Assembly (NCBI RefSeq): GCF_055900595.2
Contig: NZ_CM148325.1
Direction: 5' to 3' (one strand)
DNA: 64,000 nucleotides
In this document: piece after piece, positions 1-64,000 of the stretch
Numbering within the stretch: position 1 is the first letter of the stretch
How the letters are laid out: each line of letters begins with the position of its first letter
The notes under the pieces: generated by a model
Database searches by the model: none
What the model was told of the DNA's origin: nothing
The model's input: only the letters and a program-made list of their open reading frames with translations
Position numbers and translations under genes: made by a program

Positions 1-197
1 AGTGGACTAAATTATCGCCATTACTGCGCTTTAAATGACCTTTATGTTCAATATTTTTTCAATCTAGCAGCGGGTTTTCATTTTTGCAAACCAAATTTAA
101 CATTTGACAAACATTTAGTTTGCATACAGATTCGAATGGTGGTCATTATATTTTACGCTTTGATAACGAGCGGAAAACAAACCAAAGGCGAAGAATC

Positions 198-1616
198 ATG
201 GAAACCAATATCGTTGAAGTAGAGAACTTTGTTCAGCAGTCAGAAGAGAGGCGGGGTAGCGCCTTTACGCAGGAAGTGAAACGCTACCTGGAGCGCTACC
301 CGAATACGCAATATGTTGATGTTTTACTTACCGATTTGAATGGTTGTTTTCGTGGAAAACGTATTCCTGTTTCAAGTCTGAAGAAGCTGGAGAAAGGGTG
401 TTATTTCCCGGCCTCGGTGTTTGCAATGGATATTCTGGGCAACGTCGTAGAAGAAGCGGGCCTGGGTCAGGAAATGGGCGAGCCGGATCGTACCTGTGTT
501 CCTGTTCTCGGTTCCTTAACCCCTTCTGCTGCAGATCCTGAGTTTATCGGTCAGATGCTCCTGACCATGGTCGATGAAGATGGCGCTCCCTTTGACGTTG
601 AGCCGCGGAACGTTCTCAACCGCCTGTGGCAGCAGCTACGCCAGCGCGGCTTGTTCCCGGTCGTAGCGGTAGAGCTGGAGTTCTATTTACTGGATCGCCA
701 GCGCGACGCTGAAGGGTATCTGCAACCGCCCTGCGCGCCCGGCACCGATGACCGCAATACACAAAGTCAGGTTTACTCCGTTGATAACCTCAACCACTTC
801 GCCGACGTGCTCAATGATATTGATGAGCTGGCGCAGTTACAGCTGATTCCGGCAGATGGCGCGGTCGCCGAGGCCTCGCCAGGTCAGTTTGAAATCAATC
901 TTTACCATACCGATAACGTGCTGGAAGCTTGCGATGATGCGCTGGCACTAAAACGCCTGGTGCGTCTGATGGCAGAAAAGCATAAGATGCACGCCACTTT
1001 TATGGCGAAGCCGTATGAAGAGCACGCGGGCAGCGGGATGCATATCCATATCAGTATGCAAAATAATCGTGGCGAGAACGTGCTTTCTGACGCGGAAGGC
1101 GAAGATTCGCCGCTGCTGAAAAAGATGCTTGCCGGGATGATTGACCTGATGCCGTCATCAATGGCGTTGCTGGCACCAAACGTGAACTCGTATCGCCGCT
1201 TCCAGCCGGGGATGTATGTACCGACGCAGGCGTCGTGGGGCCATAACAACCGCACCGTCGCCCTGCGTATTCCCTGCGGCGATCGCCATAATCACCGCGT
1301 GGAATATCGCGTGGCGGGTGCCGATGCCAACCCGTATTTGGTGATGGCAGCGATTTTTGCCGGTATTTTGCACGGTCTTGATAACGAACTGCCATTACAG
1401 GAAGAAGTCGAAGGCAACGGGCTGGAACAGGAAGGCTTACCCTTCCCGATTCGCCAGAGCGATGCCCTGGGTGAGTTTATCGAGAATGATCACCTGCGCC
1501 GCTATTTAGGCGAACGCTTCTGCCATGTGTATCACGCCTGTAAAAATGATGAGCTGTTGCAGTTTGAGCGCCTCATCACAGAAACAGAAATTGAGTGGAT
1601 GTTGAAAAACGCGTAA
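198..1616 (+). CDS. puuA: gamma-glutamylputrescine synthetase (glutamine synthetase family)
   Basis: ORF 120..1616 trimmed to the internal ATG at 198 (METNIVEV...), giving 472 aa; glutamine-synthetase-like translation; synteny with puuP downstream. Confidence 0.9.
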   Translation: METNIVEVENFVQQSEERRGSAFTQEVKRYLERYPNTQYVDVLLTDLNGCFRGKRIPVSSLKKLEKGCYFPASVFAMDILGNVVEEAGLGQEMGEPDRTCVPVLGSLTPSAADPEFIGQMLLTMVDEDGAPFDVEPRNVLNRLWQQLRQRGLFPVVAVELEFYLLDRQRDAEGYLQPPCAPGTDDRNTQSQVYSVDNLNHFADVLNDIDELAQLQLIPADGAVAEASPGQFEINLYHTDNVLEACDDALALKRLVRLMAEKHKMHATFMAKPYEEHAGSGMHIHISMQNNRGENVLSDAEGEDSPLLKKMLAGMIDLMPSSMALLAPNVNSYRRFQPGMYVPTQASWGHNNRTVALRIPCGDRHNHRVEYRVAGADANPYLVMAAIFAGILHGLDNELPLQEEVEGNGLEQEGLPFPIRQSDALGEFIENDHLRRYLGERFCHVYHACKNDELLQFERLITETEIEWMLKNA

Positions 1617-1918
1617 TACCCCTTGCGGGGTTGTTTCAGCGGCCTGAGCGGAGCCAGGCCTGACATTTGCTGGTAATCCAGACATTTCCCGGATGTCGCG
1701 TTATGGAGCGCAGGCGGCAACGGGCTTCCGTTAACGATTAAGACTGTGACGAGGAAATGAGATGATGCCGATGATTAAATCCCCGCATGGCGAGGGAGGC
1801 TGCGTATGCGCCCCTCCTGCGACTGACTGGACTCCGCCCCCTTTGCTTCCCTTGCTAAACAGGTTTGATTTCAGGTCGACACGACCGCAAACCTTATTAC
1901 GCAGGGGAGGCAGCAATT

Positions 1919-3304
1919 ATGGCTATTAATTCACCACTGAATATTGCTGCGCAACCCGGCAAAACCCGTCTGCGAAAATCACTGAAATTGTGGCAGGTGG
2001 TGATGATGGGTCTGGCCTATCTCACGCCGATGACTGTGTTCGATACCTTTGGCATTGTTTCCGGCATTAGCGACGGTCACGTTCCGGCGTCCTATTTGCT
2101 GGCGCTGGCGGGTGTGCTGTTTACCGCGATCAGCTACGGCAAACTGGTTCGCCAGTTTCCGGAGGCCGGTTCGGCCTATACCTACGCGCAAAAGTCGATT
2201 AACCCGCACGTCGGATTTATGGTCGGCTGGTCATCGCTGCTGGATTATCTCTTTTTGCCGATGATCAACGTTTTGTTGGCGAAAATCTATCTCTCCGCCC
2301 TCTTCCCGGAAGTGCCGCCGTGGGTGTGGGTGGTAACCTTCGTCGCCATTTTAACCGCCGCGAATCTGAAGAGCGTCAACCTGGTGGCTAACTTCAATAC
2401 CCTGTTTGTGCTGGTGCAGATTTCCATCATGTTGGTGTTTATCTTCCTGGTGGTTCAGGGGCTGCATAAAGGAGAAGGCGTTGGCACCGTCTGGTCGCTT
2501 CAGCCGTTTATCAGCGAGAACGCACATCTGATCCCGATTATTACCGGGGCGACGATTGTCTGTTTCTCGTTCCTCGGTTTCGATGCGGTGACCACGCTTT
2601 CGGAAGAGACGCCGGACGCCGCACGCGTGATCCCGAAAGCCATCTTCCTGACGGCGGTATACGGCGGCATTATCTTTATCGCGGCGTCGTTCTTTATGCA
2701 GCGGTTCTTCCCGGATATCAGCCGCTTTAAAGATCCGGACGCCGCACTGCCGGAAATCGCACTGTACGTTGGCGGCAAGTTGTTCCAGTCGATTTTCCTC
2801 TGCACGACGTTTGTGAACACGTTAGCGTCTGGCCTGGCGTCACATGCCAGCGTGTCGCGTCTGCTGTATGTGATGGGGCGCGACAATGTGTTTCCGGAAC
2901 GCGTGTTTGGCTATGTGCACCCGAAATGGCGGACTCCGGCACTGAATGTCATTATGGTCGGGATTGTCGCGTTGTCAGCGCTGTTCTTTGATTTAGTCAC
3001 CGCGACAGCATTGATTAACTTCGGTGCTCTGGTGGCGTTTACCTTCGTTAACCTGTCGGTGTTTAATCATTTCTGGCGGCGTAAAGGAATGAATAAAAGC
3101 TGGAAGGATCACTTCCACTATTTGCTGATGCCGCTGGTTGGCGCGCTGACGGTGGGTGTGCTGTGGGTTAACCTCGAGTCAACGTCACTGACACTCGGTC
3201 TGGTATGGGCTTCATTAGGCGGCGCATATTTGTGGTATCTGATCCGCCGCTATCGCAAAGTGCCGTTGTATGATGGTGACAGAACGCCGGTGAGCGAAAC
3301 GTAA
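1919..3304 (+). CDS. puuP: putrescine importer, APC-family amino acid permease
   Basis: ORF 1865..3304 trimmed to ATG at 1919 ([15 protein letters not shown]...), 461 aa, polytopic membrane protein; follows puuA. Confidence 0.88.
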
Positions 3305-3437
3305 TAGTCGGATGCGCGGCGCATTATCCTGCCTGAGGGTAATGCGCCGCGCCATTAACTATAAAAAGATGTATGACCCGGATCACGAGTGCTATCATCC
3401 GCCCTTATGCTTAGCGCATTAACCCCAGGGGCAAATA

Positions 3438-3683
3438 ATGAACCACGATATCCCGCTAAAATATTTTGATATTGCCGATGAGTACGCGACCGAATGCGCA
3501 GAGCCTGTCGCAGACGCTGAACGCACACCGCTGGCCCACTACTTCCAGTTACTGCTCACCCGTTTGATGAACAATGAAGAGATCAGCGAAGAAGCCCAAC
3601 ATGAAATGGCTGCTGAAGCGGGGATTAATCCCGTACGCATTGATGAGATCGCAGAGTTTTTGAATCAATGGGGTAATGAGTAA
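3438..3683 (+). CDS. ymjA: small conserved protein YmjA
   Basis: 81-aa ORF in the position of K-12 ymjA between puuP and sapA. Confidence 0.75.
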
Positions 3684-3715
3684 TTATTTCATTGCAGACG
3701 CTCGGTCAGTATCGT

Positions 3716-3746
3716 TGCCCGGATAAAGCGTTCACGCCGCATCCGG
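3716..3746. repeat. REP-like palindromic element
   Basis: gcccggataaagcgttcacgccgcatccggc is the reverse complement of the REP consensus GCCGGATGCGGCGTGAACGC... Confidence 0.5.
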
Positions 3747-3995
3747 CTAAAAATGACACGCACTGCAGCGTGCTTTAATGGGTTTCTCACGATCGTACCG
3801 CTCTGCTCCTCGCTAAGTTGTTCTGTGAGTTATAGTTATAGAGAAATCACGGGTACGAATGTTGAACAGATGGCGACGTCACCTGTTCAACGACCAACCA
3901 CACGGCCCTCATTACGACCCCTGAACACAAACGGTAATGGCAAATGTCATTAAATATTAGTAAGATAGCCTCTTTACATAAAATCTCTTAATATT

Positions 3996-5639
3996 ATGCG
4001 CCAGGTATTATCGTCTCTTTTGGTGATTGCTGGACTTGTGAGTGGTCAGGCAATCGCCGCGCCTGAATCCCCCCCGCATGCTGATATCCGCGACAGCGGT
4101 TTTGTCTATTGCGTCAGCGGGCAAGTCAACACCTTTAACCCATCCAAAGCGAGCAGTGGGTTAATTGTCGATACCCTTGCCGCCCAGTTTTATGATCGAC
4201 TCCTGGATGTCGATCCCTATACCTATCGCCTGATGCCGGAACTTGCCGAAAGCTGGGAAGTGCTCGACAACGGCGCGACCTATCGCTTCCACCTGCGTCG
4301 CGATGTTCCGTTTCAAAAAACCGACTGGTTTACTCCCACTCGTAAAATGAATGCCGACGATGTGGTGTTTACCTTCCAGCGAATTTTTGACCGTAACAAC
4401 CCGTGGCATAACGTCAACGGCAGCAACTTTCCCTACTTCGACAGCCTGCAATTTGCCGATAACGTTAAAAGCGTCCGCAAACTGGATAATCATACCGTTG
4501 AGTTCCGACTCGCCCAGCCAGATGCTTCTTTTTTGTGGCACCTGGCGACCCATTATGCATCGGTCATGTCGGCAGAATATGCCCAGAAGTTAGAGAAAGA
4601 AGATCGCCAGGAACAACTCGACCGTCAGCCGGTCGGCACTGGACCGTATCAGTTATCGGAATACCGCGCCGGGCAATTTATTCGCCTACAACGTCATGAT
4701 GACTTCTGGCGCGGCAAACCGTTAATGCCGCAGGTGGTGGTGGATTTAGGCTCCGGCGGCACCGGACGTCTTTCGAAACTTCTGACAGGTGAATGCGACG
4801 TTCTGGCCTGGCCTGCTGCCAGTCAGCTATCCATTTTGCGTGACGACCCACGCTTGCGTTTAACGCTGCGCCCGGGGATGAATGTCGCCTATCTGGCATT
4901 TAACACTGCTAAACCGCCGCTAAATAATCCCGCTGTCCGCCATGCGCTGGCACTGGCGATCAATAACCAGCGTCTGATGCAATCCATCTATTATGGTACG
5001 GCTGAAACGGCAGCCTCTATTTTACCGCGCGCCTCGTGGGCCTATGACAACGAGGCTAAAATTACTGAATACAATCCGGCGAAATCGCGCGAACAGTTGA
5101 AGGCGTTGGGGCTGGAAAACTTAACGCTGAAACTGTGGGTGCCAACACGTTCGCAGGCGTGGAACCCCAGTCCACTGAAAACCGCCGAACTGATTCAGGC
5201 GGATATGGCGCAGGTTGGCGTAAAAGTGGTGATTGTGCCGGTAGAAGGTCGTTTTCAGGAGGCGCGGTTGATGGATATGAGCCATGATCTGACGTTATCC
5301 GGTTGGGCGACAGACAGTAACGATCCGGACAGTTTCTTTCGTCCGCTACTGAGCTGCGCAGCAATACATTCCCAGACCAACCTCGCCCACTGGTGCGATC
5401 CGAAATTCGACAGCGTGTTGCGTAAGGCGCTCTCCTCGCAGCAGCTAGCGGCGCGTATTGAAGCCTATGACGAAGCGCAAAGTATTCTGGCGCAGGAATT
5501 GCCCATTTTGCCGCTGGCGTCGTCATTGCGCTTGCAAGCCTACCGTTACGATATCAAAGGGCTGGTTCTTAGCCCGTTTGGTAACGCCTCCTTTGCTGGT
5601 GTGTATCGCGAGAAACAGGATGAGGTGAAAAAACCATGA
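3996..5639 (+). CDS. sapA: peptide ABC transporter periplasmic binding protein
   Basis: 547-aa ORF with signal peptide and family-5 solute-binding protein translation; first gene of a five-gene operon. Confidence 0.92.
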
Positions 5640-6601
5640 TTATCTTCACCTTACGCCGCATTTTGTTATTGATTGTCACCTTGTTCCTGCTGACCTTCGT
5701 TGGCTTCAGCTTGAGCTATTTCACCCCACATGCGCCGTTACAAGGCGCGTCACTGTGGAATGCCTGGGTGTTCTGGTTTAATGGTCTGATCCACTGGGAT
5801 TTTGGTGTTTCCAGCATTAACGGTCAACCGATTGCCGAACAGTTAAAAGAGGTCTTCCCGGCGACGATGGAACTGTGCATCCTCGCCTTCGGTTTTGCGC
5901 TGATTGTTGGCATCCCCGTAGGGATGATTGCCGGGATTACGCGCCATAAGTGGCAGGATAACTTGATCAACGCCATCGCCTTACTGGGCTTTTCCATCCC
6001 GGTGTTCTGGCTGGCGCTTCTGTTGACGCTATTTTGTTCACTCACGCTAGGTTGGTTGCCCGTTTCAGGGCGTTTCGATCTGCTCTACGAAGTGAAACCG
6101 ATTACCGGTTTTGCGTTGATTGATGCCTGGCTTTCGGACTCACCGTGGCGGGATGAAATGGTCATGAGCGCAATCCGCCATATGATATTGCCCGTGATCA
6201 CCCTGTCGGTTGCGCCAACAACTGAAGTGATCCGACTGATGCGTATCAGCACAATCGAAGTGTATGACCAGAACTATGTTAAAGCGGCGGCGACCCGCGG
6301 TTTGTCGCGCTTTACTATTTTGCGTCGCCATGTTCTGCATAACGCGTTACCTCCGGTTATTCCTCGCCTGGGCTTACAGTTTTCTACCATGCTGACGCTG
6401 GCGATGATCACCGAAATGGTCTTTAGCTGGCCGGGTTTAGGGCGCTGGTTAATTAACGCCATCCGCCAGCAAGATTACGCGGCCATTTCCGCCGGAGTGA
6501 TGGTGTGTGGCTCACTGGTCATTATTGTTAACGTGATTTCTGATATTTTGGGTGCCATGGCTAACCCTCTGAAACATAAGGAATGGTATGCCTTACGATA
6601 G
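5636..6601 (+). CDS. sapB: peptide ABC transporter permease
   Basis: 321-aa polytopic permease; 4-bp overlap with sapA. Confidence 0.92.
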
Positions 6602-7478
6602 CGTATACAGCGAAAAGCGCCCGCCGGGCACGCTGCGTACCGCCTGGCGCAAATTTTATAGTGATGCCTCTGCGATGGTCGGTCTGTACGGCTGCGCGGG
6701 ACTGGCTGTACTGTGTATTTTTGGCGGCTGGTTTGCGCCTTACGGCATCGATCAGCAATTTCTCGGCTATCAATTATTGCCGCCTTCATGGTCACGCTAT
6801 GGCGAAGTTTCTTTCTTCCTGGGGACTGACGACCTCGGACGCGATGTTTTAAGTCGTTTACTGAGTGGAGCTGCACCAACCGTGGGGGGGGCATTTGTGG
6901 TGACGCTTGCAGCGACAATCTGTGGCCTGGTACTTGGCACCTTTGCCGGGTCGACGCACGGTCTACGCTCAGCGGTGCTTAACCATATTCTGGATACCTT
7001 ACTGGCGATCCCTTCCCTGCTGCTGGCAATTATCGTTGTAGCGTTTGCCGGACCGAGTTTGTCGCACGCCATGTTTGCCGTCTGGCTGGCGCTGCTGCCT
7101 CGTATGGTACGTTCGATTTACAGCATGGTGCATGACGAACTGGAAAAAGAGTACGTTATCGCCGCCCGTCTGGATGGCGCATCAACGCTGAATATTCTCT
7201 GGTTTGCTGTGATGCCAAACATCACCGCCGGGCTGGTCACCGAGATCACCCGCGCACTGTCGATGGCAATTCTCGATATCGCCGCGCTGGGCTTTCTCGA
7301 TCTCGGCGCACAACTCCCCTCGCCTGAATGGGGAGCGATGCTCGGTGATGCGCTGGAACTGATTTATGTCGCCCCGTGGACTGTCATGCTGCCAGGTGCG
7401 GCAATTATGATTAGCGTGCTGTTGGTTAACCTCCTTGGCGACGGTGTTCGTCGTGCAATTATTGCGGGGGTGGAATAA
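6588..7478 (+). CDS. sapC: peptide ABC transporter permease
   Basis: 296-aa permease overlapping the sapB end. Confidence 0.92.
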
Positions 7479-8470
7479 TGCCATTACTCGATATTCGTAA
7501 CCTGACCATTGAATTTAAAACCGGTGATGAGTGGGTTAAAGCCGTCGACCGCGTAAGTATGACCTTAACCGAAGGTGAAATCCGCGGTCTTGTTGGCGAA
7601 TCCGGTTCCGGCAAAAGTTTGATTGCAAAAGCAATTTGTGGGGTGAATAAAGATAACTGGCGTGTTACTGCTGACCGTATGCGTTTTGATGATATCGATT
7701 TGCTGCGTCTCTCCGCACGCGAACGGCGCAAGCTGGTTGGTCACAACGTGTCGATGATTTTCCAGGAACCGCAGTCGTGTCTTGACCCTTCAGAACGTGT
7801 GGGTCGCCAGTTGATGCAAAACATCCCAGCCTGGACGTATAAAGGCCGTTGGTGGCAGCGTTTTGGCTGGCGCAAACGCCGTGCCATTGAACTACTGCAC
7901 CGTGTGGGGATTAAAGATCACAAAGATGCGATGCGCAGTTTTCCCTATGAGTTGACCGAAGGTGAATGTCAGAAAGTGATGATAGCCATTGCACTGGCGA
8001 ATCAACCGCGTCTGCTGATTGCTGACGAACCGACAAACTCAATGGAGCCAACAACCCAGGCGCAAATCTTTCGCCTGCTGACGCGTCTCAACCAAAACAG
8101 CAATACCACTATTTTGCTTATCAGCCATGACTTACAAATGCTTAGCCGATGGGCGGATAAAATTAACGTGCTTTACTGCGGTCAAACGGTGGAAACCGCG
8201 CCGAGTAAGGAGTTGGTGACAATGCCACATCATCCCTATACCCAGGCGCTGATCCGCGCGATACCAGACTTCGGCAGCGCGATGCCGCATAAAAGTCGCC
8301 TCAATACGCTGCCCGGCGCTATCCCACTGCTGGAACAGTTACCGATTGGGTGTCGTCTGGGGCCGCGTTGCCCGTATGCACAACGAGAATGCATTGTGAC
8401 GCCACGTTTGACGGGGGCGAAAAATCATCTCTATGCCTGTCACTTCCCGCTGAACATGGAGAAAGAGTGA
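7478..8470 (+). CDS. sapD: peptide ABC transporter ATP-binding protein
   Basis: 330 aa; Walker [12 protein letters not shown] signature region. Confidence 0.92.
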
Positions 8471-8471
8471 G

Positions 8472-9278
8472 ATGATCGAAACGCTGCTTGAAGTGCGTAA
8501 TTTAAGTAAAACGTTCCGTTATCGGACCGGCTGGTTTCGTCGTCAGACCGTAGAAGCGGTAAAACCTTTGAGCTTTACGCTACGTGAAGGCCAGACACTG
8601 GCGATCATTGGCGAGAATGGTTCTGGTAAATCCACGCTGGCAAAAATGCTGGCGGGAATGATAGAACCTACCAGCGGCGAGTTATTGATTGACGATCATC
8701 CGCTGCATTTTGGCGATTATTCCTTCCGCAGTCAGCGTATTCGCATGATTTTTCAGGATCCTTCGACCTCGTTGAATCCCCGTCAACGTATCTCGCAAAT
8801 TCTGGATTTTCCACTGCGTCTGAACACCGATCTGGAACCTGAACAGCGTCGCAAACAGATTATTGAAACGATGCGGATGGTTGGGCTGCTACCGGATCAC
8901 GTCAGTTACTATCCGCATATGTTAGCACCCGGGCAAAAACAGCGTCTGGGTCTGGCGCGCGCGCTGATATTGCGCCCAAAAGTCATTATTGCCGATGAAG
9001 CCCTCGCCTCACTGGATATGTCGATGCGTTCGCAGTTGATTAATCTGATGCTGGAGTTACAGGAAAAACAGGGCATTTCGTATATTTATGTTACCCAGCA
9101 TATTGGGATGATGAAGCACATTAGCGACCAGGTACTGGTGATGCATCAGGGCGAGGTTGTCGAGCGAGGTAGTACTGCGGATGTGCTCGCCTCTCCGCTG
9201 CACGACCTCACTAAACGACTGATTGCCGGTCATTTTGGCGAGGCATTGACGGCGGATGCGTGGCGTAAGGACCGTTAG
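8472..9278 (+). CDS. sapF: peptide ABC transporter ATP-binding protein
   Basis: 268 aa; Walker A GENGSGKST. Confidence 0.92.
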   Translation: MIETLLEVRNLSKTFRYRTGWFRRQTVEAVKPLSFTLREGQTLAIIGENGSGKSTLAKMLAGMIEPTSGELLIDDHPLHFGDYSFRSQRIRMIFQDPSTSLNPRQRISQILDFPLRLNTDLEPEQRRKQIIETMRMVGLLPDHVSYYPHMLAPGQKQRLGLARALILRPKVIIADEALASLDMSMRSQLINLMLELQEKQGISYIYVTQHIGMMKHISDQVLVMHQGEVVERGSTADVLASPLHDLTKRLIAGHFGEALTADAWRKDR

Positions 9279-9285
9279 TGTTTTG

Positions 9286-9318
9286 CACCTCATCCTGACA
9301 GGGCCCCCCTCAGGATGA
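9286..9318. terminator. bidirectional hairpin between convergent sapF and MFS gene
   Basis: cacctcatcctga / tcaggatgaggtg 13-bp inverted repeat around a cagggcccccc loop. Confidence 0.6.
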
Positions 9319-9326
9319 GGTGTTCA

Positions 9327-10490
9327 TTACTTTTGATTGTCGATTCTGGTGAGAGCAACCAGCAATGCCAGCGTATAACACACCGTAATTGCCAGACTCA
9401 TTTTTAACAGTGTTTCTCCGCCAATTCCCGACAATGGCGCGGCTATACCGCCGAAGACAAACATGCTCATCCCCATCAACGCAGACGCCGTTCCAGATTC
9501 CTGCGTCCCTACTGCACTCATAGCCTCTGCCCCGCCAACAGTGCCGATGCCGCTACAAAATGCGATGGTGAAAAATAATGCCACCAGTGCCGGAATGGGC
9601 AATTGTACCCATGCGCATAAGACCGTGAGCAATGCACACAAAATTGCCGCTATCAGGCCACCTCGCAACAATGTCATCGCGTTAATCCGTCGCGCCAGGC
9701 GCGAGAAGATCCATGAAGCAATGATAAGTCCGATGCCGTTAAGGCCAAACACCAGGCTAAATTGCATTGGACTAAAGCCAAATTCCTTCTGCAACACGAA
9801 CGACGAAGAGCCGATATACGCAAACAAACCGGCCAGCATAAAACTTTGAATCAGGCAAAAGCGCATAAAAAGGCGGTTCTGCACCACGCTTCGTCCGGTT
9901 AATAGCAATGATGAGCCCCTTTTATTTTCTGGCAAGGTCTCATTAATAAATAACAGGCAGCCCAGCAACAGTACGGTGCTAATTTCAGCCATTACCCAGA
10001 ATAAAGTGCGCCAGTCAAAAGTGCTAACAATGTACCCGCCCAGCACTGGCGACAACACCGGTGCCAGGCCATTCACCGTCATTAACAGCGCAAAAAACTG
10101 GGTCAACGTTACTCCCTGATATTTGTCACGAGCAATAGAACGAGAGAGCACCGAACCACCCGCCCCCGCGATCCCTTGAATAAAACGCCAGACCACCAGC
10201 CAGTAAATATTGTTCGTTGTCGCGCACAAAATGGAAGAAACAATAAACAATAGCAACGACAAGATTAACGGACGTTTACGCCCTATTTTGTCGCTCAGAG
10301 GGCCAAATAACAGTTGTCCGACGCCAAGACCGATCAGTGATGCAGTCAGGGTTAATTGCGTTATGGTCGTGGTTGCCGCCAGTTGCTCAGACATCTCCGG
10401 CAAAGCCGGCAAATAAAGATCGGTACACATCGGGCCGATACCGGCTAAAAGACCAAGAATCAATGCCCATGAAAGAGAGACTCTAGCCAT
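9327..10490 (-). CDS. MFS transporter, Bcr/CflA-like drug efflux family
   Basis: 387-aa polytopic protein with MFS motifs (GPLSDKIGRKRP); last gene of the efflux operon, 8 bp after the OMF gene. Confidence 0.75.
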   Translation of the reverse strand: MARVSLSWALILGLLAGIGPMCTDLYLPALPEMSEQLAATTTITQLTLTASLIGLGVGQLLFGPLSDKIGRKRPLILSLLLFIVSSILCATTNNIYWLVVWRFIQGIAGAGGSVLSRSIARDKYQGVTLTQFFALLMTVNGLAPVLSPVLGGYIVSTFDWRTLFWVMAEISTVLLLGCLLFINETLPENKRGSSLLLTGRSVVQNRLFMRFCLIQSFMLAGLFAYIGSSSFVLQKEFGFSPMQFSLVFGLNGIGLIIASWIFSRLARRINAMTLLRGGLIAAILCALLTVLCAWVQLPIPALVALFFTIAFCSGIGTVGGAEAMSAVGTQESGTASALMGMSMFVFGGIAAPLSGIGGETLLKMSLAITVCYTLALLVALTRIDNQK

Positions 10491-10498
10491 ATTATTCC

Positions 10499-11872
10499 TT
10501 ACTTGAGTGATGACATGCCGCCGCCCAGCGACTGCCAGAGCGTGATTCGGTTTGTAAAATCAGTCAGTTGCAGTGCCAGCAGCTCCTGCTGTGCGCTCCA
10601 CAAGCTGCGCTGCGCCGTCAACACGGTCAGGTAATCACCAACACCCGCCTGATAGCGACGCAAGCCAACATCGACCGTTTGTTGCTCAGCTTTAACATAC
10701 TGGCGCTGTGCATCCAGTTGCTCTTCAAGCGTGGTCCGCCGCGCCAGTGCGTTAGCGACATCTTTAAATGCGCTCTGAACGGTTTTTTCATAGGTGGCAA
10801 TGAGCCCACGCTTTTGTGCTTCTGCGTAACGAAGCTGCGCCAGATTACTCCCGCCAGTGAACAGCGGTAATGTGACCGATGGCGCAAATGACCAGATCTG
10901 CATTCCGTGGCTGAACAACGACGACAATGCGTCACTGCCCACACCGGCACTGGCAGTCAGCGAAATCGTCGGGAAAAAGTTAGCCCGCGCCGCGCCAATA
11001 TCTGCATTGGCGCTCTTCAAATTATGTTCCGCTTCCTGGATATCCGGGCGACGCAGCAGAACATCAGATGATACTCCCGCAGGAACCAGACTTATCATTT
11101 GTTCCGGCAGGCTTTCCAGTGTTCCCGGTAGCAGATTTTCCGCAAGCGTTGTACCTGCCAGTAAGTTCAGCGCATTTTTATCCTGCATCACTTGTGTCTG
11201 ATAGCTGGCAACGCTGGCGCGCGCTTGCTGATAAACACTCATCGCCTCACTGACATCTGTCGCTGCCGCCGTGCCAACCTGTTGCTGGCGCTGGATAATT
11301 TTCAATGAGTTTTCTGCACTGGCCATCGTTTCTTTTGCCAGGGCCAGGTTGCTGTTATCAGCCGCCAGTGTCAGCCAGGCGGTGCTGATTTCAGCAATCA
11401 GCGTTAAACGAGTGTTCTGGGCTGTAAATTCACTGGCAAGCCAGGTTTCCCGCGCCGCCCGAGATAAACTCTGATTACGACCAAACAGATCTAACGTATA
11501 ACTGGACACCGTGCCGTCAGCCTCGGCAGTTGTTCCCGTACCATTCGCCAGCGAACGACTGCGAGTCGAACTTAAGGCCGCATTCACCGTCGGAAATAAC
11601 GACGCATTAGTTTGCCCATAGAGCGCCCGTGCTGAGTCAATATCAGCAATCGCTTTTTGCACATCGCGGTTACTGTTCAGTGCAATGGTTACTACCTGCT
11701 GCAATCGGGGATCGTGGATCACCTGCTGCCAGTCATGGCTGATTGCCTTCCCCTGGCCCTGTGCTCCCGGCAAGGTCGCCGGGATTGGGGATTCAGGCGT
11801 ACTGTAGTGAGGATCGAGCGAGACACATCCCGCACTCAACAACACCAGAAAAATAAGAGAACGACGCAACAT
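10499..11872 (-). CDS. RND efflux outer-membrane factor lipoprotein (NodT/OprM family)
   Basis: 457 aa; signal peptide with lipobox LSAGC; OprM/TolC-like alpha/beta repeat translation. Confidence 0.8.
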   Translation of the reverse strand: MLRRSLIFLVLLSAGCVSLDPHYSTPESPIPATLPGAQGQGKAISHDWQQVIHDPRLQQVVTIALNSNRDVQKAIADIDSARALYGQTNASLFPTVNAALSSTRSRSLANGTGTTAEADGTVSSYTLDLFGRNQSLSRAARETWLASEFTAQNTRLTLIAEISTAWLTLAADNSNLALAKETMASAENSLKIIQRQQQVGTAAATDVSEAMSVYQQARASVASYQTQVMQDKNALNLLAGTTLAENLLPGTLESLPEQMISLVPAGVSSDVLLRRPDIQEAEHNLKSANADIGAARANFFPTISLTASAGVGSDALSSLFSHGMQIWSFAPSVTLPLFTGGSNLAQLRYAEAQKRGLIATYEKTVQSAFKDVANALARRTTLEEQLDAQRQYVKAEQQTVDVGLRRYQAGVGDYLTVLTAQRSLWSAQQELLALQLTDFTNRITLWQSLGGGMSSLK

Positions 11873-11875
11873 AAC

Positions 11876-14800
11876 TTACTCCTGACGGCGCGGTTTACCG
11901 GCAAACAAACGTTTCACCAGTACAAAAAACAGAGGAACGAAGAAAATGGCCAGTAATGTAGCGGTCAGCGTGCCGCCAATAATGCCCGTACCAATGGCGA
12001 TGCGGCTGTTCGCCCCTGCGCCGGTTGCTATCGCCAGCGGCATTACCCCCGCAATAAACGCCAGCGAGGTCATGATGATTGGGCGTAAACGAGTCTGCGC
12101 CGCGCGTAATGCCGCACGACTCAAGGAATAGCCCTCTGCAACCGCCGCTTCAGCAAATTCCACAATCAGAATGGCGTTTTTCGACGACAAGCCGATAGTA
12201 GTTAATAGCGCTACCTGGAAGTAAACGTCGTTGTTTAAATCACGCATCCAGGCCGCCAGCGCCGCGCCAAGAAGCCCCAGAGGGATCACCAGAATGACCG
12301 AGAACGGGACTGACCAGCTTTCGTACAGTGCTGCAAGGCAGAGGAAAACCACCAGAATAGAAACTGCATACAGACTTAATGCCTGACCGCTGGCCAGTTT
12401 CTCCTGCAATGACAAACCACTCCAGGCCCATGTTGTTCCCGCAGGAAGACTGTTTGCCAGTTCCTCCATTTTTGTCATTGCATCGCCGGAACTAAAGCCA
12501 GTCGCGTTTTCGCCCTGAATTTCATAGGCTGCCGAGCCGTTGTAGCGCACCAGTCTTTCCGGTCCATACAGCCAGCGGGTGGTCGCAAAAGCAGAGAATG
12601 GTGTCATGGCGTTATCGCTACCGCGCACAAACCATTTACCTAAGTCTGACGGCGCGGAACGAAATTCGCTGTCGCCCTGAATGTAGACTTTTTTCACACG
12701 ACCACGGTCAATAAAGTCATTCACATAAGTACCGCCCCACGCACTGGACAGGGTGTCGGTGACATCATTCAAACTCAACCCTAATGACACCGCTTTATTG
12801 CTATCAATATCTACCTGCAATTGCGGCATTTGTGGCAAATCATTGGCGCGTACAGAATGTAACTCCGGACTTTGATTCGCTTTTTCTATCAACTGATTAC
12901 GCATTTGCAGCAGTGTTTCACGATCGGTTCCACCGTTAGCTAACAATTCAAACGTAAAACCATTGCTTTGGCCCAGCCCATCAACGGCTGGCGGCGTCAT
13001 CGCAAATACCGTGGCATCACGAATTGTGCCCAGCTCTTTGGTAGCCCGTAGGGCGATAGCCTGGGCGGTGTTTTCTGCCCCTTTACGTTGAGACCAGTTT
13101 TTCAACGAAACAAACGCCATCCCGGTGTTCTGTCCGCTGCCGCTAAAACTGAAACCATCAACGGTAAAGATGACATCGGTATTTGCTTTCTCGTTAATCA
13201 GGAACCAGTCAACAATCTGGCGATTCACTTCTGCTGTACGGGCAGCGGTCGCCCCGGCCGGCAGCGTGTACTGCACCATGATTTCGCCCTGGTCTTCAGT
13301 GGGTAAGAAACTGCCCGGCAGTTTCCACATCATCAGGGCCATTCCACCACCCAGCACGACATAAAGCCCCATCGTTCGGGCTGCACGGCGCAGGACATAA
13401 ATTACGCCTCGCTGATATTTATCTTCAGTACGGCGGTAAAAGCGGTTAAATGCGCCGAAAAAGCCTTTTTTATGTGGCGGAACATGCTGGAGGACGGAAC
13501 CGCACAGGGCGGGAGTCAAGGTCAATGCCACCACCACGGAAAGCAGCATTGCGGAGATGATGGTGATGGAGAACTGACGATAAATTACGCCCGTAGATCC
13601 CCCAAAGAAGGCCATCGGCAGGAATACGGCTGACAACACCAGCGCAATGGCAACCAGTGCGCCAGAAATCTCGCCCATTGATTTTTCCGTGGCTTCACGC
13701 GCGGGCAACCCTTCGTCACGCATAATGCGTTCGACGTTCTCCACCACCACAATGGCATCGTCCACCAGCAAGCCGATCGCCAGCACCATTGCAAACAACG
13801 TCAGGGTATTAATCGAATAGCCAAACAACGCAAGAACGCCGAATGTGCCCAGCAAAACGACGGGGACAGCTAACGCCGGAATCAGTGTGGCACGCAGGTT
13901 TTGCAGGAATAAATACATCACGCAAACCACCAATACGATGGCTTCAAACAGCGTCTGAATTACGTCCTCTACGGAGATTTTAATAAATTCAGTGCTGTCT
14001 TTCGGGTATGCGATGTCGTATCCCTGCGGCATGTTCCGCTGGAATTCGGCAATCTTATCCTTGACCAGCGTCGCCGTATTCAGCGCATTCGCACCGGGCG
14101 AAAGCATTACAGCAACCCCGGCAGACGGGTGACCGTTAAGTTTGCCGATAGCGGTATAATCTTCACTGCCCATCTCAACGCGAGCCACATCTTTTATACG
14201 AACAACTGCGCCGTCTGACTGGCTTTTCACGATAATATTTTTGAACTGATCCACCGTCTGCAAGCGAGACTGCGCACGTACCGTTGCGGTCAGTTGCTGA
14301 GTATCCGGTGAAGGCAATGCCCCTATTTTCCCGGCAGTAACCTGCACGTTTTGCGCTTCAATAGCACTTTGCACGTCTGAAGGCATCAGCGAGTAAGACG
14401 CCAGTTTGGCCGGGTCGAGCCAGATGCGCATAGCGTATTCCGCGCCAAAGACTTGCAGACTCCCCACACCTTCAACACGCGCCAGGGGGTCCTGAACGTT
14501 ACTGACCAGCCAGTCGGCGATATCCGAACTGGAGGCTTTGTCAGTGGTGTCATACACGGCAGCAATCAGCAAAAAGTTGCTTTGTGATTTCTCCACCGTA
14601 ACACCTGTTTGCTGCACTTCGCTGGGTAGGCGCGACTCCGCCTGCTGAATTTTATTCTGCACCTGAACCTGTGCAGTATCTGGATCGGTACCTTGTTCAA
14701 AGGTCACATTAATACTGACCGAACCATCAGAGCTACTGGTTGAGCTGAAATAGAGTAAATTATCAAGCCCAGTGAGTTGTTGCTCGATAACCTGAGTCAC

Positions 14801-14983
14801 GCTGTTCTCCAGCGTTTCGGCAGAAGCACCAGTATAAGTGGCTGAAATTTTAATGGTCGGCGGTGCAACGTCAGGATATTGCGCGACGGGTAATGTGCGA
14901 ATAGCCAGAATCCCCGCCAACATAATCAAAATGGCGATAACCCAGGCAAAGACCGGGCGGCGAACAAAAAAGCGCGAAAACAT
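11876..14983 (-). CDS. RND multidrug efflux permease (AcrB/MexB-like)
   Basis: 1035 aa; N-terminus MFSRFFVRRPVFAWVIAILIMLAG and long stretches closely resemble AcrB as I recall it. Confidence 0.88.
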   Translation of the reverse strand: MFSRFFVRRPVFAWVIAILIMLAGILAIRTLPVAQYPDVAPPTIKISATYTGASAETLENSVTQVIEQQLTGLDNLLYFSSTSSSDGSVSINVTFEQGTDPDTAQVQVQNKIQQAESRLPSEVQQTGVTVEKSQSNFLLIAAVYDTTDKASSSDIADWLVSNVQDPLARVEGVGSLQVFGAEYAMRIWLDPAKLASYSLMPSDVQSAIEAQNVQVTAGKIGALPSPDTQQLTATVRAQSRLQTVDQFKNIIVKSQSDGAVVRIKDVARVEMGSEDYTAIGKLNGHPSAGVAVMLSPGANALNTATLVKDKIAEFQRNMPQGYDIAYPKDSTEFIKISVEDVIQTLFEAIVLVVCVMYLFLQNLRATLIPALAVPVVLLGTFGVLALFGYSINTLTLFAMVLAIGLLVDDAIVVVENVERIMRDEGLPAREATEKSMGEISGALVAIALVLSAVFLPMAFFGGSTGVIYRQFSITIISAMLLSVVVALTLTPALCGSVLQHVPPHKKGFFGAFNRFYRRTEDKYQRGVIYVLRRAARTMGLYVVLGGGMALMMWKLPGSFLPTEDQGEIMVQYTLPAGATAARTAEVNRQIVDWFLINEKANTDVIFTVDGFSFSGSGQNTGMAFVSLKNWSQRKGAENTAQAIALRATKELGTIRDATVFAMTPPAVDGLGQSNGFTFELLANGGTDRETLLQMRNQLIEKANQSPELHSVRANDLPQMPQLQVDIDSNKAVSLGLSLNDVTDTLSSAWGGTYVNDFIDRGRVKKVYIQGDSEFRSAPSDLGKWFVRGSDNAMTPFSAFATTRWLYGPERLVRYNGSAAYEIQGENATGFSSGDAMTKMEELANSLPAGTTWAWSGLSLQEKLASGQALSLYAVSILVVFLCLAALYESWSVPFSVILVIPLGLLGAALAAWMRDLNNDVYFQVALLTTIGLSSKNAILIVEFAEAAVAEGYSLSRAALRAAQTRLRPIIMTSLAFIAGVMPLAIATGAGANSRIAIGTGIIGGTLTATLLAIFFVPLFFVLVKRLFAGKPRRQE

Positions 14984-16104
14984 CAGGCATTGCCTCCATT
15001 AGCCTGAACTTCAACAGCCTTGACGGTCTGCCCTGAAGTGACTTTGGCAGAACCTTCAACAATCAGTCGGTCGCCGTTGTGCAGGCCGTTCAGCACCAGC
15101 CATTTATCACCATACGTTTCTCCCGTTTCGAGCGTTCGCTGCTCTACTTTATTGTCTTTATTCACCACCAGCGCAGTTGCATTGCCTTTAGCATCGCGCG
15201 TGACGCCCTGTTGAGGCGCGAGAATAGCGTTTTCCATCACGCCTTCATCGACACGAGCGCGAACAAACATTCCCGGTAATAACTGCTGTTGTGGATTGGG
15301 GAAAATTGCCCGTAATGTCACCGAACCGGTAGACTCATCCACCGCGACTTCGGTGAGTTCCAGACGCCCTTTTTCGCTGTAGGTTGTGCCATCTTCCAGA
15401 ATAAGTGAGACGCTCATGGTGTCACTGTTGGTCGCCAGTGACTGTTTACGCAGACGTAATAAATCGACACTGGAGCGAGTGAGGTCGACATACATTGTAT
15501 CCAGACCACGAATAGTCGTTAACGCTGTATCTTGCGACGCGGTCACCAGTGCGCCAGGGGTTACCGACGAAATGCCAATACGCCCCGAAATCGGCGCAGT
15601 GACCGTGGTCCAGTCAAGATTAATGCGCGCAGTTTCCAGTGCGGCTTTTTTCGCCTCTACACTGGCTTTATCTTGTGCACAGGTAGACTGAGCATCATCA
15701 GCATCCTGTTGTGAAACACCGTTCTCTTTCACCAGTCGGGCATAACGCTGCGCTTTCTGGCAATCGGCTTTTACCAGTGCCTGTGCTTGTTGTAATGCTG
15801 CCCGAGCTTCATTCCATGCAGCCTGATAACTGGCCGCATCAATCTGGTAGAGCGGCTGTCCAGCCTTGACCAGATCACCTTCCTTAAATAAGCGTTTCTG
15901 GATAATTCCCCCAACCTGCGGACGTACTTCGGCACTGAGCGCAGCACTGGTGCGTCCGGTTAATTCACTGACTACCGAGACCGGTTGAGATTTGACTGTA
16001 ACAACGCCGACTTCTGTTTCTGACGGGGATGAATTGTTACTTTGCGTATTATCACAACCAGATAAGAGCAGCATTGCCACTACAGATGTTGCTATATACT
16101 TCAT
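14983..16104 (-). CDS. RND efflux membrane fusion (periplasmic adaptor) lipoprotein
   Basis: ORF 14983..16137 trimmed to ATG at 16104 (MKYIATSVVAMLLLSGC lipobox) with GGAG RBS 8 nt upstream; AcrA-like translation. Confidence 0.8.
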   Translation of the reverse strand: MKYIATSVVAMLLLSGCDNTQSNNSSPSETEVGVVTVKSQPVSVVSELTGRTSAALSAEVRPQVGGIIQKRLFKEGDLVKAGQPLYQIDAASYQAAWNEARAALQQAQALVKADCQKAQRYARLVKENGVSQQDADDAQSTCAQDKASVEAKKAALETARINLDWTTVTAPISGRIGISSVTPGALVTASQDTALTTIRGLDTMYVDLTRSSVDLLRLRKQSLATNSDTMSVSLILEDGTTYSEKGRLELTEVAVDESTGSVTLRAIFPNPQQQLLPGMFVRARVDEGVMENAILAPQQGVTRDAKGNATALVVNKDNKVEQRTLETGETYGDKWLVLNGLHNGDRLIVEGSAKVTSGQTVKAVEVQANGGNA

Positions 16105-16131
16105 TATTTTCTCCAGGGTGAGAAATACCCT

Positions 16132-16151
16132 CCTCATTAAAATTAATGAGG
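16132..16151. promoter_or_regulatory. candidate operator palindrome upstream of the efflux operon
   Basis: cctcattaa-aa-ttaatgagg, perfect 9-bp inverted-repeat arms, about 30 bp upstream of the MFP start codon. Confidence 0.45.
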
Positions 16152-16252
16152 ATATGTCAGGGATATTCAGTTATAACGAACCCGCATCGCAAAATGAATT
16201 TCGCAATGAAATAAGGGGGATTAATATCCCCCGCTATTGGTTAATTCTGTTC

Positions 16253-16819
16253 TTATTTATTTATCAACATACTAACAATATCCTGATATATTTCCTGCAG
16301 ATGTTGTGGATCGCTTTTTTGCGGTGTTAAACGACGATAAACTGTACCTTCCATCATGGTAGCAAACACTTCAACGCAGCAACGAATGTGCTCGTCGCTA
16401 AGATGGGGATGCATTCTTTTCATATGTGCACAACCGTTAGCGAACATTCTGGCGTCAGCTTCTTCAAGCATTGCCATAACCCGCGGGTTGCGTGTGGCTT
16501 CTGCAGCCACTTCCAGCATCAGCGCGTCGTCGTCCTCATTTAAGGATTTACGCAAGGCAAGGACTTCCGGGAAGTGATCGGTACGCGCGTCAATGTCCAT
16601 TTGGGCAATACGAAAGTCGATGATACGGCGAACCATCTCTTCAATAATGGCGTCTTTGTTGGCGAAGTAACGATATATCTGACCCACGCTAAGCTGAGCT
16701 TCACTGGCAATTTGCGACATACTGGCGGCATGAAATCCGCAGCGACGAAAACACCGACGGGCGGCGTTAATGATTTCATCCTGACGCTGTTTGTGGCGTA
16801 TCTCCAGCTTGCTGGTCAT
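16253..16819 (-). CDS. TetR/AcrR-family transcriptional regulator
   Basis: ORF 16253..16840 trimmed to ATG at 16819 with AGGAGA RBS; N-terminal HTH typical of the TetR family. Confidence 0.8.
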   Translation of the reverse strand: MTSKLEIRHKQRQDEIINAARRCFRRCGFHAASMSQIASEAQLSVGQIYRYFANKDAIIEEMVRRIIDFRIAQMDIDARTDHFPEVLALRKSLNEDDDALMLEVAAEATRNPRVMAMLEEADARMFANGCAHMKRMHPHLSDEHIRCCVEVFATMMEGTVYRRLTPQKSDPQHLQEIYQDIVSMLINK

Positions 16820-16854
16820 TTCTGTCTCCTGGCCTATCACTTAGTGAGAATGAT

Positions 16855-16872
16855 CATTCTCATTTTTGCTAA
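16855..16872. promoter_or_regulatory. perfect 18-bp palindrome upstream of the tetR-family gene
   Basis: tgagaatgatcattctca is its own reverse complement; lies 36 bp upstream of the tetR start. Confidence 0.45.
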
Positions 16873-17295
16873 TTATACGTTTCTCCAAAGTAATGGAAAG
16901 TATTTTTATTTATTCATGATGCATATTCTGATAATGAAGAGATTGTGGAGATTCTGTGAAGATAGTTGACAATATTAAGTTGGAGTCAATTCATCAGAAA
17001 GACAGCGACTTATTGTCGCCAGTTCTGTTTTCATCATCAAACTTATCGGAGCTAATACGAATAGTTTCAAAGTCAGATTCTATAAGATATTTCCCCAACC
17101 TCCCCCTTGCAGGCGTCAGGAGTAGATAACGCAAAATGCTCTGTACCGCAGCTTCTCTCCGCTACAGAAAGCGCAACTATAGCCACCCACAGCCAGGTTG
17201 ATTATAATAACCGTTTATCTGTTCGTACTGTTTACTAAAACGACGAATCGCCTGATTTTCAGGCACAACAAGCATCAACAATAAGGATTAAAGCT

Positions 17296-18084
17296 ATGGG
17301 TTTTCTTTCCGGTAAGCGCATTCTGGTAACCGGTGTTGCCAGCAAACTGTCCATCGCCTACGGTATCGCTCAGGCGATGCACCGCGAAGGAGCTGAACTG
17401 GCATTCACCTACCAGAACGACAAACTGAAAGGCCGCGTAGAAGAATTTGCCGCTCAATTGGGTTCTGACATCGTTCTGCAGTGCGATGTTGCAGAAGATG
17501 CCAGCATCGACACCATGTTCGCTGAACTGGGTAAAGTTTGGCCGAAATTTGACGGCTTTGTACATTCCATTGGTTTTGCACCGGGCGATCAGCTGGATGG
17601 TGACTATGTTAACGCCGTTACTCGTGAAGGCTTCAAAATTGCCCACGACATCAGCTCCTACAGCTTCGTTGCAATGGCAAAAGCTTGCCGCTCCATGCTG
17701 AATCCGGGTTCTGCCCTGCTGACCCTTTCCTACCTTGGCGCTGAGCGCGCTATCCCGAACTACAACGTTATGGGTCTGGCAAAAGCGTCTCTGGAAGCGA
17801 ACGTGCGCTATATGGCGAACGCGATGGGTCCGGAAGGTGTGCGTGTTAACGCCATCTCTGCTGGTCCGATCCGTACTCTGGCGGCTTCCGGTATCAAAGA
17901 CTTCCGCAAAATGCTGGCTCATTGCGAAGCCGTTACCCCGATTCGCCGTACCGTTACTATTGAAGATGTGGGTAACTCTGCGGCATTCCTGTGCTCCGAT
18001 CTCTCTGCCGGTATCTCCGGTGAAGTGGTCCACGTTGACGGCGGTTTCAGCATCGCTGCAATGAACGAACTCGAACTGAAATAA
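17296..18084 (+). CDS. fabI: enoyl-ACP reductase (NADH)
   Basis: 262-aa translation [40 protein letters not shown]... is FabI. Confidence 0.95.
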
Positions 18085-18227
18085 TCGTTCTGTTGGTCAA
18101 GATGGGCGGCGTTCTGCCGCCCGTTATCTCTGTTATACCTTTCTGATATTTGTTATCGCCGATCCGTCTTTCTCCCCTTTCCGCCTTGCGTCAGGATAAC
18201 GATTTCCTTTACGACCAAGGAGCGCCC

Positions 18228-19355
18228 ATGGAACAACGCCACATCACCGGCAAAAGCCACTGGTATCATGAAACGCAATCCAGTACTGCGGAGAATGACG
18301 TTCTGCCTCTGGTCCCGGAAGCCGCAAAGGTTCGCGATCCCTTTCTGCTCGACGTGATCCTTGATGAAGAAACGCTGGCCCCCTTCCTTTCATGGATGGT
18401 CCCGGCGCGCATTCTTGCAGCGGAGTTGTTCCCTGACCAGCTTACTGTGACCCGTTCACAGACCTTCACCGCTTATGAACGCTTGTCGACGGCTCTGACG
18501 GTTGCTCAGGTTTGCGGCGTCCAGCGGTTATGTAACTACTATTCGGCGCGACTTACGCCGCTCCCCGGGCCTGATTCCTCCAGGGAAAGTAATCATCGGT
18601 TGGCACAAATCACGCAATATGCCCGCCAACTGGCCAGCTCGCCTTCTATTATCGACAACCGATCGCGCCAACATCTGAATGACGTCGGTCTTACTGCCTG
18701 GGACTGTGTGATAATCAACCAAATAATTGGTTTTATTGGCTTTCAGGCGCGGACAATTGCGACATTTCAGGCTTATCTCGGGCATTCGGTACGCTGGTTA
18801 CCCGGTCTGGAGATACAAAACTACGCCGACGCGTCACTGTTTGCTGATGAATCAATACGCTGGCGAAGCAGCTATGAGGTGGAAAAACTACCTGAAGAGC
18901 ACACAAAAAGTTCTAATGCAGAACTTTGCCAACTGACCGAAACACTCTCTCTCCACCCTATTTCACTTTCCCTTCTCGAAAAGTTGTTAAACAGCACACG
19001 GGTCAATACACAGCCGGATAATAAGCTTGCGGCGTTGTTATGCGCGCGTATTAATGGCAGTCCTGCTTGTTTTGCTGCCTGTATGAATTCATCAAATGAA
19101 TATAAAAAAATCAGCCCCCTTCTGCGCAAGGGCGAAAATGAAATTAACCAATGGGCTGACCGTCATTCTGTTGAGCGCGCTACCGTTCAGGCGATACAAT
19201 GGCTGACCCGAGCACCCGATCGCTTTAGCGCAGCCCAATTCAGTCCATTACTCGAACACGAAAAATCATCAACGCAGATTATTAATCTGCTGGTATGGAG
19301 CGGGATGTGTGGCTGGATAAATCGCTTAAAAATCGCATTGGGTGAGACATATTAA
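18228..19355 (+). CDS. yciW: conserved protein YciW (CMD-domain, putative peroxidase-related)
   Basis: ORF 18150..19355 trimmed to ATG at 18228 with AAGGAG RBS, giving 375 aa; synteny between fabI and rnb. Confidence 0.8.
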
Positions 19356-19422
19356 CCTTGCTGCGTCAGACAGATTCGCGTAAAACTGTCAGCCGCTCTA
19401 ATGGCCACCAAAATAGACAATT

Positions 19423-21357
19423 ATGTTTCAGGACAACCCGCTGCTAGCGCAGCTTAAACAGCAACTGCATTCCCAGACGCCACGCGCTGAAGGGGTGGTA
19501 AAAGCCACAGAAAAAGGCTTTGGCTTCCTGGAAGTCGACGCGCAAAAAAGTTATTTCATTCCGCCGCCGCAGATGAAAAAAGTCATGCATGGCGACCGAA
19601 TTATCGCGGTGATCCACAGTGAAAAAGAACGTGAATCCGCAGAGCCAGAAGAACTGGTTGAACCGTTTCTGACTCGTTTCGTGGGTAAAGTTCAGGGCAA
19701 AAATGACCGTCTGGCCATCGTTCCTGATCATCCACTGTTAAAAGACGCCATTCCTTGCCGCGCAGCCCGTGGTCTGAACCACGAGTTTAAAGAAGGCGAC
19801 TGGGCGGTTGCCGAAATGCGCCGTCATCCGCTGAAAGGCGATCGTTCTTTCTATGCTGAACTGACACAATACATCACTTTTGGTGACGACCACTTTGTAC
19901 CGTGGTGGGTTACCCTGGCGCGCCATAACCTGGAAAAAGAAGCACCAGACGGCGTCGCTACAGAAATGCTTGATGAAGGTCTGGTTCGTGAAGATCTGAC
20001 TGCACTGGATTTTGTCACCATCGACAGTGCCAGCACGGAAGATATGGATGATGCCCTTTTCGCTAAGGCGTTGCCGGATGACAAACTGCAGCTGATTGTG
20101 GCGATTGCCGATCCAACCGCGTGGATCGCAGAAGGCAGCAAGCTGGACAAAGCCGCGAAAATTCGCGCATTCACCAACTATCTGCCTGGCTTCAACATCC
20201 CTATGCTGCCTCGCGAGCTTTCTGACGATCTCTGCTCACTGCGCGCCAATGAAGTCCGCCCGGTACTGGCATGCCGCATGACGCTCTCCGCTGATGGCAC
20301 CATTGAAGATAATATCGAATTCTTTGCCGCCACCATCGAATCCAAAGCGAAGCTGGTGTATGACCAGGTCTCTGACTGGCTGGAAAATACCGGTGACTGG
20401 CAGCCTGAAAGTGAAGCAATTGCCGAACAAGTCCGTTTGTTAGCGCAAATTTGCCAACGCCGTGGCGAGTGGCGTAATAACCACGCACTGGTATTTAAAG
20501 ATCGCCCGGATTACCGCTTTATTCTCGGTGAAAAAGGTGAAGTGCTGGATATCGTCGCCGAGCCTCGTCGCATTGCCAATCGTATCGTCGAAGAAGCGAT
20601 GATTGCCGCTAACATTTGTGCGGCCCGCGTACTGCGCGATAAGCTCGGTTTTGGCATCTATAACGTGCATATGGGCTTTGATCCGGCGAATGCCGACGCG
20701 CTGGCGGCGTTGCTGAAAACCCACGGTCTGCATGTCGATGCCGAAGAAGTGCTCACGCTGGACGGTTTCTGCAAACTGCGTCGTGAACTGGATGCGCAAC
20801 CAACTGGTTTCCTCGACAGCCGCATTCGTCGCTTCCAGTCATTTGCTGAAATTAGCACTGAACCCGGTCCTCACTTTGGCCTCGGTCTGGAAGCATACGC
20901 CACCTGGACTTCGCCAATCCGTAAATATGGCGACATGATCAACCACCGTCTGCTGAAAGCGGTTATCAAAGGCGAAACTGCGACGCGTCCGCAGGATGAA
21001 ATCACTGTCCAAATGGCCGAGCGTCGCCGTCTCAACCGAATGGCAGAACGTGATGTTGGCGACTGGTTATACGCACGCTTCCTGAAAGACAAAGCCGGGA
21101 CCGACACCCGTTTCGCGGCGGAAATTGTCGATATCAGCCGTGGCGGCATGCGTGTGCGTTTGGTTGATAACGGCGCTATCGCCTTTATTCCAGCACCTTT
21201 CTTACACGCTGTGCGCGATGAACTGGTTTGCAGCCAGGAAAACGGCACTGTACAAATTAAAGGTGAAACGGCTTACAAAGTGACCGACGTTATTGACGTC
21301 ACCATTGCCGAAGTCCGCATGGAAACCCGCAGCATTATTGCACGCCCGGTCGCGTAA
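19423..21357 (+). CDS. rnb: exoribonuclease II
   Basis: 644 aa; RNB-family translation with N-terminal cold-shock and C-terminal S1 regions. Confidence 0.93.
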
Positions 21358-21591
21358 TCTCCTTTCACGGCCCATTCCTCATGAATGGGCCGTTTATTTC
21401 CCCGCTCCACCTTCGCCATATCCCGGCAGATTTTTAACTGACTTTCGTTTGAAAACTGGCGTTTTTCCAAAACTGGATTACAAATAAATAGATAAAAAAA
21501 ACAATGCGTTTAGCCGCCGTTAATTTCATGTAAGTCATGTTGTTCCTTTTATTTAACCGCGGACTCCGCTGTTAACCGGAGGATATGCATC

Positions 21592-23577
21592 ATGAAAACC
21601 GTTAGGGAGTCCACAACGTTGTACAACTTTCTCGGATCGCACAATCCATACTGGCGGTTGACGGAAAGCAGCGATGTTTTGCGCTTTTCTACCACCGAAA
21701 CCACAGAACCTGAACGTACGTTGCAGTTATCTGCCGAACAGGCTGCTCGCATCAGGGAAATGACGGTCATCACTTCCAGCCTGATGATGAGTCTGACCGT
21801 CGATGAAAGCGATCTTTCTGTGCATCTGGTAGGACGAAAAATCAATAAACGGGAATGGGCTGGCAACGCGTCGGCATGGCATGACACACCGGCGGTTGCT
21901 CGTGATTTATCACACGGGCTTTCCTTTGCTGAGCAGGTAGTTTCTGAAGCACATTCCGCAATAGTGATTCTCGACAGTCGGGGGAATATCCAACGCTTCA
22001 ATCGGTTATGTGAAGATTACACAGGGTTGAAAGAACACGACGTCATTGGGCAAAGCGTGTTTAAACTGTTTATGAGCCGTCGTGAAGCTGCGGCATCCAG
22101 GCGCAATAACCGTGTATTTTTTCGAAGCGGCAATGCATATGAAGTCGAACTGTGGATACCAACACGTAAAGGCCAGCGGCTGTTTCTGTTTCGCAATAAA
22201 TTTGTCCACAGCGGCAGTGGCAAGAACGAGATTTTTTTAATCTGTTCCGGCACCGACATTACCGAAGAGCGCCGCGCTCAGGAGCGACTGCGTATTCTGG
22301 CAAATACCGACAGTATCACCGGACTGCCGAATCGTAACGCAATGCAAGAGTTAATCGATCACGCCATTAATCAGGCAGATAACAATAAAGTTGGGGTTGT
22401 GTATCTTGATTTGGATAATTTTAAAAAGGTCAACGACGCTTATGGGCATTTGTTTGGTGACCAGCTATTACGCGAAGTGTCATTGGCCATTTTAAGCTGT
22501 CTCGAACATGATCAGGTGTTGGCGCGTCCAGGTGGCGATGAGTTTCTGGTACTGGCATCCAATACCTCACAAAGCGCGCTGGAAGCAATGGCATCACGAA
22601 TTTTGACCCGCTTACGACTCCCCTTCCGCATTGGTTTAATTGAAGTTTATACCAGCTGTTCAGTGGGTATTTCACTCTCTCCCGAACATGGTTCGGACAG
22701 CGCGGCTATTATTCGTCACGCCGACACAGCAATGTACACAGCGAAGGAAGGCGGACGAGGACAATTTTGCGTTTTTACCCCAGAAATGAATCAGCGGGTA
22801 TTTGAATATCTCTGGCTGGATACCAACTTGCGTAAAGCACTGGAAAACGATCAGTTGGTTATTCACTATCAACCGAAAATCACCTGGCGTGGCGAAGTAC
22901 GCAGTCTGGAAGCTTTAGTACGTTGGCAGTCACCTGAACGTGGGTTGATTCCACCGTTGGACTTTATTTCCTACGCCGAAGAGTCAGGGCTAATTGTGCC
23001 TTTAGGCCGTTGGGTGATTCTCGATGTCGTACGCCAGGTGGCGAAGTGGCGGGATAAAGGCATTAACCTGCGAGTGGCGGTAAACATTTCTGCACGTCAG
23101 CTCGCCGATCAAACCATTTTCACCGCCCTGAAACAGGTTCTCCAGGAACTCAATTTTGAATACTGCCCTATTGATGTTGAACTGACGGAGAGCTGCCTGA
23201 TTGAGAATGATGAACTGGCACTGTCTGTTATTCAACAATTTAGCCAACTAGGTGCGCAAGTGCATCTGGACGATTTTGGTACCGGCTACTCTTCACTTTC
23301 GCAACTGGCGCGCTTTCCGATCGATGCGATTAAACTTGACCAGGTTTTTGTTCGAGATATTCACAAACAACCTGTATCGCAGTCGCTGGTCCGGGCGATC
23401 GTCGCTGTGGCCCAGGCATTGAATCTTCAGGTGATTGCTGAAGGAGTGGAGAGTAAAAAGGAAGATGCTTTTTTAACCAAGAACGGGATCAATGAGCGGC
23501 AAGGATTTTTGTTTGCCAAACCAATGCCCGCCGTCGCCTTCGAACGCTGGTATAAACGCTATCTGAAGCGCTCATAA
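21592..23577 (+). CDS. pdeR: c-di-GMP phosphodiesterase with PAS, GGDEF and EAL domains
   Basis: 661 aa; GGDEF-like and EAL motifs; position after rnb matches K-12 yciR/pdeR. Confidence 0.88.
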   Translation: MKTVRESTTLYNFLGSHNPYWRLTESSDVLRFSTTETTEPERTLQLSAEQAARIREMTVITSSLMMSLTVDESDLSVHLVGRKINKREWAGNASAWHDTPAVARDLSHGLSFAEQVVSEAHSAIVILDSRGNIQRFNRLCEDYTGLKEHDVIGQSVFKLFMSRREAAASRRNNRVFFRSGNAYEVELWIPTRKGQRLFLFRNKFVHSGSGKNEIFLICSGTDITEERRAQERLRILANTDSITGLPNRNAMQELIDHAINQADNNKVGVVYLDLDNFKKVNDAYGHLFGDQLLREVSLAILSCLEHDQVLARPGGDEFLVLASNTSQSALEAMASRILTRLRLPFRIGLIEVYTSCSVGISLSPEHGSDSAAIIRHADTAMYTAKEGGRGQFCVFTPEMNQRVFEYLWLDTNLRKALENDQLVIHYQPKITWRGEVRSLEALVRWQSPERGLIPPLDFISYAEESGLIVPLGRWVILDVVRQVAKWRDKGINLRVAVNISARQLADQTIFTALKQVLQELNFEYCPIDVELTESCLIENDELALSVIQQFSQLGAQVHLDDFGTGYSSLSQLARFPIDAIKLDQVFVRDIHKQPVSQSLVRAIVAVAQALNLQVIAEGVESKKEDAFLTKNGINERQGFLFAKPMPAVAFERWYKRYLKRS

Positions 23578-23724
23578 GTAGATGAATATATATACTTAGC
23601 GATGTATTCCGTCATTATATATCGTATTCCCGGATGATAATTAGCCGTTGCCGTTAAACACTTCTCTTTTAGCGGCAATTTTTGCATTATTCATTTTCTC
23701 CCTTTTGCTATAAGGATGTCCTTG

Positions 23725-23898
23725 ATGTCTGAATTTGATGCCCAGCGCGTTGCCGAACGTATTGATATTGTGTTAGATATCCTTGTGGCAGGCGATTACC
23801 ACTCTGCGATCCATAATCTCGAGATACTTAAAGCAGAACTCTTGCGCCAGGTTGCTGAATCTACGCCAGACATCCCGAAGGCACCGTGGGAGATTTAA
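23725..23898 (+). CDS. yciZ: small protein YciZ
   Basis: ORF 23716..23898 trimmed to [16 protein letters not shown]..., 57 aa; conserved position. Confidence 0.65.
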
Positions 23899-23987
23899 CA
23901 ATCGTGCCTTCAGGTTTTCCTATTTGAGGATGCCCGGCGCGTCAGTATTTTTTTATTAAGTATTATAACGTTATAAGAATTACAGCG

Positions 23988-24737
23988 ATGAATTCCCGAC
24001 AACAAACTATTCTACAGATGGTCATTGACCAGGGTCAGGTTAGCGTAACCGATCTGGCAAAAGCCACTGGAGTTTCTGAAGTTACCATTCGCCAGGATCT
24101 CAACACCCTCGAAAAACTGAGTTACCTCCGCCGTGCACATGGTTTTGCAGTTTCGCTTGATAGTGATGACGTCGAAACCCGTATGATGAACAACTATACG
24201 CTGAAGCGTGAACTCGCCGAGTTTGCCGCGTCACTGGTTCAACCGGGCGAAACCATCTTTATCGAAAATGGCAGCAGCAATGCCCTGCTCGCCCGGACTC
24301 TGGGCGAGCAGAAGAAAAATGTCACGATCATCACGGTCAGCAGCTACATCGCGCATTTGCTGAAAGACGCGCCTTGTGAAGTCATTTTGCTCGGTGGCGT
24401 GTACCAGAAAAAAAGCGAAAGTATGGTTGGTCCTTTGACACGCCAGTGCATCCAACAGGTGCATTTCAGCAAAGCATTTATTGGTATTGATGGCTGGCAA
24501 CCTGAAACTGGGTTTACCGGTCGCGATATGATGCGTACCGATGTGGTCAATGCCGTGCTGGAAAAAGAGTGCGAAGCGATAGTCCTGACTGACAGCTCGA
24601 AATTTGGTGCTGTACATTCATACTCCATCGGCCCCGTTGAGCGATTCAATCGCGTGATTACCGATTCGAAAATACGCGCCAGCGATCTGATGCATCTTGA
24701 GCACAGTAAACTCACCGTTCACGTCGTTGACATTTAA
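23988..24737 (+). CDS. yciT: DeoR-family transcriptional regulator
   Basis: 249 aa; N-terminal DeoR HTH and sugar-binding C-terminal domain. Confidence 0.85.
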
Positions 24738-25005
24738 CCATTTCCCTTCTCTACGGATGATTTGCTGTTTTGCAAATCATCCGCTCTAAGATGATTCCTG
24801 GTTGATAATTAAGACTATTTACCTGTTATTAACACTCTCAAGATATAAAATTATTATCAGCGATATAACAGGAAGTCATTATCACCTGCGTGATATAACC
24901 CTGCGCGCGAGCAGATTTCACGGAATAATTTCACCAGGCTTATTCTTAGCTATTATAGTTATAGAGAGCTTACTTCCGTGAATCATAAATTCAGGAGAGA
25001 GTATT

Positions 25006-25224
25006 ATGTTTGTAACGAGCAAAAAAATGACCGCGGCTGTTCTGGCAATTACCCTGGCAATGTCTCTGAGTGCCTGTTCTAACTGGTCTAAACGAGACCG
25101 TAACACCGCAATTGGCGCGGGCGCAGGTGCATTAGGCGGTGCAGTACTGACCGATGGCAGTACGCTGGGTACATTAGGTGGTGCAGCCGTCGGTGGTGTT
25201 ATTGGTCACCAGGTCGGTAAATAA
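25006..25224 (+). CDS. osmB: osmotically inducible lipoprotein B
   Basis: 72 aa; lipobox LSAC and glycine-rich C-terminus. Confidence 0.92.
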   Translation: MFVTSKKMTAAVLAITLAMSLSACSNWSKRDRNTAIGAGAGALGGAVLTDGSTLGTLGGAAVGGVIGHQVGK

Positions 25225-25349
25225 TCGTAAATAAATGTCGATTATCGACTCGCAATTATAATACGCTTGATTCTGTTCAGTACGAAATAACTGAATAATA
25301 CACACAGTAAAATATTCTAAAGCCACGGATATATCCGTGGCTTTTTATG

Positions 25350-25676
25350 TTAACCGCCGGCGAGTTTTACCTTCATCCCTTTCGCTTCAAGCAGTGATTT
25401 TAATAAATCGCGCTTATCACCCTGGATTTCAATAATTCCATCTTTAACTGCCCCGCCGCAGCCGCATTTTTTCTTCAGTTCCGCTGCCAGTTTTGTCAGT
25501 TCGGCATCATCGAGATCGACACCGGTAATCAAGCAAACGCCCTTACCTTTACGTCCACTGGTCTGACGCTGAATACGCACCACACCGTCGCCTTTAGGGC
25601 GTACAGGGGCCGCTTTTGGCTCATCAATACGTCCGGTTTCCGTTGAGTAGACCAGACGGCTGTTGGAATCACTCAT
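25350..25676 (-). CDS. yciH: SUI1-family translation initiation factor-like protein
   Basis: 108-109 aa; SUI1 fold translation; overlaps the pyrF stop. Confidence 0.88.
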   Translation of the reverse strand: MSDSNSRLVYSTETGRIDEPKAAPVRPKGDGVVRIQRQTSGRKGKGVCLITGVDLDDAELTKLAAELKKKCGCGGAVKDGIIEIQGDKRDLLKSLLEAKGMKVKLAGG

Positions 25677-26413
25677 CATGCACTCCGCTGTAAAGAGGCA
25701 TTGATCGCTTTCAGCGTTTGCGCTGGATCTACCGATTGCGTTACCGGGCGACCAATCACCATATAATCAACACCAGCCGCCAACGCCTGTTCTGGCGTCA
25801 TAATGCGGCGCTGGTCACCAGCTTCACTGCCCTGCGGACGAATGCCCGGCGTAACCAGTTTGAACTCCTGACCGAATACCTGTTTAAAGCGCACAGCTTC
25901 CTGAGCAGAACACACCACACCATCAAGGCCACATTTTTGCGTCAGTGCCGCCAGACGTTCTGCATAATCTGCAGGTGACAGCGTCACGCCAAGATCGGCC
26001 AGGTCGCTGGCTTCCATGCTGGTCAACACCGTCACAGCAATCAAAAGCGGTGCATCTTTGCCAAACGGGACGAGTGCCTCACGCGCTGCGGTCATCATAC
26101 GCACCCCACCGGAGGCGTGAACATTCACCATCCACACGCCTAAGTCAGCTGCAGCAGCGACAGCGTGCGCTGCAGTGTTGGGAATATCGTGAAATTTCAG
26201 GTCGAGGAAGATATCAAAACCACGCTGTTGAAGTTCGCGTACAAATTGAGGTCCAAACAGCGTAAACATCTCTTTGCCGACTTTCAGACGACAATCGCGT
26301 GGGTCGATCTTGTCGACAAAGGCCAGCGCGGCATCACGATTATGATAATCAAGGGCAACAACCACAGGAGAATTCGTAACAGCGCGGGAAGAAGATGAAG
26401 CAGTTAACGTCAT
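25676..26413 (-). CDS. pyrF: orotidine-5-prime-phosphate decarboxylase
   Basis: ORF trimmed to [23 protein letters not shown]..., 245 aa. Confidence 0.93.
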
Positions 26414-26604
26414 GACCAGACCTTCTTGATGATGGGCACCGGAAGTGGCGCGAAACAGGTAAACGGCGAGCATTCTACCCGTGGAAATAAAAAATTAACA
26501 GTTGCGATTTCCCCCCTGGCAGGCTTTTCTGCGCCCGAGTTACCGAAGCACAATGGAACATCAATAATTAGTATGTTGTAACTAAAGTCGGATTTTTTTA
26601 AAAA

Positions 26605-27774
26605 TTACAGGCCATCAAGACCGCGAATCGGTTTAATGGTTGACCAGGCCCGACAAGATGGACAATGCCAGTAGAGGGTGTATGCGGTAAAACCACATTT
26701 CTGGCAGCGATAACGAGGCTTACTACGCACCTTCTCGCCAACCATGTCACGCAGCACCATCAGACTCTCTTTGGCACGCCCTTCTTCCGCTTCATTTAAG
26801 TGGTAATCCATTAGCTTATGGAACACACGCATGGTCGGATGACGCTGAAGCTGACGGGTAATATAGACCTGTGCGGCCTCACTACCGTCGCGCGCTTCGA
26901 TGATGTCCGCAAGCATTAGTTCAGCATCGGCACCGGTGTTCTCTTCCACCGCGCGCTGCAGGAACTCTGCCCATTCGGCAGTTTTACCCAACTGCTGGTA
27001 GCAGGTTTGCAGCATTTCCAGCGTTTCGCTGACCAGTTCTCTGTCCTGGGATATCACGCGTTGCAAACTTTCGACGGCTTTGGCGTATTCTCCTTTCGCC
27101 ATAAATACGCGTCCCATCATGATGGATACGCGGGCGCTGTTTTTATCTGCCGCCGCACCTTTTTTTAACAAGGCCATGGCACGATCGAGATCGTCGCTGG
27201 CCATATGCTGTAGGGCTAACTCGCAGTAGAAATGAGCAATTTCGACGCGCTGCTTATCTTTACCCAGCTTCACCAGGCGTTCGGCAACATCAATTGCTTT
27301 CTGCCACTCGCTGGTAGCCTGGTAGATTTGTAGCAACTGTTGCAGCGCGCCAATGCGGAAGTCAGTTTCATCGGTCAGTTGATTGAACATGTCTTCCGCG
27401 CGGTCGTATAACCCGGCGGCCATGTAATCACGCCCCAGTTGTTGAATCGCCAACAGACGCTGTTCATAGGTCAGCGAGGCGCTTTCCATTAGGGTCTGAT
27501 GGATGCGAATAGCGCGATCAACTTCGCCACGCGAACGAAACAGGTTTCCGAGCGTAAGGTGGGCTTCAACGGTACCCGTATCCTCTTTAAGCATATCGAG
27601 AAACAGGTCTACCGCTTTATCCTGTTGATTACTAAGCAGAAAGTTAACCCCCGCTACGTAATCACGCGACAAGCGGTTGGCTTCATCTTGCTTGTTTTGT
27701 TGCGCACTTCTGCGGCCCATATACCAGCCATAGGCAGCGGCTACAGGCAAAAGCAGAAACAACAACTCCAGCAT
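26605..27774 (-). CDS. lapB: LPS assembly protein LapB (TPR repeats plus rubredoxin-like C-terminus)
   Basis: 389 aa; N-terminal TM helix, TPR repeats, C-terminal CxxC...CxxC. Confidence 0.9.
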   Translation of the reverse strand: MLELLFLLLPVAAAYGWYMGRRSAQQNKQDEANRLSRDYVAGVNFLLSNQQDKAVDLFLDMLKEDTGTVEAHLTLGNLFRSRGEVDRAIRIHQTLMESASLTYEQRLLAIQQLGRDYMAAGLYDRAEDMFNQLTDETDFRIGALQQLLQIYQATSEWQKAIDVAERLVKLGKDKQRVEIAHFYCELALQHMASDDLDRAMALLKKGAAADKNSARVSIMMGRVFMAKGEYAKAVESLQRVISQDRELVSETLEMLQTCYQQLGKTAEWAEFLQRAVEENTGADAELMLADIIEARDGSEAAQVYITRQLQRHPTMRVFHKLMDYHLNEAEEGRAKESLMVLRDMVGEKVRSKPRYRCQKCGFTAYTLYWHCPSCRAWSTIKPIRGLDGL

Positions 27775-27780
27775 AGAAAG

Positions 27781-28089
27781 TTATTCCTTCGCCGCTGACG
27801 AATGCGGCGCTACAGCCACGTCAGTCGCGGGTGAAAGCTGGTTTTCCAGTCGCTTTATTTTACGTTCAGCGCGCGCCAGGGAAACACGAACTCGCAGCCA
27901 GAACAGGCCGCAAATCAGCCAACCGATAGCAAACCCCGCAGCAAACAATACCGCCAGCAATGTGGAAATACGGTACTCCCCTTGCGCTAACAGATAATTA
28001 AACGTCACCTGTTGATCGTTCTGCGCACCCAACGTGACCGAAATCACGAAGATCGCTAACACCAGTAAGAAAATGAGTAAATATTTCAC
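27781..28089 (-). CDS. lapA: LPS assembly protein LapA
   Basis: 102-aa two-TM protein immediately upstream of lapB. Confidence 0.88.
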   Translation of the reverse strand: MKYLLIFLLVLAIFVISVTLGAQNDQQVTFNYLLAQGEYRISTLLAVLFAAGFAIGWLICGLFWLRVRVSLARAERKIKRLENQLSPATDVAVAPHSSAAKE

Positions 28090-28237
28090 ATTACTTCCCG
28101 TTATGTGGTTAGAGCGAATAAATTATGGTCAACTTACCGCAATAGCCCTTTAAAGTACCATTTTCGCGCCGTCTGCGAAATGGCAACCACGCGCATTGTT
28201 GATGATTTAAGGGCTAAATTCGGAAAATCAACCAGCG

Positions 28238-29002
28238 TTAACTTTCTTGTTCTCGTTGCGCAATTTCGCGATTTTCTTCCGCAGGTGGTGTTAATGGCCC
28301 ACAAATTCGTTGTGCAAGCCACGTTGCCACCGCCACCAGCGCCCACGAAATCAACGTAGCTACCACCAGATCGCGCGGCCAATGCATCCCGAGTAGCAGG
28401 CGGCTTCCCATGACTCCTGTTGCCCAGACCAGCAAGATAGCAATGGTTAACGTTCGCCGACGCGGCCACAGCAACCCAACGGCCAACAGCGCCCAACTGG
28501 CAGCAAACATCGTGTGACCGGAAGGAAAGGCAAACCCCGTCTCTTTCTGCCAGTGTGAACGCAAATATTGTGGGATATTATTCTCTTCAGCCAACTGTTC
28601 TTTCACTAAATTTCCGCGTTCTGCTCGCTTTAAAGTGTAGAACTCATCAACCGGAATATGATGTGTTTTTTCCAGCCAGATTACAAAAGGTCGTGGTTCC
28701 TGGACTTTGTCTTTGATCCAGGATTTAACGCCTTGTCCCACAAGGATTGCCGCCGCCAGAATGGCAAATAACATAATGGCAGCCTTAATGCGAAAACGCA
28801 GACACCAGAGAAACCAGCCGAATAAAATCAAATGTGTAATGACGCCCCAGGGCTGAGTGACAGTTTCAGTAACCCAAAAAGCCGCTTTTAGTAGCCAACT
28901 TTGTTCTCCAGGTTGCCAACGCCAGCCAGAAATCCATACGGCTACCGGCATAACAAGCAATAGTGCAGCTCCCACTGCGGTACGTCTGGCAATCGAACGC
29001 AT
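28238..29002 (-). CDS. pgpB: phosphatidylglycerophosphatase B (PAP2 family)
   Basis: 254-aa membrane PAP2 translation; synteny. Confidence 0.9.
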   Translation of the reverse strand: MRSIARRTAVGAALLLVMPVAVWISGWRWQPGEQSWLLKAAFWVTETVTQPWGVITHLILFGWFLWCLRFRIKAAIMLFAILAAAILVGQGVKSWIKDKVQEPRPFVIWLEKTHHIPVDEFYTLKRAERGNLVKEQLAEENNIPQYLRSHWQKETGFAFPSGHTMFAASWALLAVGLLWPRRRTLTIAILLVWATGVMGSRLLLGMHWPRDLVVATLISWALVAVATWLAQRICGPLTPPAEENREIAQREQES

Positions 29003-29171
29003 GGCATCTCCTTTTTGATAAGTCCCACAATCATAACTGAAAATGCCAGTTCCGGGAAAAATTGACAGATTTGTGCCATTCCGTGAACGATCGACGCGTC
29101 GTGATTAGGTGAACCCCTTCTCGTTATGGCAAAATAAGCCAATACAGAACCAGCATTATCTGGAGAATTTC

Positions 29172-29762
29172 ATGCAGCTTAAACGTGTGGCAGAAGCCAA
29201 ACTGCCAACCCCATGGGGCGATTTCCTGATGGTGGGATTTGAAGAACTGGCAACCGGACACGATCATGTCGCGCTAGTCTATGGCGATATTTCCGGGCAT
29301 ACCCCGGTACTTGCGCGCGTCCATTCCGAATGTCTGACCGGTGACGCCCTGTTCAGCTTGCGCTGCGATTGTGGCTTCCAGCTCGAAGCGGCACTGACGC
29401 AAATTGCCGAAGAAGGCCGTGGTATTTTGCTGTATCACCGTCAGGAAGGTCGTAACATTGGTCTGCTGAATAAAATCCGCGCTTATGCACTGCAGGATCA
29501 AGGTTACGATACTGTAGAGGCTAACCACCAGTTAGGCTTCGCCGCTGATGAGCGCGACTTCACTCTTTGCGCTGATATGTTCAAACTCCTTGGCGTCAAT
29601 GAAGTCCGCTTGTTAACCAACAACCCGAAAAAAGTCGAAATTCTGAGCGAAGCAGGGATTAATATTGTTGAACGCGTACCGTTGATTGTAGGTCGTAACC
29701 CCAATAACGAACATTATCTCGATACCAAAGCCGAGAAAATGGGTCATTTGCTGAACAAATAA
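29172..29762 (+). CDS. ribA: GTP cyclohydrolase II
   Basis: ORF trimmed to [25 protein letters not shown]..., 196 aa. Confidence 0.93.
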
Positions 29763-29783
29763 CCCTCTTGCATTGTGTAATTC

Positions 29784-29820
29784 ATTTGCTTGCCGGAAGC
29801 AAAATAACCGGCAAGCAAAT
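29784..29820. terminator. bidirectional hairpin between convergent ribA and acnA
   Basis: atttgcttgccgg / ccggcaagcaaat 13-bp inverted repeat. Confidence 0.65.
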
Positions 29821-29825
29821 ACTCG

Positions 29826-32501
29826 TTACTTCAACATATTACGAATGACATAATGCAAAATGCCGTCGTTCTGGTAGTAGGTCAACTCCGTCGCGGTGTC
29901 GATACGACAACGGCAGGGTACGACTTCCTGGCTACCATCCGCGCGCGTAAACGTCACCGGAACCGTCGCACCGGGTTGTAGACTTTGCAGATCGACAATA
30001 TCAATCTTCTCTTCCCCGATTAGCCCTAACGTTTTACGCGTCACGCCTTGCGGAAATTCCAGCGGCAGGATGCCCATGCCAATTAAATTCGAGCGGTGAA
30101 TTCGTTCAAACGATTCGGCAATCACAACACGAATGCCAAGCAGACGCGGACCTTTTGCCGCCCAGTCACGGCTGGAGCCTGAACCATACTCTTTCCCGGC
30201 AATCACCGCCAGCGGCGTTTGTTCCTGCTTATAGCGCATCGCGGCATCATAAATAGAGATGACCTCGCTGTCAGGTAAATGCCGCGTCATCCCCCCTTCA
30301 ACGCCAGGCACCATTTCATTACGGATGCAAATATTGGCGAAGGTGCCGCGCATCATCACTTCATGGTTACCACGCCGCGAACCGTAGGAGTTAAAGTCTT
30401 TGCGCTCAACACCCCGACCTTGTAGATATCGCCCCGCCGGGCTATCGGGCTTAATACTGCCCGCCGGAGAAATGTGGTCAGTGGTAACCGAATCCCCCAG
30501 CATTGCGAGGATCCGCGCACCGTGAATATCTTCCACAGGTGCTGGTGTTGCCTGCATTTCATCAAAGAAAGGCGATAAGCGAATATAGGTTGAATCTTCC
30601 TGCCAACCGTAGGTATCGGATCGTGTGACGTTAATTTCCTTCCACTCTGCTGTGCCTTCAAAAACTTCTGCGTACTCTTTGCGGAACATTTCTGTGGAGA
30701 CTTGTTCTACCGCACGGGCAATTTCTTGTGCCGATGGCCAGATATCTTTCAGATATACCGGATCGCCTTTACGATCGTGACCAATAGGCTCAGAAGCGAG
30801 GTTAATATTCATATTTCCCGCCAGCGCATAGGCAACCACCAGCGGCGGCGAGGCCAGCCAGTTAGTTTTAACCAGCGGATGGATACGGCCTTCAAAGTTA
30901 CGGTTGCCGGACAGCACCGCACCGACGGTTAAATCGCCTTTTTTGATTGCCGTTTCGATAGGATCGGGCAATGGACCAGAGTTACCAATACAGGTGGTAC
31001 AACCGTATCCCACAAGGTTAAATCCCAGTTCATCCAGATACGGTGTCAGTTTCGCTTTTGCCAGATAATCAGAAACGACTTTCGAGCCTGGTGCCAGCGA
31101 CGCTTTGACCCACGGTTGCCGCTTGAGGCCCAGAGTTACAGCTTTTTTCGCCAGCAAACCTGCGGCCATCAGCACACTTGGGTTAGAGGTGTTGGTGCAC
31201 GACGTTATCGCAGCAATGACCACCGCGCCATCAGGTAACTGATACTGATGTCCGTTCATAACATAATCGACCGGCTGGCGATCTTTATGCGTGGCATTTA
31301 CTTCCAGTTCGTTACTGGCGGCAAATGCTTTTGGTACATCGGGCAGTGCAACGCGATCCTGTGGGCGTTTTGGCCCTGCCAGGCTCGCTTCAACGTCATT
31401 CATATCCAGTTCTAACGTACTGGTAAAAATCGGTTCATCGCCCGGGTTACGCCACATGCCCTGCGCTTTGGCATATTTTTCGACCAACTCGACCTGATCT
31501 TCGCTGCGCCCGCTTAAACGCATGTAATCGAGGGTGACAGCATCGATTGGGAAGAAACCACAGGTGGCACCATATTCTGGCGACATATTGGCAATGGTGG
31601 CGCGATCCGCCAGCGGTAGTGAATCCAGCCCATCACCATAAAATTCGACGAATTTCCCCACCACGCCATGTTTGCGCAGCATTTGGGTAACGGTGAGAAC
31701 CAGGTCTGTGGCGGTAATACCTTCACGTAATTTTCCGGTGAGTTTAAAGCCCACTACGTCCGGGATAAGCATGGAAACCGGCTGGCCTAACATTGCGGCT
31801 TCGGCTTCGATCCCACCAACGCCCCACCCCAGCACGCCAAGGCCGTTGATCATGGTGGTGTGCGAGTCAGTACCAACGAGTGTATCCGGATAAGCAATCC
31901 ATTCACCGTCCTGCAATTCGCTCCACACTGCTTTGCCGAGATATTCGAGGTTAACCTGATGGCAAATGCCTGTGCCTGGCGGCACGACGCTAAAACGACT
32001 GAACGCCTGCTTTCCCCATTTCAGGAACACATAACGTTCGTGGTTGCGCTCCATTTCCAGGCGCACGTTTTCTTCAAATGCCTCATCATCACCAAAACGA
32101 TCGACGGTCACCGAGTGGTCAATGACCAGGTCGACCGCTGAGAGCGGGTTAACCTTTGCAGTATCGCCGCCGAGGCGTTTAACCGCTTCGCGCATTGCCG
32201 CCAGATCAACAACGGCAGGTACGCCGGTAAAGTCCTGCATCAGCACCCTTGCCGGGCGGTAGGCAATTTCACGGTCAGCATGGGCATTTTTCAGCCATCC
32301 CACCAGCGCGTAGATATCCTCTTCGGTAACCGAGTTACCATCCTGCCAGCGCAGCAGGTTTTCGAGCAAAACTTTGAGTGACTTAGGCAGACGGGTGATA
32401 TCGCCCAGTGATTTGGCAGCAAGCGGCAGGCTGTAGTAGTGGTAAGTTTTATCTTTGGCCTGCAACGTGTCCTTACTGGCTTCTCGTAGGGTTGACGACA
32501 T
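29826..32501 (-). CDS. acnA: aconitate hydratase A
   Basis: 891-aa aconitase-family translation; synteny. Confidence 0.95.
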
Positions 32502-32873
32502 AGCTCCTCCTTAATGACAGGGTTGCGAAGCCCTGATTCTCTTCAGGGTGAATATTAAAGATAACACAAACATTGCGTAACGATTTGATAACAACCCAAA
32601 TTGATAAAAGAGGAGAAACCTTGTGGCAAAGCAAATGAAAACCCCGCCGCAGCGGGGTCAGGGATCAGTGAGTAATGATCCAGAGGAGTTCGGCCCAGAA
32701 GAGCATCGACAGAGAAAATGCGCCCATCCAGGACCAATATTTCATATTTGTGTTGATCATAGGCTACACCCTTAACGGTTATTACTTTGTGTTGAGATAA
32801 CTCAACCTGTTATTGCTGCGGTGTATTAAAAGCCCTTTAATTCATTAAAAATGGGTAATAAGAATGATGATAA

Positions 32874-33041
32874 TTATTGTTTCGGCTGATCATCTACAGC
32901 AAACAGTTCTATAAAGGCTTGCTGCTGCGTTGTTAGTTGCCAGTCGTCTGGAATAACGACGGAACATTCCCGTTTCGTTACTGGTTCATTGTCACTATGC
33001 TGACATAATGGTGACGACTCCAGTTGCTCCTGACCGACCAT
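32874..33041 (-). CDS. yciX: small protein YciX
   Basis: ORF 32874..33062 trimmed to MVGQEQLESSPL..., 55 aa; position upstream of acnA. Confidence 0.6.
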   Translation of the reverse strand: MVGQEQLESSPLCQHSDNEPVTKRECSVVIPDDWQLTTQQQAFIELFAVDDQPKQ

Positions 33042-33043
33042 AG

Positions 33044-33184
33044 TTATCCCCACACTTTCCAAATCAGCAGTGCGACAACCACCCAGAAAAGTGCAGAACC
33101 AAGAAATACCGCTAGCCAGGCTTTGCGTTTTAATTCAGGGTCCCGGCGGGGTTCCTGATTTCCAGAAGGCATTGCTAACCTCAT
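33044..33184 (-). CDS. ymiA: small membrane protein YmiA
   Basis: 46-aa ORF MRLAMPSGNQEPRRDPELKRKAWLAVFLGSALFWVVVALLIWKVWG read by hand from the reverse strand; single TM helix; adjacent to yciX. Confidence 0.55.
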   Translation of the reverse strand: MRLAMPSGNQEPRRDPELKRKAWLAVFLGSALFWVVVALLIWKVWG

Positions 33185-33502
33185 ATAATCGCCATCACTT
33201 ATCAGCAAGACGTTGAACGATTGGTGTAATTAATCATGCGATGAGACAAATCCTAAAGAAACTTTAGTCAAAAATCCAGCGAATTTACGAATCGTCTCCA
33301 GTGAATAATTCAATCTTTTGACCTGAAATAGATATTTGAAAACTGGAGTTTGCGAGGCGGGTAATTAGACACTACTTTACAGGTAATTTACCCTATAAAT
33401 ATGAGGGATAAAAATATTGTGCACGGTATACAAATAAGCAACAAAAGAGAATATATTCCGGCACCTTCGCTACATAAAAGGTGCCGAAAATAACGCAAGA
33501 AA

Positions 33503-34501
<999 letters not shown>

Positions 34502-34631
34502 TCAGAACATCGTTTTTTCGTCACACCTGGCGGGTGACTAATACGATTTAATAATAAAAAAGGTGCTAACTATAACCACTATATCATTTATAGCCTTAGT
34601 GTATAGGTGTGAAGAAAAAATAATATGCAAT

Positions 34632-34655
34632 AAAAAAGGGCCGCTTTCGCGACCC
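34632..34655 (-). terminator. rho-independent terminator after topA
   Basis: minus-strand hairpin gggtcgcgaaagcggccc followed by a T-run. Confidence 0.6.
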
Positions 34656-34686
34656 TTTGTTTATAATAACCTGACAGAATTAAAGG

Positions 34687-37284
34687 TTATTTTTTCCCTT
34701 CAACCCATTTGCCATCAACATAAAATGCTGACCAGCCAGTCGCCTTTCCGTCTTTTTCCGAAGAGACATATTGCTGTTTGGTTTTACGGCTAAAGCGAAC
34801 CATGGTCTTATTACCTTCCGGATCCTGCTGTGGCGCATCGGCCAGATAACGCAGTTTTTCCGGCAGACGGTCGCGGAAGCGATAAAGCTCTTCCACCAGT
34901 GGCGCACGTGTTTCACGCGATTTCGGGAAGGTATTGGCCGCCAGGAACACACCGGCAGCACCGTCACGCAGCACGAAATAAGCATCTGATTTTTCGCACG
35001 GCAGCTCCGGTAATGGCACCGGATCTTCCTTCGGTGGTGCCACTTCGCCGTTACGTAAAATCTTACGTGTGTTTTTACACTCTTCGTTAGTGCAGGCCAT
35101 GTATTTACCGAAACGCCCCATTTTCAGGTGCATTTCAGATCCACATTTTTCACACTCAACGATCGGGCCGTCATAACCCTTAATGCGGAATTCGCCCTCT
35201 TCGATCTCGTAACCGTCGCAGGTTGGGTTATTACCACAGACATGCAACTTACGTTTCGGATCGATGAGATAGCTGTCCATCGCCGTGCCGCATTTCGGGC
35301 AACGACGTTTTGCGCGCAGCGCGTTGGTTTCAGCGTCTTCACCTTCCAGCACGTTCAGCACTTCGTTTTCCGGCACCAGGTTGATGGTGGTTTTGCAACG
35401 CTCTTTCGGTGGCAGAGCGTAGCCGGAACAGCCAAGGAATACCCCGGTGCTCGCTGTGCGAATACCCATTTTGCGACCACAGGTCGGGCAGTCGATGCTG
35501 GTCAGAACCATCTGGTTCGGGCGCATACCCCCCTCTTCGGGATCTTTTTCAGCTTTATCTAACTGCTGGGTGAAATCCGAGAAGAAGTGATCCAGTACAG
35601 CTTTCCACTCTGCTTCGTGATTTGCCACCTGGTCGAGGCTGTTTTCCATCTGTGCGGTGAAGTCGTAGTTCATTAACTCACGGAAATTCTCTTCCAGGCG
35701 ATCGGTGACGATTTCGCCCATTTTTTCCGCATAGAAACGACGATTTTCTACTCGCACATAGCCACGATCCTGAATGGTCGAAATGATCGACGCGTAGGTA
35801 GACGGACGACCGATACCGCGTTTTTCCAGCTCTTTAACCAGCGATGCTTCACTGAAACGGGCTGGCGGCTTGGTAAAGTGCTGGGCTGGTGTCAGTTCAA
35901 CGAGCGTCAGAGCATCGCCTTTATCGACTGCCGGTAAGATACGATCTTCATCGCCTTTACGCAGCGCAGGCATCACTTTCGTCCAGCCATCAAAGCGCAA
36001 AATACGACCGCGTGCTTTCAGGCGGAAATCGCCCGCACCAACGGTCAGCGTCGTGGAGTCATATTTCGCTGGGGTCATCTGGCAGGCAACGAACTGACGC
36101 CAGATTAACTGGTACAGTTTCTGCGCATCTGCTTCCATATCCTTCAGCGATTCCGCCATCACATTGACGTCAGAAGGACGAATCGCTTCGTGCGCTTCCT
36201 GTGAGTTTTCTTTGCTGGCGTACTGATTCGGACTTTCCGGCAGATATTTCTTACCAAAATTATCGCTGATATAACCGCGAACCATATTTACTGCGTCCTG
36301 ACTCAGGTTGGTGGAGTCGGTACGCATGTAAGTGATATAGCCTGCTTCATACAAACGCTGCGCCATCATCATGGTTTTTTTCACGCCAAAACCAAGACGG
36401 GTGCTGGCAGCTTGTTGCAGCGTAGAGGTAATAAAAGGAGCGCCAGGTTTACTGGTTGTCGGTTTGTCTTCACGTTCCAGCACGCTGTAGCGCGCTTTTT
36501 CCAGCAGACTTACCGCAGCCTGAGTTTGTTCTTTGTTGACCGGGCGGAACGGTTTGTCGTTCTGATGAGTCACCTGCAACGCCAACGCATCACCAGATGG
36601 CGTGGTCGTGCTGGCATCGACTTCCCAGAACTCTTCCGGTACGAACGCTTTAATTTCACGCTCACGCTCGACCACCAGGCGGACCGCCACCGACTGCACA
36701 CGACCTGCAGACAGACCACGAGCGATCTTTTTCCACAGCAGCGGCGAAACCATATATCCCACCACGCGGTCCATAAAACGACGCGCCTGCTGGGCATTAA
36801 CACGATCAATATTCAGCTCACCCGGTTTGTTAAATGCCTGGCGGATCGCGTTTTTAGTAATTTCGTTAAACACCACTCGGCTATAGCGCGCATCATCACC
36901 ACCAATCACTTCCCGCAGGTGCCATGCAATGGCTTCCCCTTCGCGGTCAAGGTCGGTTGCGAGATAGATGTGGTCGGCTTTTTCAGCCAGTTGTTTCAGT
37001 TCAGAGACGACCTTCTCTTTACCAGGCAACACTTCATAGTGCGCCTCCCAATTGTGCCACGGGTCAACCCCCATACGGTTGACGAGAGCGCCACGTTCAT
37101 CCTTTTTAGGCTTTTTAGCCGTCTTGGTGGAGGTAGAGTCGGCACTCTTTTTGGCAGCTGAGCCACTGGTCGGCAAATCGCGGATGTGACCGACGCTGGA
37201 TTTCACCACGTAGTCACTACCCAGATACTTGTTGATCGTTTTGGCTTTTGCCGGGGACTCAACGATGACAAGAGCTTTACCCAT
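34687..37284 (-). CDS. topA: DNA topoisomerase I
   Basis: ORF trimmed to [22 protein letters not shown]..., 865 aa; TOPRIM and C-terminal zinc-ribbon repeats. Confidence 0.95.
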
Positions 37285-37663
37285 ATTCACCTTACCTAAT
37301 TTGATTCTTCCAGGAATGCGTCGCACGTTGATAAACCTTCCACTGGCAACGAGTTACCGATATGGACTCGTTCTCTGCGGATATCAACCCCTTGTCGTGA
37401 CTCTGTTCACGAAAATTCAGGTGACTGAGTTAACAGGTCTTGGCCTACAGGCGCTATAGCACGACGGAATTTTGGTCGAATGTCAAGCAAATCTATTGCC
37501 AGATTGACGAAAGCGTCACACTGTACCTGATAAAATCCGATACGCAACTTTATTAGCATGCAAAATCCAAAGTTGCCAGTAAGGCGCTCTTGCCACCAGC
37601 GTGGTATATTTGTCTGCAAGCCATGCCTGGCGTAGACTAATGTCCTTGTTTAAGGAGTAAATA

Positions 37664-37915
37664 ATGAACAAAGAGACACAACCCATCGACCGCGAAACGC
37701 TGTTGAAAGAGGCCAATAAAATCATTCGTGAGCATGAGGATACGCTCGCAGGGATTGAAGCCACCGGCGTCTCGCAGCGTAATGGCGTGCTGGTCTTTAC
37801 CGGCGACTACTTTTTAGATGAACAAGGATTGCCAACAGCCAAAAGCACCGCGGTGTTTAATATGTTCAAACACCTGGCCCATGTGCTTTCAGAAAAATAT
37901 CACCTGGTTGATTAA
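37664..37915 (+). CDS. yciN: small conserved protein YciN
   Basis: 83-aa ORF in the conserved position between topA and sohB. Confidence 0.8.
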
Positions 37916-37950
37916 AGCAAAACGCGAGGTCTTACCCTCGCGTTTGTCTT

Positions 37951-39000
37951 TTACATCAATGGCTTTTGCCCCCGCTGCCACCAGCGTAGCAACAATCGAT
38001 CGGCGCTCTCTGCCGCGCTGCCGGTGAATCGGTCAATGAGTCTTTTACGCTGCATATAGCGTACATTGACCACTTCACGGCCTTCCATCAGGCTAAGAAT
38101 AACTTCATCACTGGTGTTGATTTCATCAACCAGGCCTTTCTCTACCGCCTGTTGTCCGTACCAGTGTTCACCCGTTGCCACCTGTTCAATATCCAGAGAC
38201 GGACGCATACGCTTCACAAAATCTTTAAATAACTGATGCGTTTCGTTCAGCTCTTCGCGGAATTTCTCCCGCCCTTCTTCGGTGTTTTCACCCAGCAAGG
38301 TCAGCGTGCGCTTATACTGCCCGGCGGTGTGCAGTTCGATATCAATATCTTTGCTTTTCAGGAAGCGGTTAAAGTTGGGCATTTGCGCCACCACCCCAAT
38401 GGAACCCACAATAGCAAACGGTGCGGAAACAATTTTGTCCGCCACACAGGCCATCATGTAACCGCCGCTGGCAGCAACTTTGTCTACCGTAACAGTTAAA
38501 GGAATGTTTTTATCACGCAGACGCTGCAGCTGCGAAGCCGCCAGCCCGTAACCATGCACCATGCCACCAGGGCTTTCCAGACGTAGCACAACCTGATCCT
38601 GCGGTTTAAATGCTGCGAGTACCGCCGTTATCTCTTCACGTAGCGAGTTCACTTCATGGGCGTCCATGCTGCCTTTAAAATCCAGCACCCAGACGCGAGG
38701 TTTACTGTCAGTTGCCACCTCGCCCAGTTTGGCTTTCGCTTTTGCGGCTTTCGCTTCTTGCTTGTGCTTTTTCTTCTGCGCTTTATGCCACTGTTTTTGC
38801 TGATGAGTGTCCATCAGCGCCGCGGCCAGTTCTTCTTTCATCTCCTTATACTGTTCGCTGAGATTGTTGACCCGTAATTCGCCACGCTGGCGTTTATTAC
38901 GTTGAGCAACATTGACAATAATGGCGGCAATCGCCGCAATCGCTAGCACAACGGTAACGATTTTCGCCAAAAACAAACCATATTCAGACAACAATTCCAC
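37951..39000 (-). CDS. sohB: inner-membrane peptidase SohB (S49 family)
   Basis: 349 aa; ClpP/SppA-like S49 translation. Confidence 0.9.
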   Translation of the reverse strand: MELLSEYGLFLAKIVTVVLAIAAIAAIIVNVAQRNKRQRGELRVNNLSEQYKEMKEELAAALMDTHQQKQWHKAQKKKHKQEAKAAKAKAKLGEVATDSKPRVWVLDFKGSMDAHEVNSLREEITAVLAAFKPQDQVVLRLESPGGMVHGYGLAASQLQRLRDKNIPLTVTVDKVAASGGYMMACVADKIVSAPFAIVGSIGVVAQMPNFNRFLKSKDIDIELHTAGQYKRTLTLLGENTEEGREKFREELNETHQLFKDFVKRMRPSLDIEQVATGEHWYGQQAVEKGLVDEINTSDEVILSLMEGREVVNVRYMQRKRLIDRFTGSAAESADRLLLRWWQRGQKPLM

Positions 39001-39219
39001 GAGTCCCCACCTTGGTTAAACAACGCTTTGGCTCACAGTTTACAACAGGCATGTTAAGCCGTCTCGCAGAGATGTTATTGCAGCGAAAGTATGACAAAGT
39101 ATCCATTTTGCGGTGTTATCGCCCCAGGCTGATTGAAATGCCCTTCTGTTTCAGGCATAAAGCCCCAAAGTCTTAAAGTACACTGGCAGCGCGACAGACA
39201 ACGTCGTTGAGGAGTAGCC

Positions 39220-39978
39220 ATGCATTACCAGCCAAAACAAGATTTACTCAATGATCGCATTATCCTGGTGACGGGAGCCAGCAATGGTATTGGTCGTGAA
39301 GCCGCGATGACGTATGCACGCTATGGTGCGACAGTGATTCTGTTGGGCCGTAATGAAGAAAAATTACGTCAGGTAGCCAGCCACATAAACGAAGAAACTG
39401 GGCGTCAGCCACAGTGGTTTATTCTCGATTTGCTGACCTGCACGTCCGAAGATTGCCAACAACTGGCACAGCGCATTGCCGTTAATTATCCGCGTCTGGA
39501 TGGTGTTTTGCATAATGCCGGATTGCTCGGCGATGTTTGCCCAATGAGCGAACAAAATCCGCAGGTCTGGCAGGACGTCATGCAGGTCAACGTTAATGCC
39601 ACCTTTATGCTCACCCAGGCACTGCTTCCTTTATTACTCAAATCGGACGCCGGTTCACTGGTCTTTACTTCATCAAGCGTTGGACGTCAGGGGCGTGCAA
39701 ACTGGGGCGCTTATGCAGCGTCGAAATTTGCCACCGAAGGGATGATGCAGGTACTGGCCGATGAATATCAGCAGCGCCTGCGCGTCAACTGCATTAACCC
39801 AGGTGGTACGCGCACCGCAATGCGCGCAAGCGCCTTCCCGACCGAAGATCCACAGAAACTTAAAACACCCGCTGATATCATGCCGCTCTACCTCTGGCTG
39901 ATGGGCGATGACAGCCGCCGTAAAACCGGCATGACCTTTGACGCCCAACCGGGCCGTAAACCAGGAATATCCCAATGA
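39220..39978 (+). CDS. yciK: short-chain dehydrogenase/reductase
   Basis: 252 aa; Rossmann motif TGASNGIG. Confidence 0.88.
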   Translation: MHYQPKQDLLNDRIILVTGASNGIGREAAMTYARYGATVILLGRNEEKLRQVASHINEETGRQPQWFILDLLTCTSEDCQQLAQRIAVNYPRLDGVLHNAGLLGDVCPMSEQNPQVWQDVMQVNVNATFMLTQALLPLLLKSDAGSLVFTSSSVGRQGRANWGAYAASKFATEGMMQVLADEYQQRLRVNCINPGGTRTAMRASAFPTEDPQKLKTPADIMPLYLWLMGDDSRRKTGMTFDAQPGRKPGISQ

Positions 39979-40565
39979 GTGATGAACGCTACCAACAGCG
40001 TCAGCAGCGTGTAAAAGATAAAGTGGATGCCCGTGTGGCCCAGGCCCAGGATGAACGCGGTATTATCATCGTCTTTACCGGCAATGGAAAAGGCAAAACC
40101 ACCGCAGCATTTGGTACGGCAACACGCGCAGTTGGTCACGGAAAAAAAGTGGGCGTCGTGCAGTTTATTAAAGGCACCTGGCCTAATGGCGAACGAAATC
40201 TGCTGGAACCACACGGCGTTGAATTTCAGGTGATGGCAACGGGCTTTACCTGGGATACGCAAAACCGCGAATCTGATACCGCGGCCTGCCGTGAAGTCTG
40301 GCAACATGCCAAACGAATGCTGGCCGATCCTTCACTGGATATGGTTTTGCTCGATGAGCTGACTTATATGGTGGCGTATGACTATTTGCCACTGGAAGAA
40401 GTGGTGCAGGCGTTAAATGAACGTCCACATCAACAGACGGTGATTATCACGGGTCGTGGTTGTCATCGGGATATTCTTGAACTGGCGGATACGGTAAGTG
40501 AATTACGCCCCGTCAAACATGCGTTTGATGCCGGTGTTAAGGCGCAAATCGGGATTGATTATTAA
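39975..40565 (+). CDS. btuR: cob(I)yrinic acid a,c-diamide adenosyltransferase
   Basis: 196 aa; P-loop GNGKGKTTAAFG; 4-bp overlap with yciK. Confidence 0.9.
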   Translation: MSDERYQQRQQRVKDKVDARVAQAQDERGIIIVFTGNGKGKTTAAFGTATRAVGHGKKVGVVQFIKGTWPNGERNLLEPHGVEFQVMATGFTWDTQNRESDTAACREVWQHAKRMLADPSLDMVLLDELTYMVAYDYLPLEEVVQALNERPHQQTVIITGRGCHRDILELADTVSELRPVKHAFDAGVKAQIGIDY

Positions 40566-40570
40566 GGGAA

Positions 40571-40601
40571 AGCACCTCAAAAGTTCGCCTCTTGAGGTGC
40601 T
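40571..40601. terminator. bidirectional hairpin between btuR and the three-gene islet
   Basis: agcacctcaa / ttgaggtgct 10-bp inverted repeat followed by aatttta. Confidence 0.6.
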
Positions 40602-40621
40602 AATTTTAGATACTGAATGGC

Positions 40622-40930
40622 TTAATTAGCCACGGCAAAATTAAGAAGAGCTTGAATTTTATTCAAGTGTGCGGGATATTCCATGTCATTATCCGCATTG
40701 ACGTCTTCAATAAACAGTATTAATTCAGTGATCAAATCATTAGCATCTTCATAACTAATACCAGTCAGTTCTGGTGACGTTTGCGAGCCATAATTAATTG
40801 TCAGATTATTCATTACCGACAAAACCAGAATAAAATATTTGTGACATATATCGCAAGTTGTTCGGTTTCCTAAGGCATAGTACAGCATATTGAGCAATGC
40901 CAGTATTCGTCGATTTTGCACATCGTTCAT
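40622..40930 (-). CDS. hypothetical small protein (102 aa), third gene of a low-GC islet operon
   Basis: Intact ORF 9 bp downstream of the preceding gene; no recognisable family; AT-rich codon usage unlike the flanks. Confidence 0.5.
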   Translation of the reverse strand: MNDVQNRRILALLNMLYYALGNRTTCDICHKYFILVLSVMNNLTINYGSQTSPELTGISYEDANDLITELILFIEDVNADNDMEYPAHLNKIQALLNFAVAN

Positions 40931-40939
40931 AATGACCTC

Positions 40940-41296
40940 CTATAACATAACTCCGCTGGCAATAAGAAGTTTTGCCAGCTCCTCTGACGCCTGTAGACCA
41001 CTAATAAATTGAGAACGCAGGATCTCATTCCTACGCTCTAAATCCGCTTTAGAAAGAGATTTATTAGAGTATAAATCTTGTAGATGATTTCCTTTATCCA
41101 TGAAGGCATTAATAGCTTGTATTGCTGGAGCCGCCGGATCAGATGAACGCAATCTGCTTTCATTAAGATTAATTACTGCACTCAAAAATTCCTGTCTACT
41201 CTTTAATGTTTTAAATTCTATGTTTTTAGTATTTGCTCGGGCCTTATTATAGTAATAAAAATTATTGCTGATGTTCGCAAAATTATTCCAATCCAT
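40940..41296 (-). CDS. hypothetical small protein (118 aa), second gene of the islet operon
   Basis: Intact ORF 17 bp downstream of the lipoprotein gene; hydrophilic; no recognisable family. Confidence 0.5.
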   Translation of the reverse strand: MDWNNFANISNNFYYYNKARANTKNIEFKTLKSRQEFLSAVINLNESRLRSSDPAAPAIQAINAFMDKGNHLQDLYSNKSLSKADLERRNEILRSQFISGLQASEELAKLLIASGVML

Positions 41297-41313
41297 TTGC
41301 TGCTGTTTCGTTG

Positions 41314-41961
41314 CTATATCATCGAGTAAATCTTGTAAATTTCTTTGAAGTCGTGGCCAGTACTACCTACCGTTTTACCAACATTTTCTGATTTAATCTT
41401 CTCTTTATATAATCCATTGAAATATTGAACTAAATCTTTAACAGCTACAGCTGACTTAGTCAGTTCTTCACCTTCTGAAAGGCCAAGTAGTTTTTGGGCG
41501 TTGTTTGCATGATCGAGCGCCTGATTAAGTAATATAATTTGTTTACTATCGTCAACATCCATATCCACCGTCAACAACTCCACATAGGAGCTCATACTGT
41601 TAACGACCTCAAGTGAAGCCAGTAGCTTTTGTTTTTCTGTGGTTGCCAATTGAACTTTAGTAACGTCTTTATACGATGTTTTGTCCCCTTTCTCTGATTG
41701 CATACATAAGGACTCTTTATTAGTATTATTTTCCATAATCGTTTCATAATCAGGTCGCAATGCACAATCCGGATTAGCCGCATAAAAATTAACAAGGAAG
41801 TTTTCACGAGAAGCATAGTATTGTTTAAAGAAACTTGCATTCGCCGCAACCGCCTTGTTACCCGCAGTAATAACAGTTTCAGCTTGTTCATTTTTCAATG
41901 TTTCAGTTGCACAACCTGAAAGCATTAACAGCGATAGAAATAATCCACTATATCTAATCAT
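41314..41961 (-). CDS. hypothetical lipoprotein (215 aa), first gene of the islet operon
   Basis: Signal peptide with lipobox LSGC (MIRYSGLFLSLLMLSGCATE); AGGTGG RBS upstream of the ATG; low GC. Confidence 0.55.
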   Translation of the reverse strand: MIRYSGLFLSLLMLSGCATETLKNEQAETVITAGNKAVAANASFFKQYYASRENFLVNFYAANPDCALRPDYETIMENNTNKESLCMQSEKGDKTSYKDVTKVQLATTEKQKLLASLEVVNSMSSYVELLTVDMDVDDSKQIILLNQALDHANNAQKLLGLSEGEELTKSAVAVKDLVQYFNGLYKEKIKSENVGKTVGSTGHDFKEIYKIYSMI

Positions 41962-42089
41962 AACCCACCTCTTGACGTTGAGTTTATCTCAGATAATTAA
42001 ATAGTAATGTGGCTATTCCCTGGCATTATTCATAAGCAAGTATGAAATTAAATTAAAATACTGCGACTATTTATCATGCTTCAAATGAA

Positions 42090-42109
42090 GAAAAGGCCCC
42101 GCAGGGCCT
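42090..42109 (-). terminator. rho-independent terminator after rluB
   Basis: minus-strand hairpin aggccctgcggggcct followed by a T-rich tract. Confidence 0.55.
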
Positions 42110-42130
42110 TTATTTAATACTTAACTTAAA

Positions 42131-43006
42131 TTAACCGTTATTATTACGTCCACCAGAACGACGACCGCCGCTGACCTGGCTGTGACGTTTCACCGCACGA
42201 CGAATTTGATTCGCCTTCATACGACGACGGTCTTTTTCTACAGCAACTTTAGAGCTGGTTTCTGGCGGTAGTTCCACCAGCTCACGCAGATAGTTAGTCT
42301 GGGCAAGATCCAGCTCAGTCCAGCCACCGCGTGGCAGACCTTTCGGCAGTGGGATATCACCGTAACGCACGCGGATCAGACGGCTCACCTGCACACCAAC
42401 AGCTTCCCAAAGACGACGAACTTCACGGTTACGGCCTTCGGTCAGAGTAACGTTGTACCACTGGTTGATCCCTTCGCCGCCGCTGAACTTAATGGTTTTA
42501 AAGGCTGCCGGACCATCTTCCAGCTGCACGCCACGACTCAAATCACGCAGTTTCGCGTCGTCAACCTGACCAAATACACGCACGGCATATTCACGTTCAA
42601 CTTCACGGCTTGGGTGCATTAAACGGTTTGCCAGCTCACCGTCGGTGGTGAACAGCAGCAGACCACAGGTGTTAACGTCCAGACGACCTACGGCAATCCA
42701 GCGTGCGCCACGCAGCTTTGGCAGACGGTCAAATACCGTTGGACGCCCTTCCGGATCGTTACGGGTACACAACTCACCTTCCGGTTTGTAATAGGCCAGA
42801 ACGCGACAAATTTGTTCAGCGGACTCACGTACCGAAATCAGGTGACCATCGATACGGATTTTCAATCCAGGGGTAATTTCAACACGATCGCCGAGTTTAG
42901 CAATTTTGCCATCAACACTCACACGACCGGCTTCAATAATAGATTCGATTTCACGGCGAGAACCGTGGCCGGCACGCGCCAGCACTTTCTGTAGCTTTTC
43001 GCTCAT
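42131..43006 (-). CDS. rluB: 23S rRNA pseudouridine synthase
   Basis: 291 aa; S4 domain plus RsuA-family catalytic domain and basic C-terminal tail. Confidence 0.92.
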
Positions 43007-43218
43007 AGAGCTTCCTTTTGGTGTCGCCTTCCCAGGCGTCTGATATGCTTTTGTGCAACAATGAGTCAGAACTTACATCTGACTCACTGATAGTAAAGTC
43101 TGTTTGAACTCTCCTGGCCTTAAGTAAACGACTCGACGTTTTAACTGGCCTGGCTTTGAGGCGCAACATACTACACTATCTTTATGGTTAAAGCTTGTTT
43201 CGATTAACATAAGCTTTA

Positions 43219-45113
43219 TTACCAGCCACCACCGCCTCCGCCACCCGCACCGCCGCCAGCACCACCACCGGAATAGCTTCGCCCCAACAAACTGGTATTG
43301 GCCCCCAGACTCAGGTGCATCTGTAATGAAAACAAAACGCCACTACGGGCAATTTCCGGGGCGTGAACAGCCGCTGTGAGTGACGGCGTGATACGTGCTG
43401 CCCATTCTTTTCCAAGGTTTGCCGAGACTGCCCAACCTAGCAACGCGTAATCCAGTTTCCGTGTTTCCCCTTTCCGCCGACGCCCACTGTGTGTTGCTGC
43501 CTCTTTACGCGCAAGATAGTTAACGATAGCTTCACCGTGGGCATAACGTTGCTGCCCAGTTTGGGTAAACTTTGGCAGAAAAATATACCCCATGCCAGTG
43601 AGATAACCGGTCAGGAAAACAGCGCTAAAATAACCCGCAGGCATATACCAGTAAAAGAATACATCTCCGACATTGATGTAGAGAGAGTAAAAAGCCACAC
43701 CTGAACAAATCAGTGGTAAAAACAAAGTGATGATTACACGATTAACGCAAGGCTTGTCATCATCGCGTGCAAACAAAAGATCAAGGGAACAAAATAAAAA
43801 AGGAAGAAGCCAGCAGATCATAATAAACATATCGCCTACCAGACTCATTCCTGCCCAGCCTACGGGACTCAGGTTACCGTAGAGAATGACCGCCAATATT
43901 GCCATTCCGCCCCATTGCAAAAACGCATCAGGTCGGTAAAACGAAGACTTTTTACGCGGCAGATAAAATTTCTGCATCCGTAAAAATGCCCTGCGTAAGA
44001 CTCTGTTACGCCCCCCGTAAGAACGACCTTGTCGCCTTTACGAAATAACGTTTCCAGTAATATCTGCTCTGCGGGCAGTAATACCGCATTATTCCTGGTC
44101 GCACCTTCATTAACACGGATCAGGGTTTGCTGATTTTTGTCATACTGATCTTCCAGATGAATTTTTCCTTTCACAATCAGATTTACGATATCGGCACAAA
44201 AACCTTTATCGTCGTAAACCAGCTTCGCATCGAGACGTAACATTCCGGGCGTGTAATCTGGCGGAATGACATCGGTTTCAATCACATCTACCGGCGTAAA
44301 TTGCGGCCTGCGCTTCCAGAGATATAACCATCCACACGCCAGGAACAGACACGGAAACCAAATTAACAACGATGACGTAGAGGGTAAAAGAAGATGGCTG
44401 AAAATATTCGTCGTTTGTGGTGCCGGGGCATTACCAAGTAAAGCGTGAGGCCAGCGGTAGAGGACCGTGAAATCTTCACGATAAAACGGATCGCGGGATT
44501 CAATTCTTCCGTCCTCAAGGATGCGGCCATTTCGATATGTGTCGCCCTCTTCTCCGGTAAAGAGATCGATTTCGCTAAATGGATTACCCGCAATTTTAGA
44601 GAACTGGAGAGAAAATCGGGTCTTATAAATTTCAAACGGCCAGTTGTTACCGGTCACGTTCCAGATTAGCAGATCAGAATCCCCCTCACGCAGGAAAGCA
44701 TTTTTAACCTGATAATGAATTTGATAATGATAGTCGCCCTGAGGCAAGAAACGTTGTTTATCGCCCACGACAATGCTCATTAACCCGATATGCCAGTCAA
44801 GATGCCAGGGTTCAGGAACGCCGTCACGGGTGACGCCAACAATACGATAGTTCAGCACTGCTGCGTCCCCATCAGGCTGCATCCAGAGTCGTGGTAAATC
44901 ACGATAAAATCCGTGCTTAATCTGCTGATTTCGCGCCTGAAAATGAATGTTCTCTTTGATGTCGAGCACCCCATCCAGTTGCAGGGTGGCTTCAACATCA
45001 AAGAGCGAGATCCCTTCTTCATAAAAAGGGATCTCCGTGTTTTTCGCATAACTCAACGAAGAGAAAAAAAGCCCAACTATCAACAGCAAAATGCAGCGAA
45101 ACTTCCCTGCCAT
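43219..45113 (-). pseudogene. yciQ: yciQ-like membrane protein gene, frameshifted (or sequencing error)
   Basis: Two overlapping minus-strand ORFs (414 aa, 43869..45113, and 252 aa, 43219..43977) span 1895 nt, one base short of the 1896 nt needed for the 631-aa K-12 product I recall; a C6 homopolymer at 44011-44016 lies just upstream of the shift interval (43869..43977). Confidence 0.6.
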
Positions 45114-45140
45114 AGTCTTCCATCCGTGGAACGCAATTTG

Positions 45141-45761
45141 TTATAAGAAAGGCTTTACATCACCTACGCCTTCACGTATCACGACTGGCGTATCATCGGT
45201 AAGATCGATAACTGTTGTCGGTTTCTGTCCGAGATAGCCACCGTGAATAATCAAATCCACCTGTTTTTCCAGACGGTCTTTAATCTCTTCCGGATCAGAT
45301 TCGGTAAATTCGCTGCCCGGCAGCATCAGTGATGTGGAAAGCATCGGTTCGCCCAATGCTTCAAGCAACGCCTGCGCAATCGGGTTAGAAGGCACACGCA
45401 TACCGATGGTTTTGCGTTTTTCCTGTAGCAGACGGCGCGGCACTTCTTTCGTCCCTTTCAGAATGAAGGTGTAGTTACCCGGCGTGTTGTTTTTCATCAA
45501 ACGAAACGCAACGTTATCGACAAATGAATAGGTCGAGAGTTCAGAAAGATCGCGACACATCAGGGTAAAGTTGTGACCGTCCGGCAGCTGGCGAATACGA
45601 CAAATACGCTCCATGGCGTTTTTATCTTCAATTTTACAGCCGAGCGCATAGCCGGAATCAGTTGGATAAACAATCACCCCGCCTTTACGCACGATCTCCA
45701 CCGCCTGGTTGATCAGACGTTGCTGCGGGTTATCAGGATGAATATAAAAAAACTGGCTCAT
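45141..45761 (-). CDS. yciO: Sua5/YciO/YrdC-family dsRNA-binding protein
   Basis: ORF trimmed to MSQFFYIHPDNPQQRL..., 206 aa. Confidence 0.88.
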   Translation of the reverse strand: MSQFFYIHPDNPQQRLINQAVEIVRKGGVIVYPTDSGYALGCKIEDKNAMERICRIRQLPDGHNFTLMCRDLSELSTYSFVDNVAFRLMKNNTPGNYTFILKGTKEVPRRLLQEKRKTIGMRVPSNPIAQALLEALGEPMLSTSLMLPGSEFTESDPEEIKDRLEKQVDLIIHGGYLGQKPTTVIDLTDDTPVVIREGVGDVKPFL

Positions 45762-46639
45762 AATTCCCTCTCTGTGGTGTTCTGCGGCTGTTCCCATAGC
45801 TGCCAGACGCCTTCAACGCCTGCGGGCAGCCAGAGTTTACGACCCAGTTCGATCCACGGACATGGCTGATGAAAATCAGATCCTTGTGATGCCCATAAAT
45901 GATGCTGACGCGCAAGTGTCGCCAGCTGGGTGCGTTCATTGGGCGATTGCTGGCACTGCGCGACTTCCATCGCGTCGCCGTGGTGTTCGGCAAAATGCGC
46001 AACCAATCTTTTCAGCCATTTAGCACTAAGATTGTACCGCCCAGGATGAGCTAGCACCGCCTTACCGCCAGAATGATGAATGACATCAATAGCTTGTTCT
46101 ATTGTACACCACTGTGGCGGAACGTATCCGGTTTTCCCGCGCGCCAGATATTTTTTAAAGATATCCGCCATTGAACTGGCTTTGCCACATTCAACCAAGA
46201 AACGAGCAAAATGACCGCGCGTCACCGCACCGCCCTGCGCCAGTCGTTGCGCGCCTTCCAGCGCCCCAGGTATTTGCGCTTTTTCCAGTCTTTCAGCAAT
46301 TAACTTCGCCCGCTGATTGCGCCGTTCTGTCTGCTGCGCGAGGAACTCACACATTAGCGGATGAGTAATATCAATATTCAGCCCGACAATATGAATTTCA
46401 TGATTTTCCCAGACGGTGGATATTTCCACGCCAGGAATAAGATTCAGTGCCAGTCCTGAACGTGAAATTTCTTCTCTTGCTGGCGCGATTGCCGCTGTGG
46501 TGTCATGGTCGGTGATCGCCAGGGTGCCGACGCGCATCTCGACTGCACGGTGCACCAATGCTTCTGGCGTCAGGCAGCCATCGGAAGCTGTGGTATGGCT
46601 GTGCAGGTCATAAATCACTGCGTAATTCGTGTCGCTCAA
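45758..46639 (-). CDS. trpH: PHP-domain 5-prime-3-prime exoribonuclease/phosphoesterase
   Basis: PHP motif YDLHSHTTASDG; a start at TTG 46639 gives 293 aa; the upstream ORF extension would overrun the trp promoter. Confidence 0.8.
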   Translation of the reverse strand: MSDTNYAVIYDLHSHTTASDGCLTPEALVHRAVEMRVGTLAITDHDTTAAIAPAREEISRSGLALNLIPGVEISTVWENHEIHIVGLNIDITHPLMCEFLAQQTERRNQRAKLIAERLEKAQIPGALEGAQRLAQGGAVTRGHFARFLVECGKASSMADIFKKYLARGKTGYVPPQWCTIEQAIDVIHHSGGKAVLAHPGRYNLSAKWLKRLVAHFAEHHGDAMEVAQCQQSPNERTQLATLARQHHLWASQGSDFHQPCPWIELGRKLWLPAGVEGVWQLWEQPQNTTEREL

Positions 46640-46713
46640 GGCGCACTCCCGTTTTGGATAATGTTTTTGCGCCGACATCATAACGGTTCTGGCAAATATT
46701 CTGAAATGAGCTG

Positions 46714-46748
46714 TTGACAATTAATCATCGAACTAGTTAACTAGTACG
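46714..46748 (+). promoter_or_regulatory. trp promoter with TrpR operator
   Basis: TTGACA (46714-46719), TTAACT -10 (46737-46742), operator palindrome cgaactagttaactagtacg matching the textbook trp promoter/operator. Confidence 0.9.
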
Positions 46749-46775
46749 CAAGTTCACGTAAAAAGGGTATCGACA

Positions 46776-46820
46776 ATGAAAGCGATTTTCGTACTGAAAG
46801 GTTGGTGGCGCACTTCCTGA
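46776..46820 (+). CDS. trpL: trp operon leader peptide
   Basis: atgaaagcgattttcgtactgaaaggttggtggcgcacttcctga encodes [14 protein letters not shown] with tandem Trp codons. Confidence 0.92.
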
Positions 46821-46862
46821 AACGGGCAGTGTATTCACCATGCGTAAAGCAACCAGATACCC

Positions 46863-46890
46863 AGCCCGCCTAATGAGCGGGCTTTTTTTT
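46863..46890 (+). terminator. trp attenuator
   Basis: agcccgcctaatgagcgggc hairpin followed by T8. Confidence 0.9.
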
Positions 46891-46911
46891 GAACAAAATT
46901 AGAGAATAACA

Positions 46912-48474
46912 ATGCAAACACAAAAACCGACTCTCGAACTGTTAACCTGCGAAGGTGCTTATCGCGATAATCCGACCGCGCTTTTTCATCAGTTGTGTGG
47001 GGATCGTCCGGCAACGCTGCTGCTGGAATCCGCAGATATCGACAGCAAGGATGATTTAAAAAGCCTGCTGCTGGTGGACAGTGCGCTGCGCATTACAGCA
47101 TTAGGTGACACTGTCACTATTCAGGCACTTTCCGGCAATGGCGAAGCTCTGCTGGCATTACTGGATAACGCCCTGCCTGCGGGTGTGGAAAATGAACAAT
47201 CACCAAACTGCCGCGTGCTGCGCTTCCCTCCTGTCAGTCCATTGCTGGATGAAGACGCCCGCTTATGCTCCCTTTCGGTTTTTGACGCTTTCCGCTTATT
47301 GCAGAATCTGTTGAATGTACCGAAGGAAGAACGGGAAGCGATGTTCTTTGGCGGCCTGTTCTCTTATGACCTTGTGGCGGGGTTTGAAGATTTACCGCAA
47401 CTGGCAGCGGAAAATAACTGCCCTGATTTCTGTTTTTATCTCGCTGAAACGCTGATGGTTATCGATCATCAGAAAAAAAGTACCCGTATTCAGGCCAGCC
47501 TGTTTGGTCAAAATGAAGAAGAAAAACAACGTCTCACTGCTCGCCTGAACGAACTTCGCCAGCAACTGACCGAAACCGCGCCACCGCTGCCGGTAGTTTC
47601 CGTGCCGCATATGCATTGTGAATGTAATCAGAGCGATGAAGAGTTCGGTGGCGTAGTGCGTTCGTTGCAAAAAGCGATTCGCGCCGGAGAAATTTTCCAG
47701 GTCGTGCCATCTCGCCGTTTCTCGCTGCCCTGCCCGTCACCGCTGGCGGCCTATTACGTGCTGAAAAAGAGTAATCCCAGCCCATACATGTTTTTTATGC
47801 AGGATAATGATTTCACCCTGTTTGGTGCGTCGCCGGAAAGTTCGCTCAAGTATGACGCCACCAGCCGCCAGATTGAGATCTACCCGATTGCCGGAACACG
47901 TCCACGAGGACGTCGCGCCGATGGTTCACTGGACAAAGACCTCGACAGCCGCATTGAACTGGAGATGCGTACCGACCATAAAGAGCTTTCTGAACATCTG
48001 ATGCTGGTGGATCTCGCCCGAAATGACCTTGCGCGCATTTGCACTCCTGGCAGCCGCTACGTTGCCGATCTGACCAAAGTTGACCGTTACTCTTACGTGA
48101 TGCATCTCGTCTCCCGCGTGGTCGGTGAGCTGCGCCACGATCTTGACGCCCTGCACGCTTACCGCGCCTGTATGAACATGGGTACGTTAAGCGGTGCCCC
48201 GAAAGTGCGCGCCATGCAGTTAATTGCCGAAGCGGAAGGTCGTCGACGCGGCAGCTACGGCGGTGCGGTAGGTTATTTCACCGCACATGGCGATCTGGAC
48301 ACCTGCATTGTCATCCGTTCGGCGCTGGTGGAAAACGGTATCGCCACCGTGCAAGCCGGTGCTGGCGTAGTCCTTGATTCTGTTCCGCAGTCGGAAGCCG
48401 ACGAAACCCGTAATAAAGCCCGCGCTGTACTGCGCGCTATCGCCACCGCGCATCATGCACAGGAGACTTTCTGA
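46912..48474 (+). CDS. trpE: anthranilate synthase component I
   Basis: 520-aa chorismate-binding enzyme translation; first structural gene after the attenuator. Confidence 0.95.
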
Positions 48475-50069
48475 TGGCTGACATTCTGCTGCTCGATAAT
48501 ATCGACTCTTTTACTTATAACCTGGCAGATCAGTTGCGCAGCAATGGACATAACGTGGTGATTTACCGCAACCATATCCCAGCGCAAACATTAATTGAAC
48601 GTCTGGCGACCATGAGCAATCCGGTGCTGATGCTTTCTCCTGGCCCCGGAGTGCCGAGCGAAGCCGGTTGTATGCCGGAACTCCTCACCCGCTTGCGCGG
48701 CAAGCTGCCAATTATCGGCATTTGCCTCGGTCATCAGGCGATTGTCGAAGCTTACGGGGGCTATGTCGGTCAGGCGGGCGAAATTCTTCACGGTAAAGCG
48801 TCGAGCATTGAACATGATGGTCAGGCGATGTTTGCCGGATTAACAAACCCGCTGCCAGTGGCGCGTTATCACTCGCTGGTTGGCAGTAATATTCCGGCCG
48901 GTTTAACCATCAACGCCCATTTTAATGGCATGGTGATGGCGGTGCGTCATGATGCGGATCGCGTTTGTGGATTCCAGTTCCATCCGGAATCCATTCTCAC
49001 CACCCAGGGCGCTCGCCTGCTGGAACAAACGCTGGCCTGGGCACAACAGAAGCTGGAGCCGACCAACACACTGCAACCAATTCTGGAAAAACTGTATCAG
49101 GCGCAGACGCTTAGCCAACAAGAAAGCCACCAGCTGTTTTCAGCGGTGGTGCGTGGCGAGCTGAAACCGGAACAACTGGCGGCTGCATTGGTCAGCATGA
49201 AAATTCGCGGCGAGCACCCGAACGAAATCGCCGGGGCAGCAACTGCCCTTCTGGAAAATGCTGCGCCGTTCCCACGCCCTGATTATCTGTTTGCCGATAT
49301 CGTCGGCACCGGCGGTGACGGCAGCAACAGTATCAATATTTCTACCGCCAGTGCGTTTGTCGCCGCTGCCTGTGGGCTGAAAGTGGCGAAACACGGTAAC
49401 CGCAGCGTCTCCAGTAAATCCGGCTCGTCGGATCTGCTGGCGGCATTCGGTATTAATCTTGATATGAACGCCGATAAATCGCGCCAGGCGCTGGATGAGT
49501 TAGGCGTCTGTTTCCTCTTTGCGCCGAAATATCACACCGGATTTCGCCATGCGATGCCGGTTCGCCAGCAACTGAAAACCCGCACCCTGTTCAACGTGCT
49601 GGGGCCACTGATTAACCCGGCGCATCCGCCGCTGGCGCTAATTGGTGTCTACAGCCCGGAACTGGTGCTGCCAATTGCCGAAACCTTGCGCGTGCTGGGG
49701 TATCAACGCGCAGCGGTGGTGCACAGCGGGGGGATGGATGAAGTTTCATTACACGCGCCGACAATCGTTGCCGAACTGCATGACGGCGAAATTAAGAGCT
49801 ATCAGTTGACCGCTGAAGATTTTGGCCTGACACCCTACCATCAGGAGCAACTGGCAGGCGGAACACCGGAAGAAAACCGTGACATTTTAACACGCTTGTT
49901 ACAAGGTAAAGGCGACGCAGCCCATGAAGCAGCTGTCGCGGCGAATGTCGCCATGTTAATGCGCCTGCATGGCCAGGAAGATCTGCAAACCAATGCGCAA
50001 ACCGTTCTTGAGGTACTGCGCAGTGGTTCCGCTTACGACAGAGTCACCGCACTGGCGGCACGAGGGTAA
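48474..50069 (+). CDS. trpD: anthranilate synthase component II / anthranilate phosphoribosyltransferase
   Basis: 531 aa; glutamine amidotransferase N-terminal domain fused to phosphoribosyltransferase; TGATG overlap with trpE. Confidence 0.95.
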
Positions 50070-51431
50070 ATGATGCAAACCGTTTTAGCGAAAATCGTCG
50101 CAGACAAGGCGATTTGGGTAGAAGCCCGCAAACAGCAGCAACCGCTGGCCAGTTTTCAGAATAAGGTTCAGCCGAGCACGCGACATTTTTATGATGCGCT
50201 ACAGGGTGCACGCACGGCGTTTATTCTGGAGTGCAAGAAAGCGTCGCCGTCAAAAGGCGTGATACGTGATGATTTCGATCCGGCACGCATTGCCGCCATT
50301 TATAAGCATTACGCTTCGGCAATTTCTGTACTGACTGATGAGAAATATTTCCAGGGGAGCTTTGATTTCCTCCCCATCGTCAGCCAAATCGCCCCGCAAC
50401 CGATTTTATGTAAAGACTTTATTATCGACCCTTACCAGATCTATCTGGCGCGCTATTACCAGGCCGATGCCTGTTTATTAATGCTGTCGGTGCTGGACGA
50501 CGATCAGTATCGCCAGCTCGCTGCTGTAGCCCACAGTCTGGAGATGGGCGTGCTGACCGAAGTCAGTAATGAAGAGGAGCTGGAGCGCGCCATTGCATTG
50601 GGAGCAAAAGTCGTTGGCATTAACAACCGCGATCTGCGTGATTTGTCGATTGATCTTAACCGTACCCGCGAGCTTGCGCCGAAACTGGGGCACAACGTGA
50701 CGGTAATCAGCGAATCCGGCATCAATACTTACGCCCAGGTGCGTGAGTTAAGCCACTTCGCTAACGGCTTTCTGATTGGTTCGGCGCTAATGGCCCATGA
50801 TGATTTGAACGCCGCCGTGCGCCGGGTGTTGCTGGGTGAGAATAAAGTGTGTGGTCTGACGCGTGGGCAAGATGCTAAAGCAACTCATGACGCGGGCGCG
50901 ATTTACGGTGGATTGATATTTGTTACAACGTCACCCCGTTGCGTCAGCGTTGAACAGGCGCAGGAAGTGATGGCTGCGGCACCGTTGCAATACGTTGGCG
51001 TGTTCCGCAATCACGATATTGCCGATGTGGTGGACAAAGCTAAGGTGTTATCGCTGGCGGCAGTGCAACTGCATGGTAATGAAGATCAGCTGTATATCGA
51101 CACTCTGCGTGAGGCTCTGCCAGCAAACGTCGCCATCTGGAAGGCTTTAAGTGTCGGTGAAACTCTTCCCGCGCGCGATTTTCAGCACATCGATAAATAT
51201 GTATTCGACAACGGTCAGGGCGGGAGCGGACAACGTTTCGACTGGTCACTGTTAAACGGTCAATCGCTTGGCAACGTTCTGCTGGCGGGTGGCTTAGGCG
51301 CAGATAACTGCGTGGAAGCGGCACAAACCGGCTGCGCCGGGCTTGATTTTAATTCTGCTGTAGAGTCGCAACCGGGCATCAAAGACGCACGTCTTTTGGC
51401 CTCGGTTTTCCAGACGCTGCGCGCATATTAA
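50070..51431 (+). CDS. trpC: indole-3-glycerol phosphate synthase / phosphoribosylanthranilate isomerase
   Basis: 453-aa bifunctional translation. Confidence 0.95.
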
Positions 51432-51442
51432 GGAAAGGAACA

Positions 51443-52636
51443 ATGACAACATTACTTAACCCGTATTTTGGTGAGTTTGGCGGCATGTACGTGCCACAAA
51501 TCCTGATGCCTGCTCTGCGCCAGCTGGAAGAAGCTTTTGTCAGCGCGCAAAAAGATCCTGAATTTCAGGCCCAGTTCAACGACCTGCTGAAAAACTATGC
51601 CGGGCGCCCAACCGCGCTGACCAAATGTCAGAACATTACAGCCGGCACTAACACTACGCTGTATCTGAAGCGTGAAGATTTACTGCACGGTGGCGCGCAT
51701 AAAACTAACCAGGTGCTCGGTCAAGCTTTACTGGCGAAGCGGATGGGTAAAACTGAAATCATTGCCGAAACCGGTGCAGGTCAGCATGGCGTGGCTTCTG
51801 CGCTTGCCAGCGCCCTGCTCGGCCTGAAATGCCGTATTTATATGGGTGCCAAAGACGTTGAACGCCAGTCGCCTAACGTTTTTCGTATGCGCTTGATGGG
51901 TGCGGAAGTGATCCCGGTGCATAGCGGTTCCGCGACGCTGAAAGATGCCTGTAACGAGGCGCTACGCGACTGGTCCGGCAGTTATGAAACCGCGCACTAT
52001 ATGCTGGGCACTGCAGCTGGCCCGCATCCTTACCCGACCATTGTGCGTGAGTTTCAGCGGATGATTGGCGAAGAAACGAAAGCGCAGATTCTGGAAAGAG
52101 AAGGTCGTCTGCCGGATGCCGTTATTGCTTGTGTTGGCGGCGGTTCGAATGCCATCGGCATGTTTGCTGATTTCATCAACGAAACCGACGTCGGGCTGAT
52201 CGGCGTGGAGCCTGGTGGTCACGGTATCGAAACTGGCGAGCACGGCGCACCGTTAAAACATGGTCGCGTGGGCATCTATTTCGGTATGAAAGCGCCAATG
52301 ATGCAAACCGAAGACGGGCAGATTGAAGAATCTTACTCGATTTCTGCCGGACTGGATTTCCCGTCAGTCGGCCCGCAACACGCTTATCTCAACAGCATTG
52401 GACGCGCTGATTATGTGTCAATCACCGATGATGAAGCTCTGGAAGCCTTCAAAACGCTGTGCCTGCACGAAGGGATTATCCCGGCGCTGGAATCCTCCCA
52501 CGCGCTGGCCCACGCACTGAAAATGATGCGCGAAAACCCGGAAAAAGAGCAGCTACTGGTGGTTAACCTTTCCGGTCGCGGCGATAAAGACATCTTCACC
52601 GTTCACGATATTTTGAAAGCACGAGGGGAAATCTGA
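51443..52636 (+). CDS. trpB: tryptophan synthase beta chain
   Basis: 397 aa; PLP-enzyme translation. Confidence 0.95.
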
Positions 52637-53442
52637 TGGAACGCTATGAATCTCTGTTTGCCCAACTGAAGGAGCGCAAAGAAGGCGCATTCGTTCCTTT
52701 CGTCACCCTCGGTGATCCGGGCATTGAGCAGTCGCTGAAAATTATCGATACGCTAATTGAAGCCGGTGCTGACGCGCTGGAGTTAGGTATCCCCTTCTCC
52801 GACCCACTGGCAGATGGTCCGACGATTCAAAACGCCACACTGCGTGCTTTTGCGGCGGGAGTAACCCCGGCGCAGTGCTTTGAGATGCTGGCACTCATTC
52901 GCCAGAAGTACCCGACCATTCCGATCGGCCTTTTGATGTATGCCAACCTGGTGTTTAACAAAGGCATTGATGAGTTTTATGCCCAGTGCGAAAAAGTCGG
53001 CGTCGATTCGGTGCTGGTTGCCGATGTGCCCGTGGAAGAGTCTGCGCCCTTCCGCCAGGCCGCGTTGCGCCATAATGTCGCACCTATCTTTATTTGCCCG
53101 CCGAATGCCGACGAGGATTTGCTGCGCCAGATTGCCTCTTATGGCCGTGGTTACACCTATTTATTGTCGCGTGCGGGCGTGACCGGAGCTGAAAACCGCG
53201 CCGCGTTACCTCTCAATCATCTGGTTGCGAAGCTGAAAGAGTACAACGCTGCGCCTCCATTGCAAGGATTTGGTATTTCCGCCCCGGATCAGGTAAAAGC
53301 AGCGATTGATGCAGGAGCTGCGGGCGCGATTTCTGGTTCGGCAATTGTTAAAATCATCGAGCAACATATTAATGAGCCAGAGAAAATGCTGGCGGTACTG
53401 AAAGCTTTTGTACAACCGATGAAAACAGCGACGCGCAGTTAA
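52636..53442 (+). CDS. trpA: tryptophan synthase alpha chain
   Basis: 268 aa; overlaps the trpB stop. Confidence 0.95.
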
Positions 53443-53449
53443 TCCCACA

Positions 53450-53476
53450 GCCGCCAGTTCCGCTGGCGGCATTTTA
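53450..53476 (+). terminator. trp operon terminator
   Basis: gccgccag ttcc gctggcggc hairpin followed by atttt, just after the trpA stop. Confidence 0.8.
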
Positions 53477-53822
53477 ACTATCTTTAATGAAGCAGGAAAA
53501 ATCCTAAATTCATTTATTATTTATCTTTTTACCGTTTCGCTTACCCCTGACGTACGTCAACTTACGTCATTTTTCCGCCCAAAAGTAATATAATCAAACA
53601 AATTAATCCCGCAACAAAACACTACTAAAATCAATAATTTTCTCTAACCCACTTATTTCTTGGGTATTTATGAATATATCGAAAGTTTTTTTCAAAATAT
53701 ATTTTTCACATTCCTTCTCACTTTGCTCAATTTGACTAATCCTCATTACCGACTAATTTTAATGAGTGTCGACACACAACACTCATATTTATGAAACAAT
53801 ACAACGCAACGGGAGAAATAAC

Positions 53823-54002
53823 ATGGCCGAACATCGTGGTGGTTCAGGAAATTTCGCCGAAGATCGTGAGAAGGCATCAGACGCAGGCCGTAAAGGCGGT
53901 CAACACAGCGGCGGTAATTTTAAAAATGATCCGCAACGCGCATCCGAAGCGGGTAAAAAAGGCGGTCAGCACAGCGGTGGAAATAAATCAGGAAAATCCT
54001 GA
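53823..54002 (+). CDS. yciG: KGG-repeat general stress protein
   Basis: ORF trimmed to MAEHRGGSGNFAEDREKASDAGRKGGQHSGGNFKNDPQRASEAGKKGGQHSGG..., 59 aa. Confidence 0.8.
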   Translation: MAEHRGGSGNFAEDREKASDAGRKGGQHSGGNFKNDPQRASEAGKKGGQHSGGNKSGKS

Positions 54003-54093
54003 TCCGCCGTTAATTATTAATATCAGCTGACGTTGATAAAGATAATTGCATCTGCGGGCCGTATGGCTCGCAGTGATTTCACTGGAGAAAAAT

Positions 54094-54594
54094 ATGAATA
54101 TGAAGTCCATTGAAGATGTATTTATTCACCTGCTTTCAGACACCTACAGTGCAGAAAAACAATTAACACGGGCACTAGCAAAACTCGCCAGAGCAACATC
54201 AAACGAAAAATTAAGTCAGGCTTTTCATGCACACCTCGAGGAAACTCATGGACAGATTGAACGTATTGATCAAGTTGTGGAGTCCGAATCGAACCTGAAA
54301 ATTAAGCGCATGAAATGTGTGGCAATGGAAGGTCTCATTGAAGAAGCTAATGAGGTCATCGAAAGCACCGAGAAAAACGAAGTGCGTGATGCCGCACTGA
54401 TTGCCGCTGCACAGAAAGTCGAGCACTATGAGATCGCCAGTTACGGGACCTTAGCGACGCTGGCTGAACAATTAGGTTATCGTAAAGCAGCGAAGCTTCT
54501 GAAAGAAACCCTGGAAGAAGAAAAGGCCACCGACATCAAATTGACTGATCTGGCCCTTAATAACGTAAATAAGAAAGCCGAAAATAAAGCCTGA
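54094..54594 (+). CDS. yciF: DUF892/ferritin-like stress protein
   Basis: ORF trimmed to MNMKSIEDVFIHLLSDTY..., 166 aa. Confidence 0.85.
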   Translation: MNMKSIEDVFIHLLSDTYSAEKQLTRALAKLARATSNEKLSQAFHAHLEETHGQIERIDQVVESESNLKIKRMKCVAMEGLIEEANEVIESTEKNEVRDAALIAAAQKVEHYEIASYGTLATLAEQLGYRKAAKLLKETLEEEKATDIKLTDLALNNVNKKAENKA

Positions 54595-54639
54595 AATATG
54601 AACTTTAACTTTTAGTCATTTTATAAAGAGGACATTTTC

Positions 54640-55146
54640 ATGAATCGTATTGAACATTATCATGACTGGTTACGTGACGCCCACGCAATGGAAAAGCAAG
54701 CCGAATCTATGCTTGAATCCATGGCCAGCCGCATAGATAATTATCCTGAGCTACGCGCTCGTATTGAACAACATCTTAGTGAAACCAAAAACCAGATTGT
54801 ACAACTGGAAACTATTCTTGATCGTAATGACATTTCACGCTCAGTCATTAAAGATTCTATGAGTAAAATGGCTGCACTTGGGCAGTCAATCGGTGGTATA
54901 TTCCCTTCTGATGAAATAGTCAAAGGCTCTATTAGCGGATATGTCTTCGAGCAATTTGAAATCGCCTGTTATACCTCACTCTTAGCAGCAGCAAAAAATG
55001 CCGGTGATACAGCCTCAATTCCGATTATCGAAGCGATTTTAAATGAGGAAAAGCAAATGGCCGACTGGCTGATTCAGCATATTCCGCAAACAACGGAGAA
55101 ATTTTTAATTCGCTCTGAAACTGATGGCGTAGAAGCGAAGAAATAA
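54640..55146 (+). CDS. yciE: DUF892/ferritin-like stress protein
   Basis: 168-aa YciF paralogue immediately downstream. Confidence 0.85.
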   Translation: MNRIEHYHDWLRDAHAMEKQAESMLESMASRIDNYPELRARIEQHLSETKNQIVQLETILDRNDISRSVIKDSMSKMAALGQSIGGIFPSDEIVKGSISGYVFEQFEIACYTSLLAAAKNAGDTASIPIIEAILNEEKQMADWLIQHIPQTTEKFLIRSETDGVEAKK

Positions 55147-55170
55147 TACCCTTTATACCATGTCCTTATT

Positions 55171-55196
55171 GACCCCGTAATTACGGGGTCATTTTT
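55171..55196. terminator. bidirectional terminator between yciE and the ompW remnant
   Basis: gaccccgtaa / ttacggggtc perfect hairpin followed by atttttg. Confidence 0.75.
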
Positions 55197-55204
55197 GTGC
55201 GGAA

Positions 55205-55321
55205 TTAAAAACGATATCCTGCTGAGAACATAAACACCCACGGATCAAGACGTACGCTATCGTGTTGCTGCGCACCACCCAGCTTATAATTTGCGGTGGT
55301 GTCAATATCCATGTACCAGAC
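55205..55321 (-). pseudogene. ompW: 3-prime fragment of ompW (last ~38 codons)
   Basis: Reverse-strand translation ...VWYMDIDTTANYKLGGAQQHDSVRLDPWVFMFSAGYRF-stop matches the OmpW C-terminus as I recall it; no upstream ompW sequence beyond about 55321. Confidence 0.8.
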
Positions 55322-55660
55322 TGGCAGGTTTTAAAAAATCAAATAAGATATTGTATCTGAAAGAAAAAACAGGATTTTGAGATGCTTTTTTATACCGTTT
55401 TTCAGCGTTTTTAACTGCCTGATTTTATTGAAATCTTTTTTAGTTTTGCAGAAAGGATTTTTTGATCGATTGCTTTAATTTTATACATTCCTGATAACGG
55501 AAATTTTTTACCCGTTGACAGTTTTTATCCTCCGGGGCTATATTTCCAACGCGTCAGCAAAATCTGGCGTCGGGATTGGAACCCCGGATGTTTACGGAGC
55601 GATATGAGACGCGCCCGCGTCTTTTTTCATATCGTTTGCACAGTCACATTCGCGATTTAT

Positions 55661-55737
55661 GGCGGGCTGTGTGGGGGAGCCGAAAGGCTCGCCGGTTTCC
55701 GTACCCGGTAGTTCCAACCCCGCACAGTTCGCCACCA
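55661..55737 (+). other. structured element 1 (tRNA/tmRNA-3-prime-like, ends CCACCA)
   Basis: 77 nt; 13-bp outer stem GGCGGGCTGTGTG / CGCACAGTTCGCC (with G-U pairs) enclosing a GAGCC-GAAA-GGCTC hairpin; shares a 26-nt core with element 2. Confidence 0.4.
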
Positions 55738-55791
55738 TGATGATTGGAACCTGAAGGTGGCGATAATTTTCAAATGTACGGAGTTATCGTT

Positions 55792-56352
55792 ATGCCCACT
55801 CAAATTTCTGTCGACACTCTTCCTGCAATCACCCACAACCAGGTCCCCGTTATTACAACTGAACTTCTGGCGCAGTTATACGGAACAAAAATCAAAAACA
55901 TTTCTGATAACTTTCTGAACAACACGACGCGATTCGTGGTAGGAAAGCATTACTTTAAAATTGAAAAAAACGAATTACGCGAGTTTAAGAACAGACCCGA
56001 AACAATCGGGTTAGTTGGTAAAAATGCCCGCTCCCTTATCCTCTGGACAGAACGTGGCGCAGCCCGCCATGCCAAAATGCTCGAAACCGATCAGGCATGG
56101 GAAGTGTTCGAAAAACTGGAAGACTGTTATTTCAGCCAAAAACAACCACCAGCAACACAAAACTCACCCACCCCAAATGATGGATGCGCATTACTGATCC
56201 ACTTTGATAAACACGGTCAGGTAGAGTTCACAGAAAAAGTCCCCGCCGATGCGATGGTATGCACTCTGGAACGGTTTAAATTTTATCTGGAGCAACACGG
56301 CTGGCTCGTTGCCCGTAAAGAACAACTGGTGGAAAGGCTGATGCAGCTTTAG
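55792..56352 (+). CDS. phage antirepressor-like protein with N-terminal ORF6N/KilA-N-type domain
   Basis: Start taken at the ATG with GGAG RBS; translation ...VPVITTELLAQLYGTKIKNISDNFLNNTTRFVVGKHYFKIEKNELREF... resembles ORF6N-family phage proteins. Confidence 0.6.
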   Translation: MPTQISVDTLPAITHNQVPVITTELLAQLYGTKIKNISDNFLNNTTRFVVGKHYFKIEKNELREFKNRPETIGLVGKNARSLILWTERGAARHAKMLETDQAWEVFEKLEDCYFSQKQPPATQNSPTPNDGCALLIHFDKHGQVEFTEKVPADAMVCTLERFKFYLEQHGWLVARKEQLVERLMQL

Positions 56353-56402
56353 CAGATATAACAAGTGTTTTTTCTCGTATGCACGCGCACATATGAATTA
56401 TT

Positions 56403-56459
56403 GTGGGGCGCATGGGGGAGCCGAAAGGCTCGCCGGTTCAACTCCCGCCAGCTCCACCA
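56403..56459 (+). other. structured element 2 with ssrA (tmRNA) 3-prime-end-like sequence
   Basis: Core tgggggagccgaaaggctcgccggtt shared with element 1; last 25 nt GGTTCAACTCCCGCCAGCTCCACCA match my recollection of the tmRNA 3-prime terminus; followed by a T5 run. Confidence 0.45.
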
Positions 56460-56584
56460 TTTTTGACAGGACTGCAACCGGACATCGACAATAAAAACAG
56501 ATAATTACGGACACTGACCAGACAACAAACAGACCTGAACAAGACAAAAATATACACGTGAAATGCACGTGCACTTTATAAAAA

Positions 56585-56612
56585 CCCCAGATTTCACAGT
56601 CTGGGGTTTTTC
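56585..56612 (+). terminator. rho-independent terminator
   Basis: ccccagatttcacagtctgggg hairpin followed by ttttt. Confidence 0.6.
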
Positions 56613-56665
56613 TGTTTGTAAATAATGGTAACAAAAACACATCACCTTTTGGCGTTCCGTTCCTC

Positions 56666-56715
56666 TTGACACTGTTTATCCATACAGTTAAAAATAACAC
56701 TGTATACAAACACAG
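56666..56715 (+). promoter_or_regulatory. promoter with LexA (SOS) box upstream of the dinI-like gene
   Basis: TTGACA at 56666-56671, AT-rich -10 near 56689-56695, CTGT-N8-ACAG box ctgtatacaaacacag at 56700-56715, about 15 bp before the start codon. Confidence 0.65.
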
Positions 56716-56730
56716 TGTAGAGGGATTTTT

Positions 56731-56979
56731 ATGCGTATTGAAATCTGTATCGCTAAAGAAAAATTCAGTAAAATGCCAAAAGGCTCTGTACCTGCTCTAC
56801 AACAGGAAATGTCTAGCCGTATCAGAAAACGATATGACGATGTGGAGGTTATAGTAAAATCCGCCAGTAATGACGGACTGACCATTTTAAGAGCCGTAGA
56901 TAAAGAAAACGCTCAGAAGTTCATACAGGAAACGCTGCAGGAAGTCTGGGAAACTGCTGATGACTGGTTTTTTCACTAA
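56731..56979 (+). CDS. DinI-family DNA-damage-inducible protein (prophage-borne)
   Basis: 82 aa; [16 protein letters not shown]...[14 protein letters not shown] resembles DinI (MRIEV...WESADDWF); GAGGG RBS. Confidence 0.75.
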
Positions 56980-57362
56980 TCAGGACGTCAAATAAATAAC
57001 AACTGTAATTATTCTCTCCAAATTAACAATCTCTGTATACATACTCAGGCGTGTTCACGCATACAACACGCCTTTCTGATATTTAATTGTTTACAGAAAT
57101 ATTGCCGAATAAAAATATAAACCATAGTCTTAAAAAAATAATAATTCCACTATAGCTATCCCAGAACAACCAGTACAAATAATAAAAGACATATCACAGC
57201 AACACTCCACACTGACAGCGCAAAAATAAATGCCGCCTTTGTTATCTTCATATACAAGCAACCTGTCCTGATAATCACCAACTCATGTTTTATTCTTAAC
57301 CATTCGTCACAAATACAACAAAAAATAACAGCAGCAGCACCGATATCACAATATAAGATACA

Positions 57363-57818
57363 TTATTCAACACCTGAATCCCCCGCCGCTTCTCTCCCCT
57401 TTATAAAACGCCCCTTCCGGAATCCAGACCGCTGCAGTGCACGACGAAGATGACCGTATACCGTCTTGTCATTCTGCCCCGTCTCTTCTGTAATCTCCGC
57501 AATACTTAAACCTCTGTAATACCGGTTCAGTACCGCTCTGCGCTCTTCCAGCGTCAACACACCTCCGGCCGCTCTCAGATTCATCATCGACTTATTCAGA
57601 ATACAGCAGGCCTCTCCGGTAAAAAGAATACGAACAATATCTGTATACTCATCATCACAGAATACAAAATAATATCTGAATGACCTGCCTGACTGCACCC
57701 TTCTTCTGTCTGATATGGCATCTTCTATATATCTGATTCGACTGCTTACGGTTCCAAATATCTCTCGCAGGGCTTTTTCAAAATAAATATCTCTCGTCGC
57801 CAGGATTATATCCAGCAT
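57363..57818 (-). CDS. putative HTH regulator with sigma-70 region-4/LuxR-like C-terminus
   Basis: 151 aa; C-terminal LTLEERRAVLNRYYRGLSIAEITEETGQNDKTVYGHLRRALQR fits the region-4 HTH pattern; N-terminal part unassigned. Confidence 0.4.
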   Translation of the reverse strand: MLDIILATRDIYFEKALREIFGTVSSRIRYIEDAISDRRRVQSGRSFRYYFVFCDDEYTDIVRILFTGEACCILNKSMMNLRAAGGVLTLEERRAVLNRYYRGLSIAEITEETGQNDKTVYGHLRRALQRSGFRKGRFIKGREAAGDSGVE

Positions 57819-57836
57819 CTCTGTACCTCATTATAT

Positions 57837-57856
57837 CCCGGGGGACTCCCCCCGGG
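57837..57856 (-). terminator. GC-rich hairpin between the adhesin gene and the downstream regulator gene
   Basis: cccgggggactccccccggg inverted repeat; no clear U-run, so it may be an attenuator or processing structure rather than a terminator. Confidence 0.35.
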
Positions 57857-57879
57857 ACAGATATCTAAATCCTGACCTG

Positions 57880-59520
57880 TCAGAACTCAAAATTCACACC
57901 AGCATTCCACGATGCGGATGACCCACCTGCAGCAACTGCAACTTTTCCTGCCACATTCTCTGTGAAACGGTAGCCCACGCCCACCGCAATGGCCTGCTCA
58001 TCACGGTAACCACCAACGGCTGCTGTCGCGTTAAATTTTCCAACACTGTATGGCTGGAAAAGACCGGCCAGTGCCGCGCTCTGGGCTGCACTCTCCCTTA
58101 ACTCCTTCCGGTTCTCTTTAATCTGCTCCTGCATATTATTCATTCTCTCTGTCGCCATCTTCTGCCAGGCTTCCGTCAAATCCAGACGATGACTGTTATT
58201 CCTTATCGCTGCTGTATTTGAGGCTATTGCTGCATCCGTCTGCGCCACCGCTGCCGATGTGACTGCAATAATATCCCTGCTGAGTTCATCACGTACTGCT
58301 GTAACCTGACTGTCAGTATGAGCACGGGCATCTCTGTATACACCGCCTATCTCACCACGCAGACTGTCTCCCTCTGCCTTCAGTTCATCACGTACTGCTG
58401 TGACCTGACTGTCAGTATGAGCACGGGCATCTCTGTATACACCACCTATCTCACCACGCAGACTGTCTCCCTCTGCCTTCAGTTCATCACGTACTGCTGT
58501 GACCTGACTGTCAGTATGAGCACGGGCATCTCTGTATACACCGCCTATCTCACCACGCAGACTGTCTCCCTCTGCCTTCAGTTCATCACGTACTGCTGTG
58601 ACCTGACTGTCAGTATGAGCACGGGCATCTCTGTATACACCACCTATCTCACCACGCAGACTGTCTCCCTCTGCCTTCAGTTCATCACGTACTGCTGTGA
58701 CCTGACTGTCAGTATGAGCACGGGCATCTCTGTATACACCGCCTATCTCACCACGCAGACTGTCTCCCTCTGCCTTCAGTTCATCACGTACTGCTGTGAC
58801 CTGACTGTCAGTATGAGCACGGGCATCTCTGTATACACCACCTATCTCACCACGCAGACTGTCTCCCTGTGATTTCACTTCAACCCCAAGGTTGCGGGTA
58901 CGATTATCCAGCTCCACGACGAATTCTTTAACAGGGACTGTCTGAGCATTTCCGTCAGCCCTTCCGTCAGCAGTGATTCGGCCTGATGAATCCAGAACAA
59001 AATTCTGGCCTTCAACTACATTTTTATACAATGATGACAATCCCGATGTTGTATTACTAATTTTAATAAAATCCTCAGCGGTACCACCAGCATTAACAGC
59101 GGCGATATAATCATCCTTGTTTTCTGGCTTGATTATTTTTTGTAGTGATTCTTTTGTATCAACAATGGACTTTATATCTTCTGCTTTTATATTTCTGATG
59201 TTTTCGGCTTTTAATGCATCTGAGTAGATGGGGTAAGTTAGCAAATCCTGAGCAACAATATGCCTAGCATTCTCAGGAGCTGCTAATATAGCACGCGTAA
59301 TAGAATCATTCGGGACAATACGCCCTGTATTAGCTCCAGTAATAGTATTAATAAGATTAACATCATTACCTTTTGATATTACTGCCGCACCATTATCATA
59401 CAGAGTAACCTCATATCCATCTACATTAAAACTCTCTTCTGCCATAACCCCCACAGAGTAACATAACAGCGCACCGGTAACCGCCATTGCCAATACATTC
59501 TTTGCCATTATAAATTTCAT
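57880..59520 (-). CDS. YadA-like trimeric autotransporter adhesin (Eib-like), prophage-encoded
   Basis: 546 aa; signal peptide; C-terminus [62 protein letters not shown] matches the YadA membrane anchor; coiled-coil stalk with six 33-aa repeats. Confidence 0.8.
58285..58875. repeat. six tandem copies of a 99-bp unit inside the adhesin gene
   Basis: Near-identical 99-bp units encoding [33 protein letters not shown]; successive copies alternate a synonymous ccgcc/ccacc difference, so the array is effectively 3 x 198 bp. Confidence 0.9.
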
Positions 59521-59955
59521 ATGGTATATCCTGTTAAGAAGATTAAACTGTAACCCCCCCTGAATAAGCAGGCGAGATTCTTTTCCAGGATACCTTTCAG
59601 AGTCACCACTGCATTGATTTTAACAATCAATACAGTTAACATGGAATTATAGGATAAATGCACCCCGATAAAACAATATGAGCGTTCTTGTCCCCATATG
59701 TCAGCAGAGCATTCAGATATAGCTGTCAGAATAACCGTTTCCTACATCAGTCATTCATCACAGACTCAATTGTGAATCAGTTCACCTTTTTTGCAATTCC
59801 TTTATTGATCGAAAGCAGTTAATCACAGAAATTAATTACCGGAGTGAAAGCATTTGCTATGTAAACATTCCCAGAAGACATCTTCATGTTGAATATTATT
59901 CCCTTATTGACTACACCCCTCTGACAGAATTTTCAGAGGGGTTTTTTTATCAGTT

Positions 59956-60531
59956 TCACCATCCAACCCTGTACGCCAGAATGGTTTCACTGTCACTCAG
60001 TTCTGCTATTGCCTTTTTCATCTCCCTTTGCCTTATATGTATTTCAAGGCCTTTCCTGAACATCGCTTTACCAGCAGCATCACTCAGGGATATCAGTTCA
60101 TCTGCCGTCATCGGTACATCATTATTCTCTGCGTCCGTCCAGAAAAATCCTTCCGGCAACACACCGCCTCTGGCCGCTGATGCCGACATTCCAAGACGTG
60201 TCATGGCTTCCTTTCCATAATCCCATTTCCGTCCTCTGTGCTCAAAAACATACCCTGACGCCTCCATCGCATCACGCCAGGCATTTATCTCCGCGTTTTT
60301 CATCCTGCGTGCTTCTTCCACAGCCATATCATCATTTGCCCGGTACTCACCTACCGGCCCTGCATCACCTCTTATGCAGGCTTCAAATATTTCACGACCG
60401 TAAGACTCAGGATCATCCGCACTTGCTGTAAATACACATTCTGTTTCCGCGTCTGAAAACTTCACTATACAGTTTATGGTCGTATGACCCCTGTCAGCCC
60501 ACACTGGTGACGTGATTTTATCGACCTTCAT
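59956..60531 (-). CDS. putative phage tail-fibre assembly chaperone
   Basis: 191-aa ORF immediately downstream of the tail-fibre gene (15-bp gap); pattern resembles DUF4376-type chaperones; assignment is mainly by position. Confidence 0.45.
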   Translation of the reverse strand: MKVDKITSPVWADRGHTTINCIVKFSDAETECVFTASADDPESYGREIFEACIRGDAGPVGEYRANDDMAVEEARRMKNAEINAWRDAMEASGYVFEHRGRKWDYGKEAMTRLGMSASAARGGVLPEGFFWTDAENNDVPMTADELISLSDAAGKAMFRKGLEIHIRQREMKKAIAELSDSETILAYRVGW

Positions 60532-60545
60532 TCATTTCTCCCCTG

Positions 60546-62396
60546 TCACCGTATTCTCTGAAACAGGCCCCAAATCGTCCCAATGATATTATTGACTGTC
60601 ATGTTAGTTGTGCATAACATCCATGTACCAAGCATATGATTGCCAAATAAAAAGCGGATATCTGTAAGTTTATCCGATGACGACGACACAATAACGGCCT
60701 GTCTGATACGATACCCGGGTATTTCACGGGTATTTGTTACCTCATGATTTCGTTCTATGATCCCCAGAACATAAGACCCCACGGAATAAACACTTCCGAC
60801 GCTCGCTGGCTGCCCCGGCTGTCCCTGCGGACCTGCCGGGCCGCGTGCACCTGTATCGCCCTTTAGTCCCTGAGGACCTGCCGGGCCGCGTTCACCTGTA
60901 TCCCCCTTTAGTCCCTGTGGACCTGCCGGACCGCGTTCACCTGTATCGCCCTTTGGTCCCTGTGGGCCACGCTCCCCCTGGGCTCCCAGCTCTTTCCATT
61001 CAGACCAGGGGCCATTACCGGTAAAATTACCAGTAACAGTTCTTACGAACTTTCGTGGTGGGTTCCAGGTTGTATATTCATGCTGGCAATATCCCCATGC
61101 ACCAACTCTTACCTGAAGATAACCCGCTCTCTGAATCGGATAATTATTTTCTCGTGTAGCCCCACTGTCTGATGGCTGATAATAATCACCCTGATCGGTC
61201 ACTCGTCCCAGTCGGTTCAGATCACCATTCAGCAGTTGTCCACGGGCTGACTCTCCTCTTGGTCCCTGAGGGCCTTCCGGACCACGTGCACCTGTTTCGC
61301 CCTTTGCTCCCTGTGGACCTGCCGGGCCGCGTTCACCTGTTTCACCTTTTGGTCCCTGTGGACCTGCCGGGCCGCGTTCACCTGTATCCCCCTTTAGTCC
61401 CTGTGGACCTGCCGGACCGCGTTCACCTGTTTCACCTTTTGGTCCCTGTGGTCCTGCCGGGCCGCGTTCACCTGTTTCACCCTTTGCTCCCTGTGGACCT
61501 TCCGGGCCACGTTCACCTGTATCGCCCTTTAGTCCCTGTGGACCTGCCGGACCGCGTTCACCTGTTTCACCTTTTGGTCCCTGTGGACCTCCCGGATCTC
61601 CTTTATCCCCCTTAGGGCCTTTTTCTCCTCGCTCACCCTTTTCTCCCTTCAGACCCTGAGGGCCTTCCGGACCACGTGCACCTGTTTCGCCCTTTGCTCC
61701 CTGTGGACCTGCCGGGCCGCGTTCACCTGTTTCACCTTTTGGTCCCTGTGGACCTGCCGGGCCGCGTGCACCTGTTTCACCCTTTGGTCCCTGAGGACCT
61801 GCCGGGCCGCGTTCACCTGTATCGCCCTTTAGTCCCTGTGGACCTGCCGGACCGCGTTCACCTGTTTCACCTTTTGGTCCCTGTGGTCCTGCCGGGCCAC
61901 GTGCTCCTGTTTCACCTTTTGGCCCCTGTGGCCCGGTAATGCCTCTTTCACCACGTGCGCCGGTATCCCCTTTCTCTCCTCGTGGTCCCCGGGCAGATGC
62001 AGCTCGTTTCCGGGCTTCCTCCGCCTCAGATGCCGCGGACTCTGCTCTGTGCAGTATGGACTGCACCACAGCCTCCAGCTCTGACAACGCCTTCGGATAA
62101 TAAGGAGCATCTTCCATCTCCATCAGAAATTTATTCAGTGTTCCCGGTGAAGAATCCTCCCTGACCACGATATCTCCCACATACGAAGGACGGTAACCTT
62201 CTGTATTGAGTGTCACCCTGTATATTCCTGGCTCCACATCCATACTGTAACTCCCCGTCTCTTCCGGCATGCCATAAGCCACTGTCGTGGCGATGACTGT
62301 CTCGCTGGTTCTCTTCGCTTTCAGCTCAATAATGCATCCCGGTACCGGTTTTCCGGTTCCGTCCCTCAGCACGCCTGAAATTTTTACAGCCGCCAT
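60546..62396 (-). CDS. phage side tail fibre with collagen-like G-X-Y repeats
   Basis: 616 aa; N-terminus [18 protein letters not shown]...IELKAKR resembles the lambda Stf N-terminal domain; two long G-X-Y blocks separated by an ~90-aa non-collagenous insert; globular C-terminal domain. Confidence 0.8.
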
Positions 62397-62468
62397 ACTC
62401 GCTCCATAAAAAATAATCCCGCAAAATTGCGGGCGTCGTCATTCATTTACAATCGGGTGTTTTTATGA

Positions 62469-62714
62469 TTACTTCACGCACGAAACTTTCGTAAACATAT
62501 CTTCACTCACCCACTGACCATAAAATCTCGGAGCTGATACTTTATACACAGTGCCGCTTTTCGTTTCTATTTTCCCTGTAAGATCTACCGTATAAGCTCG
62601 CTGTAAAACCCCGGGACTCAGCACACCGGTGCACCGGACTCTCTCCGTAACGGAACGGTACCCCGCGCAACCTGATACAAGAAACAGCAAAAAAGTGCAG
62701 ACGATTATTTTCAT
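62469..62714 (-). CDS. small phage lipoprotein (possibly Cor-like superinfection-exclusion protein)
   Basis: 81 aa; signal peptide with lipobox LVSGC; lies between the tail genes and the tail fibre as cor genes do in some lambdoid phages. Confidence 0.4.
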   Translation of the reverse strand: MKIIVCTFLLFLVSGCAGYRSVTERVRCTGVLSPGVLQRAYTVDLTGKIETKSGTVYKVSAPRFYGQWVSEDMFTKVSCVK

Positions 62715-62735
62715 TACATGCCCTCAACATAACTA

Positions 62736-63398
62736 TCAGTACGCATCATAAATTTCTGCATTTATGTAATAACAGAGGTTATTAACAACACCTGAATTAT
62801 CATTGGGCGCCGCTACGTTATCTTCAGCAAAAGTTGACTGACGCCATAACTGTGAGTTTCTGGCATTAAAACTGGCGGTATACCAGTAATAACTCTCCCC
62901 TTCCTGAACTGTCGTCCACTGGGTACACCCCGGCATTACGGCCACATCATGTCCCACACTGATCGGTACATCCTTTTCCCATATTCGCGTCATTTTTACT
63001 TCCAGTGGCAGCATTTCCGTGTTCCAGACCACCCTGCCATGACTGTCGCACAACTGTATTCCCCATTGCGGCCATACATTCACCATGTTGGCAAAAACAT
63101 AAACAACATATGTGCTGTCCTGTTCCATGCCCGGCTCCTGCCCTGTACCAGCGCTGAAAATGTCATACTGCCAGGTACCGTTAAGCTGAACCATTTCACC
63201 ATGGAAGGACTGATTACCGCTTATCTGTTTAATAAAAATCACGCAACGATAATTCGTCGGCACCCCGGTGTCGATAAACTGCATCACCGCATCACGCGCA
63301 CTCAGTGTGAAATGAAAACGGCGCACAAGGTTCAGTGGCGGCGCAACAGGTGATATCCATTCTCTCCCCCGCTCATCAGTTAATTTAAGTGCAAACAT
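62736..63398 (-). CDS. hypothetical phage protein (220 aa)
   Basis: Intact ORF whose start codon overlaps the stop of the upstream gene; no family recognised. Confidence 0.45.
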   Translation of the reverse strand: MFALKLTDERGREWISPVAPPLNLVRRFHFTLSARDAVMQFIDTGVPTNYRCVIFIKQISGNQSFHGEMVQLNGTWQYDIFSAGTGQEPGMEQDSTYVVYVFANMVNVWPQWGIQLCDSHGRVVWNTEMLPLEVKMTRIWEKDVPISVGHDVAVMPGCTQWTTVQEGESYYWYTASFNARNSQLWRQSTFAEDNVAAPNDNSGVVNNLCYYINAEIYDAY

Positions 63399-63658
63399 CA
63401 GATCCCCCTTATCATGACCAGCACGGGTCTTAGCCAGCTTGTGTTGGCATAGTGCACTGTCCAGCCGGATACACTGGCACTGGTATGACTTCCCTGACCG
63501 TTAATCAGAATGGCCGGTGAACAGACTTCCAGACGCCAGCCCTGCAAAGGAGTATAAGAACGCTGCCCCGTCCCTTCAGTGATCACATCCAGCACCCCTG
63601 TTGGGTTTATTTCATGTGTCACAAGGCGCCCTTTGCGCCATACCCGGACTCCGAACAT
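63398..63658 (-). CDS. hypothetical phage protein (86 aa)
   Basis: Start ATG overlaps the upstream stop as TAATG at 63656-63660, and its own stop overlaps the next start. Confidence 0.4.
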   Translation of the reverse strand: MFGVRVWRKGRLVTHEINPTGVLDVITEGTGQRSYTPLQGWRLEVCSPAILINGQGSHTSASVSGWTVHYANTSWLRPVLVMIRGI

Positions 63659-64000
63659 TACAGTCTCCCCAGTCGTACTCTTAACACATTGTTATCGTCA
63701 TATACGTCGATTCGCTCGCCATTGAAAAACAGGCGGCCTGCGCCGGGCCTTCCTGAGTTAATTTCAAGGCTGCCGTTTCTTGATAAACGCCACCCCGGAC
63801 TACCGGAATGAAAATTATCTGACCGGATATCTCCCGTCACTCTGGCAAAATCCACGGTCAGTTTTTTCATGAAAACATCATTCATGAACAGCTGATCACC
63901 CTGAGCCACAAACAAAGGTGTTGTATTGCCATTTTCCGGGTTAATCATCACAATACGATCTGCCTGCATCAGGATCTGACTCTGAATTCCGTCAGACGTA
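63658..64000 (-). CDS. hypothetical phage protein, 5-prime partial (runs past the window edge)
   Basis: Reading frame stays open from 63658 to the window edge; the ATG at 63969 is internal. Confidence 0.4.

Follow-up and report, generated by a model that had tools for sequence, protein, structure and literature searches.

A C4 antisense RNA and an apparent C4-ssrA chimera on either side of a prophage antirepressor gene

In the stretch of DNA analysed here, a 64,000-nt segment of contig NZ_CM148325.1 (NCBI RefSeq assembly GCF_055900595.2; hereafter the window), the ORF6N antirepressor gene ant1 is flanked by two structured elements with a shared core. The region represents the edge of a lambdoid prophage integrated in ompW. 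The upstream element (element 1) is an already known phage regulatory RNA, C4 (Rfam RF01695), here called C4-1. The downstream element (element 2) appears, from its homologies on either side of a short joint, to be the 5' half of another C4 gene (C4-2) fused to an ssrA attachment-site relic from another phage. The account of the whole locus as a C4-1/ant1 control module plus a recombination scar in element 2 is considered highly probable.

The edge of the ompW prophage

The prophage edge is marked by a 3' remnant of ompW (55206-55331, - strand), an ompW-type att region that is recognized through the RefSeq annotation of relatives, as LH50-c, LR-31 and E24377A all have an incomplete OmpW pseudogene annotated at the corresponding position. 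To the left of this remnant are yciG/F/E and trpEDCBA. For ompW prophages, an att of 121 bp has been reported (PMC8112680). LH50-c carries a hybrid prophage that combines the ompW edge with a yecE-side integrase; this integrase lies at the far end and abuts yecE.

This edge carries a control module like those of P1 immI and Gifsy-1, consisting of isrK, a C4 antisense RNA and an antirepressor. A promoter scan finds a promoter-like site, TTGACA-18-TATATT (55515-55544, + strand), and directly upstream of C4-1 lies the sRNA isrK (55551-55627, + strand), which matches Rfam RF01394 over its full length with 72.7 bits (gathering score 50). A terminator hairpin of isrK is called by the terminator scan at 55606-55623 (+ strand).

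Element 1 and the antirepressor module

The covariance-model scan with Rfam identifies element 1 as a complete C4 antisense RNA (55655-55739, + strand). The match to RF01695 reaches 78.9 bits (gathering score 45; E = 8.8e-14) and covers positions 1-87 of the 87 in the model. At -48.5 kcal/mol (z = -6.1), the fold of element 1 is far more stable than the folds of shuffled sequences. Its outer stem, given as 13 bp in the initial annotation, is actually 16 bp long in the minimum-energy fold or 17 bp in the Rfam consensus, and this acceptor-like stem is followed by GCCACCA at the 3' end. Three targeting blocks are located on the + strand of C4-1: TCCGTAC in the loop of hairpin 2 (55698-55704), GTTCCAA (55711-55717) and TCGCCACC (55729-55736).

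Among the readings offered in the initial annotation were phage-encoded tRNA-like RNAs and remnants of att sites from a composite element in the ompW prophage. The former describes element 1, a C4 RNA of an already known family (RF01695). The latter fits element 2, with its ssrA core and dinI-side arm, and is not supported for element 1.

The gene ant1 (55792-56352, + strand), downstream of C4-1 on the same strand, encodes an ORF6N antirepressor of 186 amino acids. This assignment is based on Pfam ORF6N (PF10543, E = 2.5e-20), on a full-length match to PHROG 2379 'anti-repressor' (E = 2.6e-93) and on the RefSeq homologue WP_001143132.1; the NCBIfam scan assigned no family to ant1. In the ant leader, three boxes on the + strand are the exact complements of the C4-1 blocks, giving three complementary pairs of 7-8 nt each: TTGGAAC (55744-55750), GGTGGCGA (55756-55763) and GTACGGA (55776-55782), the last of which overlaps the Shine-Dalgarno sequence GGAG of ant1 (55780-55783). 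All three box pairs covary across the five C4 alleles that were compared, namely C4-1 of the window and E24377A, C4-2 of E24377A, Stx1c_1589, Stx2a_F765 and PhiR12; examples are GTTCCAA/TTGGAAC, GTTCGAA/TTCGAAC and GTGCAAA/TTTGCAC.

Complementarity together with covariation argues strongly that C4-1 pairs with the ant leader. C4-1 would be a working C4 RNA that comes from the same transcript as ant. The C4 RNA of P1/P7 is among the known substrates of RNase P (Hartmann 1995, via the review PMC4919922), and by analogy RNase P would recognise the long acceptor-like stem and the 3' CCA of C4-1. The loop of hairpin 2 and the two blocks on the 3' side would then pair with the three boxes of the leader. 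C4-1 is thus predicted to silence ant in the lysogen, where the antirepressor would stay untranslated because one C4 box covers the Shine-Dalgarno sequence.

The two halves of element 2

The 5' half of element 2 consists of a leader and the 5' half of C4-2 (56368-56438, + strand) and is recognized by homology to E24377A; the C4 model starts at 56396. Over positions 55001-56437, the window is 97.6% identical to the ompW prophage of E24377A, and an 84-nt query that spans the C4-2 remnant (56353-56436) is 96.4% identical there. In E24377A, C4-2 is a complete C4 (L007, 2544-2627) with a score of 58.4 bits and a fold z of -3.0, and it is followed by a second ORF6N gene. The 5' half of C4-2 is also 88-91% identical to C4 genes upstream of the antirepressors of Stx phages. 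The remnant in the window holds the 5' strand of the outer stem and hairpin 1 and ends before hairpin 2. Aligned to the Rfam C4 model, element 2 has hairpin 2 deleted and an outer stem with non-canonical pairs, and it scores 20.9 bits, below the gathering score of 45. A role as a second functional C4 was rejected on this sub-threshold score, the missing hairpin 2 and the absence of all three targeting blocks; a target is lacking as well. Since blocks and target are lost, the chimera would be inert as a regulator.

The 3' half of element 2 (56435-56459, + strand) has a different origin. The initial annotation had stated that the last 25 nt of element 2 match the 3' terminus of E. coli ssrA, and the alignment bears this out exactly: GGTTCAACTCCCGCCAGCTCCACCA is identical at 25/25 positions to the last 25 nt of ssrA in K-12 MG1655 (L001, 932-956). 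This core covers the T-loop, the 3' strand of the T-stem, the 3' acceptor strand and CCA, and it also equals the ssrA 3' ends in O103 RM8385, CP-1639 and PhiR12_1. No further ssrA-derived stretch of at least 14 nt is present in the window. Element 2 was likewise rejected as a tmRNA or tRNA gene, as ARAGORN reports neither kind of gene in the window, and the match to the Rfam tmRNA model is truncated and reaches 20 bits (gathering score 47), with only the last ~30 nt confidently aligned.

Downstream of the core, homology to the arms of ssrA phages identifies the dinI-side arm of an ssrA-type attP (56460-56730, + strand). In this arm, the motif ACACGTGAAATGCACGTGCAC (56554-56574, + strand), which recurs in int-side arms, is followed by a strong terminator-like hairpin found by the terminator scan (56580-56611, + strand), ~120 nt downstream of element 2, and by two LexA-box-like sites (56672-56687 and 56700-56715, + strand). 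The arm leads to a dinI-like gene (56731-56979, + strand), the first of a block common to ssrA-resident prophages, which matches NCBIfam NF007893 DinI with E = 5.2e-19 and 68.5 bits, below the curated cutoff of 111. A 'DinI-like family protein' is annotated beside ssrA in several genomes. Positions 56431-56974, which run into dinI, are 84.6% identical to PhiR12_1, 80% to O103 RM8385 and 76% to CP-1639, and in RM8385 and CP-1639, the records that include the host junction, the arm directly follows an intact ssrA and is itself followed by dinI.

The terminus of element 2 is a relic of an ssrA-type phage attachment site within the ompW prophage and is accompanied by ~540 bp of dinI-side arm. There is no second ssrA core in the window, and an ssrA-type integrase is not adjacent. 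Because the window lacks a second core, no reciprocal junction was found in 5,426 genomes, and the integrase of LH50-c abuts yecE, the core is regarded as a relic half-site and not as part of a working att pair.

The joint and the fate of the chimera

In the alignment, the window follows E24377A through the ant1 stop codon and the 5' half of C4-2 and continues with the ssrA 3' end and a PhiR12-type arm. The two homology tracts, one running to 56437 and the other starting at 56431, overlap only in CGCCGGT. The ancestral prophage, of the kind still seen in E24377A, would have had the tandem modules C4-1/ant1 and C4-2/ant2. Recombination within the microhomology GGTT would then have joined the 5' half of C4-2 to the att core and dinI-side arm of an ssrA phage, with the break at the border of the T-loop portion of that core, so that the 3' half of C4-2, ant2 and the downstream DNA were replaced. 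Among 5,426 genomes, the 84-nt query mentioned above, which spans the C4-2 half and extends 2 nt into the ssrA core, detects the chimera with 100% identity in just 15 records, most of them from poultry isolates. This complete identity makes it look like a recent scar.

The resemblance between the two elements was described correctly in the initial annotation. The 26-nt core TGGGGGAGCCGAAAGGCTCGCCGGTT, with its GAGCC-GAAA-GGCTC hairpin, has exactly two copies in the window, each on the + strand (55672 and 56413), and by a rough estimate made without a tool ~5e-7 chance repeats of 26-mers are expected in 64 kb. Both elements terminate in CCACCA. The view that they are paralogous also stood. Each belongs, as the regulator, to one of two successive C4-antirepressor modules, the second of which is intact in E24377A. 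The same 26-nt direct repeat on both sides of the gene and the shared CCACCA ends could suggest a small mobile ORF6N cassette with the two elements as its terminal direct repeats or att sites, a suggestion that did not hold up. A cassette-like distribution was not observed. C4-ant units occur singly or in tandem in E24377A and Stx phages, and in every case the C4 precedes its own ant and fits the leader of that gene through covarying boxes. The ant1 segment was found only at the edge of ompW prophages or in ordinary homologous modules, and in no case as an insertion with these repeats at its ends. Outside the 26-nt core, the elements also differ in both their outer-stem strands and their 3' halves. 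A mobile cassette is hence extremely improbable, and the elements are read as parts of successive C4-ant modules.

It was also considered whether element 2 is a functional structured RNA, tRNA-like or resembling the tRNA-like domain (TLD) of tmRNA and derived from the ant1 3' UTR, or a selected terminator of ant1. Element 2 is probably located in this 3' UTR. The isrK-type terminator between ant1 and C4-2 carries an 18-nt deletion in the window, and read-through from ant1 is therefore likely. A GC-rich stem of 7 bp (GUGGGGC/GCUCCAC) closes the structure, with CA and then UUUUU downstream of it, the tmRNA register gives a G3-U pair in the stem and an ACCA end, and the T-arm, as read from the sequence, is retained with one mismatch. 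Against this, the fold of element 2 is no better than those of shuffled sequences (z = -1.4 and -0.9), both the C4 and the tmRNA models give sub-threshold scores, and ARAGORN is negative. For a terminator role, also raised in the initial annotation, the observations are mixed: the closing stem with CA and U5 is visible in the fold, but this fold is branched and no more stable than those of shuffles, and element 2 is absent from the calls of the terminator scan, which places its strong hairpin 120 nt downstream. The 15/15 identical copies give neither a covariation nor a conservation signal, and each half of element 2 has a separate and obvious origin. A functional RNA in its own right, or a terminator kept by selection, is judged quite unlikely. 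A more specific form of this idea, which is very improbable, is that RNase P cuts the ant1 read-through transcript, in the manner of C4 precursors, into a ~55-nt mimic of the tmRNA tRNA-like domain, a prophage decoy against trans-translation; with its G3-U alanine identity pair, T-arm and ACCA, such a mini-RNA might be charged by AlaRS or bound by SmpB.

Formation of the joint

With element 2 read as a fusion, two routes to the joint between C4-2 and ssrA were compared. In the first, an ssrA-type integrase would have taken the hairpin-2 region of C4-2 for a secondary site and recombined attP with it ('prophage-in-prophage'), and the rest of the nested arrangement would then have been lost through recombination between prophages. 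That ompW prophages receive other phages has been documented (PMC8112680). In attP variants from IMG/VR, the identity to ssrA starts at or just left of TTCAACT, and TUM9803 and L026 have the same core and arm with other left partners and the same edge. The possibility that the C4-like half is simply the natural int-side arm of an ssrA-type attP was rejected, as this position is ssrA-like or AT-rich in PhiR12 and six IMG/VR contigs.

In the second route, microhomology-mediated illegitimate recombination or short-homology recombination of the Red/RecET type between co-resident lambdoid phages would have made the joint without an integrase, and the break at the att core would be a coincidence or an older module boundary in the donor phage. 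The shared sequence at the joint is just 4-7 nt (GGTT, or CGCCGGT with one mismatch), and GGTT fits illegitimate recombination equally. The reciprocal junction, searched for with a synthetic query of the PhiR12 int arm, the 3' half of C4-2 and ant2, was found in none of the 5,426 complete E. coli genomes. The 3' half of C4-2 is absent from the window and from the LH50-c hybrid prophage, and the E24377A-type 3' half with ant2 (at least 95% identity) occurs only in the five genomes with an intact C4-2. The likeness of C4-2 to the att core is also statistically ordinary. Intact C4-2 agrees with the core at 17-18/29 positions, a level reached at 26 other positions in the window, and thus C4-2 is not singled out as a preferred secondary site; this chance-level likeness was discarded as statistical support for a pseudo-att site.

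The TUM9803 record adds to this second route. Its arm is the closest relative of the window arm at 97.5%, against 76-85% for the three ssrA-associated records, and it lies beside an ecpE/ykgJ-type att near serU/yodB and not at ssrA; the relic ssrA core is already a fossil there. This arrangement indicates that core and arm form a portable block that is reshuffled among phages of other integration specificities. A simple exchange does not yield the TUM9803 junction, which is shifted by a few nucleotides, and the donor search gave no ssrA-resident prophage with a right-hand side at least 95% identical.

The position of the break speaks against recombination without an integrase. The phage-side break lies no more than a few nucleotides from the 5' edge of the T-loop part of the att core in ssrA itself, C4-2, TUM9803 and L026, which amount to three or four independent contexts, and random breaks in a phage of ~50 kb are not expected to coincide there. 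The microhomology route is seen as possible though somewhat doubtful, and the integrase route is weakly favoured over it. A broader proposal is that the T-arm-like hairpin of the C4 genes of resident prophages serves ssrA-phage integrases as a secondary att site, whereby an antirepressor module is knocked out; it is put forward tentatively as a realistic possibility.

Significance

Element 2 looks like neither a new kind of RNA nor a mobile cassette but like a scar left by phage mosaicism. For annotation, these results are of use because tRNA-like elements that end in CCA beside a prophage antirepressor are usually C4 antisense RNAs, and the targeting rules of C4 can here be read directly from three covarying box pairs. 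The chimera is also a clear example of the reshuffling of lambdoid prophages at attachment-site cores, in which one relic ssrA core and dinI arm are seen with three neighbours: true ssrA, an ecpE/ykgJ-type att and half a C4 gene. Were the joint the product of an integrase, the 'prophage-in-prophage' phenomenon would extend to secondary sites inside phage sRNA genes, and such events would be seen to be able to delete an antirepressor module and thereby alter the ease of prophage induction. The findings are of specialist interest and do not overturn current understanding.

Comparison with known systems

Element 1 resembles the C4 RNA of the P1/P7 immI region (c4-icd-ant) in its long outer stem, two internal hairpins and 3' CCA, and also in its position directly upstream of an antirepressor on the same strand, with complementary boxes in the leader, one of them over the ribosome-binding site. 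Unlike in P1, its host is a lambdoid prophage in ompW, isrK precedes C4, and no icd-like ORF was identified between C4-1 and ant1. The C4 RNA of P1 has two complementary blocks (a'/b'), whereas C4-1 has three. Element 2 differs from the P1/P7 C4 RNAs in being just the 5' half of such a gene and in failing the C4 model.

In Gifsy-1 of Salmonella, control by isrK-orf45-anrP has been shown, and the order is the same as that in the window: isrK with a leaky terminator, a conserved region of ~100 nt and the antirepressor (PMC4825925). The orf45 region gives rise to a processed short RNA, STnc1160 (PMC4825925), and it takes the place that C4 has in the window. The Gifsy-1 region has been read as a small ORF, orf45, that is translationally coupled to anrP through an overlapping AUGA (PMC4825925). 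Such a coupling arrangement is not seen here, where the start codon of ant (55792) is ~50 nt past the end of C4.

The 3' half of element 2 with its arm, terminator, LexA boxes and dinI is collinear over core plus ~540 bp (76-85% identity) with the attL/attP of ssrA phages such as CP-1639, PhiR12 and those of O103/O111/O157. It differs from these sites in its left partner, half a C4 gene instead of ssrA or an int-side arm, and in lying ~1.1 kb inside an ompW prophage with no adjacent ssrA-type integrase.

Element 2 is also comparable to the 'prophage-in-prophage' sites attB-in-PP_1/2/3 (PMC8112680), in that an att-type sequence of a different phage family is situated close to an ompW prophage edge and inter-prophage inversions and hybrids such as LH50-c occur. 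A site of the element 2 type is absent from the main text of PMC8112680, in which ssrA appears twice in another context. In TUM9803, the same ssrA core abuts sequence like attB-in-PP_2 (ecpE/ykgJ). In the published attB-in-PP sites, chromosomal attB regions have been copied together with their chromosomal flanks, namely yecE, ykgJ/ecpE and ompW (PMC8112680). Unlike these, element 2 is attL-like, with a target half, a core and a phage arm, is of the ssrA type, and has a phage sRNA gene as its target half.

Organization of the prophage edge

Left of the prophage lie, in order, trpLEDCBA with the Trp leader (46797-46890), yciG/F/E and a 126-nt remnant of the ompW 3' end (55206-55331, minus strand), according to the ORF list and the RefSeq annotation of near-identical genomes. 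The lambdoid prophage edge starts at about 55331 and runs rightwards. On the plus strand, it carries a promoter-like site and isrK (55551-55627; Rfam RF01394, 72.7 bits) just upstream of element 1 (55655-55739), followed by the ORF6N antirepressor gene ant1 (55792-56352), element 2, a terminator-like hairpin (56580-56611), two tandem LexA-box-like sites (CTGT-N8-ACAG; 56672-56687 and 56700-56715) directly upstream of a dinI-like ORF (56731-56979); tail-fibre genes on the minus strand come next. The LexA-box-like sites suggest SOS control of the dinI-like gene. A YadA-like tail-fibre gene contains tandem repeats of ~99 nt (~58231-58882), whose copy number varies between the window, the near-identical genome LH50-c and LR-31. 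An STnc180 sRNA match (202.7 bits) was observed at 32631-32833 on the minus strand. Prophages at ompW are a known class, into which other phages are known to integrate (PMC8112680).

The two elements terminate in CCACCA and share a 26-nt core, TGGGGGAGCCGAAAGGCTCGCCGGTT, at 55672 and 56413, which is absent elsewhere on either strand of the window. Comparison with ssrA also bore out that GGTTCAACTCCCGCCAGCTCCACCA (56435-56459) is an exact copy of the last 25 nt of Escherichia coli K-12 ssrA (L001 932-956). Neither identity is attributable to chance in 64 kb.

Element 1 is a C4 antisense RNA

Element 1 belongs to the C4 family and shows three of the features that define it. The Rfam model RF01695 matches 55655-55739 over its full length with 78.9 bits (gathering score 45), and the adjacent ant1 is an antirepressor gene by its matches to Pfam ORF6N (E = 2.5e-20) and to PHROG 2379 'anti-repressor' (E = 2.6e-93). 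Functionally, a C4 is defined by its ability to pair with the leader of the gene that it controls, and three exact blocks of element 1 (C4-1) are complementary to three ant1 leader boxes. TCCGTAC in the hairpin-2 loop (55698-55704) pairs with GTACGGA (55776-55782), which overlaps the Shine-Dalgarno sequence GGAG; GTTCCAA (55711-55717) pairs with TTGGAAC (55744-55750), and TCGCCACC (55729-55736) with GGTGGCGA (55756-55763). All three pairs are kept with altered sequences in the C4 of E24377A (C4-2), phiSTEC1589-Stx1c, Stx2a_F765 and PhiR12_1, for example as GTTCGAA/TTCGAAC, GTGCAAA/TTTGCAC, TCACCACC/GGTGGTGA and TGGTTGAT/ATCAACCA. Because blocks and boxes covary between alleles, the sequences provide good evidence that the C4 antisense mechanism operates at the ant1 leader.

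The fold of element 1 is unusually stable (z = -6.1), with an outer stem of 16-17 bp in the predicted fold and Rfam consensus rather than the 13 bp first counted. Its tRNA-like look, which comes from the long acceptor-like stem and the terminal CCA, would fit the C4 family by analogy; the P1/P7 C4 precursor is given as an RNase P substrate in Hartmann et al. 1995, as cited in PMC4919922. The order isrK-X-antirepressor has been studied in Gifsy-1, where X is described as orf45, from the region of which the processed short RNA STnc1160 derives (PMC4825925); in the window, C4 occupies the place of X. A putative 54-codon, TTG-initiated ORF (55576-55740, plus strand) overlaps both isrK and C4-1, where Gifsy-1 has its 'orf45'.

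The 5' half of element 2 derives from a second C4 gene

In a genome search, the 84 nt at 56353-56436 matched a site in each of five genomes, E24377A among them, at 96.4% identity; from 56368 on, they matched sites in numerous Stx phages and ~850 genomes of E. coli at 88-91%. Wherever such a site was examined, a complete C4 gene begins there, with an antirepressor gene ~55 nt further downstream. E24377A shares the ompW prophage edge of the window. Downstream of ant1, that genome has a full C4 (L007 2544-2627; 58.4 bits, fold z = -3.0) and then a second ORF6N gene. The ancestral layout, as reconstructed from these sequences, is a tandem of C4-1/ant1 and C4-2/ant2 modules. Two such modules explain the paired elements around ant1, so that the mobile cassette between direct repeats, one possible reading in the initial annotation, is not needed.

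In the interval from the ant1 stop codon to C4-2, an alignment gap (window 56365-56372 compared with ~2485-2503 of loci L008, L009 and L010) marks an 18-nt deletion in the isrK-type terminator hairpin that normally stands ahead of a C4 and is seen in Stx phages; no isrK is found upstream of C4-2. On both counts, the tandem module is itself the product of an earlier deletion or recombination. A second complete isrK-C4 pair is present in the early region of the LH50-c hybrid prophage (L011 9776-9964; C4 84.3 bits), within an ORF annotated 'ash family protein', and isrK/C4 RNA genes may be over-annotated as protein.

A relic ssrA half-site forms the 3' half of element 2

In the alignment with E24377A, the window follows that genome from the ant1 end through GTGGGGCGCATGGGGGAGC.GAAA.GCTCG.CGGT, then changes to TCAACTCCCGCCAGCTCCACCA, followed by TTTTTGACAGGACTGCAACCGGACA, a continuation found 3' of ssrA in ssrA-integrated prophages. 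Local BLAST gave 97.6% identity to the E24377A prophage for 55001-56437 and, for 56431-56974, 84.6% to PhiR12_1, 80% to O103 RM8385 and 76% to CP-1639; the two tracts overlap in CGCCGGT only. The gene order in RM8385 and CP-1639 is smpB, ssrA, dinI-side arm, dinI, tail fibres. Judging from this order, element 2 has as its 3' half a phage-borne copy of the ssrA 3' end (att core) still joined to its dinI-side arm, in line with the earlier suggestion of an att relic of an ssrA-type element inside the ompW prophage. The C4 half is not part of a normal attP, since the int-side arm is unlike C4 in PhiR12 and in six IMG/VR attP contigs. Element 2 has the core and arm sequence of an ssrA-type att but neither a partner site nor a cognate integrase, and its 3' half is therefore a relic half-site.

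A motif of the dinI-side arm, ACACGTGAAATGCACGTGCAC (56554-56574), reappears in ssrA-type int-side arms (PhiR12 L005, L042, L044 and L046) as ATGCACGTAAAATGCAC(G/T/C)TG. Such motifs are candidate arm-type integrase binding sites.

Origin of the joint

On the phage side, the sequence breaks inside GGTT, where the T-loop segment TTCAACT has its 5' edge. In attP variants, ssrA identity starts at or just left of this edge (...GACACGGG|TTCAACT; ...GACGCGAG|TTCAACT; ...GGCTGTGGG|TTCAACT in L026). Strain TUM9803 has an arm nearly identical to that of the window with a different left partner (...GACGTGCCTGCGGT|TTCAACT), namely an ecpE/ykgJ-type att sequence, the 'attB-in-PP_2' of PMC8112680. With at least three left partners at essentially the same joining position, the ssrA core and dinI arm together are a portable block.

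This common position suggests an integrase-mediated exchange at the att core, the tentatively preferred origin of the C4-2/ssrA joint, with a probability approaching even. Hairpin 2 of C4-2 (CCGG-N8-CCGG) could replace the T-arm (CGGG-N7-CCCG) as integrase site, and the remainder of the nested prophage would then be lost through inter-prophage recombination. The evidence for such an exchange is indirect: a reciprocal junction was found in none of the 5,426 complete genomes searched, the resemblance between C4-2 and att core (17-18/29) is reached 26 times by chance in the window, and the joint in TUM9803 is displaced by a few nt. Microhomology-mediated illegitimate recombination, although somewhat less likely, is a serious rival. 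However, this rival has to contend with the joining of core and arm to at least three left partners at essentially one position.

In TUM9803 (L047 ~3900-4025), the ecpE/ykgJ-type att directly adjoins the relic core and arm, and a truncated remnant of the serU tRNA lies ~330 nt away beside yodB; att relics appear to be stacked at this site. In L026 (IMGVR_UViG_2922305957_000001), an unrelated coding sequence ends 36 nt before GGG|TTCAACT, and the 375 nt upstream of the core match none of the loci compared; this left side may represent a further type of attP arm or a further secondary junction.

Function and distribution of element 2

Element 2 cannot work as a C4: it has lost hairpin 2, both 3' targeting blocks and the 3' outer-stem strand, and the target boxes and ant2 are missing as well. 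Nor is it a tmRNA: ARAGORN was negative, and the Rfam tmRNA model gave 20 bits (gathering score 47), aligning confidently over the last ~30 nt only. Its fold is no more stable than shuffled sequence (z = -1.4 and -0.9). Element 2 is outside both families; the description as a phage-encoded tRNA-like RNA stands for element 1.

Element 2 occurs in 15 records among the 5,426 complete genomes, with no difference among them across the 84-nt query; one strain accounts for several of these records through re-assembly, and poultry is the source of most. It therefore looks like one event of recent date and shows no sign of conservation. Because of the deletion in the preceding terminator, element 2 is probably transcribed as the ant1 3' UTR. 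A contribution to termination is conceivable, as its 7-bp closing stem precedes CA and U5; the terminator scan of the window did not call it and found a much better hairpin at 56580-56611. Processing of the chimera into a mimic of the tRNA-like domain of tmRNA is a remote possibility, suggested by the sequence coincidence.

Mosaicism and comparison with known systems

The LH50-c prophage (L011; NZ_CP100500.1 2339000-2388500) has the ompW remnant at one end and, at the other, a terminal integrase abutting yecE/yecN/cmoA, ~640 kb away in K-12 coordinates. This arrangement implies a chromosomal inversion or a hybrid between an ompW and a yecE prophage, and illustrates the fluidity of these loci.

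Element 1 is thus a known RNA, and element 2 a recombination scar that had not been described, although its mechanism is ordinary. The locus is of value as an annotation aid and as an illustration of how att cores give rise to mosaicism. The main text of PMC8112680 mentions neither an ssrA-type site nor a C4 target; the prophage-in-prophage integration that it describes in ompW prophages is the closest published phenomenon.

Follow-up and report, generated by a model that had tools for sequence, protein, structure and literature searches.

Why should a prophage carry a dinI-like gene of its own behind LexA operators, and is such a gene a working part of the SOS response or a passenger at the end of the element? 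The question is raised by a gene in a stretch of DNA of 64,000 nucleotides (the window), which a preliminary description had presented as an SOS-controlled, 82-aa DinI-family gene of a prophage with one LexA box between a consensus −35 hexamer and the start codon. LexA-controlled prophage dinI homologues have already been documented in Gifsy-1, Gifsy-2, Gifsy-3 and phiKO2, and experimental LexA control of prophage dinI is known from Salmonella. The gene itself is already annotated in RefSeq, and its homologues occur in dozens of phage records. As a discovery, this ordinary small prophage gene has little weight. What is added here is a corrected anatomy, in which two operators sandwich the −10 element instead of one box standing before the gene; evidence for a module of promoter, operators and coding sequence that is passed on as a whole among phages with otherwise unrelated backbones; and an estimate of the spread of this module among complete E. 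coli genomes. The features on which the discussion is based are collected in Table 1.

Table 1. Features of the DinI-like gene and of the adjoining antirepressor module, with positions in the window.
Feature	Position	Strand	Remarks
a1/b1 target sites	55538-55590		44.6 bits, slightly below gathering score
isrK	55551-55627		Rfam, 72.7 bits (gathering score 50)
C4 antisense RNA	55655-55739		Rfam, 78.9 bits (gathering score 45)
ORF6N antirepressor gene	about 55792-56352		PHROG 2379, E = 3.5e-93
Relic att core GGTTCAACTCCCGCCAGCTCCACCA	56435-56459	+	identical to the last 25 nt of E. coli K-12 tmRNA (ssrA)
Upstream hairpin AAAAACCCCAGA-N8-TCTGGGGTTTTT with T-run	56580-56611	+	terminator scan; inverted repeat, 12/12 complementarity
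−35 hexamer TTGACA (consensus)	56666-56671	+	read from the sequence and promoter scan
LexA box O1 CTGTTTATCCATACAG	56672-56687	.	perfect CTGT-N8-ACAG; 20-mer 56670-56689, 15/20 to consensus
−10-like hexamer AAAAAT	56690-56695	+	18 bp past −35; promoter scan; alternative TAAAAA at 17 bp
LexA box O2 ctgtatacaaacacag (= CTGTATACAAACACAG)	56700-56715	.	perfect CTGT-N8-ACAG; 20-mer 56698-56717, 15/20
Shine-Dalgarno GAGGGA	56720-56725	+	5 nt before ATG; read from the sequence
DinI-like gene, 82 aa	56731-56979	+	ATG at 56731; stop codon 56977-56979, inside the coordinates
3′ hairpin AGGCGTGTT-N9-AACACGCCT, then TTTCTGATATTT	57047-57073	+	RNA fold; 9-bp GC-rich stem

That the open reading frame encodes a DinI-family protein, as first described, is well supported. 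Its translation matches Pfam PF06183 (DinI) with 68.1 bits against a cut-off of 24.2 (E = 8.6e-19) and covers the profile completely (positions 1-63 of 63). It is also matched by PHROG 189, 'RecA filament binding protein DinI' (E = 3e-26), a profile of 151 positions of which only positions 71-148 are aligned. The protein is a small, single-domain one and can be aligned end to end with the structurally solved DinI, residues 1-79 of E. coli DinI (1GHH; 7YWA, in complex with RecA) corresponding to its residues 1-81 (E = 2.9e-12). Cryo-EM of the RecA-DinI complex revealed that the pocket for F203 of RecA is formed on DinI by L13, L21, W71, W77 and F78 and that E24, E69 and D76 face a basic patch (PMC9926225); substitutions at the RecA-contact residues of DinI impair filament stabilisation (PMC9926225). 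In our alignments these positions correspond, in the same order, to M15, L23, W73, W79, F80, E26, E71 and D78 of the window protein, seven of the eight being identical and one a conservative replacement (L to M). Clear protein-level conservation of the coding sequence is also seen among the DinI-like genes of related viral loci.

The relationship to the host protein is that of a paralogue and not of an orthologue, because the window protein scores 68.5 bits against NCBIfam NF007893, the equivalog model for chromosomal DinI, below its cut-off of 111 bits. For the same reason, biochemistry identical to that of chromosomal DinI cannot be assumed. The paralogue status agrees with the RefSeq label 'DinI-like family protein' for the counterpart gene in E. 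coli LH50-c (WP_029400453.1), where a 701-bp stretch containing this gene is 100% identical to the window.

Upstream of the gene, the TTGACA hexamer, the LexA box at 56700-56715, the start codon and the 82-aa frame were all found where the preliminary description had placed them. It had reported a single box, and the second one at 56672-56687 had been missed. In the promoter scan, the arrangement TTGACA-18 bp-AAAAAT matched at 10 of 12 positions and was the top promoter-like site beside the gene, its −10 element being weak (4 of 6 matches). O1 fills 16 of the 18 bases of the spacer between the two hexamers. O2 starts 5 bp beyond the −10, extends over the predicted transcription start and ends 15 bp short of the ATG. 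The boxes are separated by 12 bp, and when both are taken as 20-mers, the 8-bp gap left between them holds the −10 hexamer.

A search of the 64-kb window for the pattern CTGT-N8-ACAG returned exactly two matches, O1 and O2, against a mean of 0.80 per 64 kb expected from dinucleotide shuffles; calculated from this mean, the chance of two matches falling within one given 100-bp stretch is about 1e-6. Every 20-mer of the window was also scored by its count of matches to the published LexA consensus TACTG(TA)5CAGTA (PMC6590174). O1 and O2 tied as the best with 15/20 each, and the next best reached 13/20. Two such sites 12 bp apart right before the start codon of a DinI-family gene are not a matter of chance. 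In sequence, the promoter has what is expected of a member of the LexA regulon: operators that match the consensus, overlap the predicted promoter core and start, and are conserved in orthologous promoters. Control of this promoter by the SOS system through LexA is thus well supported at the sequence level, and the case is stronger than the first description had made it, because two conserved operators bracket the −10. Neither the pattern search nor the 20-mer scoring gave a LexA box for the neighbouring isrK/C4/antirepressor module in the window.

A third, weak LexA-like element, CTGTATACATACTCAG, was noticed at 57033-57048 in the 3′ UTR of the gene, where it overlaps the beginning of the terminator stem. 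It is identical to O2 at 14 of 16 positions. As a 20-mer it scores 13/20 against the consensus, and no other 13/20 site of the window has intact CTG...CAG arms. The 3′ UTR in which it stands is confined to the window's variant, and the element may be nothing of significance.

The two-operator layout was followed in viral relatives. A scan of IMG/VR gave 80 loci encoding relatives with 63-88% identity, and the operators were counted in those loci, the window among them, for which 130 bp or more of upstream sequence was available; these 55 loci represent 29 distinct sequences. Both CTG-N10-CAG boxes, at −59/−60 and −31/−33 from the ATG, are present in 51 of the 55 loci (25 of the 29 distinct sequences); O1 is lost in two (the BP-4795 type, L009 and L010) and neither box is found in two (L012 and L037). 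Across the 29 distinct promoters, the columns of the −35 and −10 hexamers are on average 98% identical and those of the CTGT/ACAG arms 93-97%. Directly before the −35 the mean drops to 67%, as four or more unrelated classes of flank set in there. The similarity among these promoters extends from the −35 to the ATG. The layout is also found in the Citrobacter phage phiNP, whose protein is 59% identical and whose two boxes keep their distances but have other spacer sequences. Past the stop codon the sequence differs between homologue subgroups. Since the upstream flanks and the downstream sequences both differ, the conserved mobile unit consists of promoter, operators and coding sequence.

An 81-bp promoter segment of this unit was found at 90% identity or more in 1202 of 5426 complete E. 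coli genomes (~22%), in up to three places per genome, and almost all of the promoter-segment matches listed overlap an annotated DinI-like gene. In phage records dinI is annotated in many Stx1- and Stx2-converting phages, in BP-4795, cdtI and mEp460, and in the inducible PhiR12 phages. In three viral loci (L025, L026 and L028) the DinI-like frame ends after 28 codons, though the upstream terminator and both LexA boxes are kept. Because boxes are lost or the frame is truncated in such relatives, the cassette is dispensable and undergoes decay in some prophages. The largest homologue group (L029 type, e.g., L029, L031 and L045; 65% protein identity), which is integrase-adjacent, shows a conserved 3′ UTR over the 100 nt after the dinI stop codon. 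Its elements are a GGCTGG...CCAGCC stem and, after it, a terminator hairpin with compensatory variation of the arms between loci; absent from the window, this region is a candidate for a structured 3′ UTR or an att-adjacent element.

The boundaries of the transcription unit could be drawn from the two hairpins. The upstream one has a perfect 12-bp stem with T-runs on both sides and looks like a two-way terminator that would shield the dinI promoter from upstream transcription; it also precedes dinI in PhiR12_1, L025 and L028. The downstream hairpin was overlooked by the simple terminator scan on account of its 9-nt loop. It is probably an intrinsic terminator, which would yield a single-gene transcript of about 380 nt. 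Between the dinI stop codon and this hairpin there is no plus-strand ORF of 20 aa or more, and the only further downstream plus-strand ORF (22 aa, 57087-57155) lies past it. With hairpins on both flanks and no plus-strand ORF before the downstream one, the gene would form a single-gene unit with its own promoter and terminator. The setting is likewise that of a moron, between the att core and the tail-fibre/Eib genes, with the gene missing or truncated in some relatives. Judged from its sequence, the DinI-like unit is a self-contained single-gene phage 'moron', oriented against the neighbouring phage genes. Beyond it, a small and very hydrophobic ORF on the minus strand (57156-57250) converges on dinI; it reads MKITKAAFIFALSVWSVAVICLLLFVLVVLG from an internal ATG and 41 aa from a TTG start. 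It has no annotation in LH50-c and could be a small membrane peptide or nothing.

The prophage setting, also part of the first description, is borne out on both sides, with a YadA/Eib-like gene, tail-fibre genes and gpJ downstream and a truncated ompW and the host yciGFE-trp genes upstream. The gene order in LH50-c, the closest complete genome, is trpEDCBA, yciGFE, truncated ompW, ORF6N antirepressor and DinI-like gene, followed on the opposite strand by a sigma-like HTH gene, a YadA-like (Eib-like) adhesin gene, tail-fibre genes and gpJ. This is the order of a lambdoid prophage inserted in ompW, with the DinI-like gene at its att-proximal, tail-side end. The 25-nt core upstream of the gene gave an Rfam tmRNA match with E = 1.4e-6, below the gathering score, and it is exactly at this core that the homology of ssrA-type phages begins (the end of the PhiR12_1 record, the start of the phiNP record, and CP-1639). 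Since this homology starts at the att core, the dinI cassette ancestrally stood directly beside attP, and the core marks the ancestral outer edge of the cassette. In LH50-c (NZ_CP100500.1, 2340672-2387960) the prophage whose ompW′ end lies next to dinI starts with an integrase adjoining yecE. These ends imply that the chromosome has undergone an inversion or an exchange involving two lambdoid prophages whose attachment sites differ.

The interval from the ompW junction to dinI contains a complete antirepressor module under antisense RNA control (55538-56352). The module resembles the immI region of phage P1. Its order, isrK-C4-antirepressor, is also that of Gifsy-1 downstream of Q, and its first half, from isrK and C4 into the 5′ part of the antirepressor gene, has matches in the antirepressor regions of many Stx phages. 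The ORF6N antirepressor frame, intact in the window, carries a frameshift according to the LH50-c annotation. The stretch 56365-56459, after the antirepressor gene, consists of a second, partial C4-like copy that is 76% identical to 55619-55697 and, fused to it at about 56431-56435, the exact 25-nt 3′ end of tmRNA. This C4-like::ssrA-core junction is rare, being found in only 15 of 5426 complete E. coli genomes. It looks as if an ssrA-type att core had recombined with a tRNA-like phage regulatory RNA gene, the alternative being ordinary inter-prophage recombination. To take both upstream tRNA-like stretches as ssrA fragments was considered and rejected, as 55655-55739 is the C4 antisense RNA by its Rfam match and only 56435-56459 is the ssrA 3′ end.

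On the other side of the gene, a YadA-anchor trimeric autotransporter gene on the minus strand (57880-59520) carries six near-identical 33-aa tandem repeats. It is 1641 bp long in the window and 1410 bp in LH50-c, the number of repeats being different, and a small sigma-70 region-4 HTH gene (57363-57818, minus strand) adjoins it. The phage fragments P-EibC and P-EibA have matches to the dinI region, and from this neighbourhood the YadA-type adhesin would be Eib-like, that is, immunoglobulin-binding.

What would such a unit do? We regard it as very probable that it is an SOS-inducible, self-contained prophage accessory gene (moron) for a paralogue of the host DinI. As long as the lysogen is undamaged, dimers of LexA would occupy O1 and O2, with the −10 sandwiched between them and RNA polymerase excluded. 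After DNA damage, RecA filaments would bring about self-cleavage of LexA, and the promoter would fire, giving a single-gene mRNA of ~380 nt that ends at the downstream hairpin. As the unit is enclosed by hairpin elements, this firing should be independent of the prophage's own repressor. The 82-aa product should bind in the groove of RecA-ssDNA filaments in the manner of host DinI and stabilise them; with a rising dose it would compete with the groove binders UmuD, lambda-type CI and LexA. Host DinI stabilises filaments at stoichiometric levels, and in excess inhibits UmuD cleavage and other RecA functions (PMC6590174). The groove determinants that it uses are the same as those for LexA, UmuD and lambda CI (PMC9926225). 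With two moderately good operators, the promoter would plausibly be repressed more tightly and fire later than that of host dinI, which has one box. LexA binding, the timing of induction, RecA binding and any effects on mutagenesis or prophage induction we infer from known SOS biology. Should the effects of prophage DinI-like proteins on Stx-phage induction or SOS mutagenesis be studied, the exact operator positions are given in Table 1 for mutating.

The hypothesis in the preliminary description, that the gene tunes RecA co-protease activity and hence prophage induction, is an idea that is already in the literature as a speculation, the same induction-limiting suggestion having been made for the dinI of Stx2a phages (PMC8456039). 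Put in its strongest form, the main role of the protein would be to damp the RecA co-protease, thereby delaying or limiting cleavage of the prophage repressor and setting the induction threshold. It is known that the co-protease functions of RecA are inhibited at high DinI concentration (Yasuda 1998/2001, summarised in PMC6590174). A late, high-threshold gene would fit two operators, and with up to three promoter copies per genome the dosage could add up. The LH50-c prophage region whose tail end adjoins the gene also has, in its immunity region, a 690-bp gene for an XRE-family regulator, a size that would fit a CI-type repressor. Nevertheless, strongly induced DinI is already supplied by the host, and non-polar dinI deletions in Gifsy-1 and Gifsy-3 did not significantly alter induction, as reported in the form of data not shown (PMC3121763). 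The latter, which is the only genetic test published, is not decisive for lambda-type phages, because those two prophages use antirepressors and not a cleavable repressor. Moreover, the direction of any effect is uncertain, since DinI stoichiometric with RecA stabilises filaments (Lusetti 2004, cited in PMC6590174). On this balance we think it unlikely that damping of the co-protease is the main role. A more specific proposal, in which a late, high-threshold SOS gene delivers a product pooled in polylysogens that competes with CI-type repressors and UmuD for the RecA groove and so restrains induction and SOS mutagenesis in a dose-dependent way, as a brake common to several prophages, Stx phages included, seems to us distinctly improbable in its entirety.

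The product that matters could also be the RNA. In Klebsiella, the dinI mRNA gives rise to the Hfq-dependent sRNA DinR, which represses ftsZ and has its seed in a species-specific stretch of the 3′ UTR (PMC10907235), and processing of the 3′ end of the present mRNA into an SOS-induced sRNA can be imagined along this line. The window does have a 3′ UTR of roughly 95 nt with a terminator hairpin, and the largest homologue group has a conserved structured 3′ UTR of its own. However, the 3′ UTR of the window is shared with none of the 80 related viral loci and none of the fetched phage records, it matches no Rfam family, and its fold is only modestly better than that of shuffled sequences (z −2.2), mostly owing to the terminator. 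What is clearly conserved, by contrast, is the coding sequence at the protein level. A DinR-like 3′-UTR sRNA was rejected for the window on the variant-specific 3′ UTR, the Rfam result and the fold score, and we consider an RNA as the key product very improbable.

In Gifsy-1, -2 and -3, dinI leads a LexA-controlled antirepressor operon (PMC3121763), and an antirepressor gene adjoins dinI in the window too, so that the LexA promoter might chiefly serve a downstream antirepressor with dinI as the passenger first gene. In the window, however, the antirepressor gene is upstream of dinI, beyond the hairpin at 56580-56611 and within its own isrK/C4 antisense-RNA module. Downstream of dinI no plus-strand ORF of at least 20 aa precedes the terminator hairpin, and the homologues differ completely in sequence there. 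A Gifsy-like downstream antirepressor ORF was accordingly rejected, and we give next to no credit to the gene being a mere leader of this kind. Equally hard to believe is that the boxes are chance or decayed sites and the gene an unexpressed remnant at the edge of a degraded prophage, for although the neighbourhood is mosaic and partly degraded (ORF6N gene frameshifted in LH50-c, ompW truncated) and some homologues have lost boxes or have a truncated ORF, the top two LexA-like sites of 64 kb lie 12 bp apart around the −10, their positions are conserved across diverged promoters, the ORF is intact with its contact residues retained, and the same cassette is found in inducible phages, e.g., PhiR12_1.

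The SOS-inducible moron for a DinI paralogue can now be set beside the known systems. With chromosomal DinI of E. coli (b1061; 1GHH, 7YWA, ~81 aa) the window protein shares the fold family, the RecA-contact residues and the acidic C-terminal helix, and like the K-12 gene it would be monocistronic, with a LexA-controlled promoter and its own terminator. Unlike K-12 dinI, which has the single box ACCTGTATAAATAACCAGTA, the window gene has two operators bracketing the −10 and is prophage-borne beside an att site. One stronger box each was found for K-12 chromosomal dinI, Gifsy-1, a Klebsiella phage and an Aeromonas phage.

The dinI homologues of Gifsy-1, -2 and -3 (STM2621 and relatives) are similarly prophage-borne, with a terminator-like palindrome and a LexA box upstream. 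Their terminators, LexA boxes and DNA damage induction have been described (PMC3121763; PMC8072944), and prophage dinI homologues appear in the list of the Salmonella SOS regulon with 4.6- to 23-fold induction (PMC8072944). They differ from the window gene in having one strong box (17/20) and a place in the nin/Q region instead of two boxes and a place at the att end, and the protein identity is 43%. Gifsy dinI also heads the operon dinI-antirepressor (gfoA/gftA)-irsA (PMC3121763), whereas the window gene appears monocistronic. The din-like gene of phiKO2 is reported to be LexA-regulated (PMC7556043, citing Casjens 2004). By description, this gene and p60 of Serratia phage OS31 resemble the window gene in diverging from tail-fibre genes and in having a LexA box ~14 bp before the start codon (PMC7556043); unlike it, OS31 p60 is described with one box and is translationally coupled to a second gene. 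Tum of phage 186 is LexA-controlled and combines a DinI-like C-terminal half with an N-terminal antirepressor half (PMC3121763), whereas the window protein is the DinI domain alone.

Our literature search returned no functional study of the DinI-like subfamily of E. coli and Stx phages and no description of the double operator, and the SOS-response gene table of a ciprofloxacin study in EHEC includes only chromosomal dinI. It is with this subfamily that the window gene belongs, namely with the dinI genes of Stx1- and Stx2-converting phages, BP-4795, cdtI, mEp460, PhiR12 and phiNP, which show 59-83% protein identity, share the att-proximal position and carry the same promoter-operator module. 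Members of this Stx-phage-type subfamily differ case by case in downstream sequence and neighbours, and BP-4795 is without O1. The conserved two-operator layout of the E. coli/Citrobacter subfamily is only a small addition to these systems, a detail within a known kind.

Follow-up and report, generated by a model that had tools for sequence, protein, structure and literature searches.

A probable LuxR/FixJ-class protein encoded behind an Eib-type trimeric autotransporter adhesin gene

The adhesin locus

The window analysed here, a 64,000-nucleotide stretch of DNA (NCBI RefSeq assembly GCF_055900595.2, contig NZ_CM148325.1), carries a gene for a YadA-type, Eib-like trimeric autotransporter adhesin, followed on the same strand by a GC-rich hairpin, a gene for a 151-aa protein (hereafter q151) and two small hydrophobic ORFs. 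In STEC, APEC and commensal E. coli, trimeric autotransporters of the Eib type bind immunoglobulins, confer serum resistance and mediate chain-like adherence, and their expression is strongly dependent on growth conditions; we know of no cis-encoded regulator described for them. The features of the locus are as follows, in the direction of the adhesin gene.

59915..59942, strand unassigned: stem-loop terminator after a DUF4376 tail-fibre-associated gene (terminator scan)
59675..59704, minus: best sigma-70-like promoter candidate, CTGACA-18-CATATT (consensus scan only)
57880..59520, minus: YadA-type trimeric autotransporter adhesin (Eib-like), 546 aa (Pfam YadA_anchor, E 1.3e-16)
57834..57859, minus: intercistronic GC hairpin, 11-bp stem, loop GAGU, no U-run
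57826..57829, minus: Shine-Dalgarno sequence of q151, GAGG, 7 nt before the ATG (read directly from the sequence)
57363..57818, minus: q151, 151-aa CDS with ATG start (ORF list)
57591..57818, minus: receiver-like alpha/beta domain, aa 1-76 of q151 (AF2, fold matches, hhalign and phrog_6585)
57426..57560, minus: LuxR/sigma-4-type helix-turn-helix (HTH), aa 87-131 of q151 (Pfam, family profile and fold match)
57296..57373, minus: putative 25-codon hydrophobic ORF, VLNNVSYIVISVLLLLFFVVFVTNG, with a GTG/TTG start overlapping the q151 stop
57156..57251, minus: 31-aa ORF with a single transmembrane (TM) segment, MKITKAAFIFALSVWSVAVICLLLFVLVVLG (ORF list)
57144..58246, minus: constant module, 1,103 bp (BLAST of 13 loci, 99.6-99.7% identity)

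The 151-aa ORF proposed in the initial annotation is confirmed on the minus strand at 57363..57818, as is its placement behind the adhesin gene on that strand, the spacer between the two genes being 61 nt. In the PGAP annotation, it is labelled 'sigma factor-like helix-turn-helix DNA-binding protein' (WP_115224195.1). The gene is annotated, at 99% identity or more, in 183 of 5426 complete E. coli genomes (3.4%), in 182 of which at least 80% of the ORF is covered, i.e. it is not truncated, and the commonest allele occurs in 5,466 blocks of the assembly collection. Variable sites number one in the 456 nt of q151, a conservative M/L change, as compared with four in the 219 nt downstream; as the allele is nearly devoid of diversity, constraint on q151 itself is not measurable from these counts. 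On the evidence of its sequence, q151 is a real gene and no chance ORF. Variant forms are also found in the protein collection, including a common N-terminally shortened form of 111 aa (P0004, 116 member sequences), which represents either a truncated gene or another start call, frameshifted or fused forms, and a 220-aa 'fusion' (P0002) uniting q151 with both small ORFs. A T6 tract is invariant in 13 other loci, so that this last form can be no more than a rare variant, if it is not an artefact of assembly.

A constant module shared with the ORF-156 family

The adhesin is composed of a variable passenger, with 6.1 tandem repeats of 99 bp, and a conserved anchor, which matches the YadA anchor in the PDB and is 41-59% identical to the anchors of EibA, EibC, EibD and EibE. 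The constant module, which is common to at least five unrelated genomic contexts, contains the final 122 codons of the adhesin gene along with the hairpin, q151 and the two small hydrophobic ORFs. Among the strains in which it is present are APEC O2-211, APEC O78 E12049 and Ch1. In all 16 independent places, one genome contributing four copies, a YadA-anchor adhesin gene lies 61-62 nt before q151; at one locus (L038), an IS is found between the two genes. The cassette is also found outside phages.

The same order of adhesin, hairpin, regulator and small TM ORF recurs in prophages P-EibA and P-EibC, in phage GER2, in two further prophage types and on a plasmid, and Eib-type adhesin genes accompanied by an ORF-156 gene occur in E. 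coli prophages, islands and plasmids. ORF-156 (AAF63235 and AAF63036; PHROG 6585, 'unknown function') is the gene at the position of q151 in P-EibA and P-EibC, and is also present in GER2. Like q151, it directly follows a prophage YadA-type adhesin gene, behind a stem-loop and in the same orientation, and precedes a small ORF for a tail-anchored membrane protein (ORF-60/phrog_9340). The two proteins belong to one length class (151 aa for q151 and 156 aa for ORF-156) and are homologous over their full length (pairwise BLASTP, E 4e-4; hhalign, 93.6%, E 2e-7, 128 columns), and phrog_6585 matches aa 3-74 of q151 in an independent search (E 3.4e-4). Residues invariant in both include T8, Y12, E14, R40, D55, G68 and K118-T119-V120. 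The differences are considerable: identity is only about 21%, a segment of 15 residues, situated in ORF-156 after the last strand and before the HTH, is absent from q151, and the HTH of q151 scores as sigma-70 region 4, whereas ORF-156 is without any Pfam match. Full-length homology, position and the neighbouring small TM ORF nevertheless place q151 in the ORF-156/phrog_6585 family and, as judged from the sequences, it is a divergent copy of ORF-156, the gene found behind the classic Eib adhesin genes. GenBank records and PHROGs give no function for ORF-156/phrog_6585, no paper studying ORF-156 or q151 was found in the literature, and neither protein matches the PADLOC models for anti-phage defence.

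Of the two small ORFs, the 25-codon one is invariant in sequence in 13 loci. The 31-aa ORF is the positional counterpart of ORF-60/phrog_9340 and probably also its counterpart in sequence, the motif T..A..F.L.VW...V being common to the 31-aa ORF and ORF-60 homologues.

More distant relatives were found in other surroundings. WP_028985823.1, a protein of STEC plasmids named 'LuxR C-terminal-related transcriptional regulator', aligns with q151 over positions 4-131 (BLASTP, E 2e-8), and a 158-aa LuxR-family protein encoded beside pap genes gives an E value of 2e-4 in a BLASTP comparison. Both are like q151 in their N-terminal domain and overall length and adjoin surface or adhesin loci, as q151 does, and both are likewise uncharacterised. 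In contrast to q151, their HTH is assigned to GerE and not to sigma region 4, and their neighbours are RTX-repeat/giant proteins or P fimbriae rather than trimeric autotransporters. Other divergent family members without an adjacent trimeric adhesin are found beside PapB, PerC and AraC regulator genes, or beside a classical autotransporter, pap fimbrial genes or RTX proteins.

The C-terminal helix-turn-helix

The initial annotation placed a sigma-70 region-4/LuxR-like HTH at the C-terminus of q151, and this is upheld by two kinds of profile search. Pfam Sigma70_r4_2 matches residues 87-130 with an E value of 1.8e-7 and 31.1 bits, above its gathering score of 25.7 bits, and when a profile of the q151 family is compared with PDB sequences, GerE is the best match (E 1.1e-5), followed by VraR, EvgA, DevR and NarL. 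A profile score above the curated threshold thus assigns q151 to the HTH superfamily that comprises LuxR/FixJ (GerE) and sigma-70 region 4. The GerE model has no match in q151 itself at E<=1; the homologue WP_028985823.1 matches it with an E value of 4.7e-8 and 33 bits, compared with a cut-off of 23.5. Residues 135-151, the tail of the protein, are predicted to be disordered.

It had further been suggested that q151 is an atypical sigma factor or an antiterminator, and to these may be added a sigma-4-only decoy, all of which would act on RNA polymerase. The best Pfam and NCBIfam matches are indeed sigma-70 region 4 and ECF sigma models, the HTH is like ECF sigma region 4 in sequence and superposes on ECF sigma-4 at 0.6-0.9 A rmsd, and the hairpin before q151 could be the target of antitermination. 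However, LuxR and sigma-4 HTHs are structurally alike, so that the sigma match carries no specific information, and the NCBIfam sigma matches reach only 16-21 bits, compared with cut-offs of 43-222, and cover only the last ~50 residues. ECF sigma factors have a sigma-2 region, whereas q151 has no Sigma70_r2 match at E<=1 and its N-terminal half is alpha/beta and receiver-like instead of the helical sigma-2. In addition, the family profile prefers GerE/LuxR, and one homologue has a bona fide GerE domain. The sigma proposal is therefore not sustained, nothing points to antitermination, and we consider it very unlikely that q151 acts on RNA polymerase in any of these ways.

The N-terminal domain

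The N-terminal 100 residues had been described as matching nothing recognisable. This holds for Pfam, NCBIfam, PDB sequences and two very large protein searches; it does not hold for phrog_6585/ORF-156, which does match. Searches against 5.8 billion and 1.84 billion proteins returned nothing but HTH-only matches and q151 copies or fragments, some of them frameshifted, with an identity of ~88% or more along the aligned part. The same was true of phage genomes (tblastn) and PDB sequences, and a viral fold library gave HTH-only matches.

When predicted from the single sequence, the AlphaFold model of q151 is useless (pLDDT 38); with an alignment, albeit a shallow one of 31 sequences, AF2 reaches a pLDDT of 78 and a pTM of 0.76. 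In this model, the N-terminal domain has four strands in the order b1-a1-b2-a2-b3-a3-b4, and the best fold matches are RcsB, EvgA, FixJ and REC domains. An hhalign comparison of the family profile (A6) with six E. coli NarL/FixJ regulators gives 94.2% (E 1.1e-7, 146 columns), with homology extending over the receiver and output domains. The N-domain alone has no significant sequence similarity to receivers (hhalign, 4.6%), and its profile finds nothing among PDB sequences, so that the receiver assignment rests on the full-length profile alignment and the shallow-alignment model.

The NarL/FixJ regulators (RcsB, EvgA, UvrY, NarL and FimZ) have, like q151, a receiver followed by a LuxR-type HTH, are its best structural matches and have the acceptor Asp in common with it. 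D55 is aligned with this phospho-acceptor at the end of beta3 and is invariant in 31 of 31 family members. In q151, T8-R9 are aligned with the acidic DD pair after beta1 (the Mg2+ site), so that the set of residues that defines a response regulator (acidic pair, Thr/Ser after beta4 and Lys after beta5) is incomplete; there is no equivalent of the conserved Lys because the beta5 region is absent. The model has four strands and not the complete (beta-alpha)5 receiver fold, alpha4-beta5-alpha5 being absent and ~45-60 receiver residues missing in the alignment, and the protein is ~60 residues shorter than the NarL/FixJ regulators. No histidine kinase gene is found in the cassette or the conserved module, though an unlinked partner may exist. 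As modelled, the N-terminal half is a receiver domain of the NarL/FixJ class in truncated and degenerate form and, on this computational evidence, q151 cannot undergo canonical phosphorylation.

An alpha/beta domain followed by an HTH is also the layout of serine invertases, and Pin/Hin/Gin invertase genes commonly adjoin phage tail-fibre genes. A degenerate invertase, that is, the remnant of a Pin/Hin/Gin-like recombinase, would thus fit the location of q151 just downstream of tail-fibre genes. The four-stranded N-domain is topologically compatible with the resolvase fold, and a search of the viral fold library gave one weak match to a 'DNA invertase' (E 0.07, probability 0.30). Against this, PinE scores 0.2-0.5% with the family (hhalign), no family member has a Resolvase or HTH_7 Pfam match even at E<=10, no recombinase is among the top PDB fold matches, the position of the catalytic Ser is occupied by Asp/Asn, and the cassette occurs outside phages too. 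We find an invertase origin scarcely credible. A GadE/DctR-like protein, considered from the N-terminal motif, was rejected (hhalign, 1.5% and 0.5%, and <5% with a larger profile).

The initial annotation had named HHpred and structure prediction as checks, and profile searches and the predicted structure now both point to a DNA-binding protein of the LuxR/FixJ class. It is very probable that q151 is such a protein, homologous to ORF-156.

Expression of the cassette

Owing to the terminator at 59915..59942, the cassette is insulated from the tail operon; eibA and eibC likewise have this feature annotated on their upstream side. A consensus scan found no promoter-like site between the adhesin gene and q151. 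A perfect TATAAT at 57830-57835, just 3' of the hairpin, is not counted as a promoter since it has no -35 partner and its start would fall inside or after the Shine-Dalgarno sequence.

The GC-rich hairpin without a U-run noted earlier in the spacer is real, with an 11-bp stem on folding. Its core reads cccgggggactccccccggg on the plus strand (57838-57857), and the RNA has an MFE of -23.6 kcal/mol (z = -2.1), with 6 of 200 shuffles folding equally well. It is directly followed by AUAUAAUGAGG, hence the missing U-run; the terminator scan did not call it and Rfam has no match to it. In ORF-156-type cassettes, canonical intrinsic terminators are found at this position, whereas the q151 version is without a T-run. 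With a hairpin or terminator between it and the adhesin gene, q151 may be poorly expressed, and it is most likely made by read-through. In the model that we propose, the cassette would be transcribed from the adhesin promoter, and the hairpin after the adhesin stop would end or stabilise most transcripts, as suggested by its position and the terminators of sister cassettes. Adhesin mRNA would thus be abundant and q151 reached only by read-through, and the read-through mRNA would give rise to q151 and to one or two ORF-60 homologues, tiny membrane peptides for which overlapping or adjacent starts can be read in the sequence.

The hairpin that precedes q151 and the IS between adhesin and q151 at L038 would also be expected of a functionless or decaying regulator relic that survives inside a recently spread, recombining 1.1-kb segment. 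The allele almost without diversity, the truncated receiver with its catalytic residues gone, and the shortened, frameshifted and fused forms are further observations in keeping with such a relic. We nevertheless regard this explanation as improbable, given the intact ORF in 182 of 183 complete genomes, the good Shine-Dalgarno sequence and the single conservative change in q151, as opposed to four polymorphisms in flanking non-coding DNA. The sister ORF-156 family, moreover, has a dN/dS of 0.08-0.20 across a deep divergence, i.e. is under purifying selection, and the same residues stay invariant in it.

Possible targets of q151

MatA/EcpR, BglJ and GadE, auxiliary regulators of the FixJ/NarL type, act with RcsB in a phosphorylation-independent manner, and one of them, MatA, is an activator of the fimbrial operon that encodes it (PMC5651002). 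Among sequence leads in this RcsB-auxiliary group, which is defined by function and does not form a single sequence family, hhalign comparison with the q151 family gives 54% for MatA, 79% for BglJ (C-terminal part) and <8% for GadE, DctR and RcsA. MatA aligns over near full length (E 1.3e-4, 19% identity), the only K-12 protein tested to do so, and the alignment takes in the motif xxIxxxxDxYFxKGLxEL. Like q151, MatA/EcpR is a small FixJ/NarL-type protein with a non-phosphorylatable N-domain, encoded inside an adhesin gene cluster. On the other hand, the similarity is weak, the operon of MatA begins with the MatA gene, whereas q151 has a distal place behind a hairpin, and the proteins differ in length (196 aa and 151 aa) and may belong to separate families. 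By analogy, these likenesses support the idea that q151 works like MatA/EcpR. Lacking the acidic pair (T8-R9 in its place), the beta5 Lys and alpha4-beta5-alpha5, despite the invariant Asp55, q151 would act independently of phosphorylation. It might bind DNA in dimeric form, paired with itself or with a FixJ/NarL-type protein of the host (RcsB, for instance), and would adjust transcription of the adhesin cassette and/or of host surface genes, as MatA/EcpR does for the ecp fimbrial operon.

The initial annotation had suggested that q151 is a dedicated regulator of the adhesin or of neighbouring phage genes. Linkage to the adhesin stands, as shown by the 16 of 16 places, the 99.6% conservation of the module and the order that recurs in ORF-156 cassettes. 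The 'dedicated' part is less secure, since one regulator allele is found with two unrelated adhesin promoter/5' regions and some family members sit away from trimeric adhesins. The upstream regions of six cassettes barely align, and no conserved operator was found upstream of the adhesins. An inverted repeat at 59608-59636 with 12-bp arms is present at only 5 of 16 q151 loci, and the only k-mers common to both promoter classes, AATAATATTC and TATTGTTTT, are within chance expectation.

A constant regulator module behind two unrelated promoter classes, the lack of a conserved operator and the family members in regulator islands without trimeric adhesins are what one would expect if q151 were a regulator from a moron with chromosomal genes of the host as its main target, reached e.g. 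via an RcsB heterodimer, and rode with the adhesin merely as fellow cargo of one mobile module. RcsB is also the top structural match, and there is the precedent of auxiliary regulators acting through RcsB; the fold match is, however, largely that of a generic HTH, because RcsB scores only 11-13% with the family (hhalign). The adjacency to a YadA anchor in 16 of 16 places, kept across ~21% protein identity between alleles, is stricter than co-transport usually preserves, and we consider both the host-target reading and the mere sharing of a vehicle unlikely. That the main target of q151 is its own adhesin cassette is a real possibility, although we put it at somewhat less than an even chance. 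A role as adhesin-cassette regulator, and not as sigma factor, is plausible from the sequence. Overall, the best explanation, which we hold with moderate confidence, sees in q151 the ORF-156 allele of this window and a small transcription regulator of the LuxR/FixJ (NarL) class that acts independently of phosphorylation.

Implications for Eib-type adhesins

Beyond its link to an adhesin, q151 is an ordinary kind of bacterial regulator. What is new is that the gene after Eib-type adhesins, in two very divergent alleles, appears to encode a LuxR/FixJ-class protein and that this gene and the adhesin anchor move together as one fixed module, while relatives of the gene adjoin other adhesin and regulator loci. 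The results also favour replacing the misleading database name 'sigma factor-like'. It is conceivable, though in our view doubtful, that the 1.1-kb module forms by itself a complete control unit for the trimeric adhesins of prophages, in which the ORF-60-like peptide would tether or gate the regulator or sense envelope or adhesin load. The regulator would in turn exert feedback on the expression of the adhesin, either directly or through RcsB, which it would hijack. If this were true, the static-growth or bistable Eib/chain-formation phenotypes would gain a switch encoded in cis, one that has escaped notice since 2000. In any case, q151 is a concrete and cheap-to-test candidate for the control of Eib-type adhesins.

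Genomic setting of the q151 gene

The window runs from Escherichia coli chromosome (trpB, trpA, yciG, yciF, yciE) into a lambdoid prophage at a truncated ompW. The helix-turn-helix (HTH) protein q151 is encoded there, 3′ of the gene for a YadA-type (Eib-like) adhesin, whose anchor is 41–59% identical to those of EibA, EibC, EibD and EibE:

57363..57818, minus strand: q151 open reading frame (ORF), ATG start, 151 aa (ORF list)
7 nt 5′ of the q151 ATG, minus strand: Shine-Dalgarno GAGG (sequence)
57880..59520, minus strand: 546-aa trimeric autotransporter adhesin (Pfam YadA_anchor, E 1.3e-16)

The adhesin stop codon and the q151 start are 61 nt apart. On the minus strand, tail tip protein J precedes a collagen-repeat tail fibre and a 191-aa DUF4376 protein; a stem-loop terminator then separates these from the adhesin, after which come a hairpin, q151 and two tiny hydrophobic ORFs. 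Beyond them lie a DinI-like gene in convergent orientation and a gene of ORF6N/antirepressor-like type. The initial annotation had described a 151-aa ORF with an HTH and a GC hairpin without a U-run after the adhesin, and the ORF list, Pfam, terminator scan and RNA folding confirmed this arrangement. At 99% identity or more, q151 occurs in 183 of 5,426 complete E. coli genomes, on the chromosome every time.

The prophage end also holds a P1/P7 immI-like module (55538-56352):

55538-55590: c4-a1b1 targets (Rfam 44.6 bits, just under the gathering score of 46.7)
55551-55627: isrK (Rfam)
55655-55739: C4 antisense RNA (Rfam)
55744-56352: ORF6N-domain (antirepressor-like) gene, directly 3′ of the c4-a1b1, isrK and C4 RNA elements

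In strain Ch1, this last gene carries an annotated frameshift. The truncated ompW fragment (55203-55328, as annotated for Ch1, identical in this region) marks the boundary between prophage and chromosome beside yciE. At 56417-56459, 43 nt match the ends of the tmRNA model (22.5 bits, sub-gathering score, E 3e-6) and may be a remnant piece of an attachment site for an ssrA-integrating element. The tail-fibre gene (60546-62396) contains long collagen-like Gly-X-Y tracts, with about 15 degenerate 45-bp repeats (61259-61931) and a second, short repeat array at 60821-60965.

Homology to ORF-156

Searches of two very large protein collections with q151 returned, besides HTH-only matches, nothing but copies or fragments with about 88% identity or more across the aligned part, some of them frameshifted; no match came from phage genomes or PDB sequences. 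The lead came from the region 3′ of the classic eib genes: prophages P-EibA (AF151091) and P-EibC (AF151674), whose GenBank records were deposited with the work of Sandt and Hill, and phage GER2 have a common layout of orf-191 (DUF4376), stem-loop, eib, stem-loop, ORF-156 and the small membrane ORF-60. ORF-156 aligns with q151 over the whole length (~21% identity, pairwise E 4e-4), including a common N-terminal motif, (I/V)ILATR(D/N)xY(F/L)E. Against an alignment of 19 ORF-156 members, all from E. coli, all ‘hypothetical’ and none with a Pfam domain, hhalign gave 93.6% probability (E 2e-7, 128 columns), and residues 3–74 independently match phrog_6585, the ORF-156 family, annotated ‘unknown function’. 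The N-terminal half, at first taken to match nothing recognisable, is therefore no orphan. A profile search with the combined alignment found the superfamily to be essentially confined to Escherichia, the exceptions being one Citrobacter protein and one Salmonella fragment. With a dN/dS of 0.08–0.20 the ORF-156 family is under purifying selection, and it is improbable that q151 is a functionless relic.

Probable assignment to the LuxR/FixJ class

Pfam Sigma70_r4_2 matches residues 87–130 of q151 with a score over its gathering cut-off (E 1.8e-7), the HTH of q151 alone superposes on ECF sigma-4 domains at 0.6–0.9 Å, and PGAP names the product ‘sigma factor-like helix-turn-helix DNA-binding protein’. 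However, Pfam found no sigma region 2, and all NCBIfam sigma matches lie far under their cut-offs and are limited to the last ~50 residues, which argues against the atypical sigma factor first proposed. The label reflects only a generic sigma-4/LuxR HTH resemblance, and a sigma factor or antiterminator is a very unlikely identity for q151.

More divergent relatives on plasmids are already named LuxR-type by PGAP. One of these, WP_028985823.1 (189 aa), matches Pfam GerE above threshold (E 4.7e-8) and aligns directly with q151 residues 4–131 (BLASTP E 2e-8), and a second, of 158 aa and encoded beside pap genes, aligns with q151 at E 2e-4. When the plasmid relatives are included, the top PDB sequence match of the family profile is GerE (E 1.1e-5), below which VraR, EvgA, DevR and NarL are interleaved with ECF sigma-4 domains. 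The AlphaFold model of q151 (31-sequence alignment; pLDDT 78, pTM 0.76) has an N-domain composed of b1(2-7), a1(11-21), b2(27-30), a2(31-42), b3(49-54), a3(56-65) and b4(71-75), then HTH helices at 90-101, 106-113 and 117-131 and a disordered tail. Its top full-length Foldseek matches in the PDB are all NarL/FixJ response regulators, led by RcsB (E 1.7e-3, probability 0.99) and followed by FixJ, StyR, EvgA, VpsT, DesR and LiaR.

This fold, an alpha/beta domain followed by an HTH, in a gene next to a tail fibre could also be that of a decayed Pin/Hin-type invertase, but PinE shows no similarity to the family (0.2–0.5%), no family member matches Resolvase or HTH_7 and recombinases are absent among the top PDB fold matches, making such an origin extremely improbable. 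Rejected ALTERNATIVES for the fold were the Pin/Hin-type invertase and a GadE/DctR-like protein, the latter an initial impression that single-protein comparisons with the family did not support.

A NarL/FixJ profile made from six E. coli regulators (EvgA, RcsB, NarL, NarP, UvrY and FimZ) aligns with the family across 146 columns; the probability of 85.6% rises to 94.2% (E 1.1e-7) once the family is enlarged. In place of the Mg2+-binding acidic pair of these regulators q151 has T8-R9, and it lacks their alpha4-beta5-alpha5 region and conserved Lys, whereas the phospho-acceptor position is D55, invariant in the family. The N-domain by itself reaches 4.6% against this profile, which is not significant, yet keeps the same register; its assignment from sequence and model as a receiver domain, in the form of a truncated pseudo-receiver, is therefore well supported but not proven. 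Among K-12 proteins compared singly with the family, UvrY (90%), BglJ (79%) and EvgA (73%) match the C-terminal part, whereas MatA/EcpR is the sole one with a near full-length alignment (54%, E 1.3e-4; family 3-130 against MatA 25-186). We conclude that q151 is very probably a LuxR/FixJ-class protein homologous to ORF-156.

A constant module at the adhesin anchor

Exact-sequence look-ups of q151 and its commonest variant (M79L, for which the assembly collection lists 5,466 blocks) gave 16 distinct places. A gene for a YadA_anchor protein of 346 to 581 aa lies 61–62 nt 5′ of q151 in all but one (L038), where an IS element separates the two. Some of these places are in prophages (at trp/ompW, close to dusA/pspG or close to zinT); others are in AlpA/YagK-type islands, at a chromosomal site flanked by transketolase-like genes on one side and mliC/nanE on the other, and in a region where a SPATE gene and aerobactin genes also lie. 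Four copies are present in one genome. BLAST between loci delimits a module of 1,103 bp (57144..58246) with sharp bounds and 99.6–99.7% identity everywhere. It spans the 3′-terminal 122 codons of the adhesin, then the hairpin, q151 and both small ORFs, and ends 12 nt past the second of these. Fourteen module copies differ at one site in the q151 coding sequence (codon 79, M/L), four in the 219 nt downstream and one, synonymous, in the adhesin 3′ end. The passenger region 5′ of the module is variable, and the adhesin head of this window occurs in only six genomes.

At loci L034–L049, a sharp recombination boundary lies inside the adhesin gene at 58246, the left edge of the module. Two unrelated N-terminal/promoter classes (one starting MLKRRDAFLK) and many passenger variants join the same 99.6%-identical anchor-regulator module, and island copies keep a remnant of the 3′ end of the phage DUF4376 gene with its terminator.

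Cassettes of the ORF-156 type keep this architecture elsewhere too: at different attachment sites, next to different tail fibres or spikes, and also on a plasmid. They retain ORF-60 homologues (phrog_9340; motif (K/R)YTxGAMCFMLFVWLGGVV), even where gene callers missed them, and the 31-aa ORF of the window (57251..57156) has the core pattern T..A..F.L.VW...V in common with these. The adhesin itself contains 6.1 tandem copies, at 98% identity, of a 99-bp (33-aa) coiled-coil repeat (58283-58882), and strain Ch1, identical apart from this, has four (two copies fewer; 480-aa adhesin), so stalk length differs between strains.

The intercistronic hairpin and expression

A strong GC stem-loop separates adhesin and regulator in every cassette. 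That of ORF-156-type cassettes is a classic intrinsic terminator (stem, then T5–T8), whereas the stem of q151-type cassettes is unrelated and has no T-run. As RNA, the q151-type palindrome (57859..57834) forms an 11-bp stem with a GAGU loop (MFE -23.6 kcal/mol, z = -2.1 against shuffles); it is followed by AUAUAAUGAGG instead of a U-run, and the terminator scan therefore makes no call there. Rfam gave no match at the hairpin. A consensus scan predicted no sigma-70-like promoter between adhesin and q151, its best candidate lying 5′ of the adhesin (59704-59675). A perfect TATAAT (57830-57835) directly adjoins the hairpin on its 3′ side; this hexamer lacks a -35 partner and stands too near the Shine-Dalgarno/ATG to look productive. 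The simplest reading is that regulator and small peptides would be expressed at a low level by read-through, with the hairpin acting as an attenuator and/or 3′ stabiliser of the adhesin message.

Targets and proposed mechanism

The initial annotation suggested that q151 could be a dedicated regulator, a term on which several observations urge caution. The identical module is combined with two unrelated adhesin 5′ regions that differ in promoter-proximal DNA and signal peptide (class A at 4 of 12 loci, class B at 8), and the upstream regions of different cassettes are barely alignable. One notable inverted repeat was found upstream, in class-A cassettes only (5 of 16 loci), and could be an operator or a 5′-UTR hairpin:

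59608-59636, minus strand: inverted repeat with 12-bp arms, ACTGTATTGATT-5-AATCAATGCAGT, ~90–115 nt 5′ of the adhesin ATG

Divergent family members, 50–54% identical to ORF-156, lie in islands where their neighbours are a classical autotransporter and regulator genes of the PapB, PerC and AraC families, and plasmid relatives adjoin pap fimbrial genes or giant/RTX proteins; the family is consistently tied to surface-protein loci and other virulence regulators. Two ORF-156-like proteins occur without a trimeric adhesin: P0064 (L009–L011), in islands with PapB-, PerC- and AraC-family genes and, in L010, a 1,369-aa classical autotransporter, and P0052 (L006–L008), which adjoins a PerC-family gene 3′ of hpaBC. 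At L028 (plasmid NZ_CP015239.1), a GerE-bearing member directly follows two genes, one encoding an unannotated giant of more than 3,600 aa and the other a 622-aa protein that has RTX calcium-binding repeats; this may be another surface-protein/regulator pairing. For q151, we tentatively propose its own adhesin cassette as main target; action mainly on host targets is rather unlikely.

In the proposed model, q151 is a predicted phosphorylation-independent LuxR/FixJ-class DNA-binding protein, which would be made in small amounts from the adhesin transcript and probably acts as a dimer, with itself or with a host FixJ/NarL protein. E. coli RcsB pairs with auxiliary regulators of the LuxR/FixJ class, including MatA, which activates its own fimbrial operon (PMC5651002), and RcsB is for this reason the obvious candidate partner. 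The small membrane peptide(s) encoded just 3′ may modulate q151.

Implications

The ORF-156 form has been in GenBank since 2000, its PHROG entry gives the function as unknown, and a literature search found no studies of ORF-156 or q151. While q151 belongs to a well-known regulator class, what appears to be new is the recognition of q151 and ORF-156 as alleles within a single LuxR/FixJ-type family, characterised by a truncated pseudo-receiver, the demonstration that a constant module ties this family firmly to the adhesin anchor, and the finding of relatives at other adhesin loci. In practical terms, the ‘sigma factor-like’ annotation is corrected and q151 becomes a candidate regulator of Eib-type adhesins.

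Follow-up and report, generated by a model that had tools for sequence, protein, structure and literature searches.

A lambdoid prophage inserted at ompW carries, at its tail-fibre end, an accessory ('moron') gene that probably encodes a trimeric autotransporter adhesin of variable stalk length, a reading to which we assign a probability of about 80%. The open reading frame is intact, encodes 546 amino acids and lies at positions 57880..59520 on the minus strand of the window, by which we mean the whole 64,000-nucleotide stretch of contig NZ_CM148325.1 (RefSeq assembly GCF_055900595.2) that was analysed. The gene is a mosaic. Its head comes from the prophage adhesin family found in the eib slot, and its stalk and anchor are those of an adhesin from a genomic island of ExPEC/APEC strains.

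The protein starts with a signal peptide (aa 1-27; 59440..59520, minus strand), read directly from the sequence. A basic N-region (K2, K7) and a hydrophobic core precede a VMA|EE cleavage-type site, with the cut placed before EES, and the leader is Sec-type by inspection. Homologues from the head family carry an equivalent ...GAMA|AE leader of the same layout. The N-terminal head (aa 28-215; 58876..59439, minus strand), a predicted beta-meander followed by helices, ends at an LDNRTR junction, where the repeat units begin. Behind these follows a membrane-proximal stalk without a saddle (aa 414-487; 58060..58281, minus strand), which was delimited by ungapped alignment to EibA 269-333 and EibD 388-452. 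The YadA-type beta-barrel anchor (aa 488-546; 57880..58059 with the stop codon, minus strand) ends in ...NFEF and was recognised in both Pfam and the PDB. It matches model positions 1-60 of 60 of Pfam YadA_anchor (PF03895, E=3.8e-16), the sole convincing Pfam family in the protein, and its best solved relative is the YadA membrane anchor (PDB 2LME, E=2.1e-17). The conserved YadA anchor is therefore present on alignment over the full length of the model.

The hydrophobic periodicity has a single dominant peak at 3.67 residues (11/3) in aa 216-413 and lies at ~3.5 in aa 414-487. Thus, each 33-aa unit consists of three hendecads, and each carries one YRD (YxD) motif. A prominent YxD motif and periodicities above 3.63 are described for the right-handed coiled coils of these adhesins (daTAA, PMC2373917). 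Weak Pfam matches to Apolipoprotein were attributed to the 11-residue amphipathic periodicity and not to homology. No match to Hep_Hag, HIM or any other autotransporter passenger family of Pfam was found in the protein, which also lacks a neck motif and a YadA-like head. Of the features that define type Vc secretion, we found the YadA-type anchor, the N-terminal Sec signal peptide and a coiled-coil stalk running into the anchor; none of the further passenger modules catalogued for this class (YadA-like head repeats, neck, Trp-ring, GIN etc.) was present. The initial annotation had proposed a signal peptide, a stalk of coiled-coil type and an anchor closely matching YadA, and the sequence itself and the Pfam, 2LME and periodicity results bear this out. 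By domain anatomy the protein is a trimeric autotransporter, whose trimeric state and surface display are expected from family membership. 'Adhesin' is likewise a family-level label, and adhesion is the presumed function. With a helical rise of 0.15 nm per residue, one unit would add about 5 nm to the stalk and the array about 30 nm.

Tandem Repeats Finder placed the top-scoring tandem array of the whole window within this gene, at 58283-58882 (period 99, 6.1 copies, 98% matches, no indels, score 1144). Together with a per-unit comparison, this result defines six stalk units of 99 bp or 33 aa at 58282..58875 on the minus strand (gene nt 646-1239, aa 216-413). At unit position 36, T and C take turns along the array (T,C,T,C,T,C; GGT/GGC, both Gly), so that the effective core period is 198 bp x 3, that is, three double units. 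Six tandem 99-bp units with an alternating synonymous change had been described before, and our count and the position-36 pattern agree with that description. The further statement that the six units are essentially identical is correct for units 2-5, which differ solely by the alternation, but not for the ends of the array: unit 1 carries three additional substitutions, two of them protein-changing (KSQ vs KAE), and unit 6 carries two, both synonymous. An opposite-strand open reading frame of 184 aa (58318-58872) is a by-product of the repeats.

Comparison with the prophages of strains Ch1 and GF4 revealed that the window leads from the trp operon and yciGFE to an ompW remnant and the end of a lambdoid prophage, whose insertion site is ompW; searching this end of the prophage for tRNAs gave no match. 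The genes at this end are arranged in the order ORF6N, DinI-like gene, 151-aa HTH gene, adhesin gene, 191-aa DUF4376 gene and collagen-repeat tail fibre. The DinI-like gene (56731..56979, plus strand) was assigned by NCBIfam DinI (E=5e-19), PHROG 189 and relatives with the same order. The 191-aa gene (59956..60531, minus strand) resembles tail-fibre assembly genes (PHROG tail-fibre families, E=5e-62; RefSeq annotation of relatives), and the next gene (60546..62396, minus strand) encodes a 616-aa side tail fibre with collagen-like repeats (PHROG tail fibre, E=2e-124; 45-bp arrays). Relatives of this fibre bear the RefSeq name 'prophage tail fiber N-terminal domain-containing protein'. The 151-aa gene (57363..57818, minus strand) encodes a sigma-70 region-4-like HTH protein according to Pfam (Sigma70_r4_2, E=3.7e-7), with every NCBIfam match falling under its cut-off. 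It follows the adhesin gene in 10 of 11 related loci, prophages and islands alike. One of these ten (L008) has an IS4-like element between the adhesin and HTH genes, and in another locus (L010) IS elements stand in place of the HTH gene.

In the GenBank records of P-EibA/C/D/E the order is an orf-401-like fibre (present in the longer P-EibA record only), orf-191, eib and orf-156, with stem-loops flanking eib. The product of the 191-aa gene is 56-59% identical to ORF-191A/D of the eib prophages and is the counterpart of orf-191; the identity of the 151-aa HTH protein to ORF-156 of the eib loci is only 21%. The common gene order and the identity of the 191-aa gene product indicate that the adhesin gene occupies the eib slot. 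Thus, the gene is prophage-borne, as the initial annotation had stated, in a lambdoid prophage at ompW and in the position of eibA/C/D/E. Between the adhesin and HTH genes lies a GC-rich palindrome, TCCCGGGGG/CCCCCGGGA (57836..57857), which is not followed by a T-run on the gene strand and sits at the same place as the stem-loops annotated downstream of eibA/C/D/E. The adhesin gene is preceded by an AT-rich region of 435 bp with 37% GC (59521..59955, minus strand). Promoter and terminator scans gave background-level counts, and promoter-like matches in the 435-bp region were no commoner than in shuffled sequence. The one notable element is a hairpin at 59915-59942, just past the stop of the 191-aa gene, with a T-run on the opposite strand; the P-Eib records have an annotated stem-loop at the same relative position.

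An architecture of the Eib or YadA type had been proposed for the protein. The anchor and the prophage slot conform to this proposal, but the passenger does not: it has no Hep_Hag/YadA head, no neck and no saddle, and profile comparisons gave no resemblance to the Eib N-terminal domain. Only aa 423-546 are similar to EibA and EibE, with 56% identity over 124 residues (ungapped to EibA), and the alignments to EibC and EibD reach aa 354 only by means of a gapped repeat match. The identity to EibD drops with distance from the membrane, from 44/59 residues in the barrel (75%) to 17/34 in the last coiled coil (50%) and 8/31 at EibD 388-418. In a BLAST alignment, one unit matches the EibD right-handed coil (GGVYDD...YTDQKTSEVNEKVEA) with just one gap, of 11 residues. 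The unit looks like the 44-residue EibD segment minus one hendecad, as far as an alignment can tell. A 2025 study describes the barrel, a left-handed coiled coil and the saddle as common to the Eib proteins, and the head of EibA as consisting of the N-terminal domain only (PMC12511318). We found the saddle motif in EibA/C/D/E and not in the present protein. The prophage location is thus shared with the Eibs; the common C-terminus including the saddle and the Eib-type N-terminal domain are missing, and membership in the Eib family is not established by these comparisons. Nor is the protein YadA proper, as the NCBIfam YadA model (NF033478) scored 74 bits against a cut-off of 750 and matched only aa 427-545.

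The closest described proteins each share a part of this design. EibA (P-EibA, ECOR-9, AAF63234.1) occupies the same slot after the tail fibre and the 191-aa gene and is a lollipop-shaped autotransporter without a YadA-like beta-roll (PMC12511318). Unlike the present protein, it possesses the saddle, an Eib-type N-terminal domain and established Ig binding, and it lacks a 33-aa tandem array. EibD (2XQH/2XZR, AAF63040.1) resembles our protein in the barrel and in the last coiled coil, and one repeat unit aligns to its right-handed coil, in which GGVYxD and YTD motifs occur. It differs by its YadA-like beta-roll head, neck and saddle, and its right-handed segment is single and 44 residues long, whereas six 33-residue copies are present here. 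YadA of Yersinia shares the anchor (2LME, E=2e-17) and the YxD-type stalk described for the class, but has a YadA head and neck, neither of which occurs in our protein. The 'adhesin' of Escherichia phage GER2 (MG710528, AVD99023.1) and about 200 E. coli clusters agree with it in head family, prophage position and anchor type. In the GER2-type proteins, by contrast, the head joins the membrane-proximal coil directly or via a saddle, the length is 350-415 aa, and the 33-aa array was found in none of those inspected.

The head itself (aa 28-215) had no match in Pfam or NCBIfam. For aa 28-251, which comprise the head and the first repeat unit, a PDB search with E values up to 10 gave no relevant match, not even to the EibD 160-418 construct, and no structural relative of the head was found outside its own family. 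Homology to the Eib N-terminal domain was considered and rejected at the sequence level after two hhalign profile-profile comparisons (probability 2%). Over aa 1-209 the protein is 31% identical to the GER2 adhesin, and the junction ...VV.LDNRTR is common to both. Searching 1.84 billion representative proteins with the head gave nine matches, of which six were YadA-anchor proteins or fragments (five and the query's own cluster) and three were unrelated repeat proteins. A profile search of a 90%-clustered collection retrieved 199 head-family clusters, and those listed were all from E. coli or Shigella. The full-length members have a YadA anchor and are mostly 350-415 aa long; some members of the family carry an EibA/D-type saddle and coiled coil. 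On the basis of these searches, the head belongs to an apparently E. coli-restricted family without a Pfam entry. An AlphaFold2 monomer model was built from a 28-sequence alignment, after a 6-sequence alignment had given a pLDDT of 57 and was discarded. The model is confident for residues 1-130 (pLDDT about 90), with a five-stranded beta-meander followed by helices, and is weak at the head-stalk joint, where the pLDDT is below 50 from residue 176.

The origin of the remaining part of the gene became clear from complete genomes. Of 5426 complete E. coli genomes, 218 contain DNA matching the repeats, the membrane-proximal stalk and the anchor, and in just six of these the head is matched as well. 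In five genomes without this head that were inspected, the same stalk and anchor lie behind a canonical YadA-like head and neck (…GAPETRRIINVSDG…). These genes reside in an IS-rich island of ExPEC/APEC strains, adjoining transketolase/PTS genes in two of the five loci, and share the stalk and anchor at 96-99% DNA identity. The island protein (WP_000919999.1, WP_353939967.1) has the 33-aa units (1-7), the stalk and the anchor in common with ours, and in four of the five loci the 151-aa HTH gene lies downstream, as in the window. It differs in its canonical head repeats and neck (RRIINVSDG...) and in its location in an island instead of a prophage. A literature search for this island adhesin found no publication. 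Within the gene of the window, the GC content jumps between the head (39%) and the stalk and anchor (52%). We conclude that the head of an adhesin family from the eib slot of prophages has been combined with the stalk and anchor of the ExPEC/APEC-island adhesin. According to daTAA, right-handed stalks occur only after a neck (PMC2373917). The island genes obey this rule and the present gene breaks it, which fits a putative head swap by recombination near the first unit.

The number of units varies among relatives. Public proteins with this head measure 381, 414, 447, 480 and 513 aa, corresponding to 1-5 units, and a parallel series contains an optional 66-aa stalk module, with one allele there having zero units. 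In twelve alleles read as DNA, and likewise in complete genomes, the number ranges from 1 to 7. A change in stalk length, which the initial annotation had considered likely, is thus well founded, as the relatives span 0-7 units. A prophage at this very ompW site, but with four units, is present in strains Ch1 and GF4. Both are 100% identical to the window over 1080 bp of upstream sequence and throughout the head, and 99.9% identical over 2.2 kb downstream. Position 36 reads T,C,T,C in GF4 and T,C,T,T in Ch1. Given the GF4 pattern, adding one 198-bp double unit to the GF4 allele yields the allele of the window. The same T/C alternation is found in a seven-unit island allele from a complete genome (L007), and other alleles have single-unit patterns. 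The T/C alternation shows that 198-bp double units have been gained or lost.

In two further strains, TUM1886 and ECCNB12-2 (L002/L003), a unit is fused in frame to the 66-aa module at YRDA|LKEAKSQ, a joint that is a direct trace of in-frame recombination between stalk modules. Because the unit comprises 33 codons, a change in copy number alters the length and not the frame, and the variation is length variation and not on/off phase variation. Proteins of this kind are known to evolve by recombination between repeats (reviews, PMC3539135). According to Sheets & St Geme 2011 (cited in PMC3417366), the adhesive activity of Cha from the Haemophilus cryptic genospecies is reportedly modulated by the number of its tandem peptide repeats. 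Cha is likewise a trimeric autotransporter with tandem peptide repeats and, as far as that citation goes, provides a precedent for modulation by repeat number, but its sequence is unrelated and its host is another one.

The array had also been taken as evidence of very recent expansion and, at the same time, as a risk for assembly. Flank-identical prophages with four units make a recent expansion plausible, yet on the window alone it would be inseparable from an assembly miscount. The warning about assembly was justified: numerous public entries are partial proteins whose ends fall within the array, in clusters of 39, 29 and 26 members, which indicates that short-read assemblies break there. 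The gene might consequently be genuine and the count of six an artefact, the true allele having another number of units, such as the four of the near-identical prophages. Besides the fragments that terminate within the array, two observations speak for such an error: a collection of 15 billion proteins does not contain the exact 546-aa sequence, and four units are present in the two complete genomes closest to the window, whose context is otherwise the same. We nevertheless consider a miscount unlikely. Six falls inside the natural range of 1-7, the reading frame is intact, and the regular T,C,T,C,T,C alternation, with end units that differ from the others, is what a 198-bp duplication of a four-unit allele is expected to leave; moreover, the seven-unit allele L007, which has the same pattern, comes from a complete genome.

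Two other explanations concern the function of the protein. It could be a functional Eib whose stalk binds the Fc part of IgG and/or IgA non-immunologically and renders the lysogen serum-resistant. The prophage slot and its neighbours are those of eibA/C/D/E, the last 124 residues are 56% identical to EibA/E, and other members of the head family possess an EibA/D-type saddle and coiled coil. In addition, EibD, whose stalk has two regions that bind IgA and IgG (review, PMC7247746), contains a right-handed coil similar to the repeat unit. Some database sources even name relatives 'immunoglobulin-binding protein', but these names are automatic annotation transfers. The right-handed coil segment of EibD is presumably the part that binds IgA, and we take the IgG-Fc site to lie within EibD 388-418; in the stretch aligned to the latter, only 8/31 residues are identical. 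The head has no profile similarity to the Eib N-terminal domain, and the saddle, an Eib-wide feature (PMC12511318), is missing. An Eib function is therefore doubtful, and immunoglobulin binding and serum resistance of this protein are conjecture by analogy.

The gene could instead encode a virion component, a tail fibre or tail-associated adhesin, and not an outer-membrane protein of the bacterium. It directly follows the tail-fibre and fibre-assembly genes, some matching PHROG families are labelled 'tail', and aa 352-521 are ~30% identical to 'tail fibers' or a 'tail protein' of Salmonella phages and a 'hypothetical protein' of a Shigella phage. A cleavable signal peptide and a complete barrel anchor with the aromatic C-terminus typical of outer-membrane proteins argue for the bacterial envelope, however, and a hairpin and a 435-bp gap separate the adhesin gene from the late operon. 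As the same stalk and anchor also occur in islands that are not phages, we regard a role in the virion as highly improbable.

For the preferred reading, a trimeric autotransporter adhesin of variable stalk length, we propose the following sequence of events. The signal peptide would carry the adhesin over the inner membrane, and three C-terminal YadA-type anchors, each chain supplying four strands, would assemble into one 12-stranded outer-membrane barrel. Through this barrel the passenger would thread outwards and form a three-chain fibre, composed of a short left-handed coiled coil, six 33-residue units and a globular head. Each unit is predicted to contribute three 11-residue repeats with YxD, the mark of straight to slightly right-handed autotransporter stalks. 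Because the units are near-identical and 99 bp (33 codons) long, unequal recombination or replication slippage could add or remove whole units in frame. Such gain or loss would tune the length of the stalk and hence the reach of the head, with the gene staying on. A more far-reaching model, in our opinion speculative and quite improbable, takes the unit as a shortened right-handed coil of EibD and the array as a multivalent ligand-binding rod. Unit gain and loss would tune the valency of this rod or how far it extends past O-antigen and capsule, the rod would be shuffled between prophage- and island-type heads, and the sigma-region-4-like gene would be a dedicated regulator.

The gene product is an ordinary, uncharacterised relative of the known Eib/YadA adhesins. 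It flags a head domain that occurs in about 200 E. coli protein clusters and has neither a Pfam entry nor a solved relative. Because short-read assemblies break in the array, long reads are needed to call alleles of this gene. The locus is also an example of modules being exchanged between a family of prophage adhesins and an adhesin of the ExPEC island. Prophage-borne surface adhesins alter the sticking of E. coli lysogens to their hosts and their immune resistance, and most carriers of this allele originate from poultry. Genes that are otherwise near-identical and carry 0-7 units in frame form a natural series suited to studying how stalk length relates to adhesion, autoaggregation and serum resistance.

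The GC content across 57880-59955 changes in a sharp step, from 37% in the upstream region and 39% in the head to 52% in the repeats and the anchor, which fits a swap of the adhesin head onto an already existing stalk and anchor. Five island loci (E. coli PKF11, MDR_56, XDL, APEC 102026, and APEC E19035) share the 33-aa units, the membrane-proximal stalk, and the anchor with this adhesin, and there these parts follow a YadA-like head and neck of canonical form. The adhesin site of these loci is an IS-rich island, adjoined by transketolase/PTS ascorbate genes in two of the five. Stalk/anchor DNA was matched in 218 of the 5426 complete genomes, and a literature search for the island adhesin with the YadA-like head yielded no paper.

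On the minus strand at 57363-57818, 3' of the adhesin gene, lies a gene whose 151-aa product carries a sigma-70 region-4 HTH (Pfam, E = 3.7e-7). Of the 11 related loci examined, 10 have this gene 3' of the adhesin gene, in prophages and ExPEC islands alike; in the island locus L008, an IS4-like element separates the two. The HTH protein may be a dedicated regulator. In the eib prophages, the corresponding slot is occupied by ORF-156, which shares only 21% identity with the HTH protein (BLAST E about 4e-4), although its N-terminus resembles that of the latter (ILATR..Y.E..L). A GC-rich palindrome, TCCCGGGGG/CCCCCGGGA, is located between the adhesin and HTH genes (57836-57857), and a hairpin with a 10-bp stem and a T-run on the plus strand is found directly past the 191-aa gene upstream of the adhesin gene (59915-59942). 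Both are at positions matching those of the stem-loops annotated on either side of eib in the GenBank records of the eibA/C/D/E prophages.

The prophage is located in ompW (region of about 55150-56400 in the window), as in the related loci L001 and L005. In near-identical strains, ompW is reduced to a 126-bp fragment adjoining yciE. The prophage end carries an ORF6N-domain gene (55744-56352), which is frameshifted in the strains Ch1 and GF4. A search for a tRNA at the prophage junction revealed none.

In two related loci, L002 (6076-7617) of TUM1886 and L003 (6415-7617) of ECCNB12-2, the stalk has five units and then a hybrid joint (…GGVYRDA joined to LKEAKSQAEHL…) leading into the optional 66-aa stalk module found in other alleles. 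RefSeq places the start of these coding sequences past the signal peptide in L002 and within the head in L003, so these adhesin copies may be damaged. Four public 'partial hypothetical proteins' with the head of the window adhesin (P0009, P0023, P0024, and P0025), whose clusters hold as many as 39 sequences, are truncated within the array at contig ends; the 99-bp array is thus a routine break point in short-read assemblies. A perfectly repetitive 184-aa ORF antisense to the array (58318-58872, plus strand) gives no evidence of a gene; it arises because the array lacks stop codons in that frame.

The side tail-fibre gene (60546-62396, minus strand) contains two 45-bp collagen-like (G-X-Y) tandem arrays, with 3.2 copies at 60821-60965 and 15.3 copies at 61259-61931. 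Its length ranges from 1374 to 1851 bp across related prophages, making it a second length-variable repeat gene beside the adhesin. Adhesin residues 352-521, comprising the coiled coil and the first part of the anchor, were matched at 30-38% identity by phage proteins (KC139520/NC_021782, OR050522, OQ359892, and OM858838). The Salmonella phage matches (records of about 71-72 kb) are labelled 'tail fibers', 'tail protein', or 'agglutinating adhesin', and the Shigella phage match, in a record of similar size, 'hypothetical protein'. These sequence matches suggest that coiled-coil modules are common to phage fibres and adhesins of this kind.
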